A stretch of DNA of 64,000 nt from Terriglobia bacterium (GCA_965206645.1 CBDBKE010000004.1:1541552-1605551), one strand, 5' to 3'. Numbered from the stretch's first letter, positions 1 through 64,000 are shown. Numbers and translations: made by a program. Notes: a model not told the origin generated them from the sequence alone.

Positions 1-45
1 GTTGCTGCTTCTCATAGGCCATGTTTTCATATTTGACAACAGTAG

Positions 46-318
46 TCAAACAGGAACGTAGTGTCCACGATTTGGATCACCTGGTCCCAGGCTGCGTCCC
101 AGACACGACAACTCGCTGACCAGCAGGCGATCACCCGGCTGAAGCACTACCAGCACCTCCTCGATGCGGCGCTCGAGGGGACTCTTTCGCGACGAGATGC
201 GGGCCTCGATGAATTCGTCGACAGTGCAGCGGCATTTCTGGCTGAACTCCAGGATGGCCAGTTTCTGGTTTGCTAGGTCCTGCGAACGAGTGGAGACGCG
301 GAGGTAGGCGACGGTTTT
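46..318 (-). pseudogene. Serine recombinase (resolvase/invertase) catalytic-domain fragment, C-terminally truncated. The real N-terminus is probably near 318 (TTG/ATG uncertain)
   Basis: The minus ORF 46..516 contains AYLRVSTRSQDLANQ...GDRLLVSELSCLGRS, the resolvase catalytic motif. It then stops with no HTH domain. Confidence 0.4.
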
Positions 319-436
319 CAATGCTGTGTCCAAGAAAAGGTGGAGGATGTCCGTTAATTCGTAGAAAGTAGCGACTCTCAACCCCGGCCATACTGTGCCG
401 GGGGTCATTTTCTGCCAAGAAAAGGAGAGAGTCGCT

Positions 437-1246
437 ATGAAGAGAAGATACCAGATCGAAGGCCATCGTGCGGTGCAGAGTTTTCGCCGCTGGGCGGCCG
501 AGAAAAACCCGAACATTCAGATGCTCCTGCCGCTGGCCGAGGTGGTGAGCCTGCTGCAAGAAGGAGTGGGACACCTTTTGCGGGAGGCCGGGCTGGCGTT
601 GATGAACCTGGTGATGGAGGAGGAAGTGCGGCAGCTAGCCGGAGAGCGGCAGCAGCAACACTCGGGCCGCCGCGCCCACCGCTGGGGGAAGGAAGCGGGT
701 TACTGCGTGGTGGACGGGCAGAAGGTGCCGATCCGCAGAACCCGTCTGCGGAACCAGCAGAACCGCGAGCAGCGGCTAGGAAGTTATGAACTGTTTCAGC
801 GGAGCGCGCCGCTGGAGCGGAGGGTGTGGGACACGATGATGCGGGGGCTCTCGACGCGGAACTACGGCGCGGTGGTGAAAGAGTTTCAGCAAGCCTACGG
901 GATCGAGAAGTCGGCGGTGAGCGAGAACTTCGTCGCGGCCAGCCGGGAGAAGTTGCGGGAGTTGCTGGAGCGGCCCCTGGGCGAGTTGCGGCTATGCGCC
1001 GTGCTGATCGACGGCACGCCGTTCCGGGACCGCCAGATGATGGTGGCGCTGGGGATCGGCTGGGACGGGCGCAAAACGGTGTTGGGGCTGCGCGAGGGAG
1101 CAACCGAGAACGCCACGGTGGTTAGCGAGCTGCTCAGTGATCTGGCCGGACGCGGCCTGGACTTCGGCGTGCCCCGCCTGTATGTGCTGGATGGCAGTAA
1201 GGCGCTGGCTGCGGCGGGGTGCGGAGGGTGTCCTGAACTCAGTTGA
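437..1246 (+). pseudogene. IS256-family (mutator-type) transposase, N-terminal ~270 aa only. It is interrupted by insertion of a second IS256-family element
   Basis: ORF 395..1246 aligns with the minus-strand IS256 transposase (LIDGTPF...VLDGSKALAAA vs YIDGIVF...VIDGSKALRAA). A GGAGAG RBS precedes the ATG at 437. Coding ends abruptly at the inserted element. Confidence 0.7.
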
Positions 1247-2659
1247 AAGTTCGTAGCGGCGGTTCGGAGCCATCATACTACGCCACCTCCCGTCGAGTGG
1301 CCGACTTTGATCCTTCGAGGATCGCTTTCAACATCCACAGGTCCTGGTACCCCATCAGGCGGCGGAAGTTTTTCTCCGTGGCCAGGAAGCTGGAGGCGAC
1401 CCAGCGCTGGACCATGGCCGCATCCCGCCAGCGGCACACCCGGCGAGTTCGCAACCTCACTCCCGCCTGCGGACTCTCGATGAGATTGGTGGTGGCCAGA
1501 CAGCGATGTAGCGAAGCCGGAAGCCCCAGCCGGTTGATGGTGAAACATTCCTCCAGACCCTCCCGTAAGCTGGCCGCCGCGGCCGGACAATCTCGCTCCA
1601 ACCATTGGGCCAACTTCTCCAGCTTGGCCCTGCCGGTCTTCGGATCCAACCGCCAGGCGGCCCGCATCGCCGCCCGCACCTGGTCCCGCTCTGGCTCCGG
1701 CAACCGGTCCAGGACGTTGCGCAACTTGTGGGCGCGGCAGCGCTGCACCGGCTGCTCGGCCCCGAACACGGCGCGGATCGCCGCCCGCAAGGCCTTCGAG
1801 CCGTCGATCACAAACAGCCGTTTCTGGGCCGGCTGCACCCCTCGCCGCACTAAACCTTCCAGCAAGTCCTGGACGGCCGCGGCGTTCTCCGTAGCCCCCT
1901 GCTGAATCCCCAGCACGTGCTTGTGCCCTTCCGCATCCACGCCCACAGCCGCAATCACGTGATGGTCGCCAAACACTATCCCGTCGATGTAGAGGATCAG
2001 CAACTCTACTTCCTCGAAGCGGCGGTTCAACAGACGTTCTAACTCGGCTGCGGCAGCCTCCATCGTTTCCCGGCTGACCGTGGAGCGCGACACACCCACG
2101 GTGTCCGCCATCTCCGGCAACACCCGCTGGTACTGCCGGGTCGAGACGCCCCGCAGCAAGATATCCAACATCCGGGCCCCCAGACCCTCGCCCTCCTGCA
2201 TGGCTTCGTAGGCCGGGAGGGGAACTTCTTTCCCCGCTCCCCGGCCTGGCCGCCGGAGCCGTGGCCTGTGCACGGCCAGCTTTCTCTCCTCGAAGCGGCG
2301 GTCAGGCGCACCCGTCCCCGCTGGCGCCCATACCAGCCCACCCCACGGCGCCGCCGGCCCTGACGGCGTGGACCGGCCACCTGCGCGGCCGACAACTCCA
2401 GCACCGCTTCAATCGCCGCCCTACCCACCACGTCGATCAGCTCGTCGACGGCTAACCGCGATTGTTCGATCAACTCCACCCAGGGCAGCAGAAACTGCCC
2501 GTGGCGAGCCAGGTAGGCAGCCAGTTTGCGGGAGCTTCGGCTATCGCTCCGGCCTAGGATGTGGTAGCTTCTCTGCACGGCGGTTCCCCTTTCCAGAAAG
2601 TTTCCCAACCCGATTCTACGGAACCAGGTCAGCGAACCGCCGCTCAACTTTCAACTAAA
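1238..2659 (-). mobile_element. IS256-family insertion sequence (~1.4 kb) nested inside another IS256 transposase gene
   Basis: Terminal inverted repeats: AGTTGAAAGTTCGTAGCGGCGGTTCG at ~1241 and its reverse complement (CGAACCGCCGCTCAACTTTCAACT) at ~2633-2656. A transposase gene sits between them. Confidence 0.65.
1278..2647 (-). CDS. IS256-family transposase, split into two overlapping ORFs (2647..2039 and 2273..1278) by a frameshift near 2270
   Basis: The N-terminal ORF (MSGGSLTWFRR...DELIDVVGRAAIEAVLE) and the C-terminal ORF (...YIDGIVFGDHHVIAAVGVDAEGHKHVLG...CRAHKLRNVLD) together make a typical IS256 Tnp. Confidence 0.8.
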
Positions 2660-2919
2660 GGTGAGACACTCTCCGATTGTCCCAGGCAAAGAAACTTTCG
2701 TCGAGCTTGTCGTGAAGCGGGGCATGTCGCAAGACTTTGTGATCCGCGGCTGCCGCTTGCTTGCGATGTTGCGGGCAACAGTGGCTGGAAGGGAACCGTA
2801 CAGACGCCAGGTGATGAACAGAGCCTTCTCCTGCGGTTGCCAGTGCTGGCAGTCGTCTTCTGTAGAAAACCATGATGATGATACTGATAAGCTAAGTAGG
2901 GCAGACCTGGAGGGATATG

Positions 2920-2974
2920 GAGCACAGGCCTTATCGGCCCATGCTCTCCAGGGGGCAGGCAGGAATGCTTACCC
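2920..2974. repeat. REP-like imperfect palindrome (GAGCACAGGCC-N4-GGCCcaTGCTC) followed by a GGCAGGAATGC half-element
   Basis: Palindromic sequence read directly. Same family as 3135-3188 and 5133-5160. Confidence 0.5.
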
Positions 2975-3077
2975 TACCTTTTGAAAAGGAAAAAAAGGGA
3001 GCCTCGTCTGGATGAGGCTCCCCTGTAGTTTTCGGTCTTGGCGTTCAGGCGCACACACGCCGTCAGGAAGGAAGCGA

Positions 3078-3099
3078 GTACAGGCCTTGCGGCCTGTAC
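3078..3099. repeat. Perfect 22-bp palindrome GTACAGGCCTTGCGGCCTGTAC (REP-like hairpin)
   Basis: Read directly. It shares the CAGGCC-N4-GGCCTG core with neighbouring elements. Confidence 0.55.
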
Positions 3100-3134
3100 T
3101 CTACGCCTAAGCGCAACCGAAGGAGATGGAAACT

Positions 3135-3188
3135 GAGCACAGGCCTTAGCGGCCTGTGCTCTCTACAACCCAGGCAGGAATGCCTGCC
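3135..3188. repeat. REP-like perfect palindrome GAGCACAGGCCTTAGCGGCCTGTGCTC, plus a second hairpin GGCAGGAATGCCTGCC
   Basis: Read directly. The 11-bp arms are perfect. Related copies lie at 2920 and 5133. Confidence 0.6.
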
Positions 3189-3195
3189 GCTATGC

Positions 3196-4635
3196 TTAGT
3201 CCTTCTCTTCACGATCCACGATGGCCAGATAGCCCTGCGCCGCCGTGGGGCCGTCGGTCCCGCCGTAGCCGTTGGAGATGAAGGCGAAGCCCTGGCCGTT
3301 TTCAAAGTCACAGTTCACGTCGAGAAAACCCTGGAAGCCCACAGCGATCGCCGACAACACGTAAGTCTCGCTGCCCCAGGACTTGACCTCCATCGTCTCC
3401 ATATCGGCGGGATTGGCCTCCGCACCATAGAACTTGATCTCGCAAGTTCCGGGATAGTCGGAAGCGTTCGTGAAGGCGATCCCGGTGTCAAAGCCTCCCG
3501 CGTTGGTCACGAACGGAAAGAGCAGGCTCGTCTCGCAGGGATCGAATCCGATGACCCGCACGGCAGCGGCATCAGCGAACTGCGGATTTCATTAGTGTCA
3601 GCACTGACGAAACCCACGCTCACCATGCCGTCGGCGATCATGGTGTCTTCTTCCCACGTGAAGCTCACCATCAACGTATTTCCCTGAGTCATATCATTCG
3701 CATCGGTAACGGTGTAAGTGATATCACCATCTCCATCGTTATCCAATGCAACCTCGACCATGGTTCCATCGGCGTCCGCTTCGCCTTCACCGGTCAGCGT
3801 GACTTTCATGCCATCGTCTGCGTTCGTCGGTCATGTTGTCGGCTGTATGGGTGATCATGACTTCCACGCCGTCCGGGATGCCGGAGAAATTGACTTCCAC
3901 CATGCCGTGTCATCAGCATCATCGTTGGTCAACGCCCCTACAAAGCCTTCCATGATCGAGATGCTGGCCATTCCGGTGGTTCCGACCCGGCATTGCAAAA
4001 CGTTGGCATCGTCCACCTTGACGACCAGTCCGGTTTTGACATCCGAGACATCGAACGCCCCCGGCGACACGGACTTGGTGTTCACAGTGAGTTGGGCGCT
4101 TATCTCTCCGTCGTCTCCCACCATGTAGGCGTTGGCTCGGATGCCGGCGATGACCACATTGAAACCGTTGCCGCCAGTTCCCAAGCCGAGATCTGCGCCG
4201 CTGAGTTCCTCCCACACGATCGTGTTCGGGTCCTCATCTTCATCAATCATCGGGCCGTCACCGTCGTCGGCAGCCATCAAACACGTCATCGGCTATAGTT
4301 TGGCCGCCCACAGTCCCAGTAGCGGTCAGCTCAGCAGCGCCAACATAGTTCAAGTCAGCCAGGCTGGTGATTGGAGTGTTCAGCGTAACGCTTAAGGTGA
4401 AATCGGTTACTGCAAACAGCGAGCCGGTGTCCTCTGAAGGCACGCACCGCAGCTCGATGCCGCCGATCTCTTCGGTCGTGCCCTCGGCGCGCACATTGGC
4501 CACTGCATTGTCACCCGTAGCAGCCCGCGCCTCGCACCGTTGCGCCTGGGCCACGCTGCTGCTCAACACGATGGCCGCGAGCAGGGACATCATGACGATG
4601 CCGCTTTTGAAAACTGCTTTCCGAATCTTTGCCAT
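3196..4635 (-). pseudogene. Secreted hypothetical protein gene broken by at least 3 frameshifts. Signal peptide MAKIRKAVFKSGIVMMSLLAAIVLSSSVAQA; Asp/Gly/Thr-rich extracellular protein
   Basis: Four consecutive minus ORFs (4686..4258, 4289..3855, 3809..3507, 3561..3196) overlap in different frames and read as one protein. A GGAGAG RBS precedes the ATG at 4635. Confidence 0.55.
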
Positions 4636-4730
4636 TGCCGTTCTCTCCTTCGATTTTTGAATCGTACTGGTTGAAATTTCTTGCAAAACTTTCTCTTCCT
4701 GCCGCTCGATCTAAAACTGCATTGGATTAC

Positions 4731-4780
4731 AGGCGGGGCAGGCAGGAACGCTTGCCGCTGCCTGAACGCCTGTCCTACCT
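4731..4780. repeat. GGCAGGAACGCTTGCC-type REP-like element
   Basis: Related to GGCAGGAATGCCTGCC at 3173-3188. Confidence 0.35.
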
Positions 4781-5132
4781 GAACGTTCTTGAATGCAACA
4801 CCAGCTCGCCGACTTTCTGCTTAATCTGCTTCCTTCATCTACGCTGCACGAACTCCAGGGTCAATTCGCTCTATATGCGGACCTACCAGAGACACGGGGA
4901 ATATGACACTTTCAGTTTCAGCCTGTCAATCTTTTTTCTTTGCCAGCTATGCTGCCCCCCGTAATCGCTGTGGTTCAAACAGCCGGGCAGATAATTTGGG
5001 GCTCAAAACAGTTGTTCATGGTAATCGGCTCAATCGGGGAATGCAAGAGTTTTTTGGGGAATTTTTCAAGATTTTTTCAGGGGGAGGGGGTGCACGAAAA
5101 AGCAAGAGAGAAGTGCAGGGGGGGATGGAATG

Positions 5133-5160
5133 GAGCACAGGCCTGGAGGCCCGTCGCCAT
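5133..5160. repeat. Partial REP-like element GAGCACAGGCCTGGAGGCCCGTCGC
   Basis: Shares the GAGCACAGGCC arm with elements at 2920 and 3135. Confidence 0.4.
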
Positions 5161-5171
5161 CTGGGCGCGTC

Positions 5172-5441
5172 TCATCGCGGGCTCTGGCAAAACCTGAGGG
5201 AGCGGGACCGAAAGGTTAATTTCATGGCCGTCGCCCGGGAGTAGCAGGCCCTATTGCGGGCCACCAACCGCTTGCGCAGCACCTTCTCGGCTTCGCCTTT
5301 CTCCTTTCGGCCTGTCGACTCCTGTCTGAACTTTCCGTTGTGGTCACGGTAACTCATCCACCAGACGCGTGAACCGCGCCGGGAGTACAGGCTACCGGCG
5401 GCCTTGCTGGGTCTACCTGTCTTGTTCATCGATTCCTCCAT
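5172..5441 (-). pseudogene. Tyrosine (phage-type) integrase, N-terminal arm-binding domain only. The catalytic domain is missing
   Basis: GSLYSRRGSRVWWMSYRDHNGKFRQESTGRKEKGEAEKVLRKRLVA is a typical integrase N-terminus. The ORF ends after 89 aa. Confidence 0.5.
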
Positions 5442-5629
5442 TCACATGAAAGCTGTCGCCACTCGGCCAACTCCGACAGTCGGAAGCGGATCGAGCGGCC
5501 CATCATGCGGTAATGGGGAATCTGCTTTCGCTCGACGTAAGCATACACCAGCGAGAGGCTGCCGCCCAAGAATCGGGCTGCGTCCTTCACCGTGATGGGG
5601 GCATCTGTCGCTTTTCCGTCCAGGCTCAT
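5426..5629 (-). CDS. Excisionase/AlpA-family helix-turn-helix DNA-binding protein
   Basis: ITVKDAARFLGGSLSLVYAYVERKQIPHYRMMGRSIRFRLSELAEW matches the excisionase HTH pattern. A GGGAGGG RBS lies 5 nt before the ATG (MSLDGK). It sits directly upstream of the integrase stub. Confidence 0.65.
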   Translation of the reverse strand: MSLDGKATDAPITVKDAARFLGGSLSLVYAYVERKQIPHYRMMGRSIRFRLSELAEWRQLSCEWRNR

Positions 5630-5789
5630 CGTTCCCTCCCTACTTTCCATACCAAACCACAAGGGAGAACTCCGCGCGGAGAGTCCGTTGCGATTGTGTC
5701 GTTAGTCCTACTCACACTCGGCATCACGTTTGATCTGCTCGATGATCTGATTGGCAAAGCGGCGATGGTATTCCTCTGCCGTCATCGCC

Positions 5790-6749
5790 CTACCCCTCAT
5801 CGTGTTGCCTCCCGATCGGCTCAATGAGCCAGCGGTTCTGTGGCGCGTCGTAACCTTTGACGAGCAAGGCCTCCTCCACAAATCGCCGCCCTTCGCGCCG
5901 CGTCATGTGAATCACCATCGCAATGCCGTCCACGACGCCCCGGCAGGTGACTTCCCAGGGAAGCTCTCCGCCGCCTTGCATGGCGCAACTGGCGAGCCGT
6001 GACAAGGCGCTTTCGGCGTTGTTGGCGTGCACGGTGGTGAGCGAGCCGCCGTGTCCGGTGTTGAGGGCTTGCAGCAGATCGGCGGCCTCCCCGCCGCGCA
6101 CCTCGCCCACTACGATGTGATCCGGGCGGTGACGCAAGGCATGGCGCACCAGGTCCCGGATCGTCACGGCTCCGGTTGCCAGTCCGCGAGCCTCGAAGCG
6201 GACGCAATTGGAGTGCTCGATGCGAAGCTCCAGGGTGTCCTCGATGGCGACGATGCGCTCGTCGTCGGGCAGCAATTCGATGAGCGCATTGAGAAGGGTG
6301 GTCTTGCCCGAGCCGGTGCCGCCTGAAACCAGGATGTTCCGGCGGGTGTACAACATCCGCTCGGCCGCTTCTTTGACGTTCAACGGCAGCGCCCCTTGTT
6401 CAACCAGGTCCGCCGCTGAAAACGACCGTTTACCAAAGCGCCGAACGGTGATCGCCACCTTCGGGCTGGCGGGCGGAACGCAGATTGCTACACGCGAGCC
6501 GTCGTCTAGGCGAGCATCGACGATGGGCGCCGTGGCCGGGTCCAGGCCGAGAGGCCGCGCAATATGGATAGCGGCCCTTTGAAGCGCCGCAGCGGTCAGC
6601 AGCGGGGCCTCGTGGGAATAGAGCTTCCCATGCCCCTCGATCCAGACGTTGTGCGGGCCGTTTATCATGATCTCGCTCACTTCCGGGTCCTCCAGAACAT
6701 CCTCCAGGCCGGGCAAAAACGGTTTCAACAACTCCAGGCCGTCGCTCAT
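5790..6749 (-). CDS. trbB: Conjugative type IV secretion ATPase TrbB/VirB11 family
   Basis: Walker A SGGTGSGKTT and the VirB11/CpaF signature (GEVRGGEAADLLQALNTGH). Next to a T4CP gene. Confidence 0.85.
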   Translation of the reverse strand: MSDGLELLKPFLPGLEDVLEDPEVSEIMINGPHNVWIEGHGKLYSHEAPLLTAAALQRAAIHIARPLGLDPATAPIVDARLDDGSRVAICVPPASPKVAITVRRFGKRSFSAADLVEQGALPLNVKEAAERMLYTRRNILVSGGTGSGKTTLLNALIELLPDDERIVAIEDTLELRIEHSNCVRFEARGLATGAVTIRDLVRHALRHRPDHIVVGEVRGGEAADLLQALNTGHGGSLTTVHANNAESALSRLASCAMQGGGELPWEVTCRGVVDGIAMVIHMTRREGRRFVEEALLVKGYDAPQNRWLIEPIGRQHDEG

Positions 6750-8776
6750 ATCTTTCCTTCTGCTTTCGCACGCCAGTAGGGAAGCGACCGGGGCAGATAG
6801 TGGGGTTTGAGGTACACGCGGGTTGCCGGCAGTGACTGTGCGCCGTCGTAGGGCAGGCAGATTGCTTGGCAGTTGGAGAGCAGGGCAAACTCGCGGGGCT
6901 GAAACACTGCCTCGCGTTGTTCGCGGAAGGATTTGCTGGCTCCTACGCTGCCGGCGCCGCCACCGGCCTGGGCCGAGAGCATGGATACCTCACTTTGCTT
7001 GGCAGATTCGGTGATGGTATAGGAGGGTTTGATCTTGGCTACCTGCCCGCACAGAGCCGAGGCGGTTTGAGCGCTGGCGTCATCGCTCAAGGAAAGGAAT
7101 ATCCGGGTGCGGAGCGTTTGCAGCAGGGTGCGCCACGCCTCGCCGCTGCCGAGAACGGAGCGCAGCGAGCTGATTGATTGCGTGGCGACGATCAGAATGC
7201 AGCGGCACTGCCGGGTGAGGGCAAAGGATTTCTCGTCGCCGGAAGGATCGTCCTCGCCGACCGAAGCAAACGACTGGTACTCGTCGCAGATGAACACGGC
7301 GGGCCGGAAGTATTGATCCGGCGCTTCCTTCATCTGCGCCGGTCGCCGCAGGAGCGATTGCAACCAGGCGTTCTTGAGCATTACTCCTACAGCTCGTGCC
7401 AGCGCCGGGTTGCTGCCGGCCGGCATATTCAGGGCCAGCACCTTGCCCGACTCGATCAGCTTGTCGAGGGGCGGCAAGCTCTGCCGTACTCTCGTTCCCA
7501 GTCCCGGCTGTTCGTCTTGCTTTGGCTCTCCATTTCCGTTCGCCGCCGCCTTCTCCGGTGGCGGTGGTGGACAGAACACCCGCGCCACGCTTGGCAGGTC
7601 GAATATGGACAGAAAAACTGAGATGCCCTCGACGATGCTCGACCGGATTTTGTTGTCGATCATTCCCCAGTCGTGTTGATACCAGCGATTGACGGCCTCG
7701 ACCCGCTTGCGAATCTCTTCTGTCTTTACGCTCTCGGTCCACTCGATCTTATATTCGATCTGGAGTTCTTTGAGCTGGGCTACAACCGCTGGGCTGTGGT
7801 CCGTGTAGAATGTGTTCTCTTGCTCGATCGGAATCCATTTTCTCTTCCCGGAGCGCAGCGAGGGGATGTTTGCTCCATAGTCCGTGGCGGATATAAACAC
7901 GGCGCCCTCGCGAAGATCGCTGGCGTATGCTTCGGCCTCTTGGATTTTGGCCGCAAACAGTTCCTTGTCGATGGCGCAGTGATAGACTTGCTGCAATGTG
8001 ACCCATTGGCCGGGGAACACCCGGTAGAGTTCGATGATCCAGCGGACCAGGTTGGTGTAAGCCTGTTGCCAAAACGGCTCCTTCCCTTTGCCGAACAACT
8101 GGTTGAGCAGGGAGGAAACGGTGTAGGCCAGCGAGTAAGAATCAAGCCACTCTGCCGAGAGTGGATTCCATTGCCAGCGGCCCTCCATCCCCAGCTCGAT
8201 GTAATCTTCCTCCCGGCCCGCGTCGGCAAGGATTCGCCGGATTTCATAGCAGAAATCGCCCTTGACTTCCAGCACCAGGCCAGCCGCCCGGCGCTGGGGA
8301 TCGCGGGCCTGCCATGACAAGATTTGCTCTGCGAATGGGCGCATGCAAGCCGAGGTCTTGCCGGACCCCACGGCGCCGAAAATTGCCACTCCGGTGTACA
8401 GGCCGCGCTCCGGGATAGTGAGCCAGGAAGGGTTGCGAGATTCGACGGCTTTGACCGGGTGGTGAACCTCCCCAACAACGATCGCCGGCCCGGCGTCTTT
8501 TGCGGGATTCAGGGGCCACGTTGGCAGCATTCCAATGTTCGGCATAGCGATGCCCCAAGAATTAAACCAGACCCGCCAGACCGTGATGAGAAACAGTCCG
8601 CCGACGATGACGGCGGCGGCTGGCGCGAGGTAGTACCACCAGACGATCCAGGTGTAGAAGTTGGGGGTGTGATAGAGCACCAGGTCGAGCATTGGATCGT
8701 CGCCGGGCATGGGGAAAGGCCGGTAGAGGAAACCCCAAGCGGAGCAGCCAAGCCCAGCAACTATCAGGATCGGATG
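6746..8776 (-). CDS. traG: Type IV coupling protein (TraG/VirD4 family)
   Basis: N-terminal TM segments and Walker A GAVGSGKTS; ~670 aa. GGAGG RBS before the ATG at 8776 (MKIRHPIL). The upstream in-frame extension to 9196 runs through a repeat-rich non-coding region and is not believed. Confidence 0.8.
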   Translation of the reverse strand, partial: HPILIVAGLGCSAWGFLYRPFPMPGDDPMLDLVLYHTPNFYTWIVWWYYLAPAAAVIVGGLFLITVWRVWFNSWGIAMPNIGMLPTWPLNPAKDAGPAIVVGEVHHPVKAVESRNPSWLTIPERGLYTGVAIFGAVGSGKTSACMRPFAEQILSWQARDPQRRAAGLVLEVKGDFCYEIRRILADAGREEDYIELGMEGRWQWNPLSAEWLDSYSLAYTVSSLLNQLFGKGKEPFWQQAYTNLVRWIIELYRVFPGQWVTLQQVYHCAIDKELFAAKIQEAEAYASDLREGAVFISATDYGANIPSLRSGKRKWIPIEQENTFYTDHSPAVVAQLKELQIEYKIEWTESVKTEEIRKRVEAVNRWYQHDWGMIDNKIRSSIVEGISVFLSIFDLPSVARVFCPPPPPEKAAANGNGEPKQDEQPGLGTRVRQSLPPLDKLIESGKVLALNMPAGSNPALARAVGVMLKNAWLQSLLRRPAQMKEAPDQYFRPAVFICDEYQSFASVGEDDPSGDEKSFALTRQCRCILIVATQSISSLRSVLGSGEAWRTLLQTLRTRIFLSLSDDASAQTASALCGQVAKIKPSYTITESAKQSEVSMLSAQAGGGAGSVGASKSFREQREAVFQPREFALLSNCQAICLPYDGAQSLPATRVYLKPHYLPRSLPYWRAKAEGKI

Positions 8777-8860
8777 GCGTATTTTCATGGGGCTTGCCTC
8801 CGGCGCCTCAGCGCCCGCTTGGGGTTCAGGTTCGGAGCCTTCCCGCAGGGACAAATCAGA

Positions 8861-9160
8861 CGAGAGCGACCCCCAAAAAAGGGGGGGCAGGGTATGCCAC
8901 AAACCCTGCCACAAACCCCTTTTCCTGTTTGCCGATAGAGCGGCAAAAAAGGGGGGGTCGCTCTCGTCTTTCCCCGCCCCTCTCCTTCTGGCGCGGGATG
9001 GCCTGGTAGTAGCAGGAAAACCACTGCGAGGCAAAGAAATAGACAAAATGAGTGTTGCCACAAAAAATGCCGATTCTTGCCACGCCCCCCCCCTTATATA
9101 AGTGGCAAAAAAGATCGGCACGGCCACCGTTTGTGGCAGGCCAAAAAAACGCTCTATCTC
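8861..9160. promoter_or_regulatory. Repeat-rich intergenic region, candidate oriT or operator. It has a 13-bp inverted repeat GAGAGCGACCCCC/GGGGGTCGCTCTC flanking G/C tracts, and TGCCACAAA direct repeats with inverted TTTGTGGCA copies
   Basis: Read directly. Located between the replication-relaxation gene and the coupling-protein gene. Confidence 0.35.
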
Positions 9161-9195
9161 GGAAACGTCCACTGGAGTTCCATTGCTGCGGTTCA

Positions 9196-10164
9196 TTAGA
9201 CTGTCTCCACCACCTTCACGCGGTCAGAAACCCACGTCTCGAAGCCGTCGATCGTGGCTCCGATTGAGCCGCTTGTCTTGGGCAGGTCTTTCAGTTCCAT
9301 CAACCTGTCCGAGATTTCCTCGACACTGCCGTACTTCCTTATGATCCTCATGTCCACATTGATAATTGCGGCCTCGATCAGCTTGATTTCCGCCTGCACG
9401 TTCGGGTCGTTCCGGCTCGGTCCATCTGCCCGCTGACTGCTCTGCTCACCCCCTCGGCTGCTCCACGTCTTTAGCGCCGCTTCGGCCCGGATTGTGGCTT
9501 TGTAGTCCGCTCCGATTACGACGGCGCGGACCTCGATGCCTTGCAACCGCAAAGCCTTCCAAAGCCACTCATGCGAGTCGCCCCACGATCGCAACTCGGT
9601 ATCGGTATCTTTGCCCGGATCGACGTAGACGAACGATGAGGATTTAGCATCGCAAGCGATAGGCAGTTTCAGGGCAAAGTATCGGGTTTGTGTCCCCACG
9701 GCTCCCTGATAGACCCGCTTGGGCAAGCGCCTGCGGTCGATGCCCAGTAAATCGAAGAAAGCGACCTTTTCCTGCTCGGTGGGCAGCCAAGGAAGCTCCG
9801 GGTTCTCCAGAACATAGTCGAGCGAGAGCAACCGCCGTAGCATGACGGAATCATCCCCCTCTCGGCGGTGCCGGACGTTCTCAATTCCCAGCTTGCGGTA
9901 AATCTCTTTGTTGGATATTCGGACCGCCTTCGGTCCACCGCGTCTGTTAGGAAGAGCGTCCTCTATGGCAAGCCTGCGCTCCACCATGTCGCGCACAAAT
10001 CGCAATGCTCGCTTTCGATCCGACACGGCATCGAAGAAGTGGCAGAATTGCGCCCTCGTGAACACGCCGCTATGCAGACAGACCAGGGCGATCCACTCCG
10101 CTTCGCGGCCCTTCCAGCCGAACGACTTCAGGGCTTTTTCTCGATCATGGAGATGTTTAATCAT
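9196..10164 (-). CDS. Replication-relaxation family protein (PF13814-like), a possible non-canonical relaxase or mobilisation protein
   Basis: The N-terminus LHDREKALKSFGWKGREAEWIALVCLHSGVFTRAQFCHFF fits the L-x-RD...L...R....T..Q...FF winged-helix pattern of this family. Context: between T4CP and trbF. Confidence 0.45.
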   Translation of the reverse strand: MIKHLHDREKALKSFGWKGREAEWIALVCLHSGVFTRAQFCHFFDAVSDRKRALRFVRDMVERRLAIEDALPNRRGGPKAVRISNKEIYRKLGIENVRHRREGDDSVMLRRLLSLDYVLENPELPWLPTEQEKVAFFDLLGIDRRRLPKRVYQGAVGTQTRYFALKLPIACDAKSSSFVYVDPGKDTDTELRSWGDSHEWLWKALRLQGIEVRAVVIGADYKATIRAEAALKTWSSRGGEQSSQRADGPSRNDPNVQAEIKLIEAAIINVDMRIIRKYGSVEEISDRLMELKDLPKTSGSIGATIDGFETWVSDRVKVVETV

Positions 10165-10166
10165 TG

Positions 10167-10829
10167 CTACTCGCCGGTCACTAAAGCCCGGTCGCCTCGC
10201 AGGTAGGTGACAATGATTCCCATAGGGTTGAAAACCATCAATTCGGTTGGAATTTCATCCAGGAACATGAACTGCATGGAGACTGTCCAGCGTTCGCGCT
10301 GGCTCTCGACCGCATTCACCAGGCGCACCAGGTCGAAGTCGGCGGTGGCGCCGTGGGGTTCCTGTTGGTTGGCCTGAATCCGCAAGACCACGCGCTCGAC
10401 CTGGAGCTCTTCTCTGGTGACTCCTGCCGCCAGCATGGCGATATTCTGGCCTTCGGCGCGGAAAGCCTCGTTGGCTAGTCCGGTGGTCAAAAAGCGTAGG
10501 CTGCGGGACCACGCTTGTTCGACCGTAGCCCGCCGCCGGGAGTAGTAGTCGTCGATGAAGCGATTCAGAAAATACTTGGTGGTGGGGTCCAGCGGATCGG
10601 CCTGGGCCTCGACCGTCTCATAGGCCAGCGCCTCGGCCCGGCCTACCTCGTCCACGCGGACGACGATCGGTCGCGGCGCTTCAACCGACGACAGCCGGAT
10701 GATGTTGACTACCAGCAGCAAACAGAGTCCTGCCAAACCCATCGACAGGACGCGCAAGTGCCGGTTGGAGTGGATCGCCTCGCCCCAAATCTCGGCGTAG
10801 GTCTTTGCGGTTTCGTTCTCTTTGCTCAT
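10167..10829 (-). CDS. trbF: Conjugal transfer protein TrbF (VirB8-like)
   Basis: N-terminal TM then an NTF2-like domain. The start at 10829 overlaps the trbL stop (TAATG) with a GGAGGG RBS. The longer ORF to 11021 is an artefact. Confidence 0.7.
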   Translation of the reverse strand: MSKENETAKTYAEIWGEAIHSNRHLRVLSMGLAGLCLLLVVNIIRLSSVEAPRPIVVRVDEVGRAEALAYETVEAQADPLDPTTKYFLNRFIDDYYSRRRATVEQAWSRSLRFLTTGLANEAFRAEGQNIAMLAAGVTREELQVERVVLRIQANQQEPHGATADFDLVRLVNAVESQRERWTVSMQFMFLDEIPTELMVFNPMGIIVTYLRGDRALVTGE

Positions 10830-11827
10830 TACAACCCTCCTTTTGCCGCCTTCGCTGCGCCACCGGCAGCGGCTCCGGTGCCGCCCGCCGCCGCCATTGC
10901 CGCTCCCGTGATCCCGGAGCTGGTGACGGCGCTGCCGGTGACCAGCATGGAAGCCAGCTCGCCGACCTTGAGGGATGCCAGAATGCCGGCCACGAACAGC
11001 GGCAGGATAATCAGCACCCATCCTCCCATTACGGTTATGTCGAAGCTGATGACCTGGTTGGAGAAGGTAGTCACATAGCCCAGCGCCACGCCCATGAACA
11101 CCCGCATGACGGCTCCGGCCAGTGCGCCGTAGAGGCTGAAAACGATCAAGGATCGGAACCAGCCCCAGAACAGAAACGACATAGGCTCAAACAACAACCA
11201 GGGAATGAACAGCGGTCCTAAAAAGACAAGAATGGCAATCGCGAGCTGCGCCCAAAGCACCTGAGCGTAGGTGATGCAATACAGCAGCACCAGCATAGTC
11301 ATTGCAAAAATCATCATGATGGTGGCGGAGAACAACGTCATGATGGCGGCTCCGCCGGCTGTTATCAGGTCCCAAATCTGGTAGCCGTCCCACGCATCGG
11401 TGATGCGGGTCAAGTGGGTGTTGATCATGTTGGATAACTCGGTCCGCATGGCGGTTCCGACGTCGGCTATAAACATATCCATCAACCAGTTTCCGCCCTC
11501 CACAATCATGCTCGGAAAGGTGTAGGCGTTTGCTGGCACAGGCAGCGGGGTATCGTAGAAGTGCAGCATCACCCACGGAATCCAGAGGCCGATAATGAGC
11601 TTGATTAACTCCCACGGTTGGAAAGAGCCGGACAGGGCGATTTTCACCCCTGTCCAGACAATCATGATGGAGGCAAGCCCGGTCCAGAGCTGTTCTCCGG
11701 TAGACAGCAAAAGGGGGCCGCTGCCCCCTATGATGTTGTTCATTACTTGGGTCAGGAGACTTTCAAAGTTGTCGAGGTCTCCTGCCGGGATGTTGGTCGG
11801 AACAACTGGATCAATCTGTAATTGCAT
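10829..11827 (-). CDS. trbL: Conjugal transfer protein TrbL (VirB6-like)
   Basis: Polytopic membrane protein with a Gly/Ala-rich C-terminal tail (AAMAAAGGTGAAAGGAAKAAKGG), typical of TrbL. Confidence 0.8.
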   Translation of the reverse strand: MQLQIDPVVPTNIPAGDLDNFESLLTQVMNNIIGGSGPLLLSTGEQLWTGLASIMIVWTGVKIALSGSFQPWELIKLIIGLWIPWVMLHFYDTPLPVPANAYTFPSMIVEGGNWLMDMFIADVGTAMRTELSNMINTHLTRITDAWDGYQIWDLITAGGAAIMTLFSATIMMIFAMTMLVLLYCITYAQVLWAQLAIAILVFLGPLFIPWLLFEPMSFLFWGWFRSLIVFSLYGALAGAVMRVFMGVALGYVTTFSNQVISFDITVMGGWVLIILPLFVAGILASLKVGELASMLVTGSAVTSSGITGAAMAAAGGTGAAAGGAAKAAKGGL

Positions 11828-11871
11828 TGCTGTCTACCTCATTCTGCGGACCGGACTGCCGTCGAACGGAT

Positions 11872-12240
11872 TTACGGGGCGTACATGGGATGCAGTTGCA
11901 CTTTGAGACTGTCTCCGCCGTCGCTGCGTGAAGAAATCCCGGCAATCCGTTCGTTGAATACAATCTGCCCTTGCTGCCGATCGGCGAGCTGCGCTGCTAC
12001 GCGCTCCCGCCGGCGGCGTTCGGCTTCTAGTTCTTCCGCCGCTTGCTGCGCGGCCTGGAAGGCTTGCAACTGCGCCATTGCAGCGGTCAACTGTCCCTGA
12101 GTGACCATGCCGGCAACCTGGGCCTGGCCTAACGCGGTGCCGGATACGTTGCTGTTAGACCGCAGTCCGTTGTAGGAATCGAGAGCGGATTTGATCGCCG
12201 CCGACGCCTCTGCGGCGGCATCGGAGACGGCGTAATTTTG
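11872..12240 (-). pseudogene. trbJ: TrbJ-like conjugal transfer protein, C-terminal fragment. The N-terminus with its signal peptide is missing
   Basis: Gln/Ala-rich coiled-coil (QLTAAMAQLQAFQAAQQAAEELEAERRR). The in-frame upstream stretch NYAVSDAAAEASAAIKSALDSYNGL... ends abruptly at ~12240. Confidence 0.45.
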
Positions 12241-12349
12241 GCAGGGGGCATGTCAAGAATTTTTTCCGAAATGTGCCAGGAAAAAACAGGCCACTAGGGG
12301 GGACGCGGGGGTAGGGGCAGTAGGCATAGGTACCGCAATGTTTGCCGCC

Positions 12350-12530
12350 GCACTACGAGATGAACGGCGAATCTGGGGGACGGCCGGCGAATCCGGCCCG
12401 GTTACTGGCCGGTCAAGGAGGTTACCGGTCGGTCAAGAAATAGCGCTCGTCTGTGTGGAATCTCCTGGACTCCGTGAATATCCGAATCGCCAATTTTGTA
12501 GGCCGCCCGATTTGTAGGCCGCCCGACGGG
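12350..12530. repeat. Three successive pairs of short tandem direct repeats: GGCGAATC x2, GTTACyGGyCGGTCAAG x2, TTTGTAGGCCGCCCGA x2
   Basis: Read directly. Lies at the junction between the truncated trbJ and the 3' end of the secretin gene. Confidence 0.5.
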
Positions 12531-12593
12531 CTTTGAGGTTTTCCGTGTCCGCGACTGGATCGGCGGCCGCCCATGAAATTCCGCCGACCGGCC

Positions 12594-14870
12594 TTACTCG
12601 CTCTCCTGTCTGAGCGCCTTGCGCAATTCCTTCAATTTGTCGTGGAACTCCTTGGTGGCCATCTTGGCCTCGCCCATGTCCTTGATCACCCTGGGCGTGA
12701 GCAGGATGATCAGCTCGTTGCGGCTGGTGGAATCGCGGGTGGTGCCGAACAATAGCCCCAAGCCGGGAATGCGCCCTAACAGCGGCACTCGATTGGTGGA
12801 GACGATCCGGGTTTCCGAGATGATGCCGCCCAGGGCAATGGTCTCCCCGTCCTGCACCGTCACCTGAGTGGACACGGAACGCTTCTGGATCGAAGTCAGA
12901 GTACCGCTGCTGGTCGGCACGCTGACTTCCTGGTCGATACGCAACGTCACCAACCCGCTGGGATTGATGCGCGGTGTCACCGACAGGATCACGCCGGTAT
13001 CCCGCCGCTGGAAGGAACTGACAGGTGAGATGGTCCCGAAGGCTACGCCCTGCTGAGTCTGGAGGGGAATCTCCTGTCCTACCTGGATGCGCGCCTCGGT
13101 GTTATTGCTGGCCAAAAGCGTGGGCGCGGAAAGCACCCGTGTGCGTCCCCGGTTCTCCTGGGCATTCAGGAACAGGAACAACTCGCGGCTGCGGCCTATT
13201 AAGGTGCCCACCGAAGCGCTCAGGCCGGCGTTAGGAAACGTCTCCGTCCCGAAAGCGCTGAATTGCCCAACGGGATTCCGGGAGGCGCTGCTGCGCCGCT
13301 GGAGGAACGCTTCGACCCCGAAGGACAGCGCCCCCGATAAGGCGACCTCGTACACCTTGGCTTCAATGAGCACCTGCCGGGGCGCCACGTCCAGCCCCTT
13401 CATGGTCTCAAGGATGACTTCGTAGTCCTGCGGGGTAGCCTGGACGACCAGGGTATTGTTGATGGGGTCCGGAACAATGCGCGCCGGACTCTGCAACATT
13501 CCGCCCGGCACAGCAGCTATGAAGATTTGCCTGGAACCCCGGTACATAGAACCCCGCGATGTTTGGCCCACCCCGCCGACAGGAAACGACACACCTCCGG
13601 GCGTCATTCCTCCACCAGCCGCTCCCATCCCGCCGGGCGGTATCATCCCCGGCGCTGTCATCCCGGGCGCTGTCATCCCGGGCGCCGACGCTCCTGTTGC
13701 CTCCGCACCCATCATCGGCCGAGCTGCTCCGTAAAGGCCCGCCAATACGAAAGCCAACTCCCCCGCCGCCCTGTTTTCCACCTTGTAGGCAAAGTTCTGC
13801 AGTCCCCCACGGCGCACGGGCTTGTCCAGCTTCTCAATCCACTGCTGCACTTCCGAGTACACCTCGGAATTCGGAGTCGCCACCAGGATGGAGTTGATTC
13901 GCTCCAGTGCAATAAACCGCACCGCCGAGCCTTCCTTCGAGAGGGCATACGCCTTGAAGATTTCCTCCAGGTCCTTGACCAGGCTGCTGGCCTGGCTGTT
14001 CTCGATGGCAAACAACCGGACCCGCTGCTGCTCCAGCGCCGAGGTGTCAAACAGGTTCACCATCCCCATTAGCCGCTTCAGGCTGCGGCTGGTGTCGGTG
14101 ATGAGCAGGATGTTGCCCGGCTCGTGGGTCACGATGTGGCCCGCTTCCGACAGGTAGCTGCTCAGGATTTTCGACATATCCGCGGCGGTGACGAAGCTGA
14201 GGGCGACCACGTTCATCACCATGCGGTCATCAGGCGGCAGGCTGGCTCCAGTGGGATCCTGGGTGAGCGGTAGCGGAACACGCGGCGCTCCCTTCAGGGG
14301 CACGATCCGCCAGAAGCTGCCGCTCTGGACGGCCGAGGCCCCGTTGGCCCGCAGGATGGCCTGCAGCAGGGGCAGCAGGTCCTCATGACTCAGGTTGCCC
14401 AGGGTGTTGATGTTCACCACACCCTTCACCCCAGGGTCCACGACATAGTTCATCTTGAGTTCGGCGGCAATGATTCCAATCACCTGAAGCAGGTTGGCAT
14501 TCTCCAGGTGGAGGCTGATGCGCGCCCCAGCTCGCGTCTTCCCCGTTGCCGGTGCCGCTTCCGCCTCCTGCGCGGGAGGCTCTGCCGATGGCTGGTCTTG
14601 AGGCTGGGCAGTCGGTTGTTGCGGTTCCTGAGCCTGAGGCTCTGTCGGTTCCCCCTGCGCTGGCGGCTGGACCGGTTGCTCGGTTTGAGACTGCGCAGGT
14701 GGTTGCGCGGGTTCCTGGACCGGCGCGGCCTTCCTCGGAGTGCTGCCTGCGGCGACCGTCGACATCAGCCCCCAAACTGCTAAAACTAGGACGGCGCTAC
14801 CCAGTTGGCCTCTCAGTACACCGGATGTGAAATTCCGCATCCTCTTCGTGGTTCGTTTTATTCGGCTCAT
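12594..14870 (-). CDS. gspD: Type II secretion system secretin GspD
   Basis: N0/N1 domains and a secretin C-domain (VLSAPTLLASNNTEARIQVGQEIP...ELIILLTPRVI). Signal peptide present. Last gene of the gsp operon. Confidence 0.9.
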   Translation of the reverse strand: MSRIKRTTKRMRNFTSGVLRGQLGSAVLVLAVWGLMSTVAAGSTPRKAAPVQEPAQPPAQSQTEQPVQPPAQGEPTEPQAQEPQQPTAQPQDQPSAEPPAQEAEAAPATGKTRAGARISLHLENANLLQVIGIIAAELKMNYVVDPGVKGVVNINTLGNLSHEDLLPLLQAILRANGASAVQSGSFWRIVPLKGAPRVPLPLTQDPTGASLPPDDRMVMNVVALSFVTAADMSKILSSYLSEAGHIVTHEPGNILLITDTSRSLKRLMGMVNLFDTSALEQQRVRLFAIENSQASSLVKDLEEIFKAYALSKEGSAVRFIALERINSILVATPNSEVYSEVQQWIEKLDKPVRRGGLQNFAYKVENRAAGELAFVLAGLYGAARPMMGAEATGASAPGMTAPGMTAPGMIPPGGMGAAGGGMTPGGVSFPVGGVGQTSRGSMYRGSRQIFIAAVPGGMLQSPARIVPDPINNTLVVQATPQDYEVILETMKGLDVAPRQVLIEAKVYEVALSGALSFGVEAFLQRRSSASRNPVGQFSAFGTETFPNAGLSASVGTLIGRSRELFLFLNAQENRGRTRVLSAPTLLASNNTEARIQVGQEIPLQTQQGVAFGTISPVSSFQRRDTGVILSVTPRINPSGLVTLRIDQEVSVPTSSGTLTSIQKRSVSTQVTVQDGETIALGGIISETRIVSTNRVPLLGRIPGLGLLFGTTRDSTSRNELIILLTPRVIKDMGEAKMATKEFHDKLKELRKALRQESE

Positions 14871-14883
14871 CTCAGATTCTGCC

Positions 14884-15681
14884 TCATTTGGTTTTCTGTG
14901 CCGCCGGGAGATCCTCATACCAGGTCTGTACACCAAATGGCGTTACCCGGTCGTATCTCTTCCGGTTACCTTCGACGGTGACGGTTAAATAGCGATCCCC
15001 GGTGGAGGAGCCGGTCGCTGGGGCGACAGCGGGAGCGGTGGCGGCTCCTGGGGTGGGTGTAGACGCCGGCCCTGCAGAAGAAGCTGAAGGGGCAGCCGGA
15101 ACAGCGGTCAACACCTGGTCGGCCGCGGTGCCGGCCGGGCGGGCGGGCCGGACTGCGGCCCGCCCGGCGGCCTGGCGCACGTTTTCGGCTGACTCGTAGA
15201 CATCAATGGTAGTCTTTTGGCCCTCGAATTCGATGACCACCTGGTGCTCGGCGATTTCCGCTACGCGATAGCCACCGATTTCATCGCCCACCTTGAGCCG
15301 GCGGAATGTGGCCTGCCTGGCCTGTTGCGGCTCGGCCATCAGGGCCACCGGACCGCTGCCGAGGTTCAAGGTTCCAATCACCAAGGGGACCGGCGGCCGG
15401 ACCTTGGATACGCTTGCCAACGCCTGGTCGTTATTGCGGTCGGGGCTGAACAGGTTGCGGGTGAGCAGCACGGAGTAGCTGTCCGGGACAGCCGCCAGTC
15501 CAGCTTCAGCCATGCCTGCTTTGGACACACCTGGCCCGGGGGTGGCTGCTGAGGTCACAAACTGCTTGTAGCGGGCATGATTGCTCTGCCAGGCATTGTG
15601 GATGGCGGCGGCAACCCACATCGCCAGCGTCAAGAGGGCTAGGTTGAGATAGGTTATCGGTTTGCGCATGCTTTCTCTCAC
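14884..15681 (-). CDS. gspC: GspC/PilP-like secretin-interacting protein
   Basis: N-terminal TM (LNLALLTLAMWVAAAI), a Pro/Ala linker, and a beta-rich HR-like segment VGDEIGGYRVAEIAEHQVVIEFEGQKTTIDV. Sits immediately upstream of the secretin. Confidence 0.55.
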   Translation of the reverse strand: MRESMRKPITYLNLALLTLAMWVAAAIHNAWQSNHARYKQFVTSAATPGPGVSKAGMAEAGLAAVPDSYSVLLTRNLFSPDRNNDQALASVSKVRPPVPLVIGTLNLGSGPVALMAEPQQARQATFRRLKVGDEIGGYRVAEIAEHQVVIEFEGQKTTIDVYESAENVRQAAGRAAVRPARPAGTAADQVLTAVPAAPSASSAGPASTPTPGAATAPAVAPATGSSTGDRYLTVTVEGNRKRYDRVTPFGVQTWYEDLPAAQKTK

Positions 15682-16340
15682 GCTTTGGGAGTTGGCGCGG
15701 GCTCGGCGAACATCAACCCGCGAATCACCATTCGCACCGCCACCATCTTTTGCGGCTTTTGTGGTTTTTGTGGCCGGCCGGGCCGCGAGGGCAGCGCCCT
15801 AATGGAGAGCTGATCCAGCGCCAGCACCTTGCGACTGGCGTGGGCAGCCAGCAGAAAACTCGTGAGCTGGTCCAGCCTGCATTGGAACGACAGCGACAAG
15901 GGCACGACGTTATAGCTCGCCCCGGCGACCTTGAGAACCCGCACCGGCCGGAAGGCGGCGTTGCGCATTTCCATGCCCTGCTTCGCCATCAGTTGCTTGA
16001 TCACTTCCTGCAACTCGGCCGCAGCCAGGGCCGACGTGCTGCTGCTCAGCAGGCCTTTCTCGGCTTCAGCCAGACGAGCCTGCATTTCCTGAAACTCCTT
16101 TTTCTGATCTGCGGCCAGGGCTACAAGTCGCCGGTATTTGCGCAGGGTCTTCTCCTTCAGTGGCAGCGAGGCACGGAGCTTCTCGGCGGGGTCCATGACG
16201 GGCAAGACAAGCAAATCCAGCAGCAGGAACAGAGCAGTGGCAGCTGCCAGCAAGAGCAGAGCCCGCTGGTCTCGAGCGCTCAAAGAACGCAAGAAAGACG
16301 CAGCTGTCGCTGGCTCCCTCTTCCTGCCTCCGTTAGTCAT
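15678..16340 (-). CDS. gspM: GspM/PilO-like inner-membrane assembly protein
   Basis: Single TM followed by a coiled coil (KKEFQEMQARLAEAEK) and a periplasmic domain. Position after gspL. Confidence 0.55.
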   Translation of the reverse strand: MTNGGRKREPATAASFLRSLSARDQRALLLLAAATALFLLLDLLVLPVMDPAEKLRASLPLKEKTLRKYRRLVALAADQKKEFQEMQARLAEAEKGLLSSSTSALAAAELQEVIKQLMAKQGMEMRNAAFRPVRVLKVAGASYNVVPLSLSFQCRLDQLTSFLLAAHASRKVLALDQLSIRALPSRPGRPQKPQKPQKMVAVRMVIRGLMFAEPAPTPKA

Positions 16341-17883
16341 GACTGGCCACCTCCTCCGCTCGTGCCGGCGTCTCCCGCAACCGCATCCGGATCTGGAAGG
16401 CCTCCCGCCCTTGTTTGCTCTTGGTGATCGCGGTGATGAATTCCGGCTGTTGGAAATGCGGCGACTGATTGATGGCCTGTAGAATGCCGGAAGCGGATTG
16501 GGCTTGCCCGGAGGCCGTCACCTGGTTATCCTCAAACTGGAGTGTTTGCAGCCAGGCCGCATCGGGAACCAGGCGAGTCAGTTCCTTCCACGCCTCGAGC
16601 CTGAGCGCGATATCCTGCCGCTGGCCCTGTAGCAGATCCCATTCCAACAACAGCGCCTGGTGGCGGGAATTCAGCTGTTCCAGACGCTCCACCTGGGGCT
16701 GCAGCTTGCTGATCTCCGAGTTCAACCAGGAGGAATAGAAGCGGTCCTGCACCCATGTGGTTGCGAGCCAGGCAGCGCCGAGCAACAGCACAAGTACCAC
16801 CAACGCATAGGCCGAGGTATGTGTCCAGCGGGAGCGCCAGTGGGAACGCCAGTGAGAGCGGTAGCGCTTCTCCGCCGGCAGCAGATTCCAGCGCAGGCCA
16901 GCTGGGGGAGCCATCAACGGGAGGCGGAGCTCGAGGCCCGGCAAGGCCGCTGCGTAAGCCACAAGATGCTCCTTCAGCCGGAACTCTGCCGGCCCCGCCT
17001 CGGGGGTGACCACGGGAATACCCTCTGCCGGGGACCCGCTCGACGGCGCAGAGTCTCTCACCGCCGCCTGTTCTCTGACTTGCTGTTCTCTGATTTCGGG
17101 TTCCGGCGCGATGTCTTCGCCGCTTTCCAGCATCTGCGGGCTATCCTGGGGATCGAGTCGCAACTCGGCCGCGCAAAGCTCCACTTCGCGCTGCAACGAG
17201 GACCCGGCCGCAACTTCTTTGGAATAGAACGCGCCATCGGGCGCGACCCCCAGCAGTTCCACCACCTGCCCGCAGTGATCCAGCAACACCAACGGGCGGC
17301 GCAGTCCAGGCATGTTCCGGGATTGATTCAAGGAAGCCCCGCGCAGCGCCTGGTACAACACAGCCGTGGAGAGGGTAAAGCCGGCCACGTCCACGCCCGC
17401 CTGGCCGAACCACTGGTAGAGCTGATCGAGCGCACTCTTCTCCACAAGCGCCACAGCCACCCGCAGCCGCCTTCCGAGGCCCTCCTCCGAGGCGCCGGTC
17501 CCATTGCCCGCGCCGCGCGCAGGCGATTCGGGCAGCAGCGCGTAGTCGAAATAGACGCTGCCTTCCTCGAAGGGGTGGAGCTGATCTACCTGGTAGGCCA
17601 CCGTCTGGCCCAGTTCTCGCCCAACTTCGGGGGGCAATTCCAGCGTTCGCACCAGGCCGGCTCCGCGCGGGAGCGCCACCAGCGCGCTGGTCGTCAACGC
17701 ATGATTCTCTTCGCGGAAGCGCCGGTACTGCTGGGCCACCTCGGCCACCGGCCGGGTGCGGAAATCCTCAATCCGGAGGAATCCGCTGACGCGCAGGCGA
17801 TGCCCGCGGCCGCGCAGGGAGACGGCTTCCAGGTGACTCCCCCGAATCGCAATGCCGATGCTGGTCCCCAGGTGGACGGTCAT
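16333..17883 (-). CDS. gspL: GspL-like protein: cytoplasmic actin-like (PilM-like) domain, TM, then a PilN-like periplasmic coiled-coil domain
   Basis: 516 aa. The N-terminus is ATPase-fold-like, followed by TM YALVVLVLLLGAAWLATTWV and a C-terminal coiled coil. Operon position matches gspL. Confidence 0.6.
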   Translation of the reverse strand: MTVHLGTSIGIAIRGSHLEAVSLRGRGHRLRVSGFLRIEDFRTRPVAEVAQQYRRFREENHALTTSALVALPRGAGLVRTLELPPEVGRELGQTVAYQVDQLHPFEEGSVYFDYALLPESPARGAGNGTGASEEGLGRRLRVAVALVEKSALDQLYQWFGQAGVDVAGFTLSTAVLYQALRGASLNQSRNMPGLRRPLVLLDHCGQVVELLGVAPDGAFYSKEVAAGSSLQREVELCAAELRLDPQDSPQMLESGEDIAPEPEIREQQVREQAAVRDSAPSSGSPAEGIPVVTPEAGPAEFRLKEHLVAYAAALPGLELRLPLMAPPAGLRWNLLPAEKRYRSHWRSHWRSRWTHTSAYALVVLVLLLGAAWLATTWVQDRFYSSWLNSEISKLQPQVERLEQLNSRHQALLLEWDLLQGQRQDIALRLEAWKELTRLVPDAAWLQTLQFEDNQVTASGQAQSASGILQAINQSPHFQQPEFITAITKSKQGREAFQIRMRLRETPARAEEVASHD

Positions 17884-17926
17884 TTCCGATACGCTCGCTT
17901 CTTCAAGTCCTCGTTCATAGCCCAGT

Positions 17927-18919
17927 TCACAAAATGACCCGCTGCTCTTCTACTGCCTGTTCATCCCAGGCCACTAGCTCGGTTCGGCCGTTGGCTTCCC
18001 GGCGGAAGATGGCGCGCACCGACGCTCGCGTGGCTGAGCCGCGGAGCCGGCCCGTGGCAGTCAGGGTGAACAGGTCCGAGATTCGATAGATTCCAAGGTG
18101 GGGCAAAGCCTCTGCGGGGATCGAAATTGGCAACTCGGTCAGGCTTTGGTAGAGCTTTTCCCGGCGTCCGGCGACGACTGCACGTACCCGCTCCTGGTCC
18201 ATGCCCGGCACGCTCAGCAACGCCTCGTAGGGAGCGTAGTTCACATCCAGCCTTGCGAAGTTCCCATACACCGTCAGCAGGCGGTTGAACCCGCCCCGCC
18301 GAACCAGCCGGTCATCCGCGTCGCGCTCCATCCAGCCGTAGAACAACTCTGGCGTGACCCCCTTGACCAACAGCAGTTCTTCGACCCGCTGGAAGGGCTG
18401 GTGCGCTGCCTGGTAGGGCTGCGCCAGACCGGCGTAAAACTGGTCAAAGACGCTCCCGACGCTCGAGGTGGCCGGCGCACGCCAATCGGCAATGGCCCGA
18501 GTGATCTCCCGGACGTCCATGTTCCCCACCCCGGCGGCTTGAAACAGCGTTTGCAGCCGCTCCACCGGGGCGGTGTTGACGTTCAGCTTGCCTGCTTCGG
18601 AGGCCACCCGGACGCGCGCCGTCCCGGTAGCGTAGGAAAACTCCAGGTAGGGCCGAGTGGGTTCGTAAAGCAATTTTTGTTCCGCGTCCCGCAAGCCGGG
18701 GGTTTGTACCAAGTAGAGCGCCTGTTCCAGAGCCCCGCGCGCCAGGAAGCGGCCTTGCTCAGCTTCCAGGCGGTAGCGGGTGGCGGCCAGCTCGGTTCGC
18801 ACCGAAAGAGCCAGCGCCAGTGCTACCAGCGACAGTGCAGCCGTCAGCCACATGACGAGCAACAAGACGGCGCCTTGCTCCGAATTCGAGCTCGGACTCC
18901 GGCCCACCGACTTTGGCAT
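17927..18919 (-). CDS. gspK: Type II secretion minor pseudopilin GspK
   Basis: Start MPKSVGRSP...GAVLLLVMWLTAALSLVALALALS matches the GspK N-terminus. GspK-like domain with helix-hairpin-helix region. The longer ORF to 19126 is an artefact. Confidence 0.75.
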   Translation of the reverse strand: MPKSVGRSPSSNSEQGAVLLLVMWLTAALSLVALALALSVRTELAATRYRLEAEQGRFLARGALEQALYLVQTPGLRDAEQKLLYEPTRPYLEFSYATGTARVRVASEAGKLNVNTAPVERLQTLFQAAGVGNMDVREITRAIADWRAPATSSVGSVFDQFYAGLAQPYQAAHQPFQRVEELLLVKGVTPELFYGWMERDADDRLVRRGGFNRLLTVYGNFARLDVNYAPYEALLSVPGMDQERVRAVVAGRREKLYQSLTELPISIPAEALPHLGIYRISDLFTLTATGRLRGSATRASVRAIFRREANGRTELVAWDEQAVEEQRVIL

Positions 18920-18921
18920 TT

Positions 18922-19644
18922 TCACCGGCTCGCTCCGGCGATGCTCAAGCGCGCATAGAGGGGCACCGGCTCCAGGCCCCTCCACATGGCTTCTTTCGCG
19001 CCCACCTGTAGGGCGACTGCCGAGGGCATCTCCCTGCGATTCAATAACGACCAGGAAGATACCCACCGTGCCAGATCGGGCCGTTCGTGCCGGTACTGGA
19101 ACCGGCACTCGCGGAGTCCTTCCCACAGCAGCAGGGCCCGCTCTGTGTCAAAGGGCCGCAGCTGCGGTTGGTCCCCTTCCGGAGTGCGGAGCAAGTTCAC
19201 CACCACGCCAGCCAGCTGCTCGCCGTCCAAGGCCTGCCGCTCCTCGAGCCACAGCTTCCAGGTCCGGTCACGTTGCCGCTGGGCGAAGTAGTCGGCCACC
19301 ACGATGCCTCCCCGCCCGCGCTCCAGCGCCGAATACGAGGTGAGAAAGACCAGGCGGCGCTCCTCGGCAAAGAAGAACGGCATCTGCTGGCGCCGGTTGG
19401 GTGACTCCACCACGATGTTCCGCAGCAGGTGATTGGAAAGCTGGAAATGTAGAATGTCCTCCACCTGGGTCACCCGGCGCAACTGCAGAACCGCCTGCTG
19501 CCCCTTCTCCCAGGCCCGCAGGCCTATCCGCAGCGAGGTGAGAGCCGCGACAGCTACCAGGCCGGCGATGGTGGTGGCGGCCATCAGCTCCAGCAGCGTC
19601 AGTCCCGCGCTGCGTTGCTTACTGCGCTGGCAGTTGTGGTTCAT
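18922..19644 (-). CDS. gspJ: Type II secretion minor pseudopilin GspJ
   Basis: Prepilin N-terminus AG|LTLLELMAATTIAGLVAVAA. Size and order (after gspI, before gspK) fit GspJ. Confidence 0.7.
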   Translation of the reverse strand: MNHNCQRSKQRSAGLTLLELMAATTIAGLVAVAALTSLRIGLRAWEKGQQAVLQLRRVTQVEDILHFQLSNHLLRNIVVESPNRRQQMPFFFAEERRLVFLTSYSALERGRGGIVVADYFAQRQRDRTWKLWLEERQALDGEQLAGVVVNLLRTPEGDQPQLRPFDTERALLLWEGLRECRFQYRHERPDLARWVSSWSLLNRREMPSAVALQVGAKEAMWRGLEPVPLYARLSIAGASR

Positions 19645-20086
19645 ATTTACAGGTCTCGAATGTGGCGCGTTGCTCTCCGCTGGCGCCTTTCCAGAACACC
19701 GTCAGGGTCACCAGCACCAGAGGCGGCAGCGCCACCTGCTGTTCGGCGGAGGCGGCAGGATTCCAGCGCCGAATTTCCGCCTCCCAGCGAAACGTTTCAT
19801 CCCACCGCCCGGCAACGCGACCGGGCACCAGCGTCTGCTCTATGAGCAGGCGGTTCAATTGCGCGCGCCCCACCAGCGTCGCTTTCTCGTAAGCCTCCGT
19901 GCGCGCCAGGTTGCGCAGCGAGCCGGAAAGCCCGCTCATCAACGCGGCTACAGCAATGCCCAACAGCGCCATGGCGACCAACACTTCCAGCAAGGTGAAC
20001 CCATGAGTTGGAGGTTGCCGGACCTGGATGGAGGCTCTTCCTCCACCGCTGCTTCCAACATCTCGAACCGCAGGCCCAAAACCCAT
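19619..20086 (-). CDS. gspI: Type II secretion minor pseudopilin GspI
   Basis: Prepilin motif HG|FTLLEVLVAMALLGIAVAAL, ~155 aa. Start at 20086 overlaps the gspH stop. The upstream in-frame extension is an artefact. Confidence 0.7.
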   Translation of the reverse strand: MGFGPAVRDVGSSGGGRASIQVRQPPTHGFTLLEVLVAMALLGIAVAALMSGLSGSLRNLARTEAYEKATLVGRAQLNRLLIEQTLVPGRVAGRWDETFRWEAEIRRWNPAASAEQQVALPPLVLVTLTVFWKGASGEQRATFETCKYEPQLPAQ

Positions 20087-20601
20087 CAGCGCTCCCACTC
20101 CACGCGGGGCAGTGCCGTCAGCACATCGAACTTCACCGTGACGGCGCGGCCGCGGGCATTGATCAGCCGCAGTCTCACTTGGGGCGCCCCCCCGTTGGGC
20201 GGGAAAATAAAGGTGCGCATACGTCTTGGCTCGACCACGATTTCTGGAGGCAACTGCCAGCTCCGCCGGTAGGACGGCTCCCCGCTGGCTGTGGCCCCTC
20301 CCAGGTCCTCCAACTCGACCCGGCGCCGTTCCGAATCCACCGTCACCTGGCAGACGGTCTGTTGACGCAAGGCGCGCACGCGGGCGTAGCGGAAGGTGTT
20401 CGCCAGCCGGTCGGCGGCCGACTTCAGCCGCAACGTATCCAGACCGGCAGTCACGCTGGGGAACACGATGGCTCCCAGCACGGCGATGATCGTCAGCACG
20501 ACCACCATCTCCAGCAGCGTGATGCCGCGACAATGGAGACAGGCCTCGCGGCCTGTCCGGACCGTCGTGACACTTAACCTAGCGCGTCCAGCTCGCCACA
20601 T
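20086..20601 (-). CDS. gspH: Type II secretion minor pseudopilin GspH
   Basis: Prepilin motif RG|ITLLEMVVVLTIIAVLGAIVFP, ~170 aa. Order G-H-I-J-K. Confidence 0.65.
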   Translation of the reverse strand: MWRAGRARLSVTTVRTGREACLHCRGITLLEMVVVLTIIAVLGAIVFPSVTAGLDTLRLKSAADRLANTFRYARVRALRQQTVCQVTVDSERRRVELEDLGGATASGEPSYRRSWQLPPEIVVEPRRMRTFIFPPNGGAPQVRLRLINARGRAVTVKFDVLTALPRVEWER

Positions 20602-21076
20602 CGCTGTCTTCGCCCTCTCCGCCTTCTCTCCCGTCAGCACCGTGGGAAAGGATGTCGGGCTCTTCGCCGTGCTCGCCCGGGTACCGGTAGACATAGGGCT
20701 GCCCCCAGGGATCGTCCGGGATGTCCTGGGGCAGGTAAGGACCGTCCCAGCGCTCCACTTCGGCGGGTTTGACCCGGAGAGCTTCGAGTCCCTGCTCGGT
20801 GGTGGGAAACCTCCCAGTGTCCAGCTTGTAAATGCCCAGGGCGGTCATGAAGCCGTTCATTTGTTCCCGAGTCGCGGTCTGCTTGGCAGCGCTGACTTTC
20901 TTCCACATGCGTGGCAGCACCAGCGCGCTGAACAGGCCGATGATGGTCACCACCACCAGCAGTTCAATCAGCGTGACCCCGCGCTCACCGGCCTGGCCGC
21001 CGAGGCGCGGAGGTACAGAGGTAAGGTTTTTTGCCGGTACGGTTGCGACTTCACCCTCAGATTGGTTTTTCTTCAT
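20579..21076 (-). CDS. gspG: Type II secretion major pseudopilin GspG
   Basis: RG|VTLIELLVVVTIIGLFSALVLP with the GspG hallmark C-terminal region (GPYLPQDIPDDPWGQPYVYRYPGEHGE..DILSHGADG). AGAGGAG RBS before the ATG at 21076. Confidence 0.9.
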   Translation of the reverse strand: MKKNQSEGEVATVPAKNLTSVPPRLGGQAGERGVTLIELLVVVTIIGLFSALVLPRMWKKVSAAKQTATREQMNGFMTALGIYKLDTGRFPTTEQGLEALRVKPAEVERWDGPYLPQDIPDDPWGQPYVYRYPGEHGEEPDILSHGADGREGGEGEDSDVASWTR

Positions 21077-21094
21077 GGGGTTGCTCCTCTGCGC

Positions 21095-21170
21095 CTCTGT
21101 GTGTCTATGTCGTATACCTCTGTGTCGCATGCCGCTGTGTCGTATGCCTCCGCGTCTTATGTCCCTGCGG
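21095..21170. repeat. Four imperfect direct repeats of ~TGTGTCGYATGCC in the gspF-gspG intergenic region
   Basis: Read directly: tgtgtctatgtcgtatacc / tgtgtcgcatgcc / ctgtgtcgtatgcc / cgtcttatgtccc. Confidence 0.4.
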
Positions 21171-21175
21171 CTCTC

Positions 21176-22390
21176 CTACAGCGGGACATCATTGATGCTG
21201 ACGATGCCCAACAACATAGACAGCACCATCCCCCCGACCAGCAACCCCATGACCAGGATCACCAGCGGCTCAAACAGGGCCGTGGCGCGCTTGATCGCAT
21301 CCCGGGTGTCTTTGTCGTAAATATCAGCCATGCGCTGGAACATGGTATCCAACCTGCCAGTCTCTTCACCGACGGTGAGCAGGTGTCCCGCCAAGGGTGG
21401 GAAGGCACCGGTCTTCCGCAGCGGCCCGGCCAGACCCTCGCCGCGCTGCACGCCCTTGGCGACCGCCGTCAGCGACTCTTCCATCACAACGTTGCCCAGC
21501 AGCCCCTTCACGATTTTCAAAGACTGCAGCAGCGGCACGCCGTTGGCCAGCAGCGTGGCCATGGTGCGGGCGAACCGCGCCGTCTCCACTTTGCGGAACA
21601 CGTCGCCGGCCAGCGGCAGCTTCAGCTTCCACGCGTGCCAGCGCCGCCGGCCGGCGGGAGTACGTACGTAGTAACGGGCGCCAACAATCAGGGCCGCGAG
21701 GACCAGCGCCGCCATCCAGCCGTAGCGGTGGATCAGGTCGCTGGCCGCCAGCAGCAGGTAGGTGGGCGTGGGCACGGGGACGCCCGATTCGGAAAAGACC
21801 TGCGCGAATCTGGGAATCACGTAATGCATCATCACAAAGATCGAGCCCACCCCGACCAGCGCCAGCAGCAGCGGGTAGATCATCGCCGAGATCAGGTAGC
21901 CGCGCAGCTCGTCGGAGGAGCTCTCCAACTCCGCCAGCCGCTCTAGCGAAACGCCGAGAGCACCAGACGCCTCACCGGCGCGGATCATGTTCCGGTACAG
22001 ATCGGAAAACACCTGCGGGCGCGTCTCCAGGCTGTCGCCCAGCGACTTGCCCCCCTTCAGCTCCTGCAGGACGTCGGTAATGACGCTGCGGAATGTTTTC
22101 CGTTCCGTCAGCTCGGCGCAAATGGAAAGCGCGCGGTCCAGCGGCAGCCCGGAATTGACCAGCGTGGAAAGCTCCTGGGTGAAGAAGAGCCGGTCACGCG
22201 AGCGCACGCGCCCCCGGGTGAGCCACGGCAGCGGCAAGCCCGCCGCGGCTGGCTGCCTGCTACCGATGTAGACCGGCACCAGCCCCCGTCGCTGCAACTC
22301 GCGGGCGATGGCCTTCTCAGTCGCTCCGGAAAGAGCGCCCTGAGCGGGTTTGCCCGCCATCGTGACCGCGCGATAGAAATACTCAGGCAT
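21176..22390 (-). CDS. gspF: Type II secretion inner-membrane platform protein GspF
   Basis: ~400 aa with two GspF/PilC-type repeats and 3 TM segments. Follows gspE. Confidence 0.9.
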   Translation of the reverse strand: MPEYFYRAVTMAGKPAQGALSGATEKAIARELQRRGLVPVYIGSRQPAAAGLPLPWLTRGRVRSRDRLFFTQELSTLVNSGLPLDRALSICAELTERKTFRSVITDVLQELKGGKSLGDSLETRPQVFSDLYRNMIRAGEASGALGVSLERLAELESSSDELRGYLISAMIYPLLLALVGVGSIFVMMHYVIPRFAQVFSESGVPVPTPTYLLLAASDLIHRYGWMAALVLAALIVGARYYVRTPAGRRRWHAWKLKLPLAGDVFRKVETARFARTMATLLANGVPLLQSLKIVKGLLGNVVMEESLTAVAKGVQRGEGLAGPLRKTGAFPPLAGHLLTVGEETGRLDTMFQRMADIYDKDTRDAIKRATALFEPLVILVMGLLVGGMVLSMLLGIVSINDVPL

Positions 22391-22399
22391 CTTTCAAAT

Positions 22400-22476
22400 T
22401 GACTCATTGACGACTGGTTCATTGACGATTGTCAAAATCAGCCTTCCACAATCGTCAATGACTCAATCGTCAATCT
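22400..22476. promoter_or_regulatory. Nested inverted repeats built from four ATTGACGA/TCGTCAAT units. The inner 12-bp perfect IR is CATTGACGATTG...CAATCGTCAATG
   Basis: Read directly in the gspE-gspF intergenic spacer. Confidence 0.45.
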
Positions 22477-22488
22477 AACAATCTTCCC

Positions 22489-24126
22489 TCACACGTCCTG
22501 GGTCACCCGAACCACTTCCTCCACTGTGGTCACGCCCCGATAGACCTTGTCCCAGCCGTCCTCTTTCAAGGTGCGCATTCCGTTGCTTTGGGCAGCGGCG
22601 GCCAGCATCTTGGCGTCGGCGTTCTCGACCATCAGGCGGCGAATCTCGTCGTTCACATCCATCAGCTCAAGGATGCCCTGGCGCCCGCGGTAGCCGATGT
22701 GGGAACAGCGATCGCAGCCGGCGCCGCGATACACCGGTTGGTCGAGCGCCGCCTGGCGCTCATCCACCACCCGGCAGTGCGGGCAAATCACGCGCACCAG
22801 TCGCTGGGCCAGCACCGCCAGCAGCGAGGAGGAGATCAGGTAGTTCTCCACGCCCATGTCGGTCAGCCGGGTGACGGCGCTGGGCGCGTCATTGGTGTGC
22901 AGGGTGGAGAAGACCAGGTGGCCGGTCAGTGCGGCGCGGATGGCGATCTCGGCCGTTTCCAGGTCCCGAATCTCCCCGACCATGATCACGTCCGGGTCCT
23001 GGCGCACGATGTGGCGCAGGCCGGCGGCAAACGTCAGCCCGATCTGCGGATTGACGTGGATCTGGTTGATGCCGTCCATCTGGTATTCCACCGGGTCCTC
23101 GATGGTGATGATCTTCTTGTCGGGCAGATTGATGCGCTTCAGGACCGAGTACAGAGTGGTGGACTTGCCGCTGCCAGTCGGTCCGGTCACCAAGAAAATC
23201 CCATGCGGCTGCGAGCTGAGGCGCTCCACGCGCGTCATCATCGATTCGGGAAAGCCCAGGCTGGGGAGTTCATAGAAGTCGCCGGCGGAGCGGTCCAGCA
23301 GGCGCATCACGACGCTTTCACCGTGGAGGGTAGGCAGGGTGGAGACGCGCAGGTCAAGCTCCTTGCCCAGCGTCCGCAGCTGAATGCGGCCGTCCTGGGG
23401 CAGGCGGCGCTCGGCGATGTTGAGCCGCGCCATCAGTTTCAGGCGCGAGATCACCGCCGCGCGCAACTCGCGCGGCGGCGCGTCCACGTTATACAGCACG
23501 CCGTCAATGCGGTAGCGCACGCGGAACTGCTTCTCGAAGGGTTCCAGGTGGATGTCGGAAGCGCGCTGTTCGACGGCCCGCGCGATCAGGTTGTTCACCA
23601 GCCGGATCACCGGAGCTTCGCTGGCCATGTCGCGCAACTGCTCGATATCCTCGGTCTCGACGCCGACGGCGGCCTCTCCGCTCTCGGAGCCAGCGCCCTC
23701 CTCCTCGCCCGGGAAGTATTTCTCCAGAGCCGCAAGAATCTCCGTCTCGGGCGCCAGCAGCGCGCGCACGTTCAGCTTGGTGTAGAGTCGGACCGCGGAG
23801 ATGGTTTCAAAGTCGAGGGGGTCGGCCATGGCCAGCGTCACGGTGGAATCCTCCACCACTAGGGGCAGAAAACGGAACTGGCGCATGAAGCGGGCCGAAA
23901 GGCCCTCGATGGCAGGCGACACGGCTGGAAACTCGGCTGCCGGAACGATGGGGATTTCCAGCTGTTCGGAAAGCGCGGCCAGCACGTCGCGCGCGGCCAC
24001 GTAGCCCAGGTCCGAGAGGATCTTGCCCAGCTTGTCGCGCCGCATCGACTGCACTGCCAGGGCTTTGTCGAGTTCCTCGGCCTCCAGCTGCTCTCGCTCC
24101 ACCAGGATTTCGCCCAGCCGCCGCAT
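22489..24126 (-). CDS. gspE: Type II secretion ATPase GspE
   Basis: Walker A GPTGSGKSTTL, Asp box, His box and a C-terminal tetracysteine motif (CPHC...CDRC). N-terminal N1E domain. Confidence 0.9.
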   Translation of the reverse strand: MRRLGEILVEREQLEAEELDKALAVQSMRRDKLGKILSDLGYVAARDVLAALSEQLEIPIVPAAEFPAVSPAIEGLSARFMRQFRFLPLVVEDSTVTLAMADPLDFETISAVRLYTKLNVRALLAPETEILAALEKYFPGEEEGAGSESGEAAVGVETEDIEQLRDMASEAPVIRLVNNLIARAVEQRASDIHLEPFEKQFRVRYRIDGVLYNVDAPPRELRAAVISRLKLMARLNIAERRLPQDGRIQLRTLGKELDLRVSTLPTLHGESVVMRLLDRSAGDFYELPSLGFPESMMTRVERLSSQPHGIFLVTGPTGSGKSTTLYSVLKRINLPDKKIITIEDPVEYQMDGINQIHVNPQIGLTFAAGLRHIVRQDPDVIMVGEIRDLETAEIAIRAALTGHLVFSTLHTNDAPSAVTRLTDMGVENYLISSSLLAVLAQRLVRVICPHCRVVDERQAALDQPVYRGAGCDRCSHIGYRGRQGILELMDVNDEIRRLMVENADAKMLAAAAQSNGMRTLKEDGWDKVYRGVTTVEEVVRVTQDV

Positions 24127-24731
24127 CAGAATTGCCGTAAGCTGATCACCCTGGCCAGCCCTGCCGACCCGGGCTTGCGCCCCCCATCTTGCAGCTCCAG
24201 CAGGGCCTGGCGTTGCGCCTGCAGGACCACCTGGCCGGGAATTTCCGGGTAAGGCCGGGGATTGAACAGGTGAATGACCAAGGCCAGATTCTCCTCCGCG
24301 CCCAGTTGCGTTAGCCCGGCGCTTTCAGCCAGAAGCAGATCCCGGAGCCTGGATTGCAACTGTTGCAGCCTCTTCCGCTTCTGCTCTCGTTCGGTTTCCA
24401 GCTCCTTCTCCGAGAAGGCAGTCGGCGCAAAGGGGGAAATAAAGCGCATCGGGTAGAGGTTCACTTCCGCATGAACCATGACTCCGAATCCGGCGAGATA
24501 GACGCTCTTCGGTTCCTGAAGAACGGCAAACGGCCGGTTCCCGAACATCTGCTGCAGGGAAGTGTTTACAGCGCGCTCCAATTGCAGCATCTGCCGCTTC
24601 AGTTCCGCTTGCTTCTTGCCAGTCGCAGTGGCCTGCGACTGCGGGACGGCAACCCACAGCGCCGCCCCCACGGCGAGCAGAGTCGCCAGATAAATCCGCA
24701 ATCCGAAATTCGCAATCTGCAATCGTTTCAT
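24126..24731 (-). CDS. Secreted hypothetical protein with signal peptide, co-operonic between the anti-sigma factor and gspE
   Basis: N-terminal signal MKRLQIANFGLRIYLATLLAVGAALWVA. No recognisable domain. Its stop overlaps the gspE start. Confidence 0.5.
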   Translation of the reverse strand: MKRLQIANFGLRIYLATLLAVGAALWVAVPQSQATATGKKQAELKRQMLQLERAVNTSLQQMFGNRPFAVLQEPKSVYLAGFGVMVHAEVNLYPMRFISPFAPTAFSEKELETEREQKRKRLQQLQSRLRDLLLAESAGLTQLGAEENLALVIHLFNPRPYPEIPGQVVLQAQRQALLELQDGGRKPGSAGLARVISLRQF

Positions 24732-25417
24732 GGCCGTTCACCTTTCTCCGCCGGCAGACGGCTGGCTACCATCTCCAGCGCCAGACGATTCCGGTCGGCA
24801 TCCTTATAAAAAATGGTCTGGGTCCGCTCAAAGTACCTCATTTGTTCGGCCAGCGAAGCGAACGCTGCCCGTTGGCGTCGTTCCAGTTGCGCGGACGCGG
24901 TTCCGATGAGCGCCTCGGCTTCCGCCTGCTGCCGCGCTTCGCTCTGGCGAACGGCAGCGTCCACCAGCCCCGCCACTTGCTCGCGGCTCAAGCCCGCTGA
25001 TACCGGGCCGGCGGATGCAGAGCCAGTCGCCGGCGCCGCTCTCTGCTGGGAGGCGCCGAAGGCAATCTCCCACCGTTCCTGCTCCAGGACGACCCGCACG
25101 CGGGCCAGCGCCAGTGCCCCAACCAGCAGAGCGACAGCCGCGGCCACTCCCACCGGCACAGCAAAGGCGCGCCGCCATAATCCACTGCGTCCGAACAGAC
25201 CTGCCTCCTGGCTTGCGCCCACGAATGCAATGCGCCGTGGCACTTCCTCCTGCGGCAGGCCCTGGACGAGAAGCTTCCGCGCCAGGTCCAGATCGGTCAG
25301 CTGGGCCCGGCAGGCATCGCACACCTGCAGGTGCTCCTGTACCTGTTTCCGTTCGACCGGACCGGCCTCGGCCAGCGCCAGGTCCATTAGTATTTGTTTT
25401 GCTTGTCCGCACGTCAT
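24728..25417 (-). CDS. Anti-sigma factor (zf-HC2 type) with one transmembrane segment
   Basis: HLQVCDACRAQL zinc-binding motif, then TM AVPVGVAAAVALLVGALALA, then a periplasmic domain. Immediately downstream of the ECF sigma gene. Confidence 0.75.
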   Translation of the reverse strand: MTCGQAKQILMDLALAEAGPVERKQVQEHLQVCDACRAQLTDLDLARKLLVQGLPQEEVPRRIAFVGASQEAGLFGRSGLWRRAFAVPVGVAAAVALLVGALALARVRVVLEQERWEIAFGASQQRAAPATGSASAGPVSAGLSREQVAGLVDAAVRQSEARQQAEAEALIGTASAQLERRQRAAFASLAEQMRYFERTQTIFYKDADRNRLALEMVASRLPAEKGERP

Positions 25418-25496
25418 GACTCACCTCCTGCCCGCCGTAAGGGCAGGCAGCGCAGCCTCTCCGGCTGGACAGCAACAACGCCTGTCCAGGGGGTGG

Positions 25497-26147
25497 CTAG
25501 TGGTTGTGAAAGGCAGCCCGCGTCGCCACATCCTCGCCGAGAGCGTGCTTCAGTTGCTCGAACCCGGCGTAGACGCGGGATTTCACTGTGCTGAGGGGAC
25601 AGGAGAGGATTTCGGCAATTTCGGCGAACTTAAAGCCGTGAATCACCTTGAGCAGCAGGGCCTGGCGTTGCTCGAAGGGAAGCTCCTCCAGGGCGCGGGC
25701 GACTATCAACTCCAGCTCCAGCGGGTACAGGCGCGGACCAGCGCCCAATACCACCTGAGCCTCGCCCCGCGAGGTAATTTCCCTTTCGCCCTCCTCCGGC
25801 CAACCGTCCGAATCAGTCCGGGCCGAATCAGCCCAGGCCGAATCAGCCTGGGGGCGGCGTCCGTCAGTGCGGAACTTCGAGCAGGCCAGGTTATGCGCGA
25901 TCCGGAAGAGCCACTGGGGGAACTTCTCGGCATCGCCGAGCTTGACCAGGCCGCGGTAAGCCTTCAGAAAGGCTTCCTGCGCCAAGTCCTGGGCGTCTTC
26001 CCGGTTGCCGGTGGTACGCAGTAAGTAGTTGTACAGCTTCTTTTCCCAACGGGATACAAGGACGTTATAGGCGTCCACCTCCCCGTGGGCCGCGCGGTCC
26101 ACCAGCTCGCTATCCTCTGCCGTCCGAAACAGCAAATGGGCTCCCAC
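25497..26147 (-). CDS. ECF (sigma-24 / RpoE-like) RNA polymerase sigma factor
   Basis: Region 2 (DAQDLAQEAFLKAYRGL) and region 4 (EELPFEQRQALLLKVIHGFKFAEIAEILSCPLSTVKSRV). Contains an internal 15-nt x3 tandem repeat in the linker (25804-25850). Confidence 0.85.
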   Translation of the reverse strand: MGAHLLFRTAEDSELVDRAAHGEVDAYNVLVSRWEKKLYNYLLRTTGNREDAQDLAQEAFLKAYRGLVKLGDAEKFPQWLFRIAHNLACSKFRTDGRRPQADSAWADSARTDSDGWPEEGEREITSRGEAQVVLGAGPRLYPLELELIVARALEELPFEQRQALLLKVIHGFKFAEIAEILSCPLSTVKSRVYAGFEQLKHALGEDVATRAAFHNH

Positions 26148-26542
26148 TTGGTCAGACGCCGCCGAAGCTCAAAAAGTCGAACCCGCCGGCCGAAAGGTTG
26201 ATAGGGAGTATACCACGCGCCCGATCAGCCCACGGGGCGTTCCAATGCCCGATTCTGGATCCCCGAAGGTCACCGCGGAAGGCCTATGTATAGCCGTTAG
26301 TTGGCTTTGTATTGCAGTACATCCCCGGGTTGCAGTTTCTGATAGAGTGGGAGGGTGAGCCGAACGCTGCCAACGCTTTCGCCTGGGGTGGCCACTGGGC
26401 ACTGGCAAGCCGGAGGCTGCGGTCGCGATGGGCCGCCCGTTCAGGAAGCAAGCTGAGGAAGCACCAGTGAGTGAGCCGATGAAACGCCTGCCTCCCCCAG
26501 CGCATCCATATTAGGAAGCCCCTTAGGAAGCATGGAGAGATC

Positions 26543-27445
26543 ATGACAAGTTACGATTGGATCAGGAAGTGCAGCTTTGCTTTCACCGCTTTCATTCTGG
26601 CGGTTTCTCTGCCTCTGGGGGCGGTCGCCGGGCCACAGACAAATAACCAGCAACCGGCTACTAATCAACAACCGGCCACGCAAGTTGGACAGGCCAGGCC
26701 AGAGACGCCGTCGGTGCCCACCGATGGAATCATCCGCCGATTCGCCGCCAAGGAGAAGGAATTCCAGATCGCGCGCGACAATTACACCTACCGGCAGACC
26801 GTCAAGGTGCAGGAACTGGACGGTGACGGGCGCATGCGCGGCAGCTTTGAAATGGTTAGCGACATCATCTTCACCCCGAAGGGGAAGCGCATTGAGAGGG
26901 TGGTGTATGCGCCAGTGAGCACCCTGCGCCGCATTTCCATTTCGCCTGAAGATGAGCGGGACCTGCGCGACATCCAGCCCTTCGTGCTCACCAGCGATGA
27001 CATCCACAAGTACAACCTCCGCCACCTGGGGCGGCAGCGCGTGGACGAAATTGACACCTACGTCTTCTTCGTCAAGCCCAAGGCAATCAAAAAGGGCGAG
27101 CGCTACTTTGAGGGACAGATCTGGGTGGATGACCGGGATCTACAGATCGTGAAGACTTACGGTAAAGCCGTTCCTGATATTAGAGGGAAAAAGGGGCAGG
27201 AGAACTTGTTCCCGCGCTTTGAAACCTACCGCGAGCAGATTGACGGCAAGTACTGGTTCCCCACCTACACCCGGGCTGACGACACGTTACATTTCCAGAC
27301 CGGCCCGCAGCGCATCCGTATGATTGTGCGTTACCAGGATTACAAGCAGTTCCGCAGCCAGATCAAGGTCACCTTTGAGGGGGTCAACGAGCCGAAGTCG
27401 CAGCCACAGGCGGATCCGAGCTCCCAACAGTTGCGAAATCCGTAG
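26543..27445 (+). CDS. LolA-fold / outer-membrane lipoprotein-sorting-like secreted protein
   Basis: Signal peptide, Gln/Pro-rich linker and a beta-rich LolA-like domain. GGAGAG RBS. Paralog of the ORF at 27681. Confidence 0.5.
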   Translation: MTSYDWIRKCSFAFTAFILAVSLPLGAVAGPQTNNQQPATNQQPATQVGQARPETPSVPTDGIIRRFAAKEKEFQIARDNYTYRQTVKVQELDGDGRMRGSFEMVSDIIFTPKGKRIERVVYAPVSTLRRISISPEDERDLRDIQPFVLTSDDIHKYNLRHLGRQRVDEIDTYVFFVKPKAIKKGERYFEGQIWVDDRDLQIVKTYGKAVPDIRGKKGQENLFPRFETYREQIDGKYWFPTYTRADDTLHFQTGPQRIRMIVRYQDYKQFRSQIKVTFEGVNEPKSQPQADPSSQQLRNP

Positions 27446-27680
27446 CGCTTGACCTACCTGGCAGCAGTGTTCACCTCTTTACGGTTGCGGCTCGCGTTTG
27501 CTCCAGGCTCGGGTTGCTCCATCTGGTGGGCCGCGCACGGGTACTTGGCATGAGCTACAGTCGTCGGCGATATACTAGACGGGAACGGGACTCGGGCAAA
27601 GCAGCTCGAGATATTGTGAGGTCACAGGCGGGGGGGCATACTCCCGCCGGAGATTTGCCTGTGCCGGTGTCGGGGGCCGG

Positions 27681-28604
27681 TTGCCCATGCTCTCCAAGGT
27701 TTTTCGCGGGATTGGCAGCTTCATCTTCTGGACGTACGCGCGCGGAAGCTGGCAGTACGACCTGATGTCTGCCCTCATCCTGGCGTTCATCTTCTTGACT
27801 CCGCGCCAGTTTTTTCACGACCGGCCTATTCACACCGAGGCACGCCGGGGCATGGAACTGCCGGCGGCGCTGTTGCTCCCCTGGCTGACCGCGACCGCTG
27901 TTGCTGCCGCCAACAGCAGCTCCAGAAATTCCTACCGCCTCGCTGCTGAGGAAGGAACGCCCGGCCCAGCGCCCACACTGAAACAAGTGCTGGCGGCAAT
28001 GGATGCGACCGCCGCCCGCTTCCGGAGCGCGGTTGCCAAGGTCACTTACACGAAGGTGACTCTCCTGGTAGACGACAAGTCCATCGAGGAGGGCACGGTG
28101 TACTTCAAGCGCCACCGGCGCAAGCGTGATTTCAAGGTACTGATTCACTTCCGCAAGCCGACGGAAAAAATTGTGCTGTTCCGCGACGGCAAAGCGTGGA
28201 TCTACCGGCCGGCGATTGCGCAAGTAGAGGAATACGACGTCTCGCGCAACCGGGAAGCCGTGGAGCAGTTCCTGCTGCTGGGCTTCGGCACCCCTGTCCG
28301 CCAGCTGCAGGAGGCCTATCACGTCGCCCTGGCAGGCCCCGGGAGCAGCCAGGGGGGGGGCCAGAAGACCTTGAAGCTGGAATTGGCTCCCAGATCGGCC
28401 GCCACCAGCCGCCACATCCGGAAAGTAGAACTCTGGCTCTCTCGGGATACCTGGCAGCCCGTTCGGCAGCGCTTCATCGAGCCCAGCGGCGACTACATGA
28501 TCGTCGAATTCACAGGGACCAAACTAAACACCGCCATCCCCAATTCCCGCTTCAAGCTGAAACTGCGGGGCAAAGTAAAAAAAATCCGCCCCCAGTCCCT
28601 GTAG
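27681..28604 (+). CDS. LolA-fold / outer-membrane lipoprotein-sorting-like protein. The start is uncertain; an alternative is 27852 (MELPAALLLPWLTATAVAAA)
   Basis: Domain similarity to the preceding paralog (DGKAWIYRP...VEEYD). N-terminal hydrophobic region. Confidence 0.5.
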   Translation: MPMLSKVFRGIGSFIFWTYARGSWQYDLMSALILAFIFLTPRQFFHDRPIHTEARRGMELPAALLLPWLTATAVAAANSSSRNSYRLAAEEGTPGPAPTLKQVLAAMDATAARFRSAVAKVTYTKVTLLVDDKSIEEGTVYFKRHRRKRDFKVLIHFRKPTEKIVLFRDGKAWIYRPAIAQVEEYDVSRNREAVEQFLLLGFGTPVRQLQEAYHVALAGPGSSQGGGQKTLKLELAPRSAATSRHIRKVELWLSRDTWQPVRQRFIEPSGDYMIVEFTGTKLNTAIPNSRFKLKLRGKVKKIRPQSL

Positions 28605-28743
28605 GGCCAGTCCATGTAGGAATAGACCTTGCCCTTCCCCGTATTCAAAGCCAGCGACCAGCTTCAGACCCAGCGACCAGCTGGACCAAGCAAACAGCGC
28701 CCGGCATTGAGTAGGTGGGGAGTAGGTGGGCAAACGCTCGGTC

Positions 28744-31317
28744 TCAGCGCCAGGTGATCAGGCCGGTGCTCATAGGCTCCAGGGCATCGGAGTGAGCCGG
28801 CAGCGCGCGCGCCGTGTACCCGTGCCGGCCGCTGCGCTCGCAGGGAATCACACCCGTGTAGTGGTGGATACCGTCCTGGCAGTTCTGCCAGTTCATAGGC
28901 ACGGCGCGGGCTTGGCTGATATGCCGTTCGGCACTGAGCGGCCCATAGTAGAGTTCGATGCTGACGTCCTTCGGCTCGATCGCCCCCAGGCGCACCCCGG
29001 CCCGCACTTCCAGCCCCTGGCCCACGCTGGGCATGTCCTTGTTCTGCGCCGCCAAGCTCTCGAAACGGATCTGGGACCAGTTCTGCTGCATGTCGCCTTT
29101 CCACTGAGCCAACACCCGGGAACGCTCCAGATTATTGGCTGTCATACGCGCCCCGAAGCGGGCCGCCGGCAGGTAGAAGCTCTCGGTGTACTCGTGCAGC
29201 ATGCGGTTGCAACTGAACTGCGGACAGAGCAAGCGCATGGAGTTTTTCATTTTGGTGAGCCAGTGGCGCGGCAGCCTGTCTTCGTCGCGACGGTAAAACA
29301 ACGGCACCACCTCGCTCTCCAGCATGTTGTAGAGGGCATTGGACTCCACGTAGTCCTGGTAGGCGGGGTCCTGGTATTCCTCGCCGGAGCCGATGGCCCA
29401 GCCGGCTTCCCCCCGGAAGCCTTCGTCCCACCAGCCATCCAGGACGCTGAGGTTCAGGCCGCCGTTGCCCAACACCTTCATGCCGCTGGTGCCGCTGGCT
29501 TCCAGCGGGCGCCGCGGGTTGTTCAACCAGATGTCCACCCCATGCACCAGGTAGCGAGCCAGCTGGATGTCGTAGTCCTCCAAGAACACCATGTGGCGGT
29601 GCAGTTCCTCCTGCTGGCAGGCGGCCACCAGTTCCTTGATGAACTCCTTGCCTTCGTTGTCGCGCGGGTGCGCCTTCCCCGCGAAGACAAACTGCACCGG
29701 CATGGAGGGGTTCAGCAGGATTTTCTTCAGCCGCTCCAGATCGGACAGCAGCAGGGTGGCGCGCTTGTAAGTAGTAAAGCGGCGTGCGAAGCCGATGGTC
29801 AGCACGTTGATGTCCAGCACGCCGCGCGCCTTGCGCAGCTCGGCCGGCGGCGCCCCGCGCCGCTCCAACTGCACTTGGAGCCGGCGCCGGATAATGGCAA
29901 TCATCCGCTGGCGGCGCCGCTCGTGTGTCCCCCACAGCTCCTCGTCGGGGATATCCTTCACCCGCTCCCAAATCCAGGCTTCCGCGGGACGGCTCCACCA
30001 CTCCGGACCCAAGTATCGGTCGAACAGGGTGCCCATCTCGTTGGAAACCCAGGAGCGCAGGTGGATGCCGTTCGTGATGCTGGCGATGGGCACTTCGTGT
30101 TCCGGAACCTTGGGAAAAAACTTCTGGAACAAGGTGCGCGAGACCTGCCCGTGCAGCTTGCTCACCCCGTTGGCGGAGGCGCTCGTGCGCAGCGCCAGTA
30201 CAGCCATGTTAAAGGCCTCCTGGGGATCAAACGGGTTGGCCCGGCCCAAGGCCAGTAGCTCGTCGCGGGAAATTCTCGCTTCCCGCAGGTACTCGCCGAA
30301 GTACTTGTCCATTAGGTCTGGGGCAAACACGTCGAAACCGGCGGGCACCGGGGTGTGGGTGGTGAAGACGCTGCCGGCCCGGACCGCCTCTAGGGCTTCG
30401 CGGAAGCTCACCCCGGCCTCCTGAATGTAGGTGCGGATGCGTTCCAGGGTCAGGAAAGCCGAGTGGCCTTCGTTCATGTGGTACACCATAGGCTGGATGC
30501 CCATGGCGTAAAGCGCGCGCACTCCACCCATGCCCAATACGATTTCCTGGCGGATGCGCGTTTCGCGGTCGCCGCCGTAGAGCTGGTCGGTAACGTCCTG
30601 CAATTTGCGCGGGTTGTCGGGGACGTTGGTGTCCAGCAGGTACAGCGGCACCCGCCCCACCTGTACCTTCCACACCTTGATCTTCACTCGCGCCCCGGCC
30701 AGCCGCAGTTCCACGAAGAGGGGCTGACCGCCTGCAGTCAGCACCGGTTCGAGCGGCAGGTTGTAGAAGTCGTTGGCTGGATAGCGCTCCTGCTGCCAGC
30801 CGTCAGGGGTCAAGTACTGCCGGAAATAGCCCTGTTGGTACAGCAGCCCCACGCCCACCAGCGGGATCCCCAAATCGCTGGCCGTCTTCAGATGGTCGCC
30901 AGCCAGCACTCCCAGGCCGCCCGAGTATATCGGCAGGCATTCGGCCAGTCCGTACTCGGCTGAGAAATAAGCGATGCACGGGCGCTCGTCGCCGTGCTTC
31001 TTGTCCCACCAGGTGGCCTCTTTCATATAGTTGCTGAATTTCTCGTAAGCCCGCGAATAAGAAGTCATGTAACTATCGTCGCGAGCCACGGCTTGCAGAC
31101 GTTCCTGGGCGATGCTGCCCAACAACAGCACCGGATTGTGGTAGGTCTCCTCCCACAAGTCGCGATCCAGCCGCCGAAAGATTTCGCGAACAGGTTCGTC
31201 CCATTGCCAGACTATGTTGTAGGCCATTTCCCGGAGTCCCTTGAGTTCTTCGGGAAGAGCCGGCTGTACCTGGAAGGTATCAAGTTGCAGGTTCATCATG
31301 GCATCGTTGATCGGCAT
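28744..31317 (-). CDS. glgP: Alpha-glucan (glycogen/maltodextrin) phosphorylase, GT35 with N-terminal DUF3417
   Basis: 857 aa. Conserved GLGNGGLGRLA-equivalent region ([28 protein letters not shown]), pyridoxal-phosphate region EASGTSGMK. Confidence 0.9.
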
Positions 31318-31546
31318 CGAAACCCTCCTGCGGAAAAACCCGCGGACCGGAGAACAGGCCGGGCCATCTTACCTCAAAACCGAATTGCATACATCCGCTG
31401 AACCTCCCCAACGGTGCGCCCCTGCCCGAATCACGACCGCGCTTTCGGACCGGCTTGGCGCCAGCCATTGACACTCCTGGCGAATCCTTCGTAGAATCGC
31501 GAGTTGGCCAAATATCCGTCCGCCAAGTACCCTGCGAGAAGGCCAG

Positions 31547-31900
31547 ATGGATAAGAAGAAACTCGAGCATTACAAGCGGCGACTGCTGGCGAAGCGGGAA
31601 GAACTGGAGCGGATTGTGTCGCAGGCCGAACTGGATGGCCGCTCGGCGGACGAAGAGACCCCGCAGGATCTGGCCGACAAGGCAGCCAATTCTTATACCA
31701 AGGAATTCTTGTTTAGCCAGAGCAACCACGACCGCGACGTGCTCCAGCTAGTCCTCGAAGCGTTGGAGCGAATCGAAGAGAAACACTACGGCGAGTGCGT
31801 CCACTGCGACGGCGAGATGCAGCAGAAGCGCCTGGAAGCGGTACCCTGGGCGCGCCATTGTATTCCCTGCCAGGAAAAGCAAGAGCAGGGGCTGCTGTAG
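31547..31900 (+). CDS. dksA: DksA/TraR-family C4 zinc-finger transcription factor
   Basis: Coiled-coil followed by CVHCDGEMQQKRLEAVPWARHCIPC. Ends with TAG. Confidence 0.85.
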   Translation: MDKKKLEHYKRRLLAKREELERIVSQAELDGRSADEETPQDLADKAANSYTKEFLFSQSNHDRDVLQLVLEALERIEEKHYGECVHCDGEMQQKRLEAVPWARHCIPCQEKQEQGLL

Positions 31901-31928
31901 GCCCTGCCAGACTGCTCCGTTTCCCACC

Positions 31929-32702
31929 GTGTCGAAGCAGGCTGAAGTGGCGCGATTTGATTCCACGATTGGTCAGTTTTTTCACTCCCTGTTCGCTGTT
32001 CTGTTCCCCGACCAGTGCCGGCTGTGTGCCGAGCCTCTGGAGGAGCTGACGCGGGTTCCCGTCTGCCGGCCCTGCCTGCAGGACCTCCACCCGCTTCGGA
32101 CGGGCGCCGGGCTCTGCCACTGCTGCGGGATTCCCCGCGAGGTGGCAGCGGGGTCGTTGTGCGCCCGCTGCACAGCCGGCGAATATGATTTCCAGCAGGC
32201 CCGCAGCTTCGGCACCTACGCTGGCGCGTTGCGCGAGGTCCTGCACCTGTTCAAATACCAAGGGATGCGACCGCTGGCGGCGTCACTGGCCGAGCGGCTG
32301 GCCATTGTCTTCCACCAGCAGCAGTGGGACGGTGGCGAGTTTGCCGGGGTAGTGGCTGTGCCGCTGGCGCGGTCGCGCCAGCGGCAGCGCGGCTTCAACC
32401 AAGCACACCTGTTGGCCCGCGAATTGGGTCGCCGGGCAGGACTGCCTGTATTGGAGGACGCCTGCCGCCGCAGCCGCGCCACCGCGCTGCAGACCGGACT
32501 GACCCGAGCCCAGCGTTTGGGAAACGTGCGCCCCTCCTTCGCTCCAGGTCCCCGCGCCACCCTGTTGGCCGGCCGTGACATTCTGCTGATTGACGACGTG
32601 CTGACCACCGGCGCCACCCTCAGCGCCTGCGCGCGGACCCTCCGCCAGGCCGGAGCGCGGCGGGTCTGCGCGCTCACCGTCGCCCGCACCGTGGAATCCT
32701 GA
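31929..32702 (+). CDS. comF: ComF-family phosphoribosyltransferase (competence protein F-like)
   Basis: N-terminal Cys-rich motif CRLC...CRPC and C-terminal PRTase motif ILLIDDVLTTGATL. Confidence 0.8.
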   Translation: MSKQAEVARFDSTIGQFFHSLFAVLFPDQCRLCAEPLEELTRVPVCRPCLQDLHPLRTGAGLCHCCGIPREVAAGSLCARCTAGEYDFQQARSFGTYAGALREVLHLFKYQGMRPLAASLAERLAIVFHQQQWDGGEFAGVVAVPLARSRQRQRGFNQAHLLARELGRRAGLPVLEDACRRSRATALQTGLTRAQRLGNVRPSFAPGPRATLLAGRDILLIDDVLTTGATLSACARTLRQAGARRVCALTVARTVES

Positions 32703-32719
32703 GTGCCTCCGTCGCGGTT

Positions 32720-33463
32720 TTGTTGTACATTGGCGCTATGAAACGAGCGGCCTTTCTCTGCCTTCTGTGTGCGGTGGCGATGTGTGCCCAACAGCGACCG
32801 GTGGAAATCATCTCCAGCCCGCAGGGCGATATCCGCATCACCCCCATACGCCACGCCAGCGTGATGCTGCAGTTTAACGACAAGATCATTCACGTGGACC
32901 CGTGGAGCCAGGGCAACTACAGCGGTCTTCCGCAGGCCGACCTGATCCTGATTACTGACATCCATGGCGATCACATGGACCCGAAGGCCATCGCCCAACT
33001 GAAAAAGGCGGACACCAAGATCGTGGCACCGGCCGCCGTGCAGGAGACGGTGACCGAGGCGGAAGTGATCCACAATGGAGAGACCAAGACGGTCCTGGGC
33101 ATCCAGATCGAAGCCGTCCCGATGTACAACCTGAAGCGCGGACCCAAACCGGGAACCCTTTACCACGACAAGGGCCGGGGCAACGGCTATGTGCTCACGC
33201 TAGGCGGCAGGCACCTGTATTTTTCCGGCGATACCGAATGCGTCCCAGAGATCAAGGCTTTGAAGAACATTGACGTCGCCTTCCTCACCATGAACCTGCC
33301 TTACACCATGCCACCGAAAGAGGCCGCCGCCTGCGTCAAGGCGTTCCGGCCCAAGATCGTCTACCCCTACCACTACCGCGGCTCGGATCTGAAGGTGTTC
33401 AAAAGGGCCTTGCGGAAGTACAAGGAGATCGTGGGGGTACGCATCTTCGACTGGTACTACTGA
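32720..33463 (+). CDS. Secreted MBL-fold metallo-hydrolase
   Basis: Signal peptide. HGDHMD and later H/D ligand motifs (ILITDIHGDHMD...SGDTE) typical of the metallo-beta-lactamase fold. Confidence 0.7.
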   Translation: MLYIGAMKRAAFLCLLCAVAMCAQQRPVEIISSPQGDIRITPIRHASVMLQFNDKIIHVDPWSQGNYSGLPQADLILITDIHGDHMDPKAIAQLKKADTKIVAPAAVQETVTEAEVIHNGETKTVLGIQIEAVPMYNLKRGPKPGTLYHDKGRGNGYVLTLGGRHLYFSGDTECVPEIKALKNIDVAFLTMNLPYTMPPKEAAACVKAFRPKIVYPYHYRGSDLKVFKRALRKYKEIVGVRIFDWYY

Positions 33464-33507
33464 TGAGTGCCGGTGCTACTGATGAATGAAGGATGCGCGA
33501 CGATTCC

Positions 33508-34812
33508 TCACCCTTCATTCTTCACTCCTAATCTTCCGCTCTTCGCAAGCCAACCGCTCACCAGCACCGCGTAGAACGGTACGTACACCAGCAGCAGGAT
33601 CACAGGATTGTCTTCCCAGACTCCCAGCGCTGCATAGCCAATGAGCACTTCATAGAAGAGGAAGACCAGCACCGTAAACAACAACCAGGCAGGGTTAGGA
33701 AAAATGGCCAGCAGCGGCAGAATCCAGGTGAGGTACCAGGGAAAGACGTTGGCTGCGCACGCCAGGGTGGTTCCCAGGATAAGAAAGGCCGCCCGCAGGA
33801 GGGCAACTCGGCGACCGGCCAGAAATCCGGCCACGCCGGCCACGATCGCGACAAAGACGACGCTCGCTCCCGCGTGCGATCCGGTCACCGCGTGAAACAG
33901 GGCAAACAGGCTGTCATTGTTGCGCCATTGCTGGGCGAACATGGATAACCCGGGTAGCACCTGAACCAGGCCCTCGCGAAAGGGCCAGTACGCCACCGCG
34001 CCGCACAGCACCGGCAGCAGCAACCCGCGCCAGCGCCCACGTTCCATCCAACGGGCCAGCACCACCGGCCAGAGAAAAGCGGTGAATAGCTTGGACAGAG
34101 TAGAGAGGGCAAGAGCCACCAGGGACCAGGCCTTCTCGCCGGCTGCAAACCCGAGCAACGCCAGGAGCAGAAAGAAGACGGCCACCGAATCGTTGTGACC
34201 GCTGGCGGCAAACTCGATCACCGCCAACGGAGACCACCAGTAGACCAGCACCCGTTGCTTCGGCAACTTGAGCCGCCCCAGCAACAGCACCAATAGCAGA
34301 GCCGCGCCGAAGTCGAAGGCCAGCATCGGCACTTTCATCAGCAGCACAGACAGGTAAACGTGGCCGGGCGCCATGGCCACCGGGTACCAGAAGCGGAAAA
34401 GCAACTCGGTGAAGGGACCGTAAATGGCCACGTAGTGCTTGCCGGCCACCCCGGGGTAGGTTTCATCGCGCAGCTCGGCCAGCTGCGGGTCGGCCGGCGG
34501 GAGCAGGTAGGGGTTGTAGCCGGCCACCTGCATCTTGCCGTCCCAGCGGTAGCGGATCAGGTCATCGGAAAGCGAGGGATAGAGAGGAAACAGCGTCGCG
34601 CGAAAGACCAGGCCCGCGGCGAAGATGAACCGCAGTGTCCACCGGCCCGCCGCTGGCAACGGGCGGAACACCAGCCAGACCGAAATCAGGTATAATAGGC
34701 CGGCTGCCAACGCAAGCGCGATGAACCACACCACCTGCTCCTTCAGATTGTGTAGGAGCAGGATGAGGACGTAGACAGCTTCCAGGGCTCCGGCCAGCAG
34801 CCAAAAGATCAT
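33508..34812 (-). CDS. Polytopic membrane protein, glycosyltransferase-like (DUF2029/GT87-like fold)
   Basis: ~12 predicted TM segments. Conserved acidic loop near the N-terminus. Context: next to a GT2 synthase. Confidence 0.45.
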   Translation of the reverse strand: MIFWLLAGALEAVYVLILLLHNLKEQVVWFIALALAAGLLYLISVWLVFRPLPAAGRWTLRFIFAAGLVFRATLFPLYPSLSDDLIRYRWDGKMQVAGYNPYLLPPADPQLAELRDETYPGVAGKHYVAIYGPFTELLFRFWYPVAMAPGHVYLSVLLMKVPMLAFDFGAALLLVLLLGRLKLPKQRVLVYWWSPLAVIEFAASGHNDSVAVFFLLLALLGFAAGEKAWSLVALALSTLSKLFTAFLWPVVLARWMERGRWRGLLLPVLCGAVAYWPFREGLVQVLPGLSMFAQQWRNNDSLFALFHAVTGSHAGASVVFVAIVAGVAGFLAGRRVALLRAAFLILGTTLACAANVFPWYLTWILPLLAIFPNPAWLLFTVLVFLFYEVLIGYAALGVWEDNPVILLLVYVPFYAVLVSGWLAKSGRLGVKNEG

Positions 34813-34872
34813 CGGGGGATTCTGCTACCCGTTCTTCAGCGGGTCGCTCGTTTGAGCAAAGTATCATAGCGG

Positions 34873-36513
34873 ATGGGCACCCTTCTTTTATATCTGCCGT
34901 TTCCCGCCGGGCAACCTTCTCTCTGGAAGCAGGTCAAGCTGTTTCTCTTCGATCGCACCTTTGAAAATGTTTACCAGCCCAATGCCTTCGATGTGACGAT
35001 CCTGACGCCCTACTTCCTGGTGCTGGCCGTGCTTTCGGTCTACGGGCTGCACCGCTACTGGCTGGTGTACAGCTATTTTCGGTATCGCCGCCGGGGTGCC
35101 GGGCCGCCACTTGGTCGTTGGGAACGGCTGCCCCGCGTCACGATCCAGCTTCCGGTATACAACGAGCGCTTTGTGGTAGAGCGCTTGATTGAGAGCGTCT
35201 GCCGGATTGAGTACCCGCGCGAACTGCTGGAAATCCAGGTCCTGGACGACTCGACGGATGAGACGGTGGAGGAGGCCCGGGCCGCCGTGGAGCGCTACGC
35301 GCTTCTGGGGCACCCAATCCGCCACTTCCATCGAACCCACCGACGGGGCTTCAAGGCCGGGGCGCTGGCCGCGGGGCTGGAGAAAGCTGCCGGGGAATTC
35401 ATCTGCGTCTTCGACGCCGACTTCCTGCCGCCCTCCGACTTCTTGCAGCGCACCATCCATTGCTTCACCGACCCGGGCGTGGGAATGGTACAGACGCGTT
35501 GGACGTTCCTGAATCGCGAGTACTCGCTGCTGACCCGGGTGCAGGCCATTCTGCTGGATGGGCACTTCGTGCTGGAGCACGGCGCGCGCTTCGGCTCCGG
35601 CTGCTTCTTCAATTTCAACGGCACGGCGGGCATCTGGCGGCGCGCGGCCATCGAGCAGGCGGGCGGCTGGCAACACGACACCCTCACCGAAGACACCGAC
35701 CTCAGCTACCGCGCACAGTTGTGTGGCTGGAAGTTCCTCTACCTGCCGGACGTCGAATGCCCCTCGGAGCTGCCGGTGGAGATGACCGCGTTCAAAACCC
35801 AGCAGGCTCGCTGGGCCAAGGGCCTGATCCAGACGGCAAGAAAACTGATGCCGCGGATCTGGGCCGCCCCCATCCCCCTGCGCCAGAAGGTGGAGGCCTG
35901 GTTCCACCTGACCGCCAACATCAGCTACCCGCTGATGGCCGTTCTGGCTGTGCTGCTGCTGCCGGCCATGATTGTGCGCTTCTACCAGGGCTGGTTCCAG
36001 ATGCTCTATATTGACCTGCCCTTGTTTGTGGCGGCCACCTTCTCCATTTCCTCCTTCTACCTGACCAGCCAGCGCGAACTGTTCCCGCGCCAGTGGACGC
36101 GTACCTTCCGCTACCTGCCGTTGCTGATAGGCGTGGGCGTCGGGCTCACCATCACCAATACTCGGGCTGTGCTGGAGGCGCTGTGCGGAGTGGCCTCGCC
36201 CTTCCAACGCACTCCGAAGTACCGCATCGAATTCCACGCTCAACGGGTACGCCTGCGGCAATACCGCCGTCGCGCCGGCTGGGTTCCGGCCATCGAATTG
36301 GCCGTCGGCACCTACTTCCTGGCCACGGTGTTTTACGCGGTAGACTGCCGCAATTTTGTTTCCGTCCCCTTTCTGCTGCTCTTCGTCCTGGGTTACTACT
36401 ACACCGGCTTGATTTCCCTGATGCAGGGACGGTGGGAGGTGCTGGCGCGTCCTTTTCAGGCCCTCCGCCTGCGCTGGAGCAGGGTTCAGGTCTCAGCAGG
36501 CGTCAGGTTTTAG
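34873..36513 (+). CDS. Processive family-2 glycosyltransferase (cellulose/hyaluronan-synthase-like)
   Basis: D, DxD (DAD), TED and Q-x-x-RW (QQARW) motifs. N- and C-terminal TM helices. Confidence 0.85.
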   Translation: MGTLLLYLPFPAGQPSLWKQVKLFLFDRTFENVYQPNAFDVTILTPYFLVLAVLSVYGLHRYWLVYSYFRYRRRGAGPPLGRWERLPRVTIQLPVYNERFVVERLIESVCRIEYPRELLEIQVLDDSTDETVEEARAAVERYALLGHPIRHFHRTHRRGFKAGALAAGLEKAAGEFICVFDADFLPPSDFLQRTIHCFTDPGVGMVQTRWTFLNREYSLLTRVQAILLDGHFVLEHGARFGSGCFFNFNGTAGIWRRAAIEQAGGWQHDTLTEDTDLSYRAQLCGWKFLYLPDVECPSELPVEMTAFKTQQARWAKGLIQTARKLMPRIWAAPIPLRQKVEAWFHLTANISYPLMAVLAVLLLPAMIVRFYQGWFQMLYIDLPLFVAATFSISSFYLTSQRELFPRQWTRTFRYLPLLIGVGVGLTITNTRAVLEALCGVASPFQRTPKYRIEFHAQRVRLRQYRRRAGWVPAIELAVGTYFLATVFYAVDCRNFVSVPFLLLFVLGYYYTGLISLMQGRWEVLARPFQALRLRWSRVQVSAGVRF

Positions 36514-37336
36514 GTGGGTCTCCTAACTTTGCCAGCAGCAGAATATCCTGAGTCCCATACATGATGTTGACACGCAGTCGAAAACCAAGCGACTGAATCA
36601 GCTCTAACAAGAAGGACTCTTCATAAGCGATCGCATTCTCCGGATAGCAACCGCTGTGGGTGGCAAAGTACCCGTGGAAGCAAGGAAAACAGAGGGGATG
36701 CCTGCCTGTACTCCGGACGGCTTCTTCCCGAGAACGGTAGGTAAAAAATGACGCGTAAATGGTCCCGCCGCTGTCTGTCATGCGAAACAACTCCCTGAGA
36801 TAGTGTCGAAGGTCTTCCTCCAGCAGGTGTGTAAAAAGTGAGGTTGCAATGATCAGGTCAAAGGAGCCATCGGGGTGGGGGAAGCGGAAATCCCTGGCGA
36901 GTTGTTTTCCCTTGGGATTGTAGGAGCGATTGTAAAGATCGGCACAGTAGAACTGAAATCGAGTGTTTTTCGAAGCGATGTGCTTTTGGCACCAAAGGAT
37001 GGCCTTTGCGTCGACGTCCATCCCCGCGTACTGTACGTTCAACCGCAGAAGCTCAGGATCGGTGGCGAAGCAGTAGGCGACCCGGCCGCAACCACACCCC
37101 ACATCCAAGATCCGGCAGTTCTCTTTGAACAATCCCAGTCGGAAAAATTCGTGCAGAAACCAGGGTCCCACGTTCTTGAAACCTTTCGATCCGCCGGCCA
37201 GAGTGCGAAGGGAATAAGGTGGGAGGTGGAGTTGTCTGGTAAACAGCCGATAGAAAAACTCTAAGTGATCAATGACAGACGCGTAAAACCACCGGTATCG
37301 GACGTAACTTCTTTCACGCCACAGCAGAGTCATCAT
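36503..37336 (-). CDS. Class I SAM-dependent methyltransferase
   Basis: Motif I ILDVGCGCGRVAY and an acidic motif II. Confidence 0.75.
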   Translation of the reverse strand: MMTLLWRERSYVRYRWFYASVIDHLEFFYRLFTRQLHLPPYSLRTLAGGSKGFKNVGPWFLHEFFRLGLFKENCRILDVGCGCGRVAYCFATDPELLRLNVQYAGMDVDAKAILWCQKHIASKNTRFQFYCADLYNRSYNPKGKQLARDFRFPHPDGSFDLIIATSLFTHLLEEDLRHYLRELFRMTDSGGTIYASFFTYRSREEAVRSTGRHPLCFPCFHGYFATHSGCYPENAIAYEESFLLELIQSLGFRLRVNIMYGTQDILLLAKLGDPPKT

Positions 37337-37742
37337 GCTCTCGCTATCAACACGGCCCCAGACGATTTACTCTTTTCCCAATCCCGTGGCCGGCTGGCGT
37401 ATGCCCTCTCCCTGCCCGACAGTCTCGCATTCCAACCTGCGGTCAAACAGAGATTCGCGCTCCTGGACAAGCCCTGTAACAAGGACGCGCTCTTGGGCTC
37501 GGCTCACTCAGGTGCTTACGAGGCACTTCATAGTAGACTAACTGAGGCTGGAAGCGCGTTTTCAGTGACTTGGGTCGCAGGTTGCTCCAGTTGAAACGGC
37601 AGTGGATCAGCAGGCGAAAGGAGCATGACAGCGAGGCGGCCCCGCGCGAAGGGAACCCTTGTAGCCATCGGGCCGTGCTTCCTGCTGCCACTTGTTCGGC
37701 GCTATGAAGCCGGAACCTGAAGGCTGACGCCCGAGGCCCACC

Positions 37743-39086
37743 ATGGCGCGACTCTACTTTTTGATCGTCTGCTTGCTGGCAGCGCCGACTGCGGCCGCTC
37801 TGGAAAAAGAGCCGCTGGAAAGGTACCAGGCCCGGCGCGCGGCCCTCTCCTCGAAACTCAATGATGGCATCACAGTCGTCTTCGCTTACGAGGAGCCGGA
37901 GGGCCCGTCGGCCACTCTCGGCTTCCGGCAGAACGAGAATTTTCACTATTTGACCGGCATCGCTGAGCCAGGGGGCATCCTGGTACTGGTGCCGCGGCTG
38001 ACGGACCGTTCTTCGCCGCACTCTGGCAAGGCAGAAAAGTTTCCCCGCGAGATTTTGTTCCTGCCACCCCGCGATCCGAAACAGGAGCGCTGGACCGGTC
38101 CTAAGCTCGGCCCCCGGGATCCGGACGTGCGCCAGCGCACCGGGTTTCAGACGGTGCTCAGCCAGAAATTCTTCGAGCAGGAGCTTCTGCGGCTGCTGCC
38201 CGCCTACGGCGTGCTCTATACAGTGCTCCCCTCAGGCCATAATAGGGGGAATCGCAGCTTTGAGCACGACCGCTCGAATCGCCTGAAGACGCTGGCGCCA
38301 TTCGCCAAGATCCGCGATGCCGGGCCCGAGATTGCGCGCCTGCGTCAGGTGAAATCCAAGAGCGAACTGGCGCTGTTGGAGAAGGCCATAGACGCCTCGA
38401 TGGAGGCGCACCGGGAGGCGATGCAGGCCGTGCGCTCAGGAATCTACGAATACGAAATCGCGGCCCTGATGAAGTATGTCTTTGAGCGGCTGGGCTGCGA
38501 GCGGCCTGCCTTTGCCCCGATTGTCGGCTCCGGGTTCAACTCCACCGTACTGCACTACAACGCCAACACGCGGCGCATGCAGGCCGGCGACCTGGTGGTT
38601 CTGGACGTGGGTGGCGAGTATGGCGGCTACGCGGCTGATATCACACGCACACTGCCGGTCTCGGGCAAGTTCACCCGGCGGCAGCGCGAGATTTATGAAA
38701 TCGTGCTCGGCGCGCAGAAGGCGGCTATCGCCGCCATCAAGCCGGGTGTGACCATCGGTCGCAAGACCCGGAACAGCATTTACAGGATCGCCTATGACTA
38801 CCTGGACAGCCACGGCAAAGACCGGCGCGGGGAGCCGCTGGGCAAATACTTCATCCACGGCGTCGGCCACCATCTGGGGTTGAACGTTCACGACCCCGGT
38901 GATGTGGGCCGGCCTCTGGAGCCGGGCATGGTCATCACCGTCGAGCCCGGCATCTACATCCCAGGGGAGAACCTGGGAGTGCGTATCGAAGACGTGGTCT
39001 TGGTCACCAAAGACGGCGCCCGCGTGCTGACCGAGGCGCTACCGCGCGAGGCCGACGCCATCGAGCGCGCCATGGCCCGACAATGA
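37743..39086 (+). CDS. pepP: Secreted Xaa-Pro aminopeptidase (M24B, PepP family)
   Basis: Signal peptide. N-terminal creatinase-like domain. M24 pita-bread metal ligands (HGVGHHLGLNVHD, EPGIYIPG, EDVVLVT). Confidence 0.85.
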   Translation: MARLYFLIVCLLAAPTAAALEKEPLERYQARRAALSSKLNDGITVVFAYEEPEGPSATLGFRQNENFHYLTGIAEPGGILVLVPRLTDRSSPHSGKAEKFPREILFLPPRDPKQERWTGPKLGPRDPDVRQRTGFQTVLSQKFFEQELLRLLPAYGVLYTVLPSGHNRGNRSFEHDRSNRLKTLAPFAKIRDAGPEIARLRQVKSKSELALLEKAIDASMEAHREAMQAVRSGIYEYEIAALMKYVFERLGCERPAFAPIVGSGFNSTVLHYNANTRRMQAGDLVVLDVGGEYGGYAADITRTLPVSGKFTRRQREIYEIVLGAQKAAIAAIKPGVTIGRKTRNSIYRIAYDYLDSHGKDRRGEPLGKYFIHGVGHHLGLNVHDPGDVGRPLEPGMVITVEPGIYIPGENLGVRIEDVVLVTKDGARVLTEALPREADAIERAMARQ

Positions 39087-39169
39087 GGGGCAGCCCGGTT
39101 CCGGTTGGCAAAACTTAGTGGTTCCGGCTGGCTCTCAGGTTCCAGAGGGCATTCAAAAAACTCGGCCCC

Positions 39170-39200
39170 GGAGTTGCAACCTCCGGGGCCATATCCTTAT
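39170..39200 (-). terminator. Rho-independent terminator for the era operon. It is the GGCCCCGGAGG-TTGCAA-CTCCGGGGCC hairpin followed by TTTTTTGA on the minus strand
   Basis: Read directly. Confidence 0.55.
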
Positions 39201-39465
39201 CTACTTCCCCTCCCACCGAGAGGAAAGCCATCTTATCCCACCCAATCCAGCTCCACCTCGCGGGGGCCACCAAGCAGGGCACGAGCTAATCCTGTCTCCT
39301 ATTTAAGCAATCAGGCTGCCAGCCTGGCTTTCAGTTAAGTACTTGAAAATAAATTACAAAGTTGAATCTTCTCTACGGCAAGAATACAACAATCCGTAGA
39401 AGCCCGCCGACCCTCCAAATTCCCGTATTAGCTGTAGTAGCGCTCGGGGCCCAAGCTTGTCTTTG

Positions 39466-39606
39466 TCACCGGTCTGGCTCACTGGCCTGGCTCAGCCGAC
39501 GACGCACTTGGTCGGTAATGATGCCGTCTTTAGTCTCCTGATCGCTGGCAACAACGGGAACGGCACAAGGCAGCAGAATCAGCAAGCAAACAAGGAGGCG
39601 CAACAT
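39466..39606 (-). CDS. Small ORF (46 aa): signal peptide plus a BON-domain-like start (DGIITDQVRRRL), translationally coupled to era
   Basis: ATG 2 nt after the era TAA. MLRLLVCLLILLPCAVPVVASDQETKDGIITDQVRRRLSQASEPDR. It is below the ORF-track cutoff and was hand-translated. Confidence 0.25.
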   Translation of the reverse strand: MLRLLVCLLILLPCAVPVVASDQETKDGIITDQVRRRLSQASEPDR

Positions 39607-39608
39607 AA

Positions 39609-40562
39609 TTACAACGTCAACGGCCCTTCGTCGGAATCGCTTTTCTCTTCGCCCACCATACTGCGCCAGTCAATGGCCTGCAAGAACCGCGGACTTTCGC
39701 GCCAGCCGGGACGCACCTTCACGAACAGCTCCAGGTAGACCCTCAGGCCGAACAGTTTCTCAAGCTCCTCGCGGGCCCGGGTGCCGATCTTCTTCAGCTT
39801 TTCGCCGCGGGCCCCGATCATGATCCCCTTCTGGCCGGCGCGCTCGACGTAGACGGTGGCGTGAATGCGAAGCAGGCCGGGCTTCTCCTCGAAGCTGTCC
39901 ACCAGCACCATCGTCGCGTAGGGCAATTCCTGGCGAGTCAGCAGGATGACCTTTTCCCGGACGATCTCGCCAGCCAGGAAGCGAGCGGGCTGATCGGTGA
40001 GGTGGTCCGAAGGGAAGTACTGGGGACCCTCCGGCAGGGCGGCGATAATCCGTTCAACCAGCGTCTCCAGGCCGTCGCCGGTGAGCGCGGAAGTGGGAAG
40101 GAGTTCAGCAAAATCGTGCCGCTGGCGATACTGTTCCATCAGCGGAAGCAGGATGCGCTTGTCGGGGAGCAGATCAATCTTGTTCAGTAGCAGGAAGCTG
40201 GGCTGGCCGGTCTTCTTCATCAGCTCCAAGGCGTACTGGTCGCCACGGCCGAAGGCGCGGGTGGCGTCCGCCAGTAGCAGCAGCAGATCACACCCCTGAA
40301 GCGCCTCGCGGACTTCGGCCATCATCCTCCGGTTGATCCGGCTGTCGGGTTTGTGGATGCCGGGAGTATCCAGGAAGATGATCTGCGCGTGCGGCCGGTT
40401 CACGACGCCCTGGATGCGGTTGCGTGTGGTCTGCGGCTTGTCCGTGACGATGGCGATCTTGGAGCCGATCAGAGCGTTCAGCAGAGTGGACTTGCCAGCG
40501 TTGGGGCGGCCCAGGATCGAAATAAACCCGGAAGCAAAACGGCCCTGCGGCACCGCCTTCAT
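39609..40562 (-). CDS. era: GTPase Era
   Basis: G1 GRPNAGKST, G3 DTPG, G4 NKID and a C-terminal KH domain. Confidence 0.9.
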   Translation of the reverse strand: MKAVPQGRFASGFISILGRPNAGKSTLLNALIGSKIAIVTDKPQTTRNRIQGVVNRPHAQIIFLDTPGIHKPDSRINRRMMAEVREALQGCDLLLLLADATRAFGRGDQYALELMKKTGQPSFLLLNKIDLLPDKRILLPLMEQYRQRHDFAELLPTSALTGDGLETLVERIIAALPEGPQYFPSDHLTDQPARFLAGEIVREKVILLTRQELPYATMVLVDSFEEKPGLLRIHATVYVERAGQKGIMIGARGEKLKKIGTRAREELEKLFGLRVYLELFVKVRPGWRESPRFLQAIDWRSMVGEEKSDSDEGPLTL

Positions 40563-41845
40563 CCGGGGACCGACGACGCCTCCTCGGTGTCGGCAGGACG
40601 CATGGAAATGCGGAGGCGATCGACCTTGAGGCCATTGGCGGCCAGGACCTCAAAGCGCAGCCCGTTGTGATCGAAGACCTCGCCGGGCTGCGGCACATGG
40701 CCGGCCAGCGCATTGACCAGGCCGGCCACCGTGGCCACCTCAGCCGGCGTCTCGGGTCGCACGCCGAACAATTCCTCCAGCCGGTCGATATCTGCATGGC
40801 CAGCCAGCAGGTAAGAATTGTTTCCTTCAGCCACCACTTCGCCGGGCGTTTCGGTCTCGTCGTGAATTTCGCCCACGATCTCCTCGACCAGATCTTCCAT
40901 GGTGGCCACGCCGGCCACCGAGCCATATTCGTCAATCACCACGGCCATGTGGATGTTCTGGCGCTGCATCTCACGGAACAGCTCGGCCACCGGCTTGGTT
41001 TCCGGCGCGAACAGGACCGGACGGAGCCGCTCGCCGGCTCGCATGCGCTTCAGCTCCGGGTCCTCCAGTTGGATGAACTCCCGGGTGTAGACGAAACCCT
41101 CGATGTTGTCCAGGTCGCCGGAGTACACCGGAACGCGGGAGTAGTGCTTGGTCTCGATCGTCCGAAGCAAGTCCTCCAGCGTGACGTTCTTTTCCACCGC
41201 TACAATGTTCGGGCGCGCTGTCATTGCCTCACGCACAGTCTTGTCGCCGAACTCCACCACCGACTGAATCAGCCGCCGGTCCCCTTTCTCGATCAGCCCC
41301 TGTTCTTCGCCGCGTTCGATCAGCGCTTCAATGTTTTTCTCGTTGCTCTTGGGATTCTCCTGCTCGGCTCCCGGCTCGGCGCCCAGCGCGGCCATGGAGA
41401 AAGAAAAGGAAAGCACGGCCACCACCGGAGTGGCCAGCAGAGCCGAAAGCCGCAGCAGGCGGGTGAAGCCCACCAGCCACTCGCCACTGGTGCGGGTGAT
41501 CAGCACGTGCGGGACCAGATGAGCGAACACCACCACGGTCACTACCAGAAGGATGGCCGTCTGCAGAGCGGTTGCCCAGTTGAGGGTAGCTCGAGCAAAG
41601 GCCAGATAGCCGCCCAGCACGGCTAGCGCCAGGATCATCATCTGGGCCAGCAGAGCGAACGTCAGGCCGGCACGGACGCGGTCCAGCTTCAGCGAGGGTT
41701 CGACCTTGCGCTCAAACATCTCGATGTTGTCCTCGACGCCAACCAGGAAGAACTTGCCCATTTCTGTATAGAGGCGGTCCACGTAGGCAAACAGGGTGAG
41801 CAGCGCGATGCTCAGCACAATCAGGATGGCGGCCAGCAGAATCAT
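40559..41845 (-). CDS. corC: Hemolysin-family / CorC-type protein (CNNM TM domain + CBS pair + CorC_HlyC)
   Basis: Domain order inferred from sequence. Conserved phoH-ybeY-corC-era neighbourhood. Confidence 0.8.
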   Translation of the reverse strand: MILLAAILIVLSIALLTLFAYVDRLYTEMGKFFLVGVEDNIEMFERKVEPSLKLDRVRAGLTFALLAQMMILALAVLGGYLAFARATLNWATALQTAILLVVTVVVFAHLVPHVLITRTSGEWLVGFTRLLRLSALLATPVVAVLSFSFSMAALGAEPGAEQENPKSNEKNIEALIERGEEQGLIEKGDRRLIQSVVEFGDKTVREAMTARPNIVAVEKNVTLEDLLRTIETKHYSRVPVYSGDLDNIEGFVYTREFIQLEDPELKRMRAGERLRPVLFAPETKPVAELFREMQRQNIHMAVVIDEYGSVAGVATMEDLVEEIVGEIHDETETPGEVVAEGNNSYLLAGHADIDRLEELFGVRPETPAEVATVAGLVNALAGHVPQPGEVFDHNGLRFEVLAANGLKVDRLRISMRPADTEEASSVPG

Positions 41846-42321
41846 TGGTGGACCCGTTCCATCAAACCCTGAGGGAGGGCCAACCGCTTACGCCAGCGCC
41901 GCTCGGCACGCGCCATCCGGGCGGCATCCCGAGGCCCCTCGTGGTCAAAGCCCAGCAGATGAAGCAGGCCATGCAGCAGCAGGATTCGGATTTCAGTCTC
42001 CACGGAATGGCCTAGGCGTCGCGCCTGCTGCCGGGCGGTTTCAACCGAAACCAGCAAGTCGCCGGCCCGCCCGTCGGCTCCATCCGGAAACGACAGCACG
42101 TCGGTCGGCTGGTTCAGGCCTCGGAAGCGCTTCTGGTACCGCCGCATGACCGCATCCGAAACCAGACACACGCTGACGGGACTCCCGGCAGCTACCTCCC
42201 GCTGCAAACGCCGCAGGAAATCCTGCAGTGGGAGAATGGAAAGCTTCACGCGGCGTTGCCGGTTCAGCAGCGTGGGTCCGTTGTCACTGTCGGAGGGAGT
42301 TTCTGGCGCTGGCGCTGTCAT
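41842..42321 (-). CDS. ybeY: rRNA maturation endoribonuclease YbeY
   Basis: HGLLHLLGFDHE zinc-binding motif. Confidence 0.85.
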   Translation of the reverse strand: MTAPAPETPSDSDNGPTLLNRQRRVKLSILPLQDFLRRLQREVAAGSPVSVCLVSDAVMRRYQKRFRGLNQPTDVLSFPDGADGRAGDLLVSVETARQQARRLGHSVETEIRILLLHGLLHLLGFDHEGPRDAARMARAERRWRKRLALPQGLMERVHQ

Positions 42322-42343
42322 GCTGTTGGCGGTGGGCTGGTGG

Positions 42344-43396
42344 CTACTCTGAAGTGGACTCGTTGGACACGACTCCCGGCGGTCGATCTCCGTTCGGCCC
42401 CTCTACCGGCGTCCCATCCCGGACCGTGCCGCCACCATTGACAACGGCGGCGGTTTGCGTCGCGTAGCTCTCGTACGCCTTGATGATCTGCTGCACCAGC
42501 GTGTGGCGCACGACATCCCTTTCGTTGAAGTAGACGAAGGCGATCCCCTTGATTCCCGACACCACGTCAATGGCTTCCAGCAGGCCGCTCCGCTTGCTGG
42601 CCGGCAGGTCAATTTGTGTGATATCGCCCGTGATCACCGCCTTGGAATCAAACCCGAGGCGGGTGAGGAACATCTTCATCTGCTCGCTGGTGGTATTCTG
42701 CGCCTCGTCCAGGATCACGAAACTGTGGTTCAGCGTACGCCCGCGCATGAAGGCCAGCGGCGCAATCTCGATCGTGTCCCGGTCCAGGTAGCGGTCCACC
42801 TTTTCGGTGTCCATCATGTCATAGAGGGCGTCATAGAGGGGCCGCAGATAGGGATCCACTTTCTCCTGCACGGTGCCCGGTAGAAAGCCCAGCCGCTCGC
42901 CCGCCTCGATCGCCGGGCGGGCCAGGATGATGCGGTTCACCTTCTTGCTCATTAGCGCGCTGATGGCCATGGCCACTGCCAGATAGGTCTTGCCCGTGCC
43001 TCCTGGCCCGATACCAAAGACCATGTCATTGTCCTCGATGGCCTCCATGTAGCGCTGCTGGTTCAGGCTCTTGGGTTGAATCGGTTTCTTGCCAAAGTGG
43101 CGCTGCCGCCCGCTGTGCACCAAGCCGAGGAGTGTACTGGAGGGGTCTTCCAGCAACACCCGCAGGTAGTCATACAAGGCTCCATTGTTGAACAGGTGCC
43201 CTTCTCGCAACAATCGGTTGTAATCTTGCACAATTTGGGTGGCGCGATCCACATTGGCCGCTTCGCCTTCGATTTCCAGACAGTCGTCCCGGAGGGCGGT
43301 ATTGACTCGCAATGCGGTTTCCAACAGGCGGATGTTCTCGTCGCGGGTACCGAACAACCATTCGATTCCGCGATCGATCTTGACGCTGGCCTTCAT
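42344..43396 (-). CDS. phoH: PhoH-family ATPase (YbeZ)
   Basis: Walker [12 protein letters not shown] and Walker B ILDEAQN. Confidence 0.9.
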
Positions 43397-43707
43397 CTAG
43401 TCGGGCTTCTCTACCTCCCTAAGACAAAAATGCCCCTTTCGGGGCTAAAGCAGAACCGGTTCTAGTTCACCTCCATAAGAAGGTCATTCACAGGATAGCA
43501 AAGCATATGAACTTAGTCAATTGGCAATAACTACTTGTATTTAAATTGGTTATCACTAGGCAGATGACCTCTGCTCTGGAAGGCCTTCTGGCGAGCGGGC
43601 CGGCCACTGAGCAAAACACTTCTAAGATGAACCCCAGCCGTCGGAGATATCGTAGCTCTTCGCCTTGGTCATCCGGCCGATCTCTCCTCGCCAAGCATCG
43701 GGCCCCC

Positions 43708-45258
43708 TCAGGAAGCCGAGGCGGGCACCGTGGTGTTAGCGCGGACGGCACGGCCCCGCGCCCAGTGTCGCAAAGCGTCCACCTCCTCTCGCCGAGTCAC
43801 GGAGAGCGGCATGGTATTGCCCAGTTCGCCAAGCACGATCTCGGTGCTCAATTCTTGCCTGTCCGCGTAAGCGCTGAAGAGGGCACCTTTCACCGCTTGC
43901 TCGATTTCGGCGCCGCTGAACCCCTCCGAGGCACCCGCCAGTGCCTCCAGATCAAATGCCGCCGGGTTGCGACCCTTACGCTTCAGGTGCACCCGAAAGA
44001 TCTGTTGGCGCTCTTTCGGGCCGGACAAATCCACGAAGAAGATTTCATCGAATCGTCCTTTGCGGACCAGTTCCGGGGGCAGCACAGTGATGTCATTCGA
44101 GGTGGCAACCACAAAGACCGGCGCCTTGCGTTCCTGCAGCCAGGAGAGGAACGATCTCAGAATTCGGTTGGAAACTCCGCCGTCGGTGGCAGCCGCTCCA
44201 GACGAGGCGGCAAAGCCTTTCTCAATCTCGTCGATCCACAAGACGGCCGGGGCCAACTCGCCCGAGATGTCCAGGGCTTGCCGCAGGCGTCTCTCCGATT
44301 CCCCAACGTACTTGTTATACAGGCTGCCCGCGTTCAGTTTCAGAAGCGGTAGCCGCCATTCCCGCGCCACCGCCTTGGCGCACAGGCTCTTACCACAGCC
44401 CTGGACACCGGTGATCAGGATACCGCGTGGCGGGTCCAGGCCAAATTCGGCCGCCTCGCGCGTATAAGCCCCATGCCTTTTCTTCAACCAGCTCTTCAAG
44501 TTGGCCAACCCGCCCATGCTCTGGAAGTCATCGCTGGGCTCCACAAATTCCAGCACGCCCTGGTGGGAGATGATCTCCTTCTTCTTGGCCAGAACCGCGT
44601 CCAGGCAGCGCTCATCCACCCCGCCGTGTTCCAGCATGGCCGTGGTCAGGACCCGCTCGGCTTCGTTCAGAGTCAGCCCGCGCAGGCCGGCCGCCAGCCG
44701 ATCCAGGCCCGCTTTATCCAGATCCCTGCGGAGAGTGTAGGACGCCTTCAGACGGCGAAAGGTGAGCTCGGTGAGCCGCTTCAGCTGCGCACTGTCAGGC
44801 ACATCCAGGCGGAAGATAACCACATCTTTCTGCAACTCCACCGGCACCTACAGCACCGGTGCCGAAATCAGTACCGACCGCCGAGTGCGACGGAACTGGT
44901 CGCATAGGTCGCGCAACTTGCGCAGGACCACGTCCTGCTCCAGGTAGGGGTGAAAATCTTCCAGCAGGTAGAGGGCGTCCACCGACACGTTCCCGATGTG
45001 ATTCAAAGCGGCCATGGGTTCGCAAGTGCGGAAGATGGCGTTGGGCAGCCCGGCCCGCTGCAAACCAGTGGTCACCGTCCAGAAGAAGAGAGGAATCTGG
45101 AGGTCTACCGCCAGCGCCTCGAGCATCGCTTCCACTCGCTCTTCTTCCCAGGTCTCGATGTAGATCAGGGGAGTTTCCGAGTTGATCAGCAGCGTGAGTT
45201 CTCTGGCCTTGTTCATCCGGTGGAAGATCATTTTATATCGGGCGGGGGAACACTCCAA
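43708..45258 (-). CDS. AAA-family ATPase (~516 aa) interrupted by an in-frame TAG at 44848-44850
   Basis: ORFs 45258..44848 and 44847..43708 are in the same frame and separated only by TAG (SAPVL*VPVELQ). Walker A GVQGCGKSL and Walker B VLWIDEIEK follow. Confidence 0.65.
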
Positions 45259-45359
45259 AGACCCAAAAGGACGGAACCGCTTTGACAGTTGTGACTGTCA
45301 AATTGGATGCGCATAAAATGACTGTCTATGCTAACCTCCAAGGAGCAAACAGGAGAATC

Positions 45360-45641
45360 ATGGCCAATCATTTCTCGGCGCTGAAAAGAATGCGCCAGAG
45401 CCGGAAGCGAGCCGAAGCCAACAAGGCCCGTCGCACCCGCCTTCGTCATGAGCTGCGGGAACTGCGTCGGGCGATCCGCGCCGGAGACCTCCAGAAGGCC
45501 CAAACTCTGTTAGGTCCTGCCGCTTCGGTCATCGACAAGTCCCTGAAGAAAGGGATCATCAAGGAGAGGACGGCCGGCCGCTTTAAATCACGGCTGATGG
45601 CCCGCCTCGCCGCTCTGAAGAAGAGCGCCGCAGCCGCCTAA
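45360..45641 (+). CDS. rpsT: 30S ribosomal protein bS20
   Basis: MANHFSALKRMRQSRKRAEANKARR... GGAG RBS. The longer ORF from 45282 is an artefact. Confidence 0.9.
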   Translation: MANHFSALKRMRQSRKRAEANKARRTRLRHELRELRRAIRAGDLQKAQTLLGPAASVIDKSLKKGIIKERTAGRFKSRLMARLAALKKSAAAA

Positions 45642-45728
45642 AGCCCCACAGTTCCAAGCGGACCCGGAGTTTCAAGCAGACCCACGGTTCCGCGCTGGAT
45701 TGCTCAAGTGGGGGCGCAACAGGCGGCG

Positions 45729-46703
45729 CTACCAATCAAGATTGGCGTCCCAGAGGGGAGCCGGGGGCTTCCGGATCAGGACCCTGTGCAGGAGTTGCGC
45801 AGCTAACTCGAACCCCTCCTCCGGATCAATCAGCGGATCCTCGTGCTCGATGGACAGCACGTCATCATAGCCCACCTGGCGCAGGGTGCTGACGAAGGCG
45901 CGCCAGAACTCTTCCGGGTGTCCATAGCCGACGGTGCGGAAAATCCAACTGCGGTTCTTTGTGTCCTGAAACGTCTTGGCATCGAGGATCCCGTTGACGC
46001 GCACGTTATGCGGGTCCGGTAGGCTGTCTTTCGCGTGGGCATGGTAGATGACCTCGCCCAGGGTCCGGATCACTTCCAGGATATCCATGCCCTGCCAAAA
46101 CAGGTGGGACGGGTCGAGGTTGCATCCGATGACCGGACCCACCGCATCTCGCAAGCGGAGCAGCGCTTCGGGATTGAACACTATGTCACCCGGGTGCATT
46201 TCAAAGCACAGCTGGATCCCGTGGTCCGAGGCAATTTTTCCATGCTCCTTCCAATACGGGATCAGCCGCTTCTCCCACTGCCACTCATACCTCTCCATCA
46301 GCCGCGGCGGAAAGGGAAAGAGAATCCAGTTGGGGACCTTGTCCCCGGGGGCCGCCTCCGGCACGCCGGACAGCAACGTCAGCCGGGTGACTCTGATTTT
46401 CTCAGCCAGTGCGCAGGTCGCGCGAAAGTCGCGGTCGTAAGCTTCCGAAATCTTAGGGTCAGGATGAAGCGGCTCTCCGTGCATCGCAAAGGCACTGATC
46501 TTCAGCTCGGCGTCGGCCAGAATGGCCTGAAACTCCTCCAGCGCGCGCGAATTGGCCAGCAACTGCGCCGGGTGGCAATGGTTCTTCGGGAAGAAACCTC
46601 CGGTGCCGATTTCTATTGCTTGCAATCCCAGCGCGTGCATCTTCTTGGCGGCTTCCGGTAGCGGCTGGTTTACAAAGACGGTGGTAATGGCTCCTAGATG
46701 CAT
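45729..46703 (-). CDS. Sugar phosphate isomerase/epimerase (xylose-isomerase-like TIM barrel)
   Basis: AP-endonuclease-2 / XylA-like TIM-barrel pattern with conserved His/Glu/Asp metal ligands. Confidence 0.75.
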   Translation of the reverse strand: MHLGAITTVFVNQPLPEAAKKMHALGLQAIEIGTGGFFPKNHCHPAQLLANSRALEEFQAILADAELKISAFAMHGEPLHPDPKISEAYDRDFRATCALAEKIRVTRLTLLSGVPEAAPGDKVPNWILFPFPPRLMERYEWQWEKRLIPYWKEHGKIASDHGIQLCFEMHPGDIVFNPEALLRLRDAVGPVIGCNLDPSHLFWQGMDILEVIRTLGEVIYHAHAKDSLPDPHNVRVNGILDAKTFQDTKNRSWIFRTVGYGHPEEFWRAFVSTLRQVGYDDVLSIEHEDPLIDPEEGFELAAQLLHRVLIRKPPAPLWDANLDW

Positions 46704-46793
46704 GGCAGTCTCTCCTCCCGACCAAACCGCGAACAGAGTTTTCCTTTGGTCCTAGCAGCCTGCGGAGGACCCCTTTGTACGACACTTGCAGGA

Positions 46794-47879
46794 TTACCGT
46801 TCTTGGGCCAGATCCATGACTAGGCGTTCCAAAATGACGTGCTCATCGGGCGGCGAGAAGCGCAGGGCTACGTCCGCTTCAAACAGCTTTTCCAGTGCCC
46901 CGGTCAATTCTGCCACCGTAAACTTGCGTGCTTGCTCGCGCACCTTGGGATGGACCCACTCCCGGGCTCCCTCCTTGCACTTCAGCAACTTCCGCACGTG
47001 ACCGGCGATCAAGGCAGCCACCAGCAGCGGCGAGGTGTTCCGGCGCAGCATCACCTGCACCAGGCGCAGTGCGCCGGCGATATCGCGTTCTCCGATGGCG
47101 TCGGAAATTTCCCACAGCGTAAAACTGCTTTCGGCCGGCACCACTGCCTGCACCTGCGCGGAAGAAATCCGGCCGCTACCGGCGGCGCACAGCATGAGTT
47201 TTTCCAGCTCCAGAACCGCACGGGCCAAGTCACCGGTGCAGGCTTCGGCCAATTCTCTGGCGGTATCCTGCTGTAAGACAATGTTGTTGCGCCTAGCTTC
47301 CTCGATCAAGTAGCGGGCGGCTTGCCCAGTGGAAGACCTCTCCAGCCGCAACGATGGTACCGGGAGCAGCTTCTCGAGCCGCTCGGCCTTGCGCGCAGCG
47401 TCCCGGTCGCTCAAATCCAGCGAAGTTGCCTCGAACACCACCACGCTGCCCGGCAGGGGGCGCGCGAAATAGTCGGCAACCGCAGCCGCAGAATGCCGGG
47501 CTGCCGTCGCGGGCTCATCGGATGTGTCCTCCTCACCCTCCTCGGGCAGGCCGGCAGCTGGCGCCTCCGGGCGCAGCGGCCTCCCCTGCTGCTTTCGCTT
47601 GGCGAGTAGAGCTTCTGCATTGCGCAACCATAACAGGCGCCGGCTGGCAAATAGGCCTGGCGAGGCGGCGTCCTCAAGAGCATTGTGCACAGGCACTTGG
47701 ACCAGATCGTGTTCTACTAGTTCCCCCCCTGGCTCCCCGCCCGGGTCCTCGAGGAAAAATTTTCGCAGGGCTTCCCGAACCCGGTCGCGAAAGAACAGCT
47801 CTCTGCCGACCAGCAGATAGCCGGGGGAAAACTTGCCCCCGGCGGCCCCCTTCAGGAACTCAGCCAGAGACAGGCCCAT
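46794..47879 (-). CDS. holA: DNA polymerase III delta subunit
   Basis: HolA N-terminal domain (YLLVGRELFFRDRVREAL). Synteny lptE-holA. Confidence 0.8.
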   Translation of the reverse strand: MGLSLAEFLKGAAGGKFSPGYLLVGRELFFRDRVREALRKFFLEDPGGEPGGELVEHDLVQVPVHNALEDAASPGLFASRRLLWLRNAEALLAKRKQQGRPLRPEAPAAGLPEEGEEDTSDEPATAARHSAAAVADYFARPLPGSVVVFEATSLDLSDRDAARKAERLEKLLPVPSLRLERSSTGQAARYLIEEARRNNIVLQQDTARELAEACTGDLARAVLELEKLMLCAAGSGRISSAQVQAVVPAESSFTLWEISDAIGERDIAGALRLVQVMLRRNTSPLLVAALIAGHVRKLLKCKEGAREWVHPKVREQARKFTVAELTGALEKLFEADVALRFSPPDEHVILERLVMDLAQER

Positions 47880-48436
47880 CAGAATGCCTCAAGAAGGGAA
47901 GACACCAGGCTGGCGGCGAAGGAGCGGCCGAGTCGTTCCACGGCCGGGCCGCTTTCTTCAAAGTAGGTGGCCGCGTCGCCGCTGACCTCGTGGGTTTCTG
48001 TGAAGCGGAAGTCGGGATCCTGGAATAGCAGTTTGCCGGTGTGCTGGTCGGTTAGCTTCACTCGCATGCGCACGGCCATGCTCACCGCGGTGGTGCGCCT
48101 TTCGGAGGAATCCACCAATATTGGCGTGGTCCAGAACTGGATCACGGTGCCCGTCAGGACCGCGTCGCTGCCGGCCGGTTCCGGCTGGATGCGAAATCGG
48201 GTACGGGCCAGTAATTCGCGCACCACCGCCTGGGTGAGCACTTGCTCGACTTTGTAGCGCGAGGTCTCGTTGCGGAAGGCAGGGACGGCGATGGTTTTGA
48301 CCTCAGCGGGGATTTGCGTCCCCTTGCCGGCCACGTGGTAGCCGCAACCGTTGCCCGCAAGACCCACCATCAGGACCACCGCGACCAGAGCTGCGCTGCT
48401 TGTCCTCAATTCCGCACCCGGCACTCCCTGCTTCAT
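47879..48436 (-). CDS. lptE: LPS-assembly lipoprotein LptE
   Basis: Lipobox LAGNGC|GYHV and LptE beta-domain. Start MKQGVPG at 48436. Its stop overlaps the holA start. Confidence 0.65.
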   Translation of the reverse strand: MKQGVPGAELRTSSAALVAVVLMVGLAGNGCGYHVAGKGTQIPAEVKTIAVPAFRNETSRYKVEQVLTQAVVRELLARTRFRIQPEPAGSDAVLTGTVIQFWTTPILVDSSERRTTAVSMAVRMRVKLTDQHTGKLLFQDPDFRFTETHEVSGDAATYFEESGPAVERLGRSFAASLVSSLLEAF

Positions 48437-49473
48437 TCGACTCGCAGCCTGGGGATTCGCACCCTGGCCAGCTCCTCGGCAATACAGACTGCGTTCAGCG
48501 CCGACAAGCGCAGATTGTCGGCGGCGGCCCACAGCCAGTAACCGCACGAGCCCGCGCGATCCCGGCGGATATCGCCGACCAGGATGTCGTCGGAGGCGGC
48601 AGCTCCCACCGCCGTCGGCGCCTCTTCGCTGCTCCGGCGCAGGTCGAACCCGTCTCCCGACAGGGCCTCCTCAAGGTCAGCGGCATCGCGGGGCTGCTCC
48701 AGCTCCAGGTAGAAAGAAAACGTGTAGGCGTGGAAGGTAGGCGATTGCACCACCCGCACCGCAGGCCGCAACGCGCGGCCGCCCAGCAAGCGCTCGACGT
48801 GGCATCCAACCCGCTGCTCCACCTCAGCCAGCGAAGCTTGACTGCCCTCCCCGCAGGCGGCCAGCAGGTTAAACGCCACCTGGCTGCCGAACACCTGCTG
48901 CGGCACCTTTTGGAAACGGAGCAGGCTCATGGTCTGCTGGTGGAGTTCCGCCACTCCGGCCGCGCCGCGCTCACTGGCCGGCTCAAAGACGTTCACAACA
49001 GCGCGAGTCAGCGAAAAGCTGGCGGCCAGCCGTCGCAGGATGGAACTGATCGCCAGGGCTGCCGGGTGCGCCGCTGCGAATATCTTCCCTTCCCCCAGCG
49101 GAAGGTGCCCAGTAGCCAGCGGGCCGGCTACTGGCACCTCCGGCATCGCCTCCTCCAGTACCCCGCTCAGGTCAATCAACCGGCTACCTTTGCCCTCGGC
49201 CAATTTCCAGCAGTGCCGCATGAAGGGAGCCGAACCTGTGAAAAAGGCAAAATCCACCTGCTCAAAGCTCCCCTCATCCACGGAACGGATAAAGGTGGGC
49301 TCGCCTTGAAACTCGGCCAGTTGTCCTTGCCGTTCCTCATCATCCAGCAAGGTCAGGCGGCGAATAGGGAAAGAGCGTCTCTCCAGAACTTCTTTGACTT
49401 CCTTGCCCTTGAGCGAGGACGCTCCCACCAAGGCGATATGGAACCCGGCGTGAGGCATGTGGCCCTCAGGCAC
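48433..49473 (-). CDS. Semialdehyde dehydrogenase family protein (aspartate-semialdehyde dehydrogenase-like)
   Basis: N-terminal NAD-binding FHIALVGASSLKGKEV and a semialdehyde-DH dimerisation domain. Confidence 0.5.
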   Translation of the reverse strand: MPEGHMPHAGFHIALVGASSLKGKEVKEVLERRSFPIRRLTLLDDEERQGQLAEFQGEPTFIRSVDEGSFEQVDFAFFTGSAPFMRHCWKLAEGKGSRLIDLSGVLEEAMPEVPVAGPLATGHLPLGEGKIFAAAHPAALAISSILRRLAASFSLTRAVVNVFEPASERGAAGVAELHQQTMSLLRFQKVPQQVFGSQVAFNLLAACGEGSQASLAEVEQRVGCHVERLLGGRALRPAVRVVQSPTFHAYTFSFYLELEQPRDAADLEEALSGDGFDLRRSSEEAPTAVGAAASDDILVGDIRRDRAGSCGYWLWAAADNLRLSALNAVCIAEELARVRIPRLRVE

Positions 49474-50320
49474 CGGCGGGAAGATCCCCCGGAGGCGGCA
49501 CGGGGCGAGGGAAGCGGCGGCGAAAGAGGCCGCCGACGCGGGCCACTACGCCAGAGCCGGCATAGGTCAAGGCCATGGCCAGAAGGACCGGCTCGGAATA
49601 AAACCAGATAGCGGCCACCAGCGCGCCGATTGCAATCACGGGGACGAAGCGGCGGCGGCGACGCAGGTCCAGGTCCTTGAAGCTGTAATAGCGCCAGCGG
49701 CTCACCATTAGCAGTGCGATAGCCAGCAAAATCGTCAGCCACGCCAACGACCAGCCCCACCAGACCAGCGGTCTGCCGTTTCCGACGTGCACGATCGCGG
49801 CCAGTAGTCCGGCCGCCGCTGGAATAGGCAGGCCCGAAAAATATTTGCGGCCTGGACGCCCCGGATTGGCCAGCACCGGATCGGACTGGATGTTGAATCG
49901 CGCCAGCCTCGACGCCCCACAGAGCACGAACAGAAAGCTCAAGAACCAGCCCGCGCGATGGACGTGCTCCATCAACGCGGCACTACTCGGATCAACCCAG
50001 CGGATACCCCAAGTGAACGCCAGCAACGCCGGGGCAACCCCAAAGCTGATGACGTCAGCTAGCGAGTCAAATTCCCGACCGAACGCGCTGGCCGTGTTGG
50101 TCAGCCGGGCCAGGCGGCCATCCAGAAGGTCGAACAGCACGGCAAACCCGATGGCTTTCGCGGCGGCATCCAGATGCTGCGCGGCCACCTCCGGCGCGAG
50201 CACCGCCTCGAGGATCTGCGTTAGGGCAAAGTAGCCGCAAAACAGATTGGCCACGGTAAACAGGCTAGGCAGCAGGTAGGCGCCTCGGCGAACAGGCCGC
50301 AATCGGTTGGTCGTGGCCAT
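49466..50320 (-). CDS. pssA: CDP-diacylglycerol--serine O-phosphatidyltransferase (CDP-alcohol phosphatidyltransferase family)
   Basis: D-G-x2-A-R...G-x3-D-x3-D motif (DLLDGRLARLTNTASAFGREFDSLAD). Start MATTNRLRP at 50320. Confidence 0.8.
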   Translation of the reverse strand: MATTNRLRPVRRGAYLLPSLFTVANLFCGYFALTQILEAVLAPEVAAQHLDAAAKAIGFAVLFDLLDGRLARLTNTASAFGREFDSLADVISFGVAPALLAFTWGIRWVDPSSAALMEHVHRAGWFLSFLFVLCGASRLARFNIQSDPVLANPGRPGRKYFSGLPIPAAAGLLAAIVHVGNGRPLVWWGWSLAWLTILLAIALLMVSRWRYYSFKDLDLRRRRRFVPVIAIGALVAAIWFYSEPVLLAMALTYAGSGVVARVGGLFRRRFPRPVPPPGDLPAGA

Positions 50321-50321
50321 C

Positions 50322-50942
50322 TCAGTTTCTCCGCGCCAAGATAGTCGTGCCCGCGCGGACCCGCGTCCCCCACGGCACCAGAATTTCCCAGCTCGAGTCC
50401 AGAAAGACATCCACCCGGGACCCGAGTTTGATCATCCCGACTCGTTCCCCGCGAGCTACGCGATCCCCTTGCTTCTTCCAGAAGACGATGCGGCGGGCCA
50501 CCAGGCCGGCAATCTGCTTGAACACGACCACCCCTTCCGGCCCTTCTACAGTCACCGAGTTGCTCTCATTTTGAACCGAGGCCTCGGGCCGGTTAGCCAT
50601 CCGGAAGCGCCCCGGGCTGTATTGGACATCGCGGATGAAGCCAGCGATCGGCGCGCGGTTCACGTGGACGTCAAAGGGCGAAAGAAAGATGCTGATGCGG
50701 CGAACGGGGCGCCCTTGGTGCTCGCCCGCGCAGATGTCCACCACCCGGCCATCGGCCGGGGAAACCACCACCGGGCCCGGGTCGTTGGACACCAGACGCT
50801 CAGGATCTCGGAAGAAATAAAGGAGAAAGAGCGCCGCGGCCAGCGGCGGCAGGGCAAACCACACCCCAGCCAGCCAGGCCAGGAGCACCGCAGCCAGGCT
50901 TAGTGTTACGCCATAGCGGATTCCGTCGGAGACCACAGCCAC
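50322..50942 (-). CDS. psd: Phosphatidylserine decarboxylase (short, PSD-type proenzyme)
   Basis: LGST-like self-cleavage region (GMIKLGSRVD) and PSD fold. Adjacent to pssA. Confidence 0.8.
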   Translation of the reverse strand: MAVVSDGIRYGVTLSLAAVLLAWLAGVWFALPPLAAALFLLYFFRDPERLVSNDPGPVVVSPADGRVVDICAGEHQGRPVRRISIFLSPFDVHVNRAPIAGFIRDVQYSPGRFRMANRPEASVQNESNSVTVEGPEGVVVFKQIAGLVARRIVFWKKQGDRVARGERVGMIKLGSRVDVFLDSSWEILVPWGTRVRAGTTILARRN

Positions 50943-51045
50943 TCCCGTATTTTACCAGAGCCCCAAAGCCTAAAGGGGGCGATGAGCCTTTGCGGCGCAT
51001 CGCCCCTCTGTGTTTCCCGTCTGCCAGTCAATCGGCCAAAGACCG

Positions 51046-51285
51046 TCAGGCCACCGAAGGGTGTTCCTTCTTATGCTGCTGAATGATCCGCTGCATTTCG
51101 TCTTTCAGGCGGAGTTTCAGCTTCTTTAGCTTCGCCTCCTCCAGCTGCTCCTCGTCATTGAGGTAGCTCTTGCTGGAGAGCTCTTGCAGTTGTTCGTCGT
51201 AGATATGGTGTTGATCCGCCAGCCTTCGAAATTCCTCATTGGTTGCCACCAGGTACCCTTTGAGATCCTGAGGGCGATCCATCAT
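51046..51285 (-). CDS. DUF465 (YdcH-like) small coiled-coil protein
   Basis: EEQLEEAKLKKLKLRLKDEM matches the DUF465 pattern. Confidence 0.6.
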   Translation of the reverse strand: MMDRPQDLKGYLVATNEEFRRLADQHHIYDEQLQELSSKSYLNDEEQLEEAKLKKLKLRLKDEMQRIIQQHKKEHPSVA

Positions 51286-51361
51286 AAGGTATGCCTCCGG
51301 GGAAGAAGTCTGGGGTCAGACTAGCACAGCGCGCGAGCCGGTTCAAGGAACAAAGCGGCGG

Positions 51362-51811
51362 TCAGCTCCCGGCAGCCTTCTTGGCCGCCACCTTGGCCGC
51401 GAACCTGGCCCGGTCCACGATGGCGCGCCCGACCGTGCCCCGGCCGATCTGTTCGCGCTCGTCGCGCGCTTCCACGCGGAATTCTAGAAAGCGACCGTCC
51501 ACCCGGATCAGTTCTGCGCGCACCGTCACCTGCATCCCCTCCGGGGTAGCCGCCAGGTGCTCGACGTGGATCGCCGTGCCCAGGGTAAGGGTCCCCGGCG
51601 GCAGCGCCGGCGCCACCGCCTGGCCTGCGGCCCGTTCCATCGCCAGCACCATCGCCGGGGTGGCATAGACCGCCGGCATCGCCGGGTCGTGCGACTGCAC
51701 GGTGAGCGAGTGTTCCACTCGCTCGCTGAATTCGTAAGAGAGGCCCGGTTGCAGCTCTAGGGGCTCCGAAGATCCACCCGCCGTGCCGCCTGGTATCCCT
51801 GGGGTGTTCAT
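51362..51811 (-). CDS. Hotdog-fold thioesterase family protein
   Basis: Size and central-helix pattern of thioesterase superfamily members. Confidence 0.5.
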
Positions 51812-53076
51812 TGTGCTTTGACCTTGCGCTGCGCAGCCACAGCCTCAAAAGCGGTGGCCGCGGCGCGGACAGTGATTTCGATATCCGCTTCGCTGTGGGC
51901 GGCGGAGAGAAACGCCGCCTCAAACTGCGAGGGCGGCAGGTATATGCCTTCTTCCAGCATGGCACGGAAGAAGGCGGCGAAGGCTTCGGTATCACTGGTC
52001 TTGGCCGTCGCATAGTCTTTCACCGGACGGTCGGTGAAGAAAAAAGTAAACATGGACCCGCGGCGGTTGATGGTGAGAGAAACCTCGGCGGTCGCCGCGG
52101 CTGAAGCGACGCCGCTGGTCAGCCCTTCTGCCCGCTGGTCGAGTCCGGCATAGAGATCGGGGTCGCGGCGCAGCACCCGCAATGTCGCGATGCCTGCAGC
52201 TACCGCTAGTGGGTTGCCCGAAAGCGTACCCGCCTGATAGACGGGACCTTCCGGGGCTATCTGCGCCATGATCTCGGCCCGCCCGCCATAGGCACCCACC
52301 GGCAGGCCGCCGCCGATGATCTTGCCCAGGATGGTCAGGTCCGGAACGATTCCGGCCAGCCGTTGCACCCCGCCAAACGTCAGCCGGAAGCCGGTCATCA
52401 CCTCGTCGAAGATCAACAGCGCTCCGGCCTGCTCACTCCGTCGGCGCAGCAATTCCAGGTAGCCAGGCTCGGGGGGTACGCAGCCCATGTTGCCCACGAT
52501 CGGCTCGACGATGACGCAGGCGATTTGGCTGCCAAAGCGGTCAAAGGCTGCCTCCAGCGCCGCGAAGTCGTTAAAGGGCAAAGCGAGGGTCTGACGCGTC
52601 ACTTCCGGTGGCACGCCGGCGGTGTCGGGCAAGCCGAAGGTGGCCACGCCCGAGCCCGCCTTCACCAGCAGGGAATCCACGTGCCCGTGGTAGCAGCCTT
52701 CGAACTTCACCACCAGCGTCCGGCCCGTAAAGGCTCGCGCCACGCGGATGGCGCTCATGGCGGCCTCGGTGCCCGAGTTCACCAACCGCACTTTCTCCAT
52801 CGAAGGGAAAGCTTCGCAGATGAGCGAGGCCAGTTCCAACTCGCCCTCCGTGGCAGCGCCGAAACTGGTGCCCCGCCCCACCGCCTCTCGCAGCGCGTCG
52901 ACCACCTCCGGATAGCAGTGACCCAAGATGAGCGGTCCCCAGGAGTTGACATAATCCAGGTACTCATTGCCGTCCACGTCCCAGACCCGGGCGCCTGCGC
53001 CGTACCCCACCACGACCGGCTCCGCACCCACGGCGCGGAACGCGCGCACCGGCGAATTCACCCCGCCGGGAATCAA
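51808..53076 (-). CDS. hemL: Glutamate-1-semialdehyde 2,1-aminomutase
   Basis: Class III aminotransferase with the PLP-lysine region ([10 protein letters not shown]...). Confidence 0.9.
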
Positions 53077-53287
53077 TTGCCGGGCACGGCGGAAAATTTC
53101 TTCCGATTGTTTATGCGGCTTCAGGTCGGCCTCCTTGCTGCTCTCGGCCCAGCAGGCTCCGGACCGGTAACGCGACGCCCGATCGCGGCCATCTGGGCTG
53201 CGGCAAAGGCGCCGGCAGGCCCGCCCTCAACCACTGCGATGCAGCTCGGTTGGCGCGATGCCGTTTCGGCTTTCCCCGCATCGGCTA

Positions 53288-53680
53288 TCAATACCGCCCA
53301 CCACCTCCAGCTTCCTGCGGCGCGGAGGTGACTCCCTTGGTCTTGTCGCGCTCCACCAGCCAGGTGCGGCTTCCCGCGCGCTTCAGCACGTAGCGCAGCG
53401 AAACGCTCGATTGCGGGTCTTCCCTGCCGTGAAACAGCACCGTAGCCTCCGCTTGGTCATCTCGGAAGGTGACCTGTTGGATTTCCATGGACATGGCCGT
53501 GGGCGACAAAATCGGGCGCGAGTTCACGTAGTCCTGGATGGCCTTCTCGACATCGGCTCGATCGTTGACCGGCGCCTGCTGGGAGCAGCCCGTGACGACG
53601 GTCAGCAGCAAGCAAAGCGCCACTAGCGCAGGCATCCGCCCTGAGGCTAGCGCAGAAGCTCGCACGCATACAAGGAGCAT
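53288..53680 (-). CDS. Small hypothetical lipoprotein
   Basis: Signal + lipobox LLTVVTGC|SQQ. No known domain. Confidence 0.4.
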   Translation of the reverse strand: MLLVCVRASALASGRMPALVALCLLLTVVTGCSQQAPVNDRADVEKAIQDYVNSRPILSPTAMSMEIQQVTFRDDQAEATVLFHGREDPQSSVSLRYVLKRAGSRTWLVERDKTKGVTSAPQEAGGGGRY

Positions 53681-53751
53681 TCCGATGACGCCAGCTTAGG
53701 TCTCGATCCTGCCGACAAACCGCCCGCCCCGGTCGTGCTACAGTGGTGGCA

Positions 53752-55089
53752 ATGCTGGACTTGAATTTTGTACGAAAGAACCTGGACCTAGTAACCCAGA
53801 AACTGAGCGCGCGTGGTTTGACCAGCACTGGCCTGGAACGATTTCAGGAAATAGACACCAAACGCCGGCGGGCACTGACGGAAGTCGAAAAGCTGAAGAA
53901 CAGACGGAACGAAGCCAGCAAGAAAATTGCACATTTGAAACAGGGCGAGACGTTCACCCCATACGGTCCCCAGCCACCGGAGGGACTGAAAGAGCGATTC
54001 CGCGAGATGCGAGCGCTCTCCGACCAGATCAAGGAGATGGACGAGCGAGCGGGAAAGCTGGACGCCGAACTGCAAGAGCTACTGGCGGGCTTGCCGAATG
54101 TGCCGCACGAGACCGTGCCCGCCGGCCGCACCCCCGAGGACAACGTGGAAGTGCGTCGCTGGGGCACGCCGCCGCAGTTTTCCTTCACCCCGCGACCACA
54201 CTGGGAACTGGGAGAAGCGCTGGGCGTGCTGGACCTGGAGCGCGCGGCTAAGATCACCGGAGCGCGCTTCGCGGTCTACTGGGATCTGGGCGCGAAGCTG
54301 GAACGCGCCCTGCAGAACTTCATGCTCGACCTGCATACGCGCGAGCACGGCTACCTCGAAGTGCTGCCGCCTGCGATGGTAAATTCCGCCAGCCTGTTCG
54401 GAACCGGGCAGTTGCCCAAGTTCGCCGACGACCTGTTTAAGCTCGAAGGGCACGATCTCTGGCTGACCCCCACGGCCGAGGTGCAGTTGACGAACTTGTT
54501 CCGCGACGAAGTGCTGGAGACCGAGCAGCTCCCGATCAAGCTCTGCGCGTTTACCCCATGCTTCCGCAGCGAGGCGGGAAGCTACGGGAAAGACGTCCGC
54601 GGCATTATCCGCCAGCACCAGTTCCAGAAGGTGGAGCTGGTGAAGTTCACGCATCCGGAGCGCTCCTACGAGGAGCTGGAAGAGCTGACCCGCAACGCCG
54701 AAACCATTCTGCAAGAACTGGGGTTGCACTACCGTGTGGTGGCGCTATGCACTGGTGACCTGGGCTTCGCCTCCTCCAAGACCTACGACATCGAAGTCTG
54801 GACACCGGCTCAGGGCGTCTACCGGGAAATTTCTTCCTGTAGCAATTTTGAGTCCTACCAGGCGCGGCGCGCCAATTTGCGCTTCCGCCCACGGGCGCGG
54901 GGCAAGACCGAATTCGTGCACACCCTGAACGGCAGCGGCCTAGCGATCGGGCGCACTTGGCTGGCGATCGCGGAAAATTACCAACAGGAAGATGGCTCGG
55001 TTCTGCTTCCCGAGGTACTGCGCGGCTACCTGCACGGCGCCGAGCGCATTGCCGCCACGGGCAAACTGGTGGGCGCGCGATCCTCCTGA
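53752..55089 (+). CDS. serS: Seryl-tRNA synthetase
   Basis: N-terminal coiled-coil arm and class II motifs ([38 protein letters not shown]). Confidence 0.9.
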
Positions 55090-55113
55090 GCCGGTAGTGT
55101 CTCAGTTTGAATG

Positions 55114-56157
55114 TTAGCGGCTGCCTGTAAGTTCGTAGTGATCCCGCTCTTTGTCACACATCCAGGGCGGTTGCCTATTACCCCGGAAACCCGTTCCCGT
55201 TTCGGTACTAGCGGGTCCACCAACGGAGCCAGGAATGGGTGCATTGAGTCTGAACATCTGTGTTCCATTACATCCCGGATGCGTACAAGGTCTTGTTTCA
55301 TTCTCTGTCGGCATGATCTGTACCTCAACATTCAGTTTACCCAGAAGCGCGATTTCCTCTAAGTCCCAAACGTGATCGGCAACCCCAGCCTCCATTGCCG
55401 GTGTGACCCTGAGCGTCTTGTGGATACGGGCGAAGTTGTAGTACATGAAGTATAGGGCTAGCGCCGCCGCGTGGTTCTCTAGCTTCTTTGAAAACCCATT
55501 GGTCAATCGGGTGAACCTCCTCATGTACATGCGCATCGTGAGGTTCTGCCGCTCTATGTAGCTCGTGCTTATATGCTTTGGGTGAGGGTTCCCCATGACA
55601 ACGGTAGGAACCGCACCGATGCACTGTGCGGGACTGTGCCGCTTCTCCTGCTCGGAATCGGCCCCATACAGTTTGACCAGCATTGCGTAGTCAACGCCCG
55701 AACCAAAGGCACCTTCGACAGCGGTTAAATACGCCTTGTGACCGTCCGTTGTGAGTTGCACGCGATTCGCCAGCCGTCCAGCAAGATCGTCAATGAATTC
55801 CTTCGCCGTATGTGCATCGCGTGAACCGAGCCGCCAAGATAGAACTAACTTCGTATCCGCATCCATGGCCGTCCAGGTCCACACGTCGCCAGCGTGCCCG
55901 CGCTCCAGCATCTTCGGCGTGACGTTCTTTTCCTTCGCATAGACAAAACTCCAAATCTCATCGCACTGAATTCGGTTTAGCTTGAGATTACGGAACATGC
56001 GGTCCTGAAAGTCGGAGCACGCCGCGCCCACCTCGACCAGCAGCTTCGTGACGGTGTTGATAGAAACATCGGCCATGCGGCTAGTGGAGCGCAGGCTGCT
56101 ACCCTCAGCCAACATTCCAAGGATCGCGGTGCGTTTCTGAATTGGTAAGCGATTCAC
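55114..56157 (-). CDS. IS1/IS1595-family DDE transposase
   Basis: N-terminal HTH. C-terminal YIERQNLTMRMYMRRFTRLTNGFSKKLENHAAALALYFMYYNFARIH matches the InsB-like signature. Lower GC than its surroundings. Confidence 0.65.
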   Translation of the reverse strand: MNRLPIQKRTAILGMLAEGSSLRSTSRMADVSINTVTKLLVEVGAACSDFQDRMFRNLKLNRIQCDEIWSFVYAKEKNVTPKMLERGHAGDVWTWTAMDADTKLVLSWRLGSRDAHTAKEFIDDLAGRLANRVQLTTDGHKAYLTAVEGAFGSGVDYAMLVKLYGADSEQEKRHSPAQCIGAVPTVVMGNPHPKHISTSYIERQNLTMRMYMRRFTRLTNGFSKKLENHAAALALYFMYYNFARIHKTLRVTPAMEAGVADHVWDLEEIALLGKLNVEVQIMPTENETRPCTHPGCNGTQMFRLNAPIPGSVGGPASTETGTGFRGNRQPPWMCDKERDHYELTGSR

Positions 56158-56292
56158 GGTCCAAGCATAATGAACTCTCCATATTGCGTCAAGCAGTAAG
56201 TTCAGTTTAACGCCATCGGTTCAGTAGTGTATTGACATCATTCCCAGGGCTTGCTATGCTCATGCCCGGCGATTTCCCAAGGGCCATGATGA

Positions 56293-56589
56293 ATGGAAGT
56301 CAAGTTCAACGACAAAGACTTGGCGCTCATAGAGACAGACCGAGCGGCGGAGACGCGTCTGCCCGTATCCGTCATCAACTCTTCCAGACGGAAGTTAGTG
56401 GTGATTCGGGCGGCACCCGACGAGAGGACGTTAAGAAACTGGAAGAGTCTTCACTACGAGAAACTGGAGGGCAAGAAGAGCGGACGACGGTCGATCAGGC
56501 TGAACGACCAGTGGCGGGTAGTCTTTACTCTCAACACGGACTCCAAGCCAAACAAGATCACAGTCTTGGCAGTCGAGGACTATCACTGA
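56293..56589 (+). CDS. higB: HigB-like (RelE/ParE superfamily, plasmid-killer family) toxin
   Basis: WRVVFTLNTDSKPNKITVLAVEDYH C-terminal signature. Confidence 0.75.
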   Translation: MEVKFNDKDLALIETDRAAETRLPVSVINSSRRKLVVIRAAPDERTLRNWKSLHYEKLEGKKSGRRSIRLNDQWRVVFTLNTDSKPNKITVLAVEDYH

Positions 56590-56600
56590 AGGGGGCAACT

Positions 56601-57734
56601 ATGTCAGCCACGAACGCGAACTGGATTATGCACCCTGGGTTTTACATCAAGGAGGAGATGGAGGAGCGCGGCTGGCTCCAGCGCGACCTTGCTTTCATAC
56701 TCGGTTGCCCGGAGCAGGCGGTGAATATGATTCTGTCCGGTAAGCGCGGAATCAGCCCTGAGATGGCAAAGGCACTCGGCGAGGCATTCGATGTTCCGGC
56801 AGAGTTCTTTGCAAATCTCCAGCAGGCCTACGATATGGCGCAGGCACGCAACCCCGATCCGGGTGTCGCCGTGCGCCGGAACATGCAAAGCACCTACCCC
56901 GTGCGGGAAATGATAAAGCGGGGCTGGATCGAGTTGTCCGATCCGGCACTTCTTGAGTCTCAGCTTGCGAGGCTCTTTCAAGTTGGGGGCGCAGACAAAA
57001 TCCCGTATATGGCGCACCCCGCAAAGAAAAGTAGTTATGAAGAGCGAGATGTCCCGCCCGCTCAGTTGGCTTGGCTGTTCAGGGTTCGTCAGATAGCCAA
57101 GTCAATAAGCGTTCCTCGGTATTCCGAAAGGATGCTACGGCAGGCCCTAGCCGAAATGGAAACGCTGTTGATCGCCCCGGAGGAGGCTCGGTGTGTACCG
57201 CGTATTCTCACGGAGGTTGGAGTCCGTTATGTTCTGGTGGAGAAGCTACCGACCGCGAAAATTGACGGCGTGTGCTTCTGGTTGGATGGGCGCTCTCCGG
57301 TCATAGGCATGTCCCTACAGCACGACCGAATCGACAATTTTTGGTTTGTATTGAGGCACGAGATTGAACATGTCCTCCAGCGGCACGGGCAACAGCAGGA
57401 AATAATCGACGCCGACCTTGAAGGGGCAGGCGGCTCTGCGTGGGGTTCTGTTCCGCGAGAGGAGCAGATCGCAAATGGGGCGGCTGCTAACTTCTGCACC
57501 CCCACGGAAAGGCTGGAATCTTTCATCCGGCGCAAGCACCCCTTCTATTACGAAAAGGATGTCGTGGCGTTTTCTCGCACTCTAAACCGACATCCTGGCG
57601 TTGTGATTGGGCAGCTTCGTCGAAAGCTGGAACGGTACGACTACCTGACTCGCTACTTGGTCAAGATTCGACCGTTCGTGGTCTCCGGATCGATTGCAGA
57701 CGGCTGGGGACAGTTAGCACCAGTTTCTTTGTGA
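56601..57734 (+). CDS. higA: HigA-type XRE-HTH antitoxin fused to an ImmA/IrrE-family HExxH metallopeptidase domain
   Basis: N-terminal HTH (LQRDLAFILGCPEQAVNMILSGKRGISPEMAKALG). C-terminal HEIEH motif in a COG2856-like domain. AAGGGGG RBS. Directly follows higB. Confidence 0.7.
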   Translation: MSATNANWIMHPGFYIKEEMEERGWLQRDLAFILGCPEQAVNMILSGKRGISPEMAKALGEAFDVPAEFFANLQQAYDMAQARNPDPGVAVRRNMQSTYPVREMIKRGWIELSDPALLESQLARLFQVGGADKIPYMAHPAKKSSYEERDVPPAQLAWLFRVRQIAKSISVPRYSERMLRQALAEMETLLIAPEEARCVPRILTEVGVRYVLVEKLPTAKIDGVCFWLDGRSPVIGMSLQHDRIDNFWFVLRHEIEHVLQRHGQQQEIIDADLEGAGGSAWGSVPREEQIANGAAANFCTPTERLESFIRRKHPFYYEKDVVAFSRTLNRHPGVVIGQLRRKLERYDYLTRYLVKIRPFVVSGSIADGWGQLAPVSL

Positions 57735-57756
57735 AAGAAAGAATAGAGGTAGACCG

Positions 57757-58216
57757 ATGGCAACTAAAAACGAACAACTACAGCGGGTTTGGCACCACTA
57801 CGATAATCGGCAGGCACACAGGCCACTTAGTGCTCGACAGGCTGTTGAATGGGCTGTTGCGGAGGGACTGCTAGAACTCCCGGAAACCGATCCCTACGAC
57901 GTGCTTGCGGGTGAAATGTCACAGGCCCTTCGCGAGGAGTTCCAGACTGATGAAGAGGGGCGCAGATACAGGGTCAACCACGCTGTCCGCATTACCAAGA
58001 GTGGCGTCCAGCATACCTTCTGGGGGGTTATGGGTTACGCGCCGCACGATTACAATGGAGAAGGCTTTCGCACAGCGGCGTGAGCAGGTGGTCGGAGACC
58101 TTATGCAGCTCAAGACTGATGTTGATGTCTACAACGACATGAATAAGGGCAGGAGGCCTCCGATTCAGATTGAACTTGATTTTAGGGACGATGTGGCAGA
58201 GCGGCAGCAAGTATAG
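57757..58216 (+). pseudogene. Hypothetical protein, apparently frameshifted near 58060 (ORFs 57757..58083 and 57905..58216)
   Basis: Two overlapping same-strand ORFs in different frames. No domain recognised. Confidence 0.3.
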
Positions 58217-58235
58217 AAGGCTCCGCCCCGCAAGG

Positions 58236-58475
58236 CTACGGTTGTCGCCTAGACTTCTTCCAGCGAGCCTGAGCTGCTAGCTTAGCGATTTCTTGCCGCT
58301 GTTCTGACGTAAGGCGCTTTGCTCTGGCACGTCCGCCCTTCAGACCCCCAGCTCTCCTCTTAGAAGGCATCTTCTTGGCCTCGCTGAGGGTATCTTCAAC
58401 CTCACCGGTAGCAATGTCTAGGATCAGCTTGGCTAGCTGGTTTGGATCGCGTGGGCGCTTTGGACCCCCTTGCAC
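58236..58475 (-). CDS. Small basic hypothetical protein (Lys/Arg-rich, possibly DNA-binding)
   Basis: 79-aa ORF with KRRAGGLKGGRARAKRL. Low-GC island context. Confidence 0.25.
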   Translation of the reverse strand: MQGGPKRPRDPNQLAKLILDIATGEVEDTLSEAKKMPSKRRAGGLKGGRARAKRLTSEQRQEIAKLAAQARWKKSRRQP

Positions 58476-58613
58476 TCTGTCAGTATGCCACGCTTAACAG
58501 ACCCCCGCCATCCCTAGTCACTCCCAAACTGAGACACTACCCCCGAGCCAGTCGTGTTGCCAATCCTGCCGCACTTTTGCTATATTGTTTGGTGGTCTTT
58601 GCGCCCACCACAT

Positions 58614-58690
<77 letters not shown>

Positions 58691-58730
58691 ATCATAACCG
58701 CGAACTTTTGCGGTCTGTTAGTTAACGCAA

Positions 58731-58765
58731 GACCCCGACGGACGGCCCCGCCGGGGTCTTGTCGT
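58731..58765 (+). terminator. Hairpin GACCCCG-N14-CGGGGTC followed by a weak T-tract, downstream of the tRNA
   Basis: Read directly. Confidence 0.35.
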
Positions 58766-59318
58766 ATCTGGCGCTTTTCCAATCGCTTGCGCCGACCTAC
58801 ACATTCTTTCCGATTCTCCAGTTCGTAAACTGACGCACGGGGTAGCGCGTGCAACCATGGGGGTTGCGCACGCCCCCCCAAGATATCGTTTACGGATTCT
58901 CCCATTCTCCATTTAACATCCCGCTTTATTTAACGGCCCGGTTGCACGCGGACCACCGAAAGTGACACTTTTTCACTCGCTCCGGTAAGTATCTATTCCG
59001 GTAAGTATCTATATAGAAGCCGGGCCAAGAGGGTCCGGCGGATCACCAGACAGCGGCGGCGGCCGTGAAAACGGAGCCCGTTGTGGGTGCCGGCGACATC
59101 GCCTGGTGCGGTGTCGAGCGGACTCCATCGGCTCCTGACGACCGTTTCCGTCCCACGCGGCATCCACAGCACCTCCTCTTCCGCGGCCTCCCGCCAAGGA
59201 GGACCGGATGCCGACCAACGCAAACATCCCACCCTCCCGCGATGAAGTGATCGCGGAGATCGCCTCGATCCTGGCCCAAGGCTGCCTGCGCCTCCGGAAG
59301 AGTCGACGAATCTCGCCC

Positions 59319-59710
59319 GAGATTGGGAACGAGGCCGGGAAAGGCAAGTATTCTCAGGCGCTTACGGAGAATCGACTTGATCGTTCGGGCCACCGAAGCG
59401 TTCATGAATGAACGAGTTAACGCCCCGAAACGGCAAGGCGGAGGGACCGCCCGCCAGAGGGTGAGTCCATGAACAGGAGGAAATTGAATGAAAGCAAGCA
59501 CCTATCAACAGATCGAGATTGGGAACGAGGCCGGGAAAGGCAAGTATTCTCAGGCGCTTACGGAGAATCGACTTGATCGTTCGGGCCACCGAAGCGTTCA
59601 TGAATGAACGAGTTAACGCCCCGAAACGGCAAGGCGGAGGGACCGCCCGCCAGAGGGTGAGTCCATGAACAGGAGGAAATTGAATGAAAGCAAGCACCTA
59701 TCAACAGATC
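59319..59710. repeat. Perfect tandem duplication, 2 x 196 bp, spanning the RBS and first 9 codons of the DUF2924 gene
   Basis: Copy 1 is 59319-59514 and copy 2 is 59515-59710, identical by eye. Minus ORFs 59043..59501 and 59362..59697 share identical N-termini as a consequence. Confidence 0.85.
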
Positions 59711-60216
59711 CAGGAGCTGTCCCGACTGACCGTGGGCCAGCTCCGGGACAAGCACCTGGATGTCTTCGGTGAGGAGAGCCGCTGCCACCACAAGGCGGCC
59801 CTGCAAAAGCGCATCGCCTGGCGCCTGCAGGCCCTGGCCGAGGGCGGCCTCTCCGAGCGGGCCCGCCGGCGTGCCGAGGAACTGGCCAACGACGCCGATC
59901 TCAGAATGCGCGCCCCGCGTGATCCGATCCGGCCCGGCTCAGCGGAGGTGAGGGCTCGAACGGCGAAGAGCCGCATCCCGCCCTCGCGAGATCCGCGACT
60001 ACCCGTGCCCGGCACACTGCTGGTGCGGGAGTTTCGGGGGCGCGACGTGGTGGTCAAGGTGCTCGATGAGGGCTTCGAGTTCGAGGACCGGCGCTATCCG
60101 TCTCTGTCGGCCATCGCCAAGGAAATCACGGGCAGCAAATGGAACGGGTTCTTGTTCTTCAGCCTCACCGGTGGTGACGCAGCCGCGAGCGGGCGTCACC
60201 ATCAGGGGGTGAGCGA

Positions 60217-60220
<4 letters not shown>
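59684..60220 (+). CDS. DUF2924-family protein (recombinase-associated)
   Basis: PGTLLVREFRGRDVVVKVLDEGFEFEDRRYPSLSAIAKEITGSKWNGFLFF matches the DUF2924 consensus. AGGAGG RBS. Precedes a large serine recombinase. Confidence 0.75.
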
Positions 60221-61770
<1,550 letters not shown>

Positions 61771-61773
<3 letters not shown>

Positions 61774-63076
61774 CCTGACCGGCACTTTTTGTACCAAGTG
61801 GAAAGAGAGAGAATCCACTTGAGGAGGAAGTGAGGTCATGCCGACAAGGAGTTACAAGCCGGAGCAGATTGTAGCGGTGCTACGGCAGATAGAAGTGCAG
61901 ATGGGGAACGGGAAGACTGCGCCCCAAAAAGAAGCTGGAATCCACACCCAAACCTACTACCGGTGGCGGAAGGAATACGGCGGGCTGAAGGTGGTGCAGG
62001 CAAAACGGCTAAAGGAGTTGGAGAAGGAAAACACGCGGCTGAAGCGGTTGGTAGCGGAGCTTTCTCTGGAGAAGCAGGTGCTGCGGGATGTGGCACAGGG
62101 AAACTTCTGAGCCCTGAGCGGCGGCGTTGTGCGGTGGAGCGTGCGTGGGAGCAACACGGGTTGTCGGAACGGCATGCCTGCCGGCTGCTGGAGCAATGGC
62201 GAGGGACACAACGATACGAGCCGATTCATCGGGTGGACGAGGATGCTCTGACCCGAGCGATCATTGCCCTGGGAGCGAAGTACGGGCGATATGGCTACCG
62301 GAGGATCACAGCGTTGCTGCGGAGTGCGGGCTGGGAAGTGGGCAAGGACCGGGTGCAGCGGATTTGGCGGCGGGAAGGGCTGAAAGTGCCGCAAAAACAA
62401 AGGCCGCGAGGACGGCTGTGGCTGAACGACGGTTCCTGTGTACGACTGAGGCCGGAGCGACCGAACCACGTGTGGAGCTACGACTTCATGAGTGCCAGAA
62501 CGCACGAGGGGAGAACGCTGCGGCTGCTGACCTTGCTGGATGAGTACACGCGGGAATGCCTGGCGATCCGGGTGGAGCGGAGGATGGGCAGCCAACAAAT
62601 CATTGAGGCGTTGTCGGACGTGATGTTGTGGCGAGGGATACCGGAACAGATTCGATCCGACAATGGTCCCGAGTTCATCGCCAAACAACTGCGCCAGTGG
62701 TTGGCAAATCTAGGGACCGGGACACTGTACATCGAACCGGGCAGTCCCTGGGAGAACGGGTACTGCGAGAGTTTCAATGGGAAGCTGCGGGACGAATGCC
62801 TGAATGGAGAGATCTTCTACTCGTTGAAGGAGGCACAGGTGGTGATTGAACAGTGGAGGGTGCAATACAACACGGTGCGGCCGCACTCGGCGCTCGGCTA
62901 TAGGCCCCCGGCGCCGGGGGCCTATAGCATGATTCGCTCCAGAATTCTGGTGTTTCGATCTTCGCCGAGTCGCCGGTCCGGGAGTCTGCCTCCCCTGCCA
63001 CTGAAACCAGTTTCACAGCCCCAGGCTGCGATGTAAACTCTCACTACGGTTGGTACAAAAAATCGGTCTGGTCACA
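61771..63076 (+). mobile_element. IS3-family insertion sequence, copy 1. orfA is 61838..62110 (HTH) and orfB is ~62100..63036 (DDE integrase core) in the -1 frame
   Basis: Imperfect terminal IRs: TGACCTGACCGGCACTTTTTGTACCAAGTGG at ~61771 and TGTGACCAGACCGATTTTTTGTACCAACCG (reverse complement) at ~63076. orfB carries DDE motifs (WSYDFM, LDEYTRE, SDNGPEF...E). Confidence 0.75.
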
Positions 63077-63098
63077 TCGGCTACGGCCCGTGAAGGCG

Positions 63099-64000
63099 TG
63101 ACGTGACCGGGGGTTTTTGTACCAGGTGGAATAAGAGAGAATTCACCTGAGAAGGAGCCCCGATCCTGTCGACGAAGAGGTATAAGCCGGAGCAGGTTGT
63201 AAACCTCCTCCGGCAGATCGAAGTGGAGACTGCCAACGGGAAGACCACGCCGCAAGCCTGCCGGGATGCTCAGCTCACGGTGCAGACGTAGTATCGCTGG
63301 CGGAAGGAGTTTGGCGGGCTGAAGCTAGACCAAGCGAAGCGGCTGAAGGAACTCGAGAAAGAGAACTCTCGGCTCAAGCGGTTGGTGGCCGAGCTTTCCC
63401 TGGAGAAGCAGGTTTTGCGGGATGTGGCGCAGGGAAACTTGTAAGCCCTGAGCGGCGGCGTTGTGCGGTAGAGCGTGCGCGGGAGCAACACGGGTTGTCG
63501 GAACGGCATGGCTGCCGGCTGCTGGGGCAATGGCGAGGGACACAACGATACGAGCCGAATCCTGTGCTGGACGAAGATGGCCTCACCCGAGCGATCGTTG
63601 CCCTGGCGACGCAGTACGGGCGCTACGGCTACCGGAGGATCGCGGCACTGCTGCGGGGTGCAGGCTGGCCAGTGGGCAAGGATCGGGTGCAGCGGATCTG
63701 GCGGCGGGAGGGGCTGAAGGTGCCGCAAAAGCAAAGACCCCGAGGACGATTGTGGCTGAATGACGGTTCCTGCGTGCGGCTAAGGCCGGAGCGGCCCAAC
63801 CACGTGTGGAGTTACGATTTTGTCAGCGGCAGAACCGAGGAGGGGAGAAAGCTGCGCATCCTGACGCTGATTGATGAATATACGCGGGAATGTCTGGCGC
63901 TGCCGGTAGAGCGGCGAATGGGGAGCCGGCAGGTGATTCAGACCTTGTCGGAGGAGATGCTGTGGAAGGGCATTCCAGAGCACCTTCGCTCTGATAACGG
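63099..64000 (+). mobile_element. IS3-family element, copy 2 (diverged and degenerate; continues past the window end)
   Basis: Left IR TGACGTGACCGGGGGTTTTTGTACCAGGTGG. orfA lacks an ATG and carries TAG in place of the TAC of copy 1 (63289-63291). The orfB homolog is intact as far as the window extends. Confidence 0.65.

Follow-up and report, generated by a model that had tools for sequence, protein, structure and literature searches.

A perfect 196-bp tandem duplication, probably recent and neutral, in a decaying serine-recombinase mini-element of a Terriglobia bacterium

In a 64,000-nucleotide stretch of DNA from a Terriglobia bacterium (the window; positions are counted from its first letter), two identical segments of 196 bp directly follow one another at the start of a gene for a DUF2924 protein. 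How did this repeat arise, is it real DNA of the organism, and does it have any bearing on the serine recombinase gene behind it? A preliminary description of the locus had reported a perfect head-to-tail duplication, which was confirmed by TRF, a repeat search, and blastn, with a start one base to the left of the position 59319 given there.

59318 to 59513, no strand assigned: 196-bp unit, copy 1 (direct reading, TRF, repeat search, blastn)
59514 to 59709, no strand assigned: 196-bp unit, copy 2, identical to copy 1 (direct reading, TRF, repeat search, blastn)

TRF returned the region from 59318 to 59710 with a period of 196, 2.0 copies, 100% matches, no indels, and a score of 786. The repeat search gave both copies (59318-59513 and 59514-59709) at 100%, and a blastn comparison of the unit with the whole window gave exactly two matches, namely, the abutting copies. 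In this register, the unit opens with the C at 59318, nothing stands between the two copies, and the novel junction falls at 59513/59514, where the sequence reads CAACAGAT/CGAGATTGGG; the parental breakpoints are 59317/59318 and 59709/59710. The microhomology at the breakpoints amounts to 1 bp, the C alone (59318 = 59514 = 59710). Among the tandem repeats of the 64-kb window, no other exceeds a period of 20, and a perfect 196-bp repeat cannot be the work of chance. For recognition of the duplication in other samples, the 31-mer ACCTATCAACAGATCGAGATTGGGAACGAGG can be used.

The locus was compared with 90 related loci. Eighty of them (L001 to L080) came from a one-genome-per-species scan with the DUF2924 protein, the nearest being Bryobacterales (Acidobacteriota) metagenome-assembled genomes (MAGs) with 89 to 98% protein identity; the total includes ten ENA contigs encoding a 99%-identical version of a small protein described below. 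Three reading frames are found at and around the duplication.

59208 to 59411, plus strand: small gene, 67 aa, no known family (codon-position variation, in-frame indel, conserved motifs)
59488 to 59607, plus strand: chimeric 39-aa ORF (ORF listing and alignment with the small-protein family)
59684 to 60220, plus strand: DUF2924 gene, 178 aa, intact (Pfam PF11149, E = 1.8e-43)

The unit extends from the variable middle of the 67-aa small gene, in which the left breakpoint lies, to codon 9 of DUF2924. Copy 1 accordingly contains the small gene's final 30 codons, a 76-nt spacer with AGGAGG, and DUF2924 codons 1 to 9. That each unit includes an AGGAGG ribosome-binding site (RBS) and nine DUF2924 codons had been noted before and was verified by direct reading, with AGGAGG at 59475-59480 and 59671-59676 and the ATG at 59488 and 59684 in copies 1 and 2, respectively. 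Copy 1 had also been said to yield a 39-aa decoy ORF and copy 2 the real gene. Both the ORF and the intact DUF2924 gene are present, but the supposed decoy is an in-frame fusion with the small gene, which had been overlooked. Specifically, DUF2924 residues 1 to 9 are followed in this ORF (MKASTYQQIEIGNEAG...RSVHE) by the final 30 residues of the small protein, in which the conserved C-terminal motif (TENRLDRSGHRSVHE / TENRLDRSGHRS) is retained. It is not a conserved regulatory upstream ORF, as it is owed to the private junction only; relatives have at the same place just the small gene of 67 to 75 aa, followed by DUF2924. An exact-product look-up in the sequence collection found no gene on record with exactly the 39-aa product.

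By its pattern of variation, the ORF at 59208-59411 is a real gene. Across 23 loci, third-position entropy is 0.72 versus 0.32 to 0.45 (N-terminal part), and the middle of the gene shows an in-frame 9-nt indel. Two motifs, EV..EIA.ILA.GY.R.RK at the N terminus and TE.RLD.SGHRS.H at the C terminus, persist across clades and differ at synonymous sites in distant members. Throughout the element family (L001 to L045, P0001 to P0007), the gene is always located 5' of DUF2924 and encodes 67 to 75 aa. Seven protein clusters match the small protein, all without a name, and no match was obtained in Pfam or PHROG. A minus-strand ORF at 59043-59501 was ruled out as a real gene, since variation peaks at the third positions of the small ORF on the plus strand. 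The DUF2924 protein aligns over residues 1 to 178 with those of L001 to L003 (89 to 98% identity), and its stop codon overlaps the recombinase start (ATGA at 60217-60220). No solved structure was found among DUF2924 homologues, and a literature search found no functional study of DUF2924. The preliminary description had counted this gene among recombination directionality functions, for which we see no basis; the published view that we found is a partial match to the predicted DNA-binding RAMA domain (PMC11342252).

Where the duplication lies with respect to the surrounding mobile element was deduced from the position at which homology between loci begins.

58614 to 58688, plus strand: tRNA-Asn (GTT) with encoded CCA, integration target (ARAGORN; Rfam tRNA, 74.5 bits)
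58689 to 59207, plus strand: conserved noncoding leader, about 520 nt (RNAalifold on 16 loci, pair counts)
60217 to 61732, plus strand: large serine recombinase pseudogene (Pfam, translation, nucleotide comparison with L045, single-nucleotide polymorphism [SNP] table)

In six loci without the tRNA (L002, L010, L015, L082, L085, and L089), element homology starts at 58682, the sequence from there onward being the last 7 nt of tRNA-Asn (GGAGCCA). This start places attL at about 58682 and makes everything to its right element DNA; the crossover itself would have taken place at about 58681/58682, inside GGAGCCA. A tRNA on the same strand is found shortly upstream in 43 loci, and in 37 of these it is tRNA-Asn, which is thus a conserved host target with the element downstream of it. 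In the closest clade, the tRNA precedes DUF2924 by 780 to 800 nt. On this map, the duplication is inside a serine-recombinase element of roughly 3.5 to 4 kb, which comprises, in this order, the attL at tRNA-Asn, the leader of about 520 nt, the small ORF, DUF2924, the large serine recombinase, and a protein that faintly matches ParB-HTH. The recombinase measures 537 to 564 aa and the final protein 143 to 219 aa in the clade nearest the window. The duplication had been described as lying next to the tRNA-Asn, between it and the recombinase module, and hence in the presumed attachment region. The order is right, but the tRNA 3' end is 630 bp upstream and does not immediately adjoin the repeat; with attL some 635 bp upstream, the duplicated DNA is internal to the element and does not belong to its attachment region.

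A conserved arm, GGTTATGAAGAGGGTTGC.CA.GG followed by GGAGCCA, was observed in five loci (L002:9183, L010:9172, L082:2468, L085:2467, and L077:13246). In L002, L010, L082, and L085, the element has this arm on its left in place of the tRNA body (attP-like or tandem junctions); in L077, the arm occurs about 3.2 kb downstream of DUF2924, at the element's right end (attR-like). Arm and GGAGCCA together would allow attP and attB to be reconstructed for this recombinase family. An invariant block at 59352-59428 with the palindrome CGTTCAT-GA-ATGAACG was considered as an att core or crossover site and ruled out, as the junction maps to 58682. The loss of homology in L001 at 59362 reflects an IS fragment 100% identical to the IS of L045. 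Other clades lack the palindrome and have CTTCATTCATTCAC instead.

The flank to the left of the tRNA (55000-58600) has a lower G+C content (0.55 versus about 0.62) and contains an IS1-like transposase gene (55114-56157), an ORF for a HigB-like toxin (56293-56589), an HTH_3/IrrE-like gene (ending at 57734), and small ORFs. The flank probably represents a further mobile insertion on the upstream side of the tRNA. No match to it was found in the 80 genome loci (L001 to L080). From 56192 rightward, it is common to L081 (99.0%), and shorter stretches are shared with L084 (99.6% from 57906) and with L083, L086, and L088 (97 to 98%, from 58189 or 58526), so that contigs representing the same locus are available.

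As for the leader, RNAalifold predicts a hairpin at 58698-58713, a terminator-like GC hairpin at 58730-58759, helices at 59085-59092/59158-59165 and 59094-59102/59108-59116, and an anti-Shine-Dalgarno (SD)-like stretch at 58809-58819 that would pair with the RBS of the small ORF (59198-59207). The leader alignment has 14 helices with covariation, in which 95.3% of cells are paired versus 34 to 50% in slid controls; pairs changed on both sides number 25 versus 6 to 12 in slid and 11.1 ± 2.2 in shuffled alignments (0/500). The leader is therefore probably a structured RNA by these models, and it may be a new cis-regulatory RNA of the serine-recombinase operon; it has no match in Rfam. ATTCTCC occurs three times as an invariant or nearly invariant motif (58813, 58896, and 58904), with one occurrence predicted to pair with the RBS of the small ORF. 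The equivalent region is conserved across phyla (loci L003 to L080).

The element as a whole, at about 3.5 kb, is 88 to 97% identical at the nucleotide level among MAGs of very different groups (L006 to L021, L040, and L080; e.g., L014:9126-12700), comprising Zixibacteria, Acidobacteriota, Fibrobacteraceae, Syntrophobacteraceae, Desulfosoma, Ozemobacter, Nitrospiraceae, Anaerolinea, and Desulfobacterium, and these copies are almost always located beside tRNA-Asn. Such identity across phyla reflects either very recent transfer between phyla or mis-binning.

The comparison with related genomes that had been proposed for this locus speaks for a derived state in the window. According to blastn and alignments, related loci share the entire region extending from the tRNA to the recombinase. 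The unit is retained (at least 60 nt) in 39 of the 90 loci, and orthologous loci carry the 196-bp segment once: it is single in 39/39 and present twice in none. Consistently, TRF detected no tandem repeat at the equivalent region of the 80 genome loci, and in all ten ENA contigs the gap between the small ORF and DUF2924 is 76 nt, as expected for a single copy. Between the end of the tRNA and the start of DUF2924 there are 995 nt in the window and 783 nt in L005; the surplus equals 196 + 16. As judged from this set of loci, the 196-bp duplication is private to the lineage of the window. It is also very recent, as had been concluded before from its perfect identity: two G>A SNPs private to the window, at 59429 and 59487, are repeated in copy 2 at 59625 and 59683, and hence the duplication postdates them.

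The additional 16 nt are accounted for by a second, shorter duplication in the leader.

58981 to 59012, no strand assigned: perfect 16-bp tandem duplication, two copies of TCCGGTAAGTATCTAT (TRF)

This duplication has no junction homology. Both of its copies are found in L090 (positions 90-121), a short-read scaffold assembled independently from another sample, in which the 196-bp unit is single, and the segment is single copy in all other relatives. The 16-bp duplication is thus real and older than the 196-bp event, and its occurrence in an independent assembly means that such events do take place in this DNA.

The recombinase gene downstream of DUF2924 is no longer functional as it stands. 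Its domains are readily recognized (Resolvase PF00239, 2.3e-37; Recombinase PF07508, 4.6e-13; Zn-ribbon PF13408, 1.5e-13), and the orthologue in L045 matches a PHROG integrase. A private CAG>TAG change has created a stop at 61528-61530, in codon 438 of about 537. Moreover, homology to intact relatives stops at 61732, the last 98 nt or so having been replaced by an insertion sequence.

61733 to 63074, plus strand: IS3-family insertion sequence (Pfam HTH_Tnp_1, rve, rve_3; inverted repeats)
61838 to 62110: IS3 orfA
61963 to 63036: IS3 orfB

The inverted repeats of this IS3 are located at 61786-61809 and 63038-63061, and the sequence is 99% identical to the IS3 in L083 and L086. A second, diverged IS3 copy (about 80% identical) extends from about 63095 to the end of the window. 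At the 3' end of orfB (62897-62928), the IS3 has a perfect 32-bp palindrome (GCTATAGGCCCCCGGC/GCCGGGGGCCTATAGC), which is also present in the IS3 of L083. In the window, the palindrome is directly followed by an extra in-frame 60 nt (62929-62988). These were considered as a further duplication, and this was rejected, no direct or inverted match of at least 16 nt being found elsewhere in the window. The element's right end is not encountered again up to the end of the window, and the combination of an intact recombinase and both ends, as expected of a mobile copy, is not found here.

Related copies are eroded as well: DUF2924 is interrupted by IS3 in L083, L086, and L088 and has an internal deletion in L045, an IS3 or IS1595 insertion is found in the leader of L084 and of L045/L087, and P0004 has a frameshift in the small ORF. 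Two element copies about 29 kb apart (L084 and L085) were observed on one contig of 3.87 Mb, each with a full-length recombinase ORF of 537 aa, one at tRNA-Asn and the other beside a giant cadherin-like gene. The family thus appears to be active, now or recently, in that species.

From this anatomy, we consider it likely, with some reserve, that the repeat is a recent, private, and probably neutral illegitimate duplication in a decaying serine-recombinase mini-element. A very recent tandem duplication private to the lineage would have occurred inside the integrated, decaying element, by RecA-independent strand misalignment or by end joining during replication or repair, and would have joined the point after 59709 to the point before 59318, with one base in common. 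No original sequence would have been destroyed, since the small gene is intact in copy 1 and DUF2924 in copy 2; the sole new object would be the junction, which gives the in-frame 39-aa chimeric ORF behind a strong RBS. The duplication would be a selectively neutral lesion, one of several that the element has accumulated under relaxed selection. As the recombinase is already dead, owing to the stop codon and the IS3, neutrality is most probable. Note that a separate function is conceivable for DUF2924 and the small gene, both of which are still intact.

Regarding the mechanism, replication slippage had been proposed. Strand misalignment or end joining during replication or repair is the route that we favor, but the direct repeat of several base pairs that classical slippage would have at its breakpoints is absent. 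With C alone common to both, the 1-bp junction homology makes illegitimate or nonhomologous a better label than slippage. The left breakpoint touches a palindrome with 7-bp arms, AATCTCG-CC-CGAGATT (59309-59324), which is found in a subclade consisting of the window and 11 close relatives (L045 and L081 to L090); only 0.4% of window positions are as near to such a palindrome. A hairpin at the left breakpoint was rejected as the trigger, as the DNA fold does not favor it and is no better than those of shuffled sequences (z = 0.18). Likewise, a target-site duplication of a transposon was ruled out, because the copies touch with no insert between them and 196 bp is far too long; target-site duplications typically measure about 2 to 14 bp.

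The strongest competitor of an illegitimate duplication is an artifact of assembly or consensus, either an untrimmed 196-bp overlap or an extra traversal of a graph loop, in which case the true genome would have a single copy. Perfect identity combined with 1-bp junction homology is what artificial concatenation would be expected to produce, and an overlap of 0 to 2 bp is what an artificial join would show; simulated chimeras serve as the comparison for such short-overlap joins (PMC3411829). In addition, the junction was not found beyond the window, either in the 90 related loci or in exact-product look-ups of DUF2924, the 39-aa ORF, the small ORF, and an 816-aa neighbor, and all ten nearest relatives, contigs from the same locus included, have a single copy. 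On the other hand, the 16-bp sister duplication, an event of the same kind, is confirmed by the independent assembly L090. The contig also runs through several IS copies, which suggests that the reads were able to span 392 bp. Finally, phylogenetic affinity is constant across the junction: the SNPs group the window with the clade of L081, L083, L084, L085, and L088 on both sides, and a chimeric join of two strains was rejected on this ground. The intact genes and the in-frame junction are compatible with either origin, and two JGI metagenome scans with the unit sequences, which gave no matches, are uninformative either way. All told, an artifact is less likely than a real duplication, though of appreciable probability, and the duplicated contig sequence probably represents genomic DNA.

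Considerably less probable is an adaptive or regulatory duplication, in which a second leader or the 39-aa peptide would alter the DUF2924-recombinase module or the repeat would act as a RecA-dependent reversible switch. The unit does include the small gene's most conserved portion and the spacer, and among close relatives the C-terminal 60 nt of that gene are not relaxed at third positions. The junction is in frame, the stop-to-start geometry upstream of DUF2924 is unchanged, and a pairing is predicted in 15/15 sequences between the stop region of the small ORF (GCSUUCAU) and the DUF2924 start (AUGRAAGC). Against this, the duplication is found in one genome only, an in-frame junction has a 1-in-3 chance anyway, and the pairing is invariant, with no compensatory changes, and hence uninformative. 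A structured RNA or attenuator within the unit was rejected, with RNAalifold giving 17 pairs, none of them compensatory, and a fold of the single sequence that is no more stable than those of shuffled sequences (z = -1.16). The unit also has no promoter-like site, a search for sigma-70-like promoters in it having given 0 matches. Distant relatives vary the conserved block at synonymous sites, so that the constraint is mainly on the C-terminal motif of the small protein. Above all, the recombinase that would be regulated is a pseudogene, and the effect on the expression of recombination functions that had been envisaged is probably moot. More specifically, it is very improbable that the 39-aa peptide with TENRLDRSGHRS modulates the DUF2924/recombinase machinery, for example, that of intact sister copies, or that the repeat serves as a reversible switch.

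That the recombinase of the element itself made the duplication, by unequal exchange between pseudo-att sites on sister chromosomes, is scarcely credible, for all that its gene adjoins the repeat and that AGGAGC, located 2 nt rightward of the right breakpoint, is loosely similar to the att core GGAGCC: in serine integrases, the strands are exchanged at a 2-bp central dinucleotide that is identical in both sites and flanked by recognizable half-sites of about 20 to 25 bp (PMC3783163), whereas the parental sites here have 1 bp in common and no in-register 2-bp core; exchange at the CC dinucleotide would give CAACAGATCCCGAGATT, with an extra C, in place of the observed CAACAGATCGAGATT; and the sequences flanking the breakpoints agree with the B, P, and P' arms at 20 and 18 of 48 positions, compared to 18.8 ± 1.8 for random positions, 30% and 76% of which score at least as high. 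The recombinase-mediated origin put forward earlier thus finds no support in the breakpoints, which do not resemble att sites.

An illegitimate duplication of this kind is in itself a minor matter, one more young structural mutation in an element eroded by insertion sequences, a nonsense mutation, and small duplications. In annotation, no regulatory design should be inferred from the additional 39-aa ORF or the doubling of the RBS. The more useful context is the compact element that targets tRNA-Asn, with its precise left junction, small gene, covarying leader RNA, and identity across phyla.

Viewed as a mutation, the repeat is of an ordinary type, the short tandem duplication, and its place is new. 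It resembles the spontaneous tandem duplications with short junctions known from bacteria in that the copies are perfect, head to tail, a few hundred bases long, and absent from sister lineages and in that the original sequence is kept whole and one novel junction is added. It differs from verified spontaneous duplications in Salmonella, whose junctions show microhomology of at least 11 bp (PMC3411829), as opposed to 1 bp here. Duplications from untrimmed assembly overlaps likewise have identical adjacent copies and essentially no junction homology, but at the present junction there is no contig end, circularization point, or change of strain affinity. The gene order has a counterpart in the WO prophage regions of Wolbachia, in which a recombinase gene is located immediately downstream of a DUF2924 gene (PMC10299305); those pairs belong to large prophages of an alphaproteobacterium, and no duplication of a leader has been described for them. 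With respect to elements of large serine recombinases of the phiC31, Bxb1, and A118 type, the present one is tiny (about 3.5 to 4 kb), has no obvious cargo, and targets the 3' end of tRNA-Asn; furthermore, its recombinase gene is preceded by the predicted leader, the small ORF, and DUF2924, and the copy in the window appears to be inactivated. It has in common with them the combination of Resolvase, Recombinase, and zinc-ribbon domains, a fixed host target, and attL-, attP-, and attR-like junctions with a short common core, here GGAGCCA.
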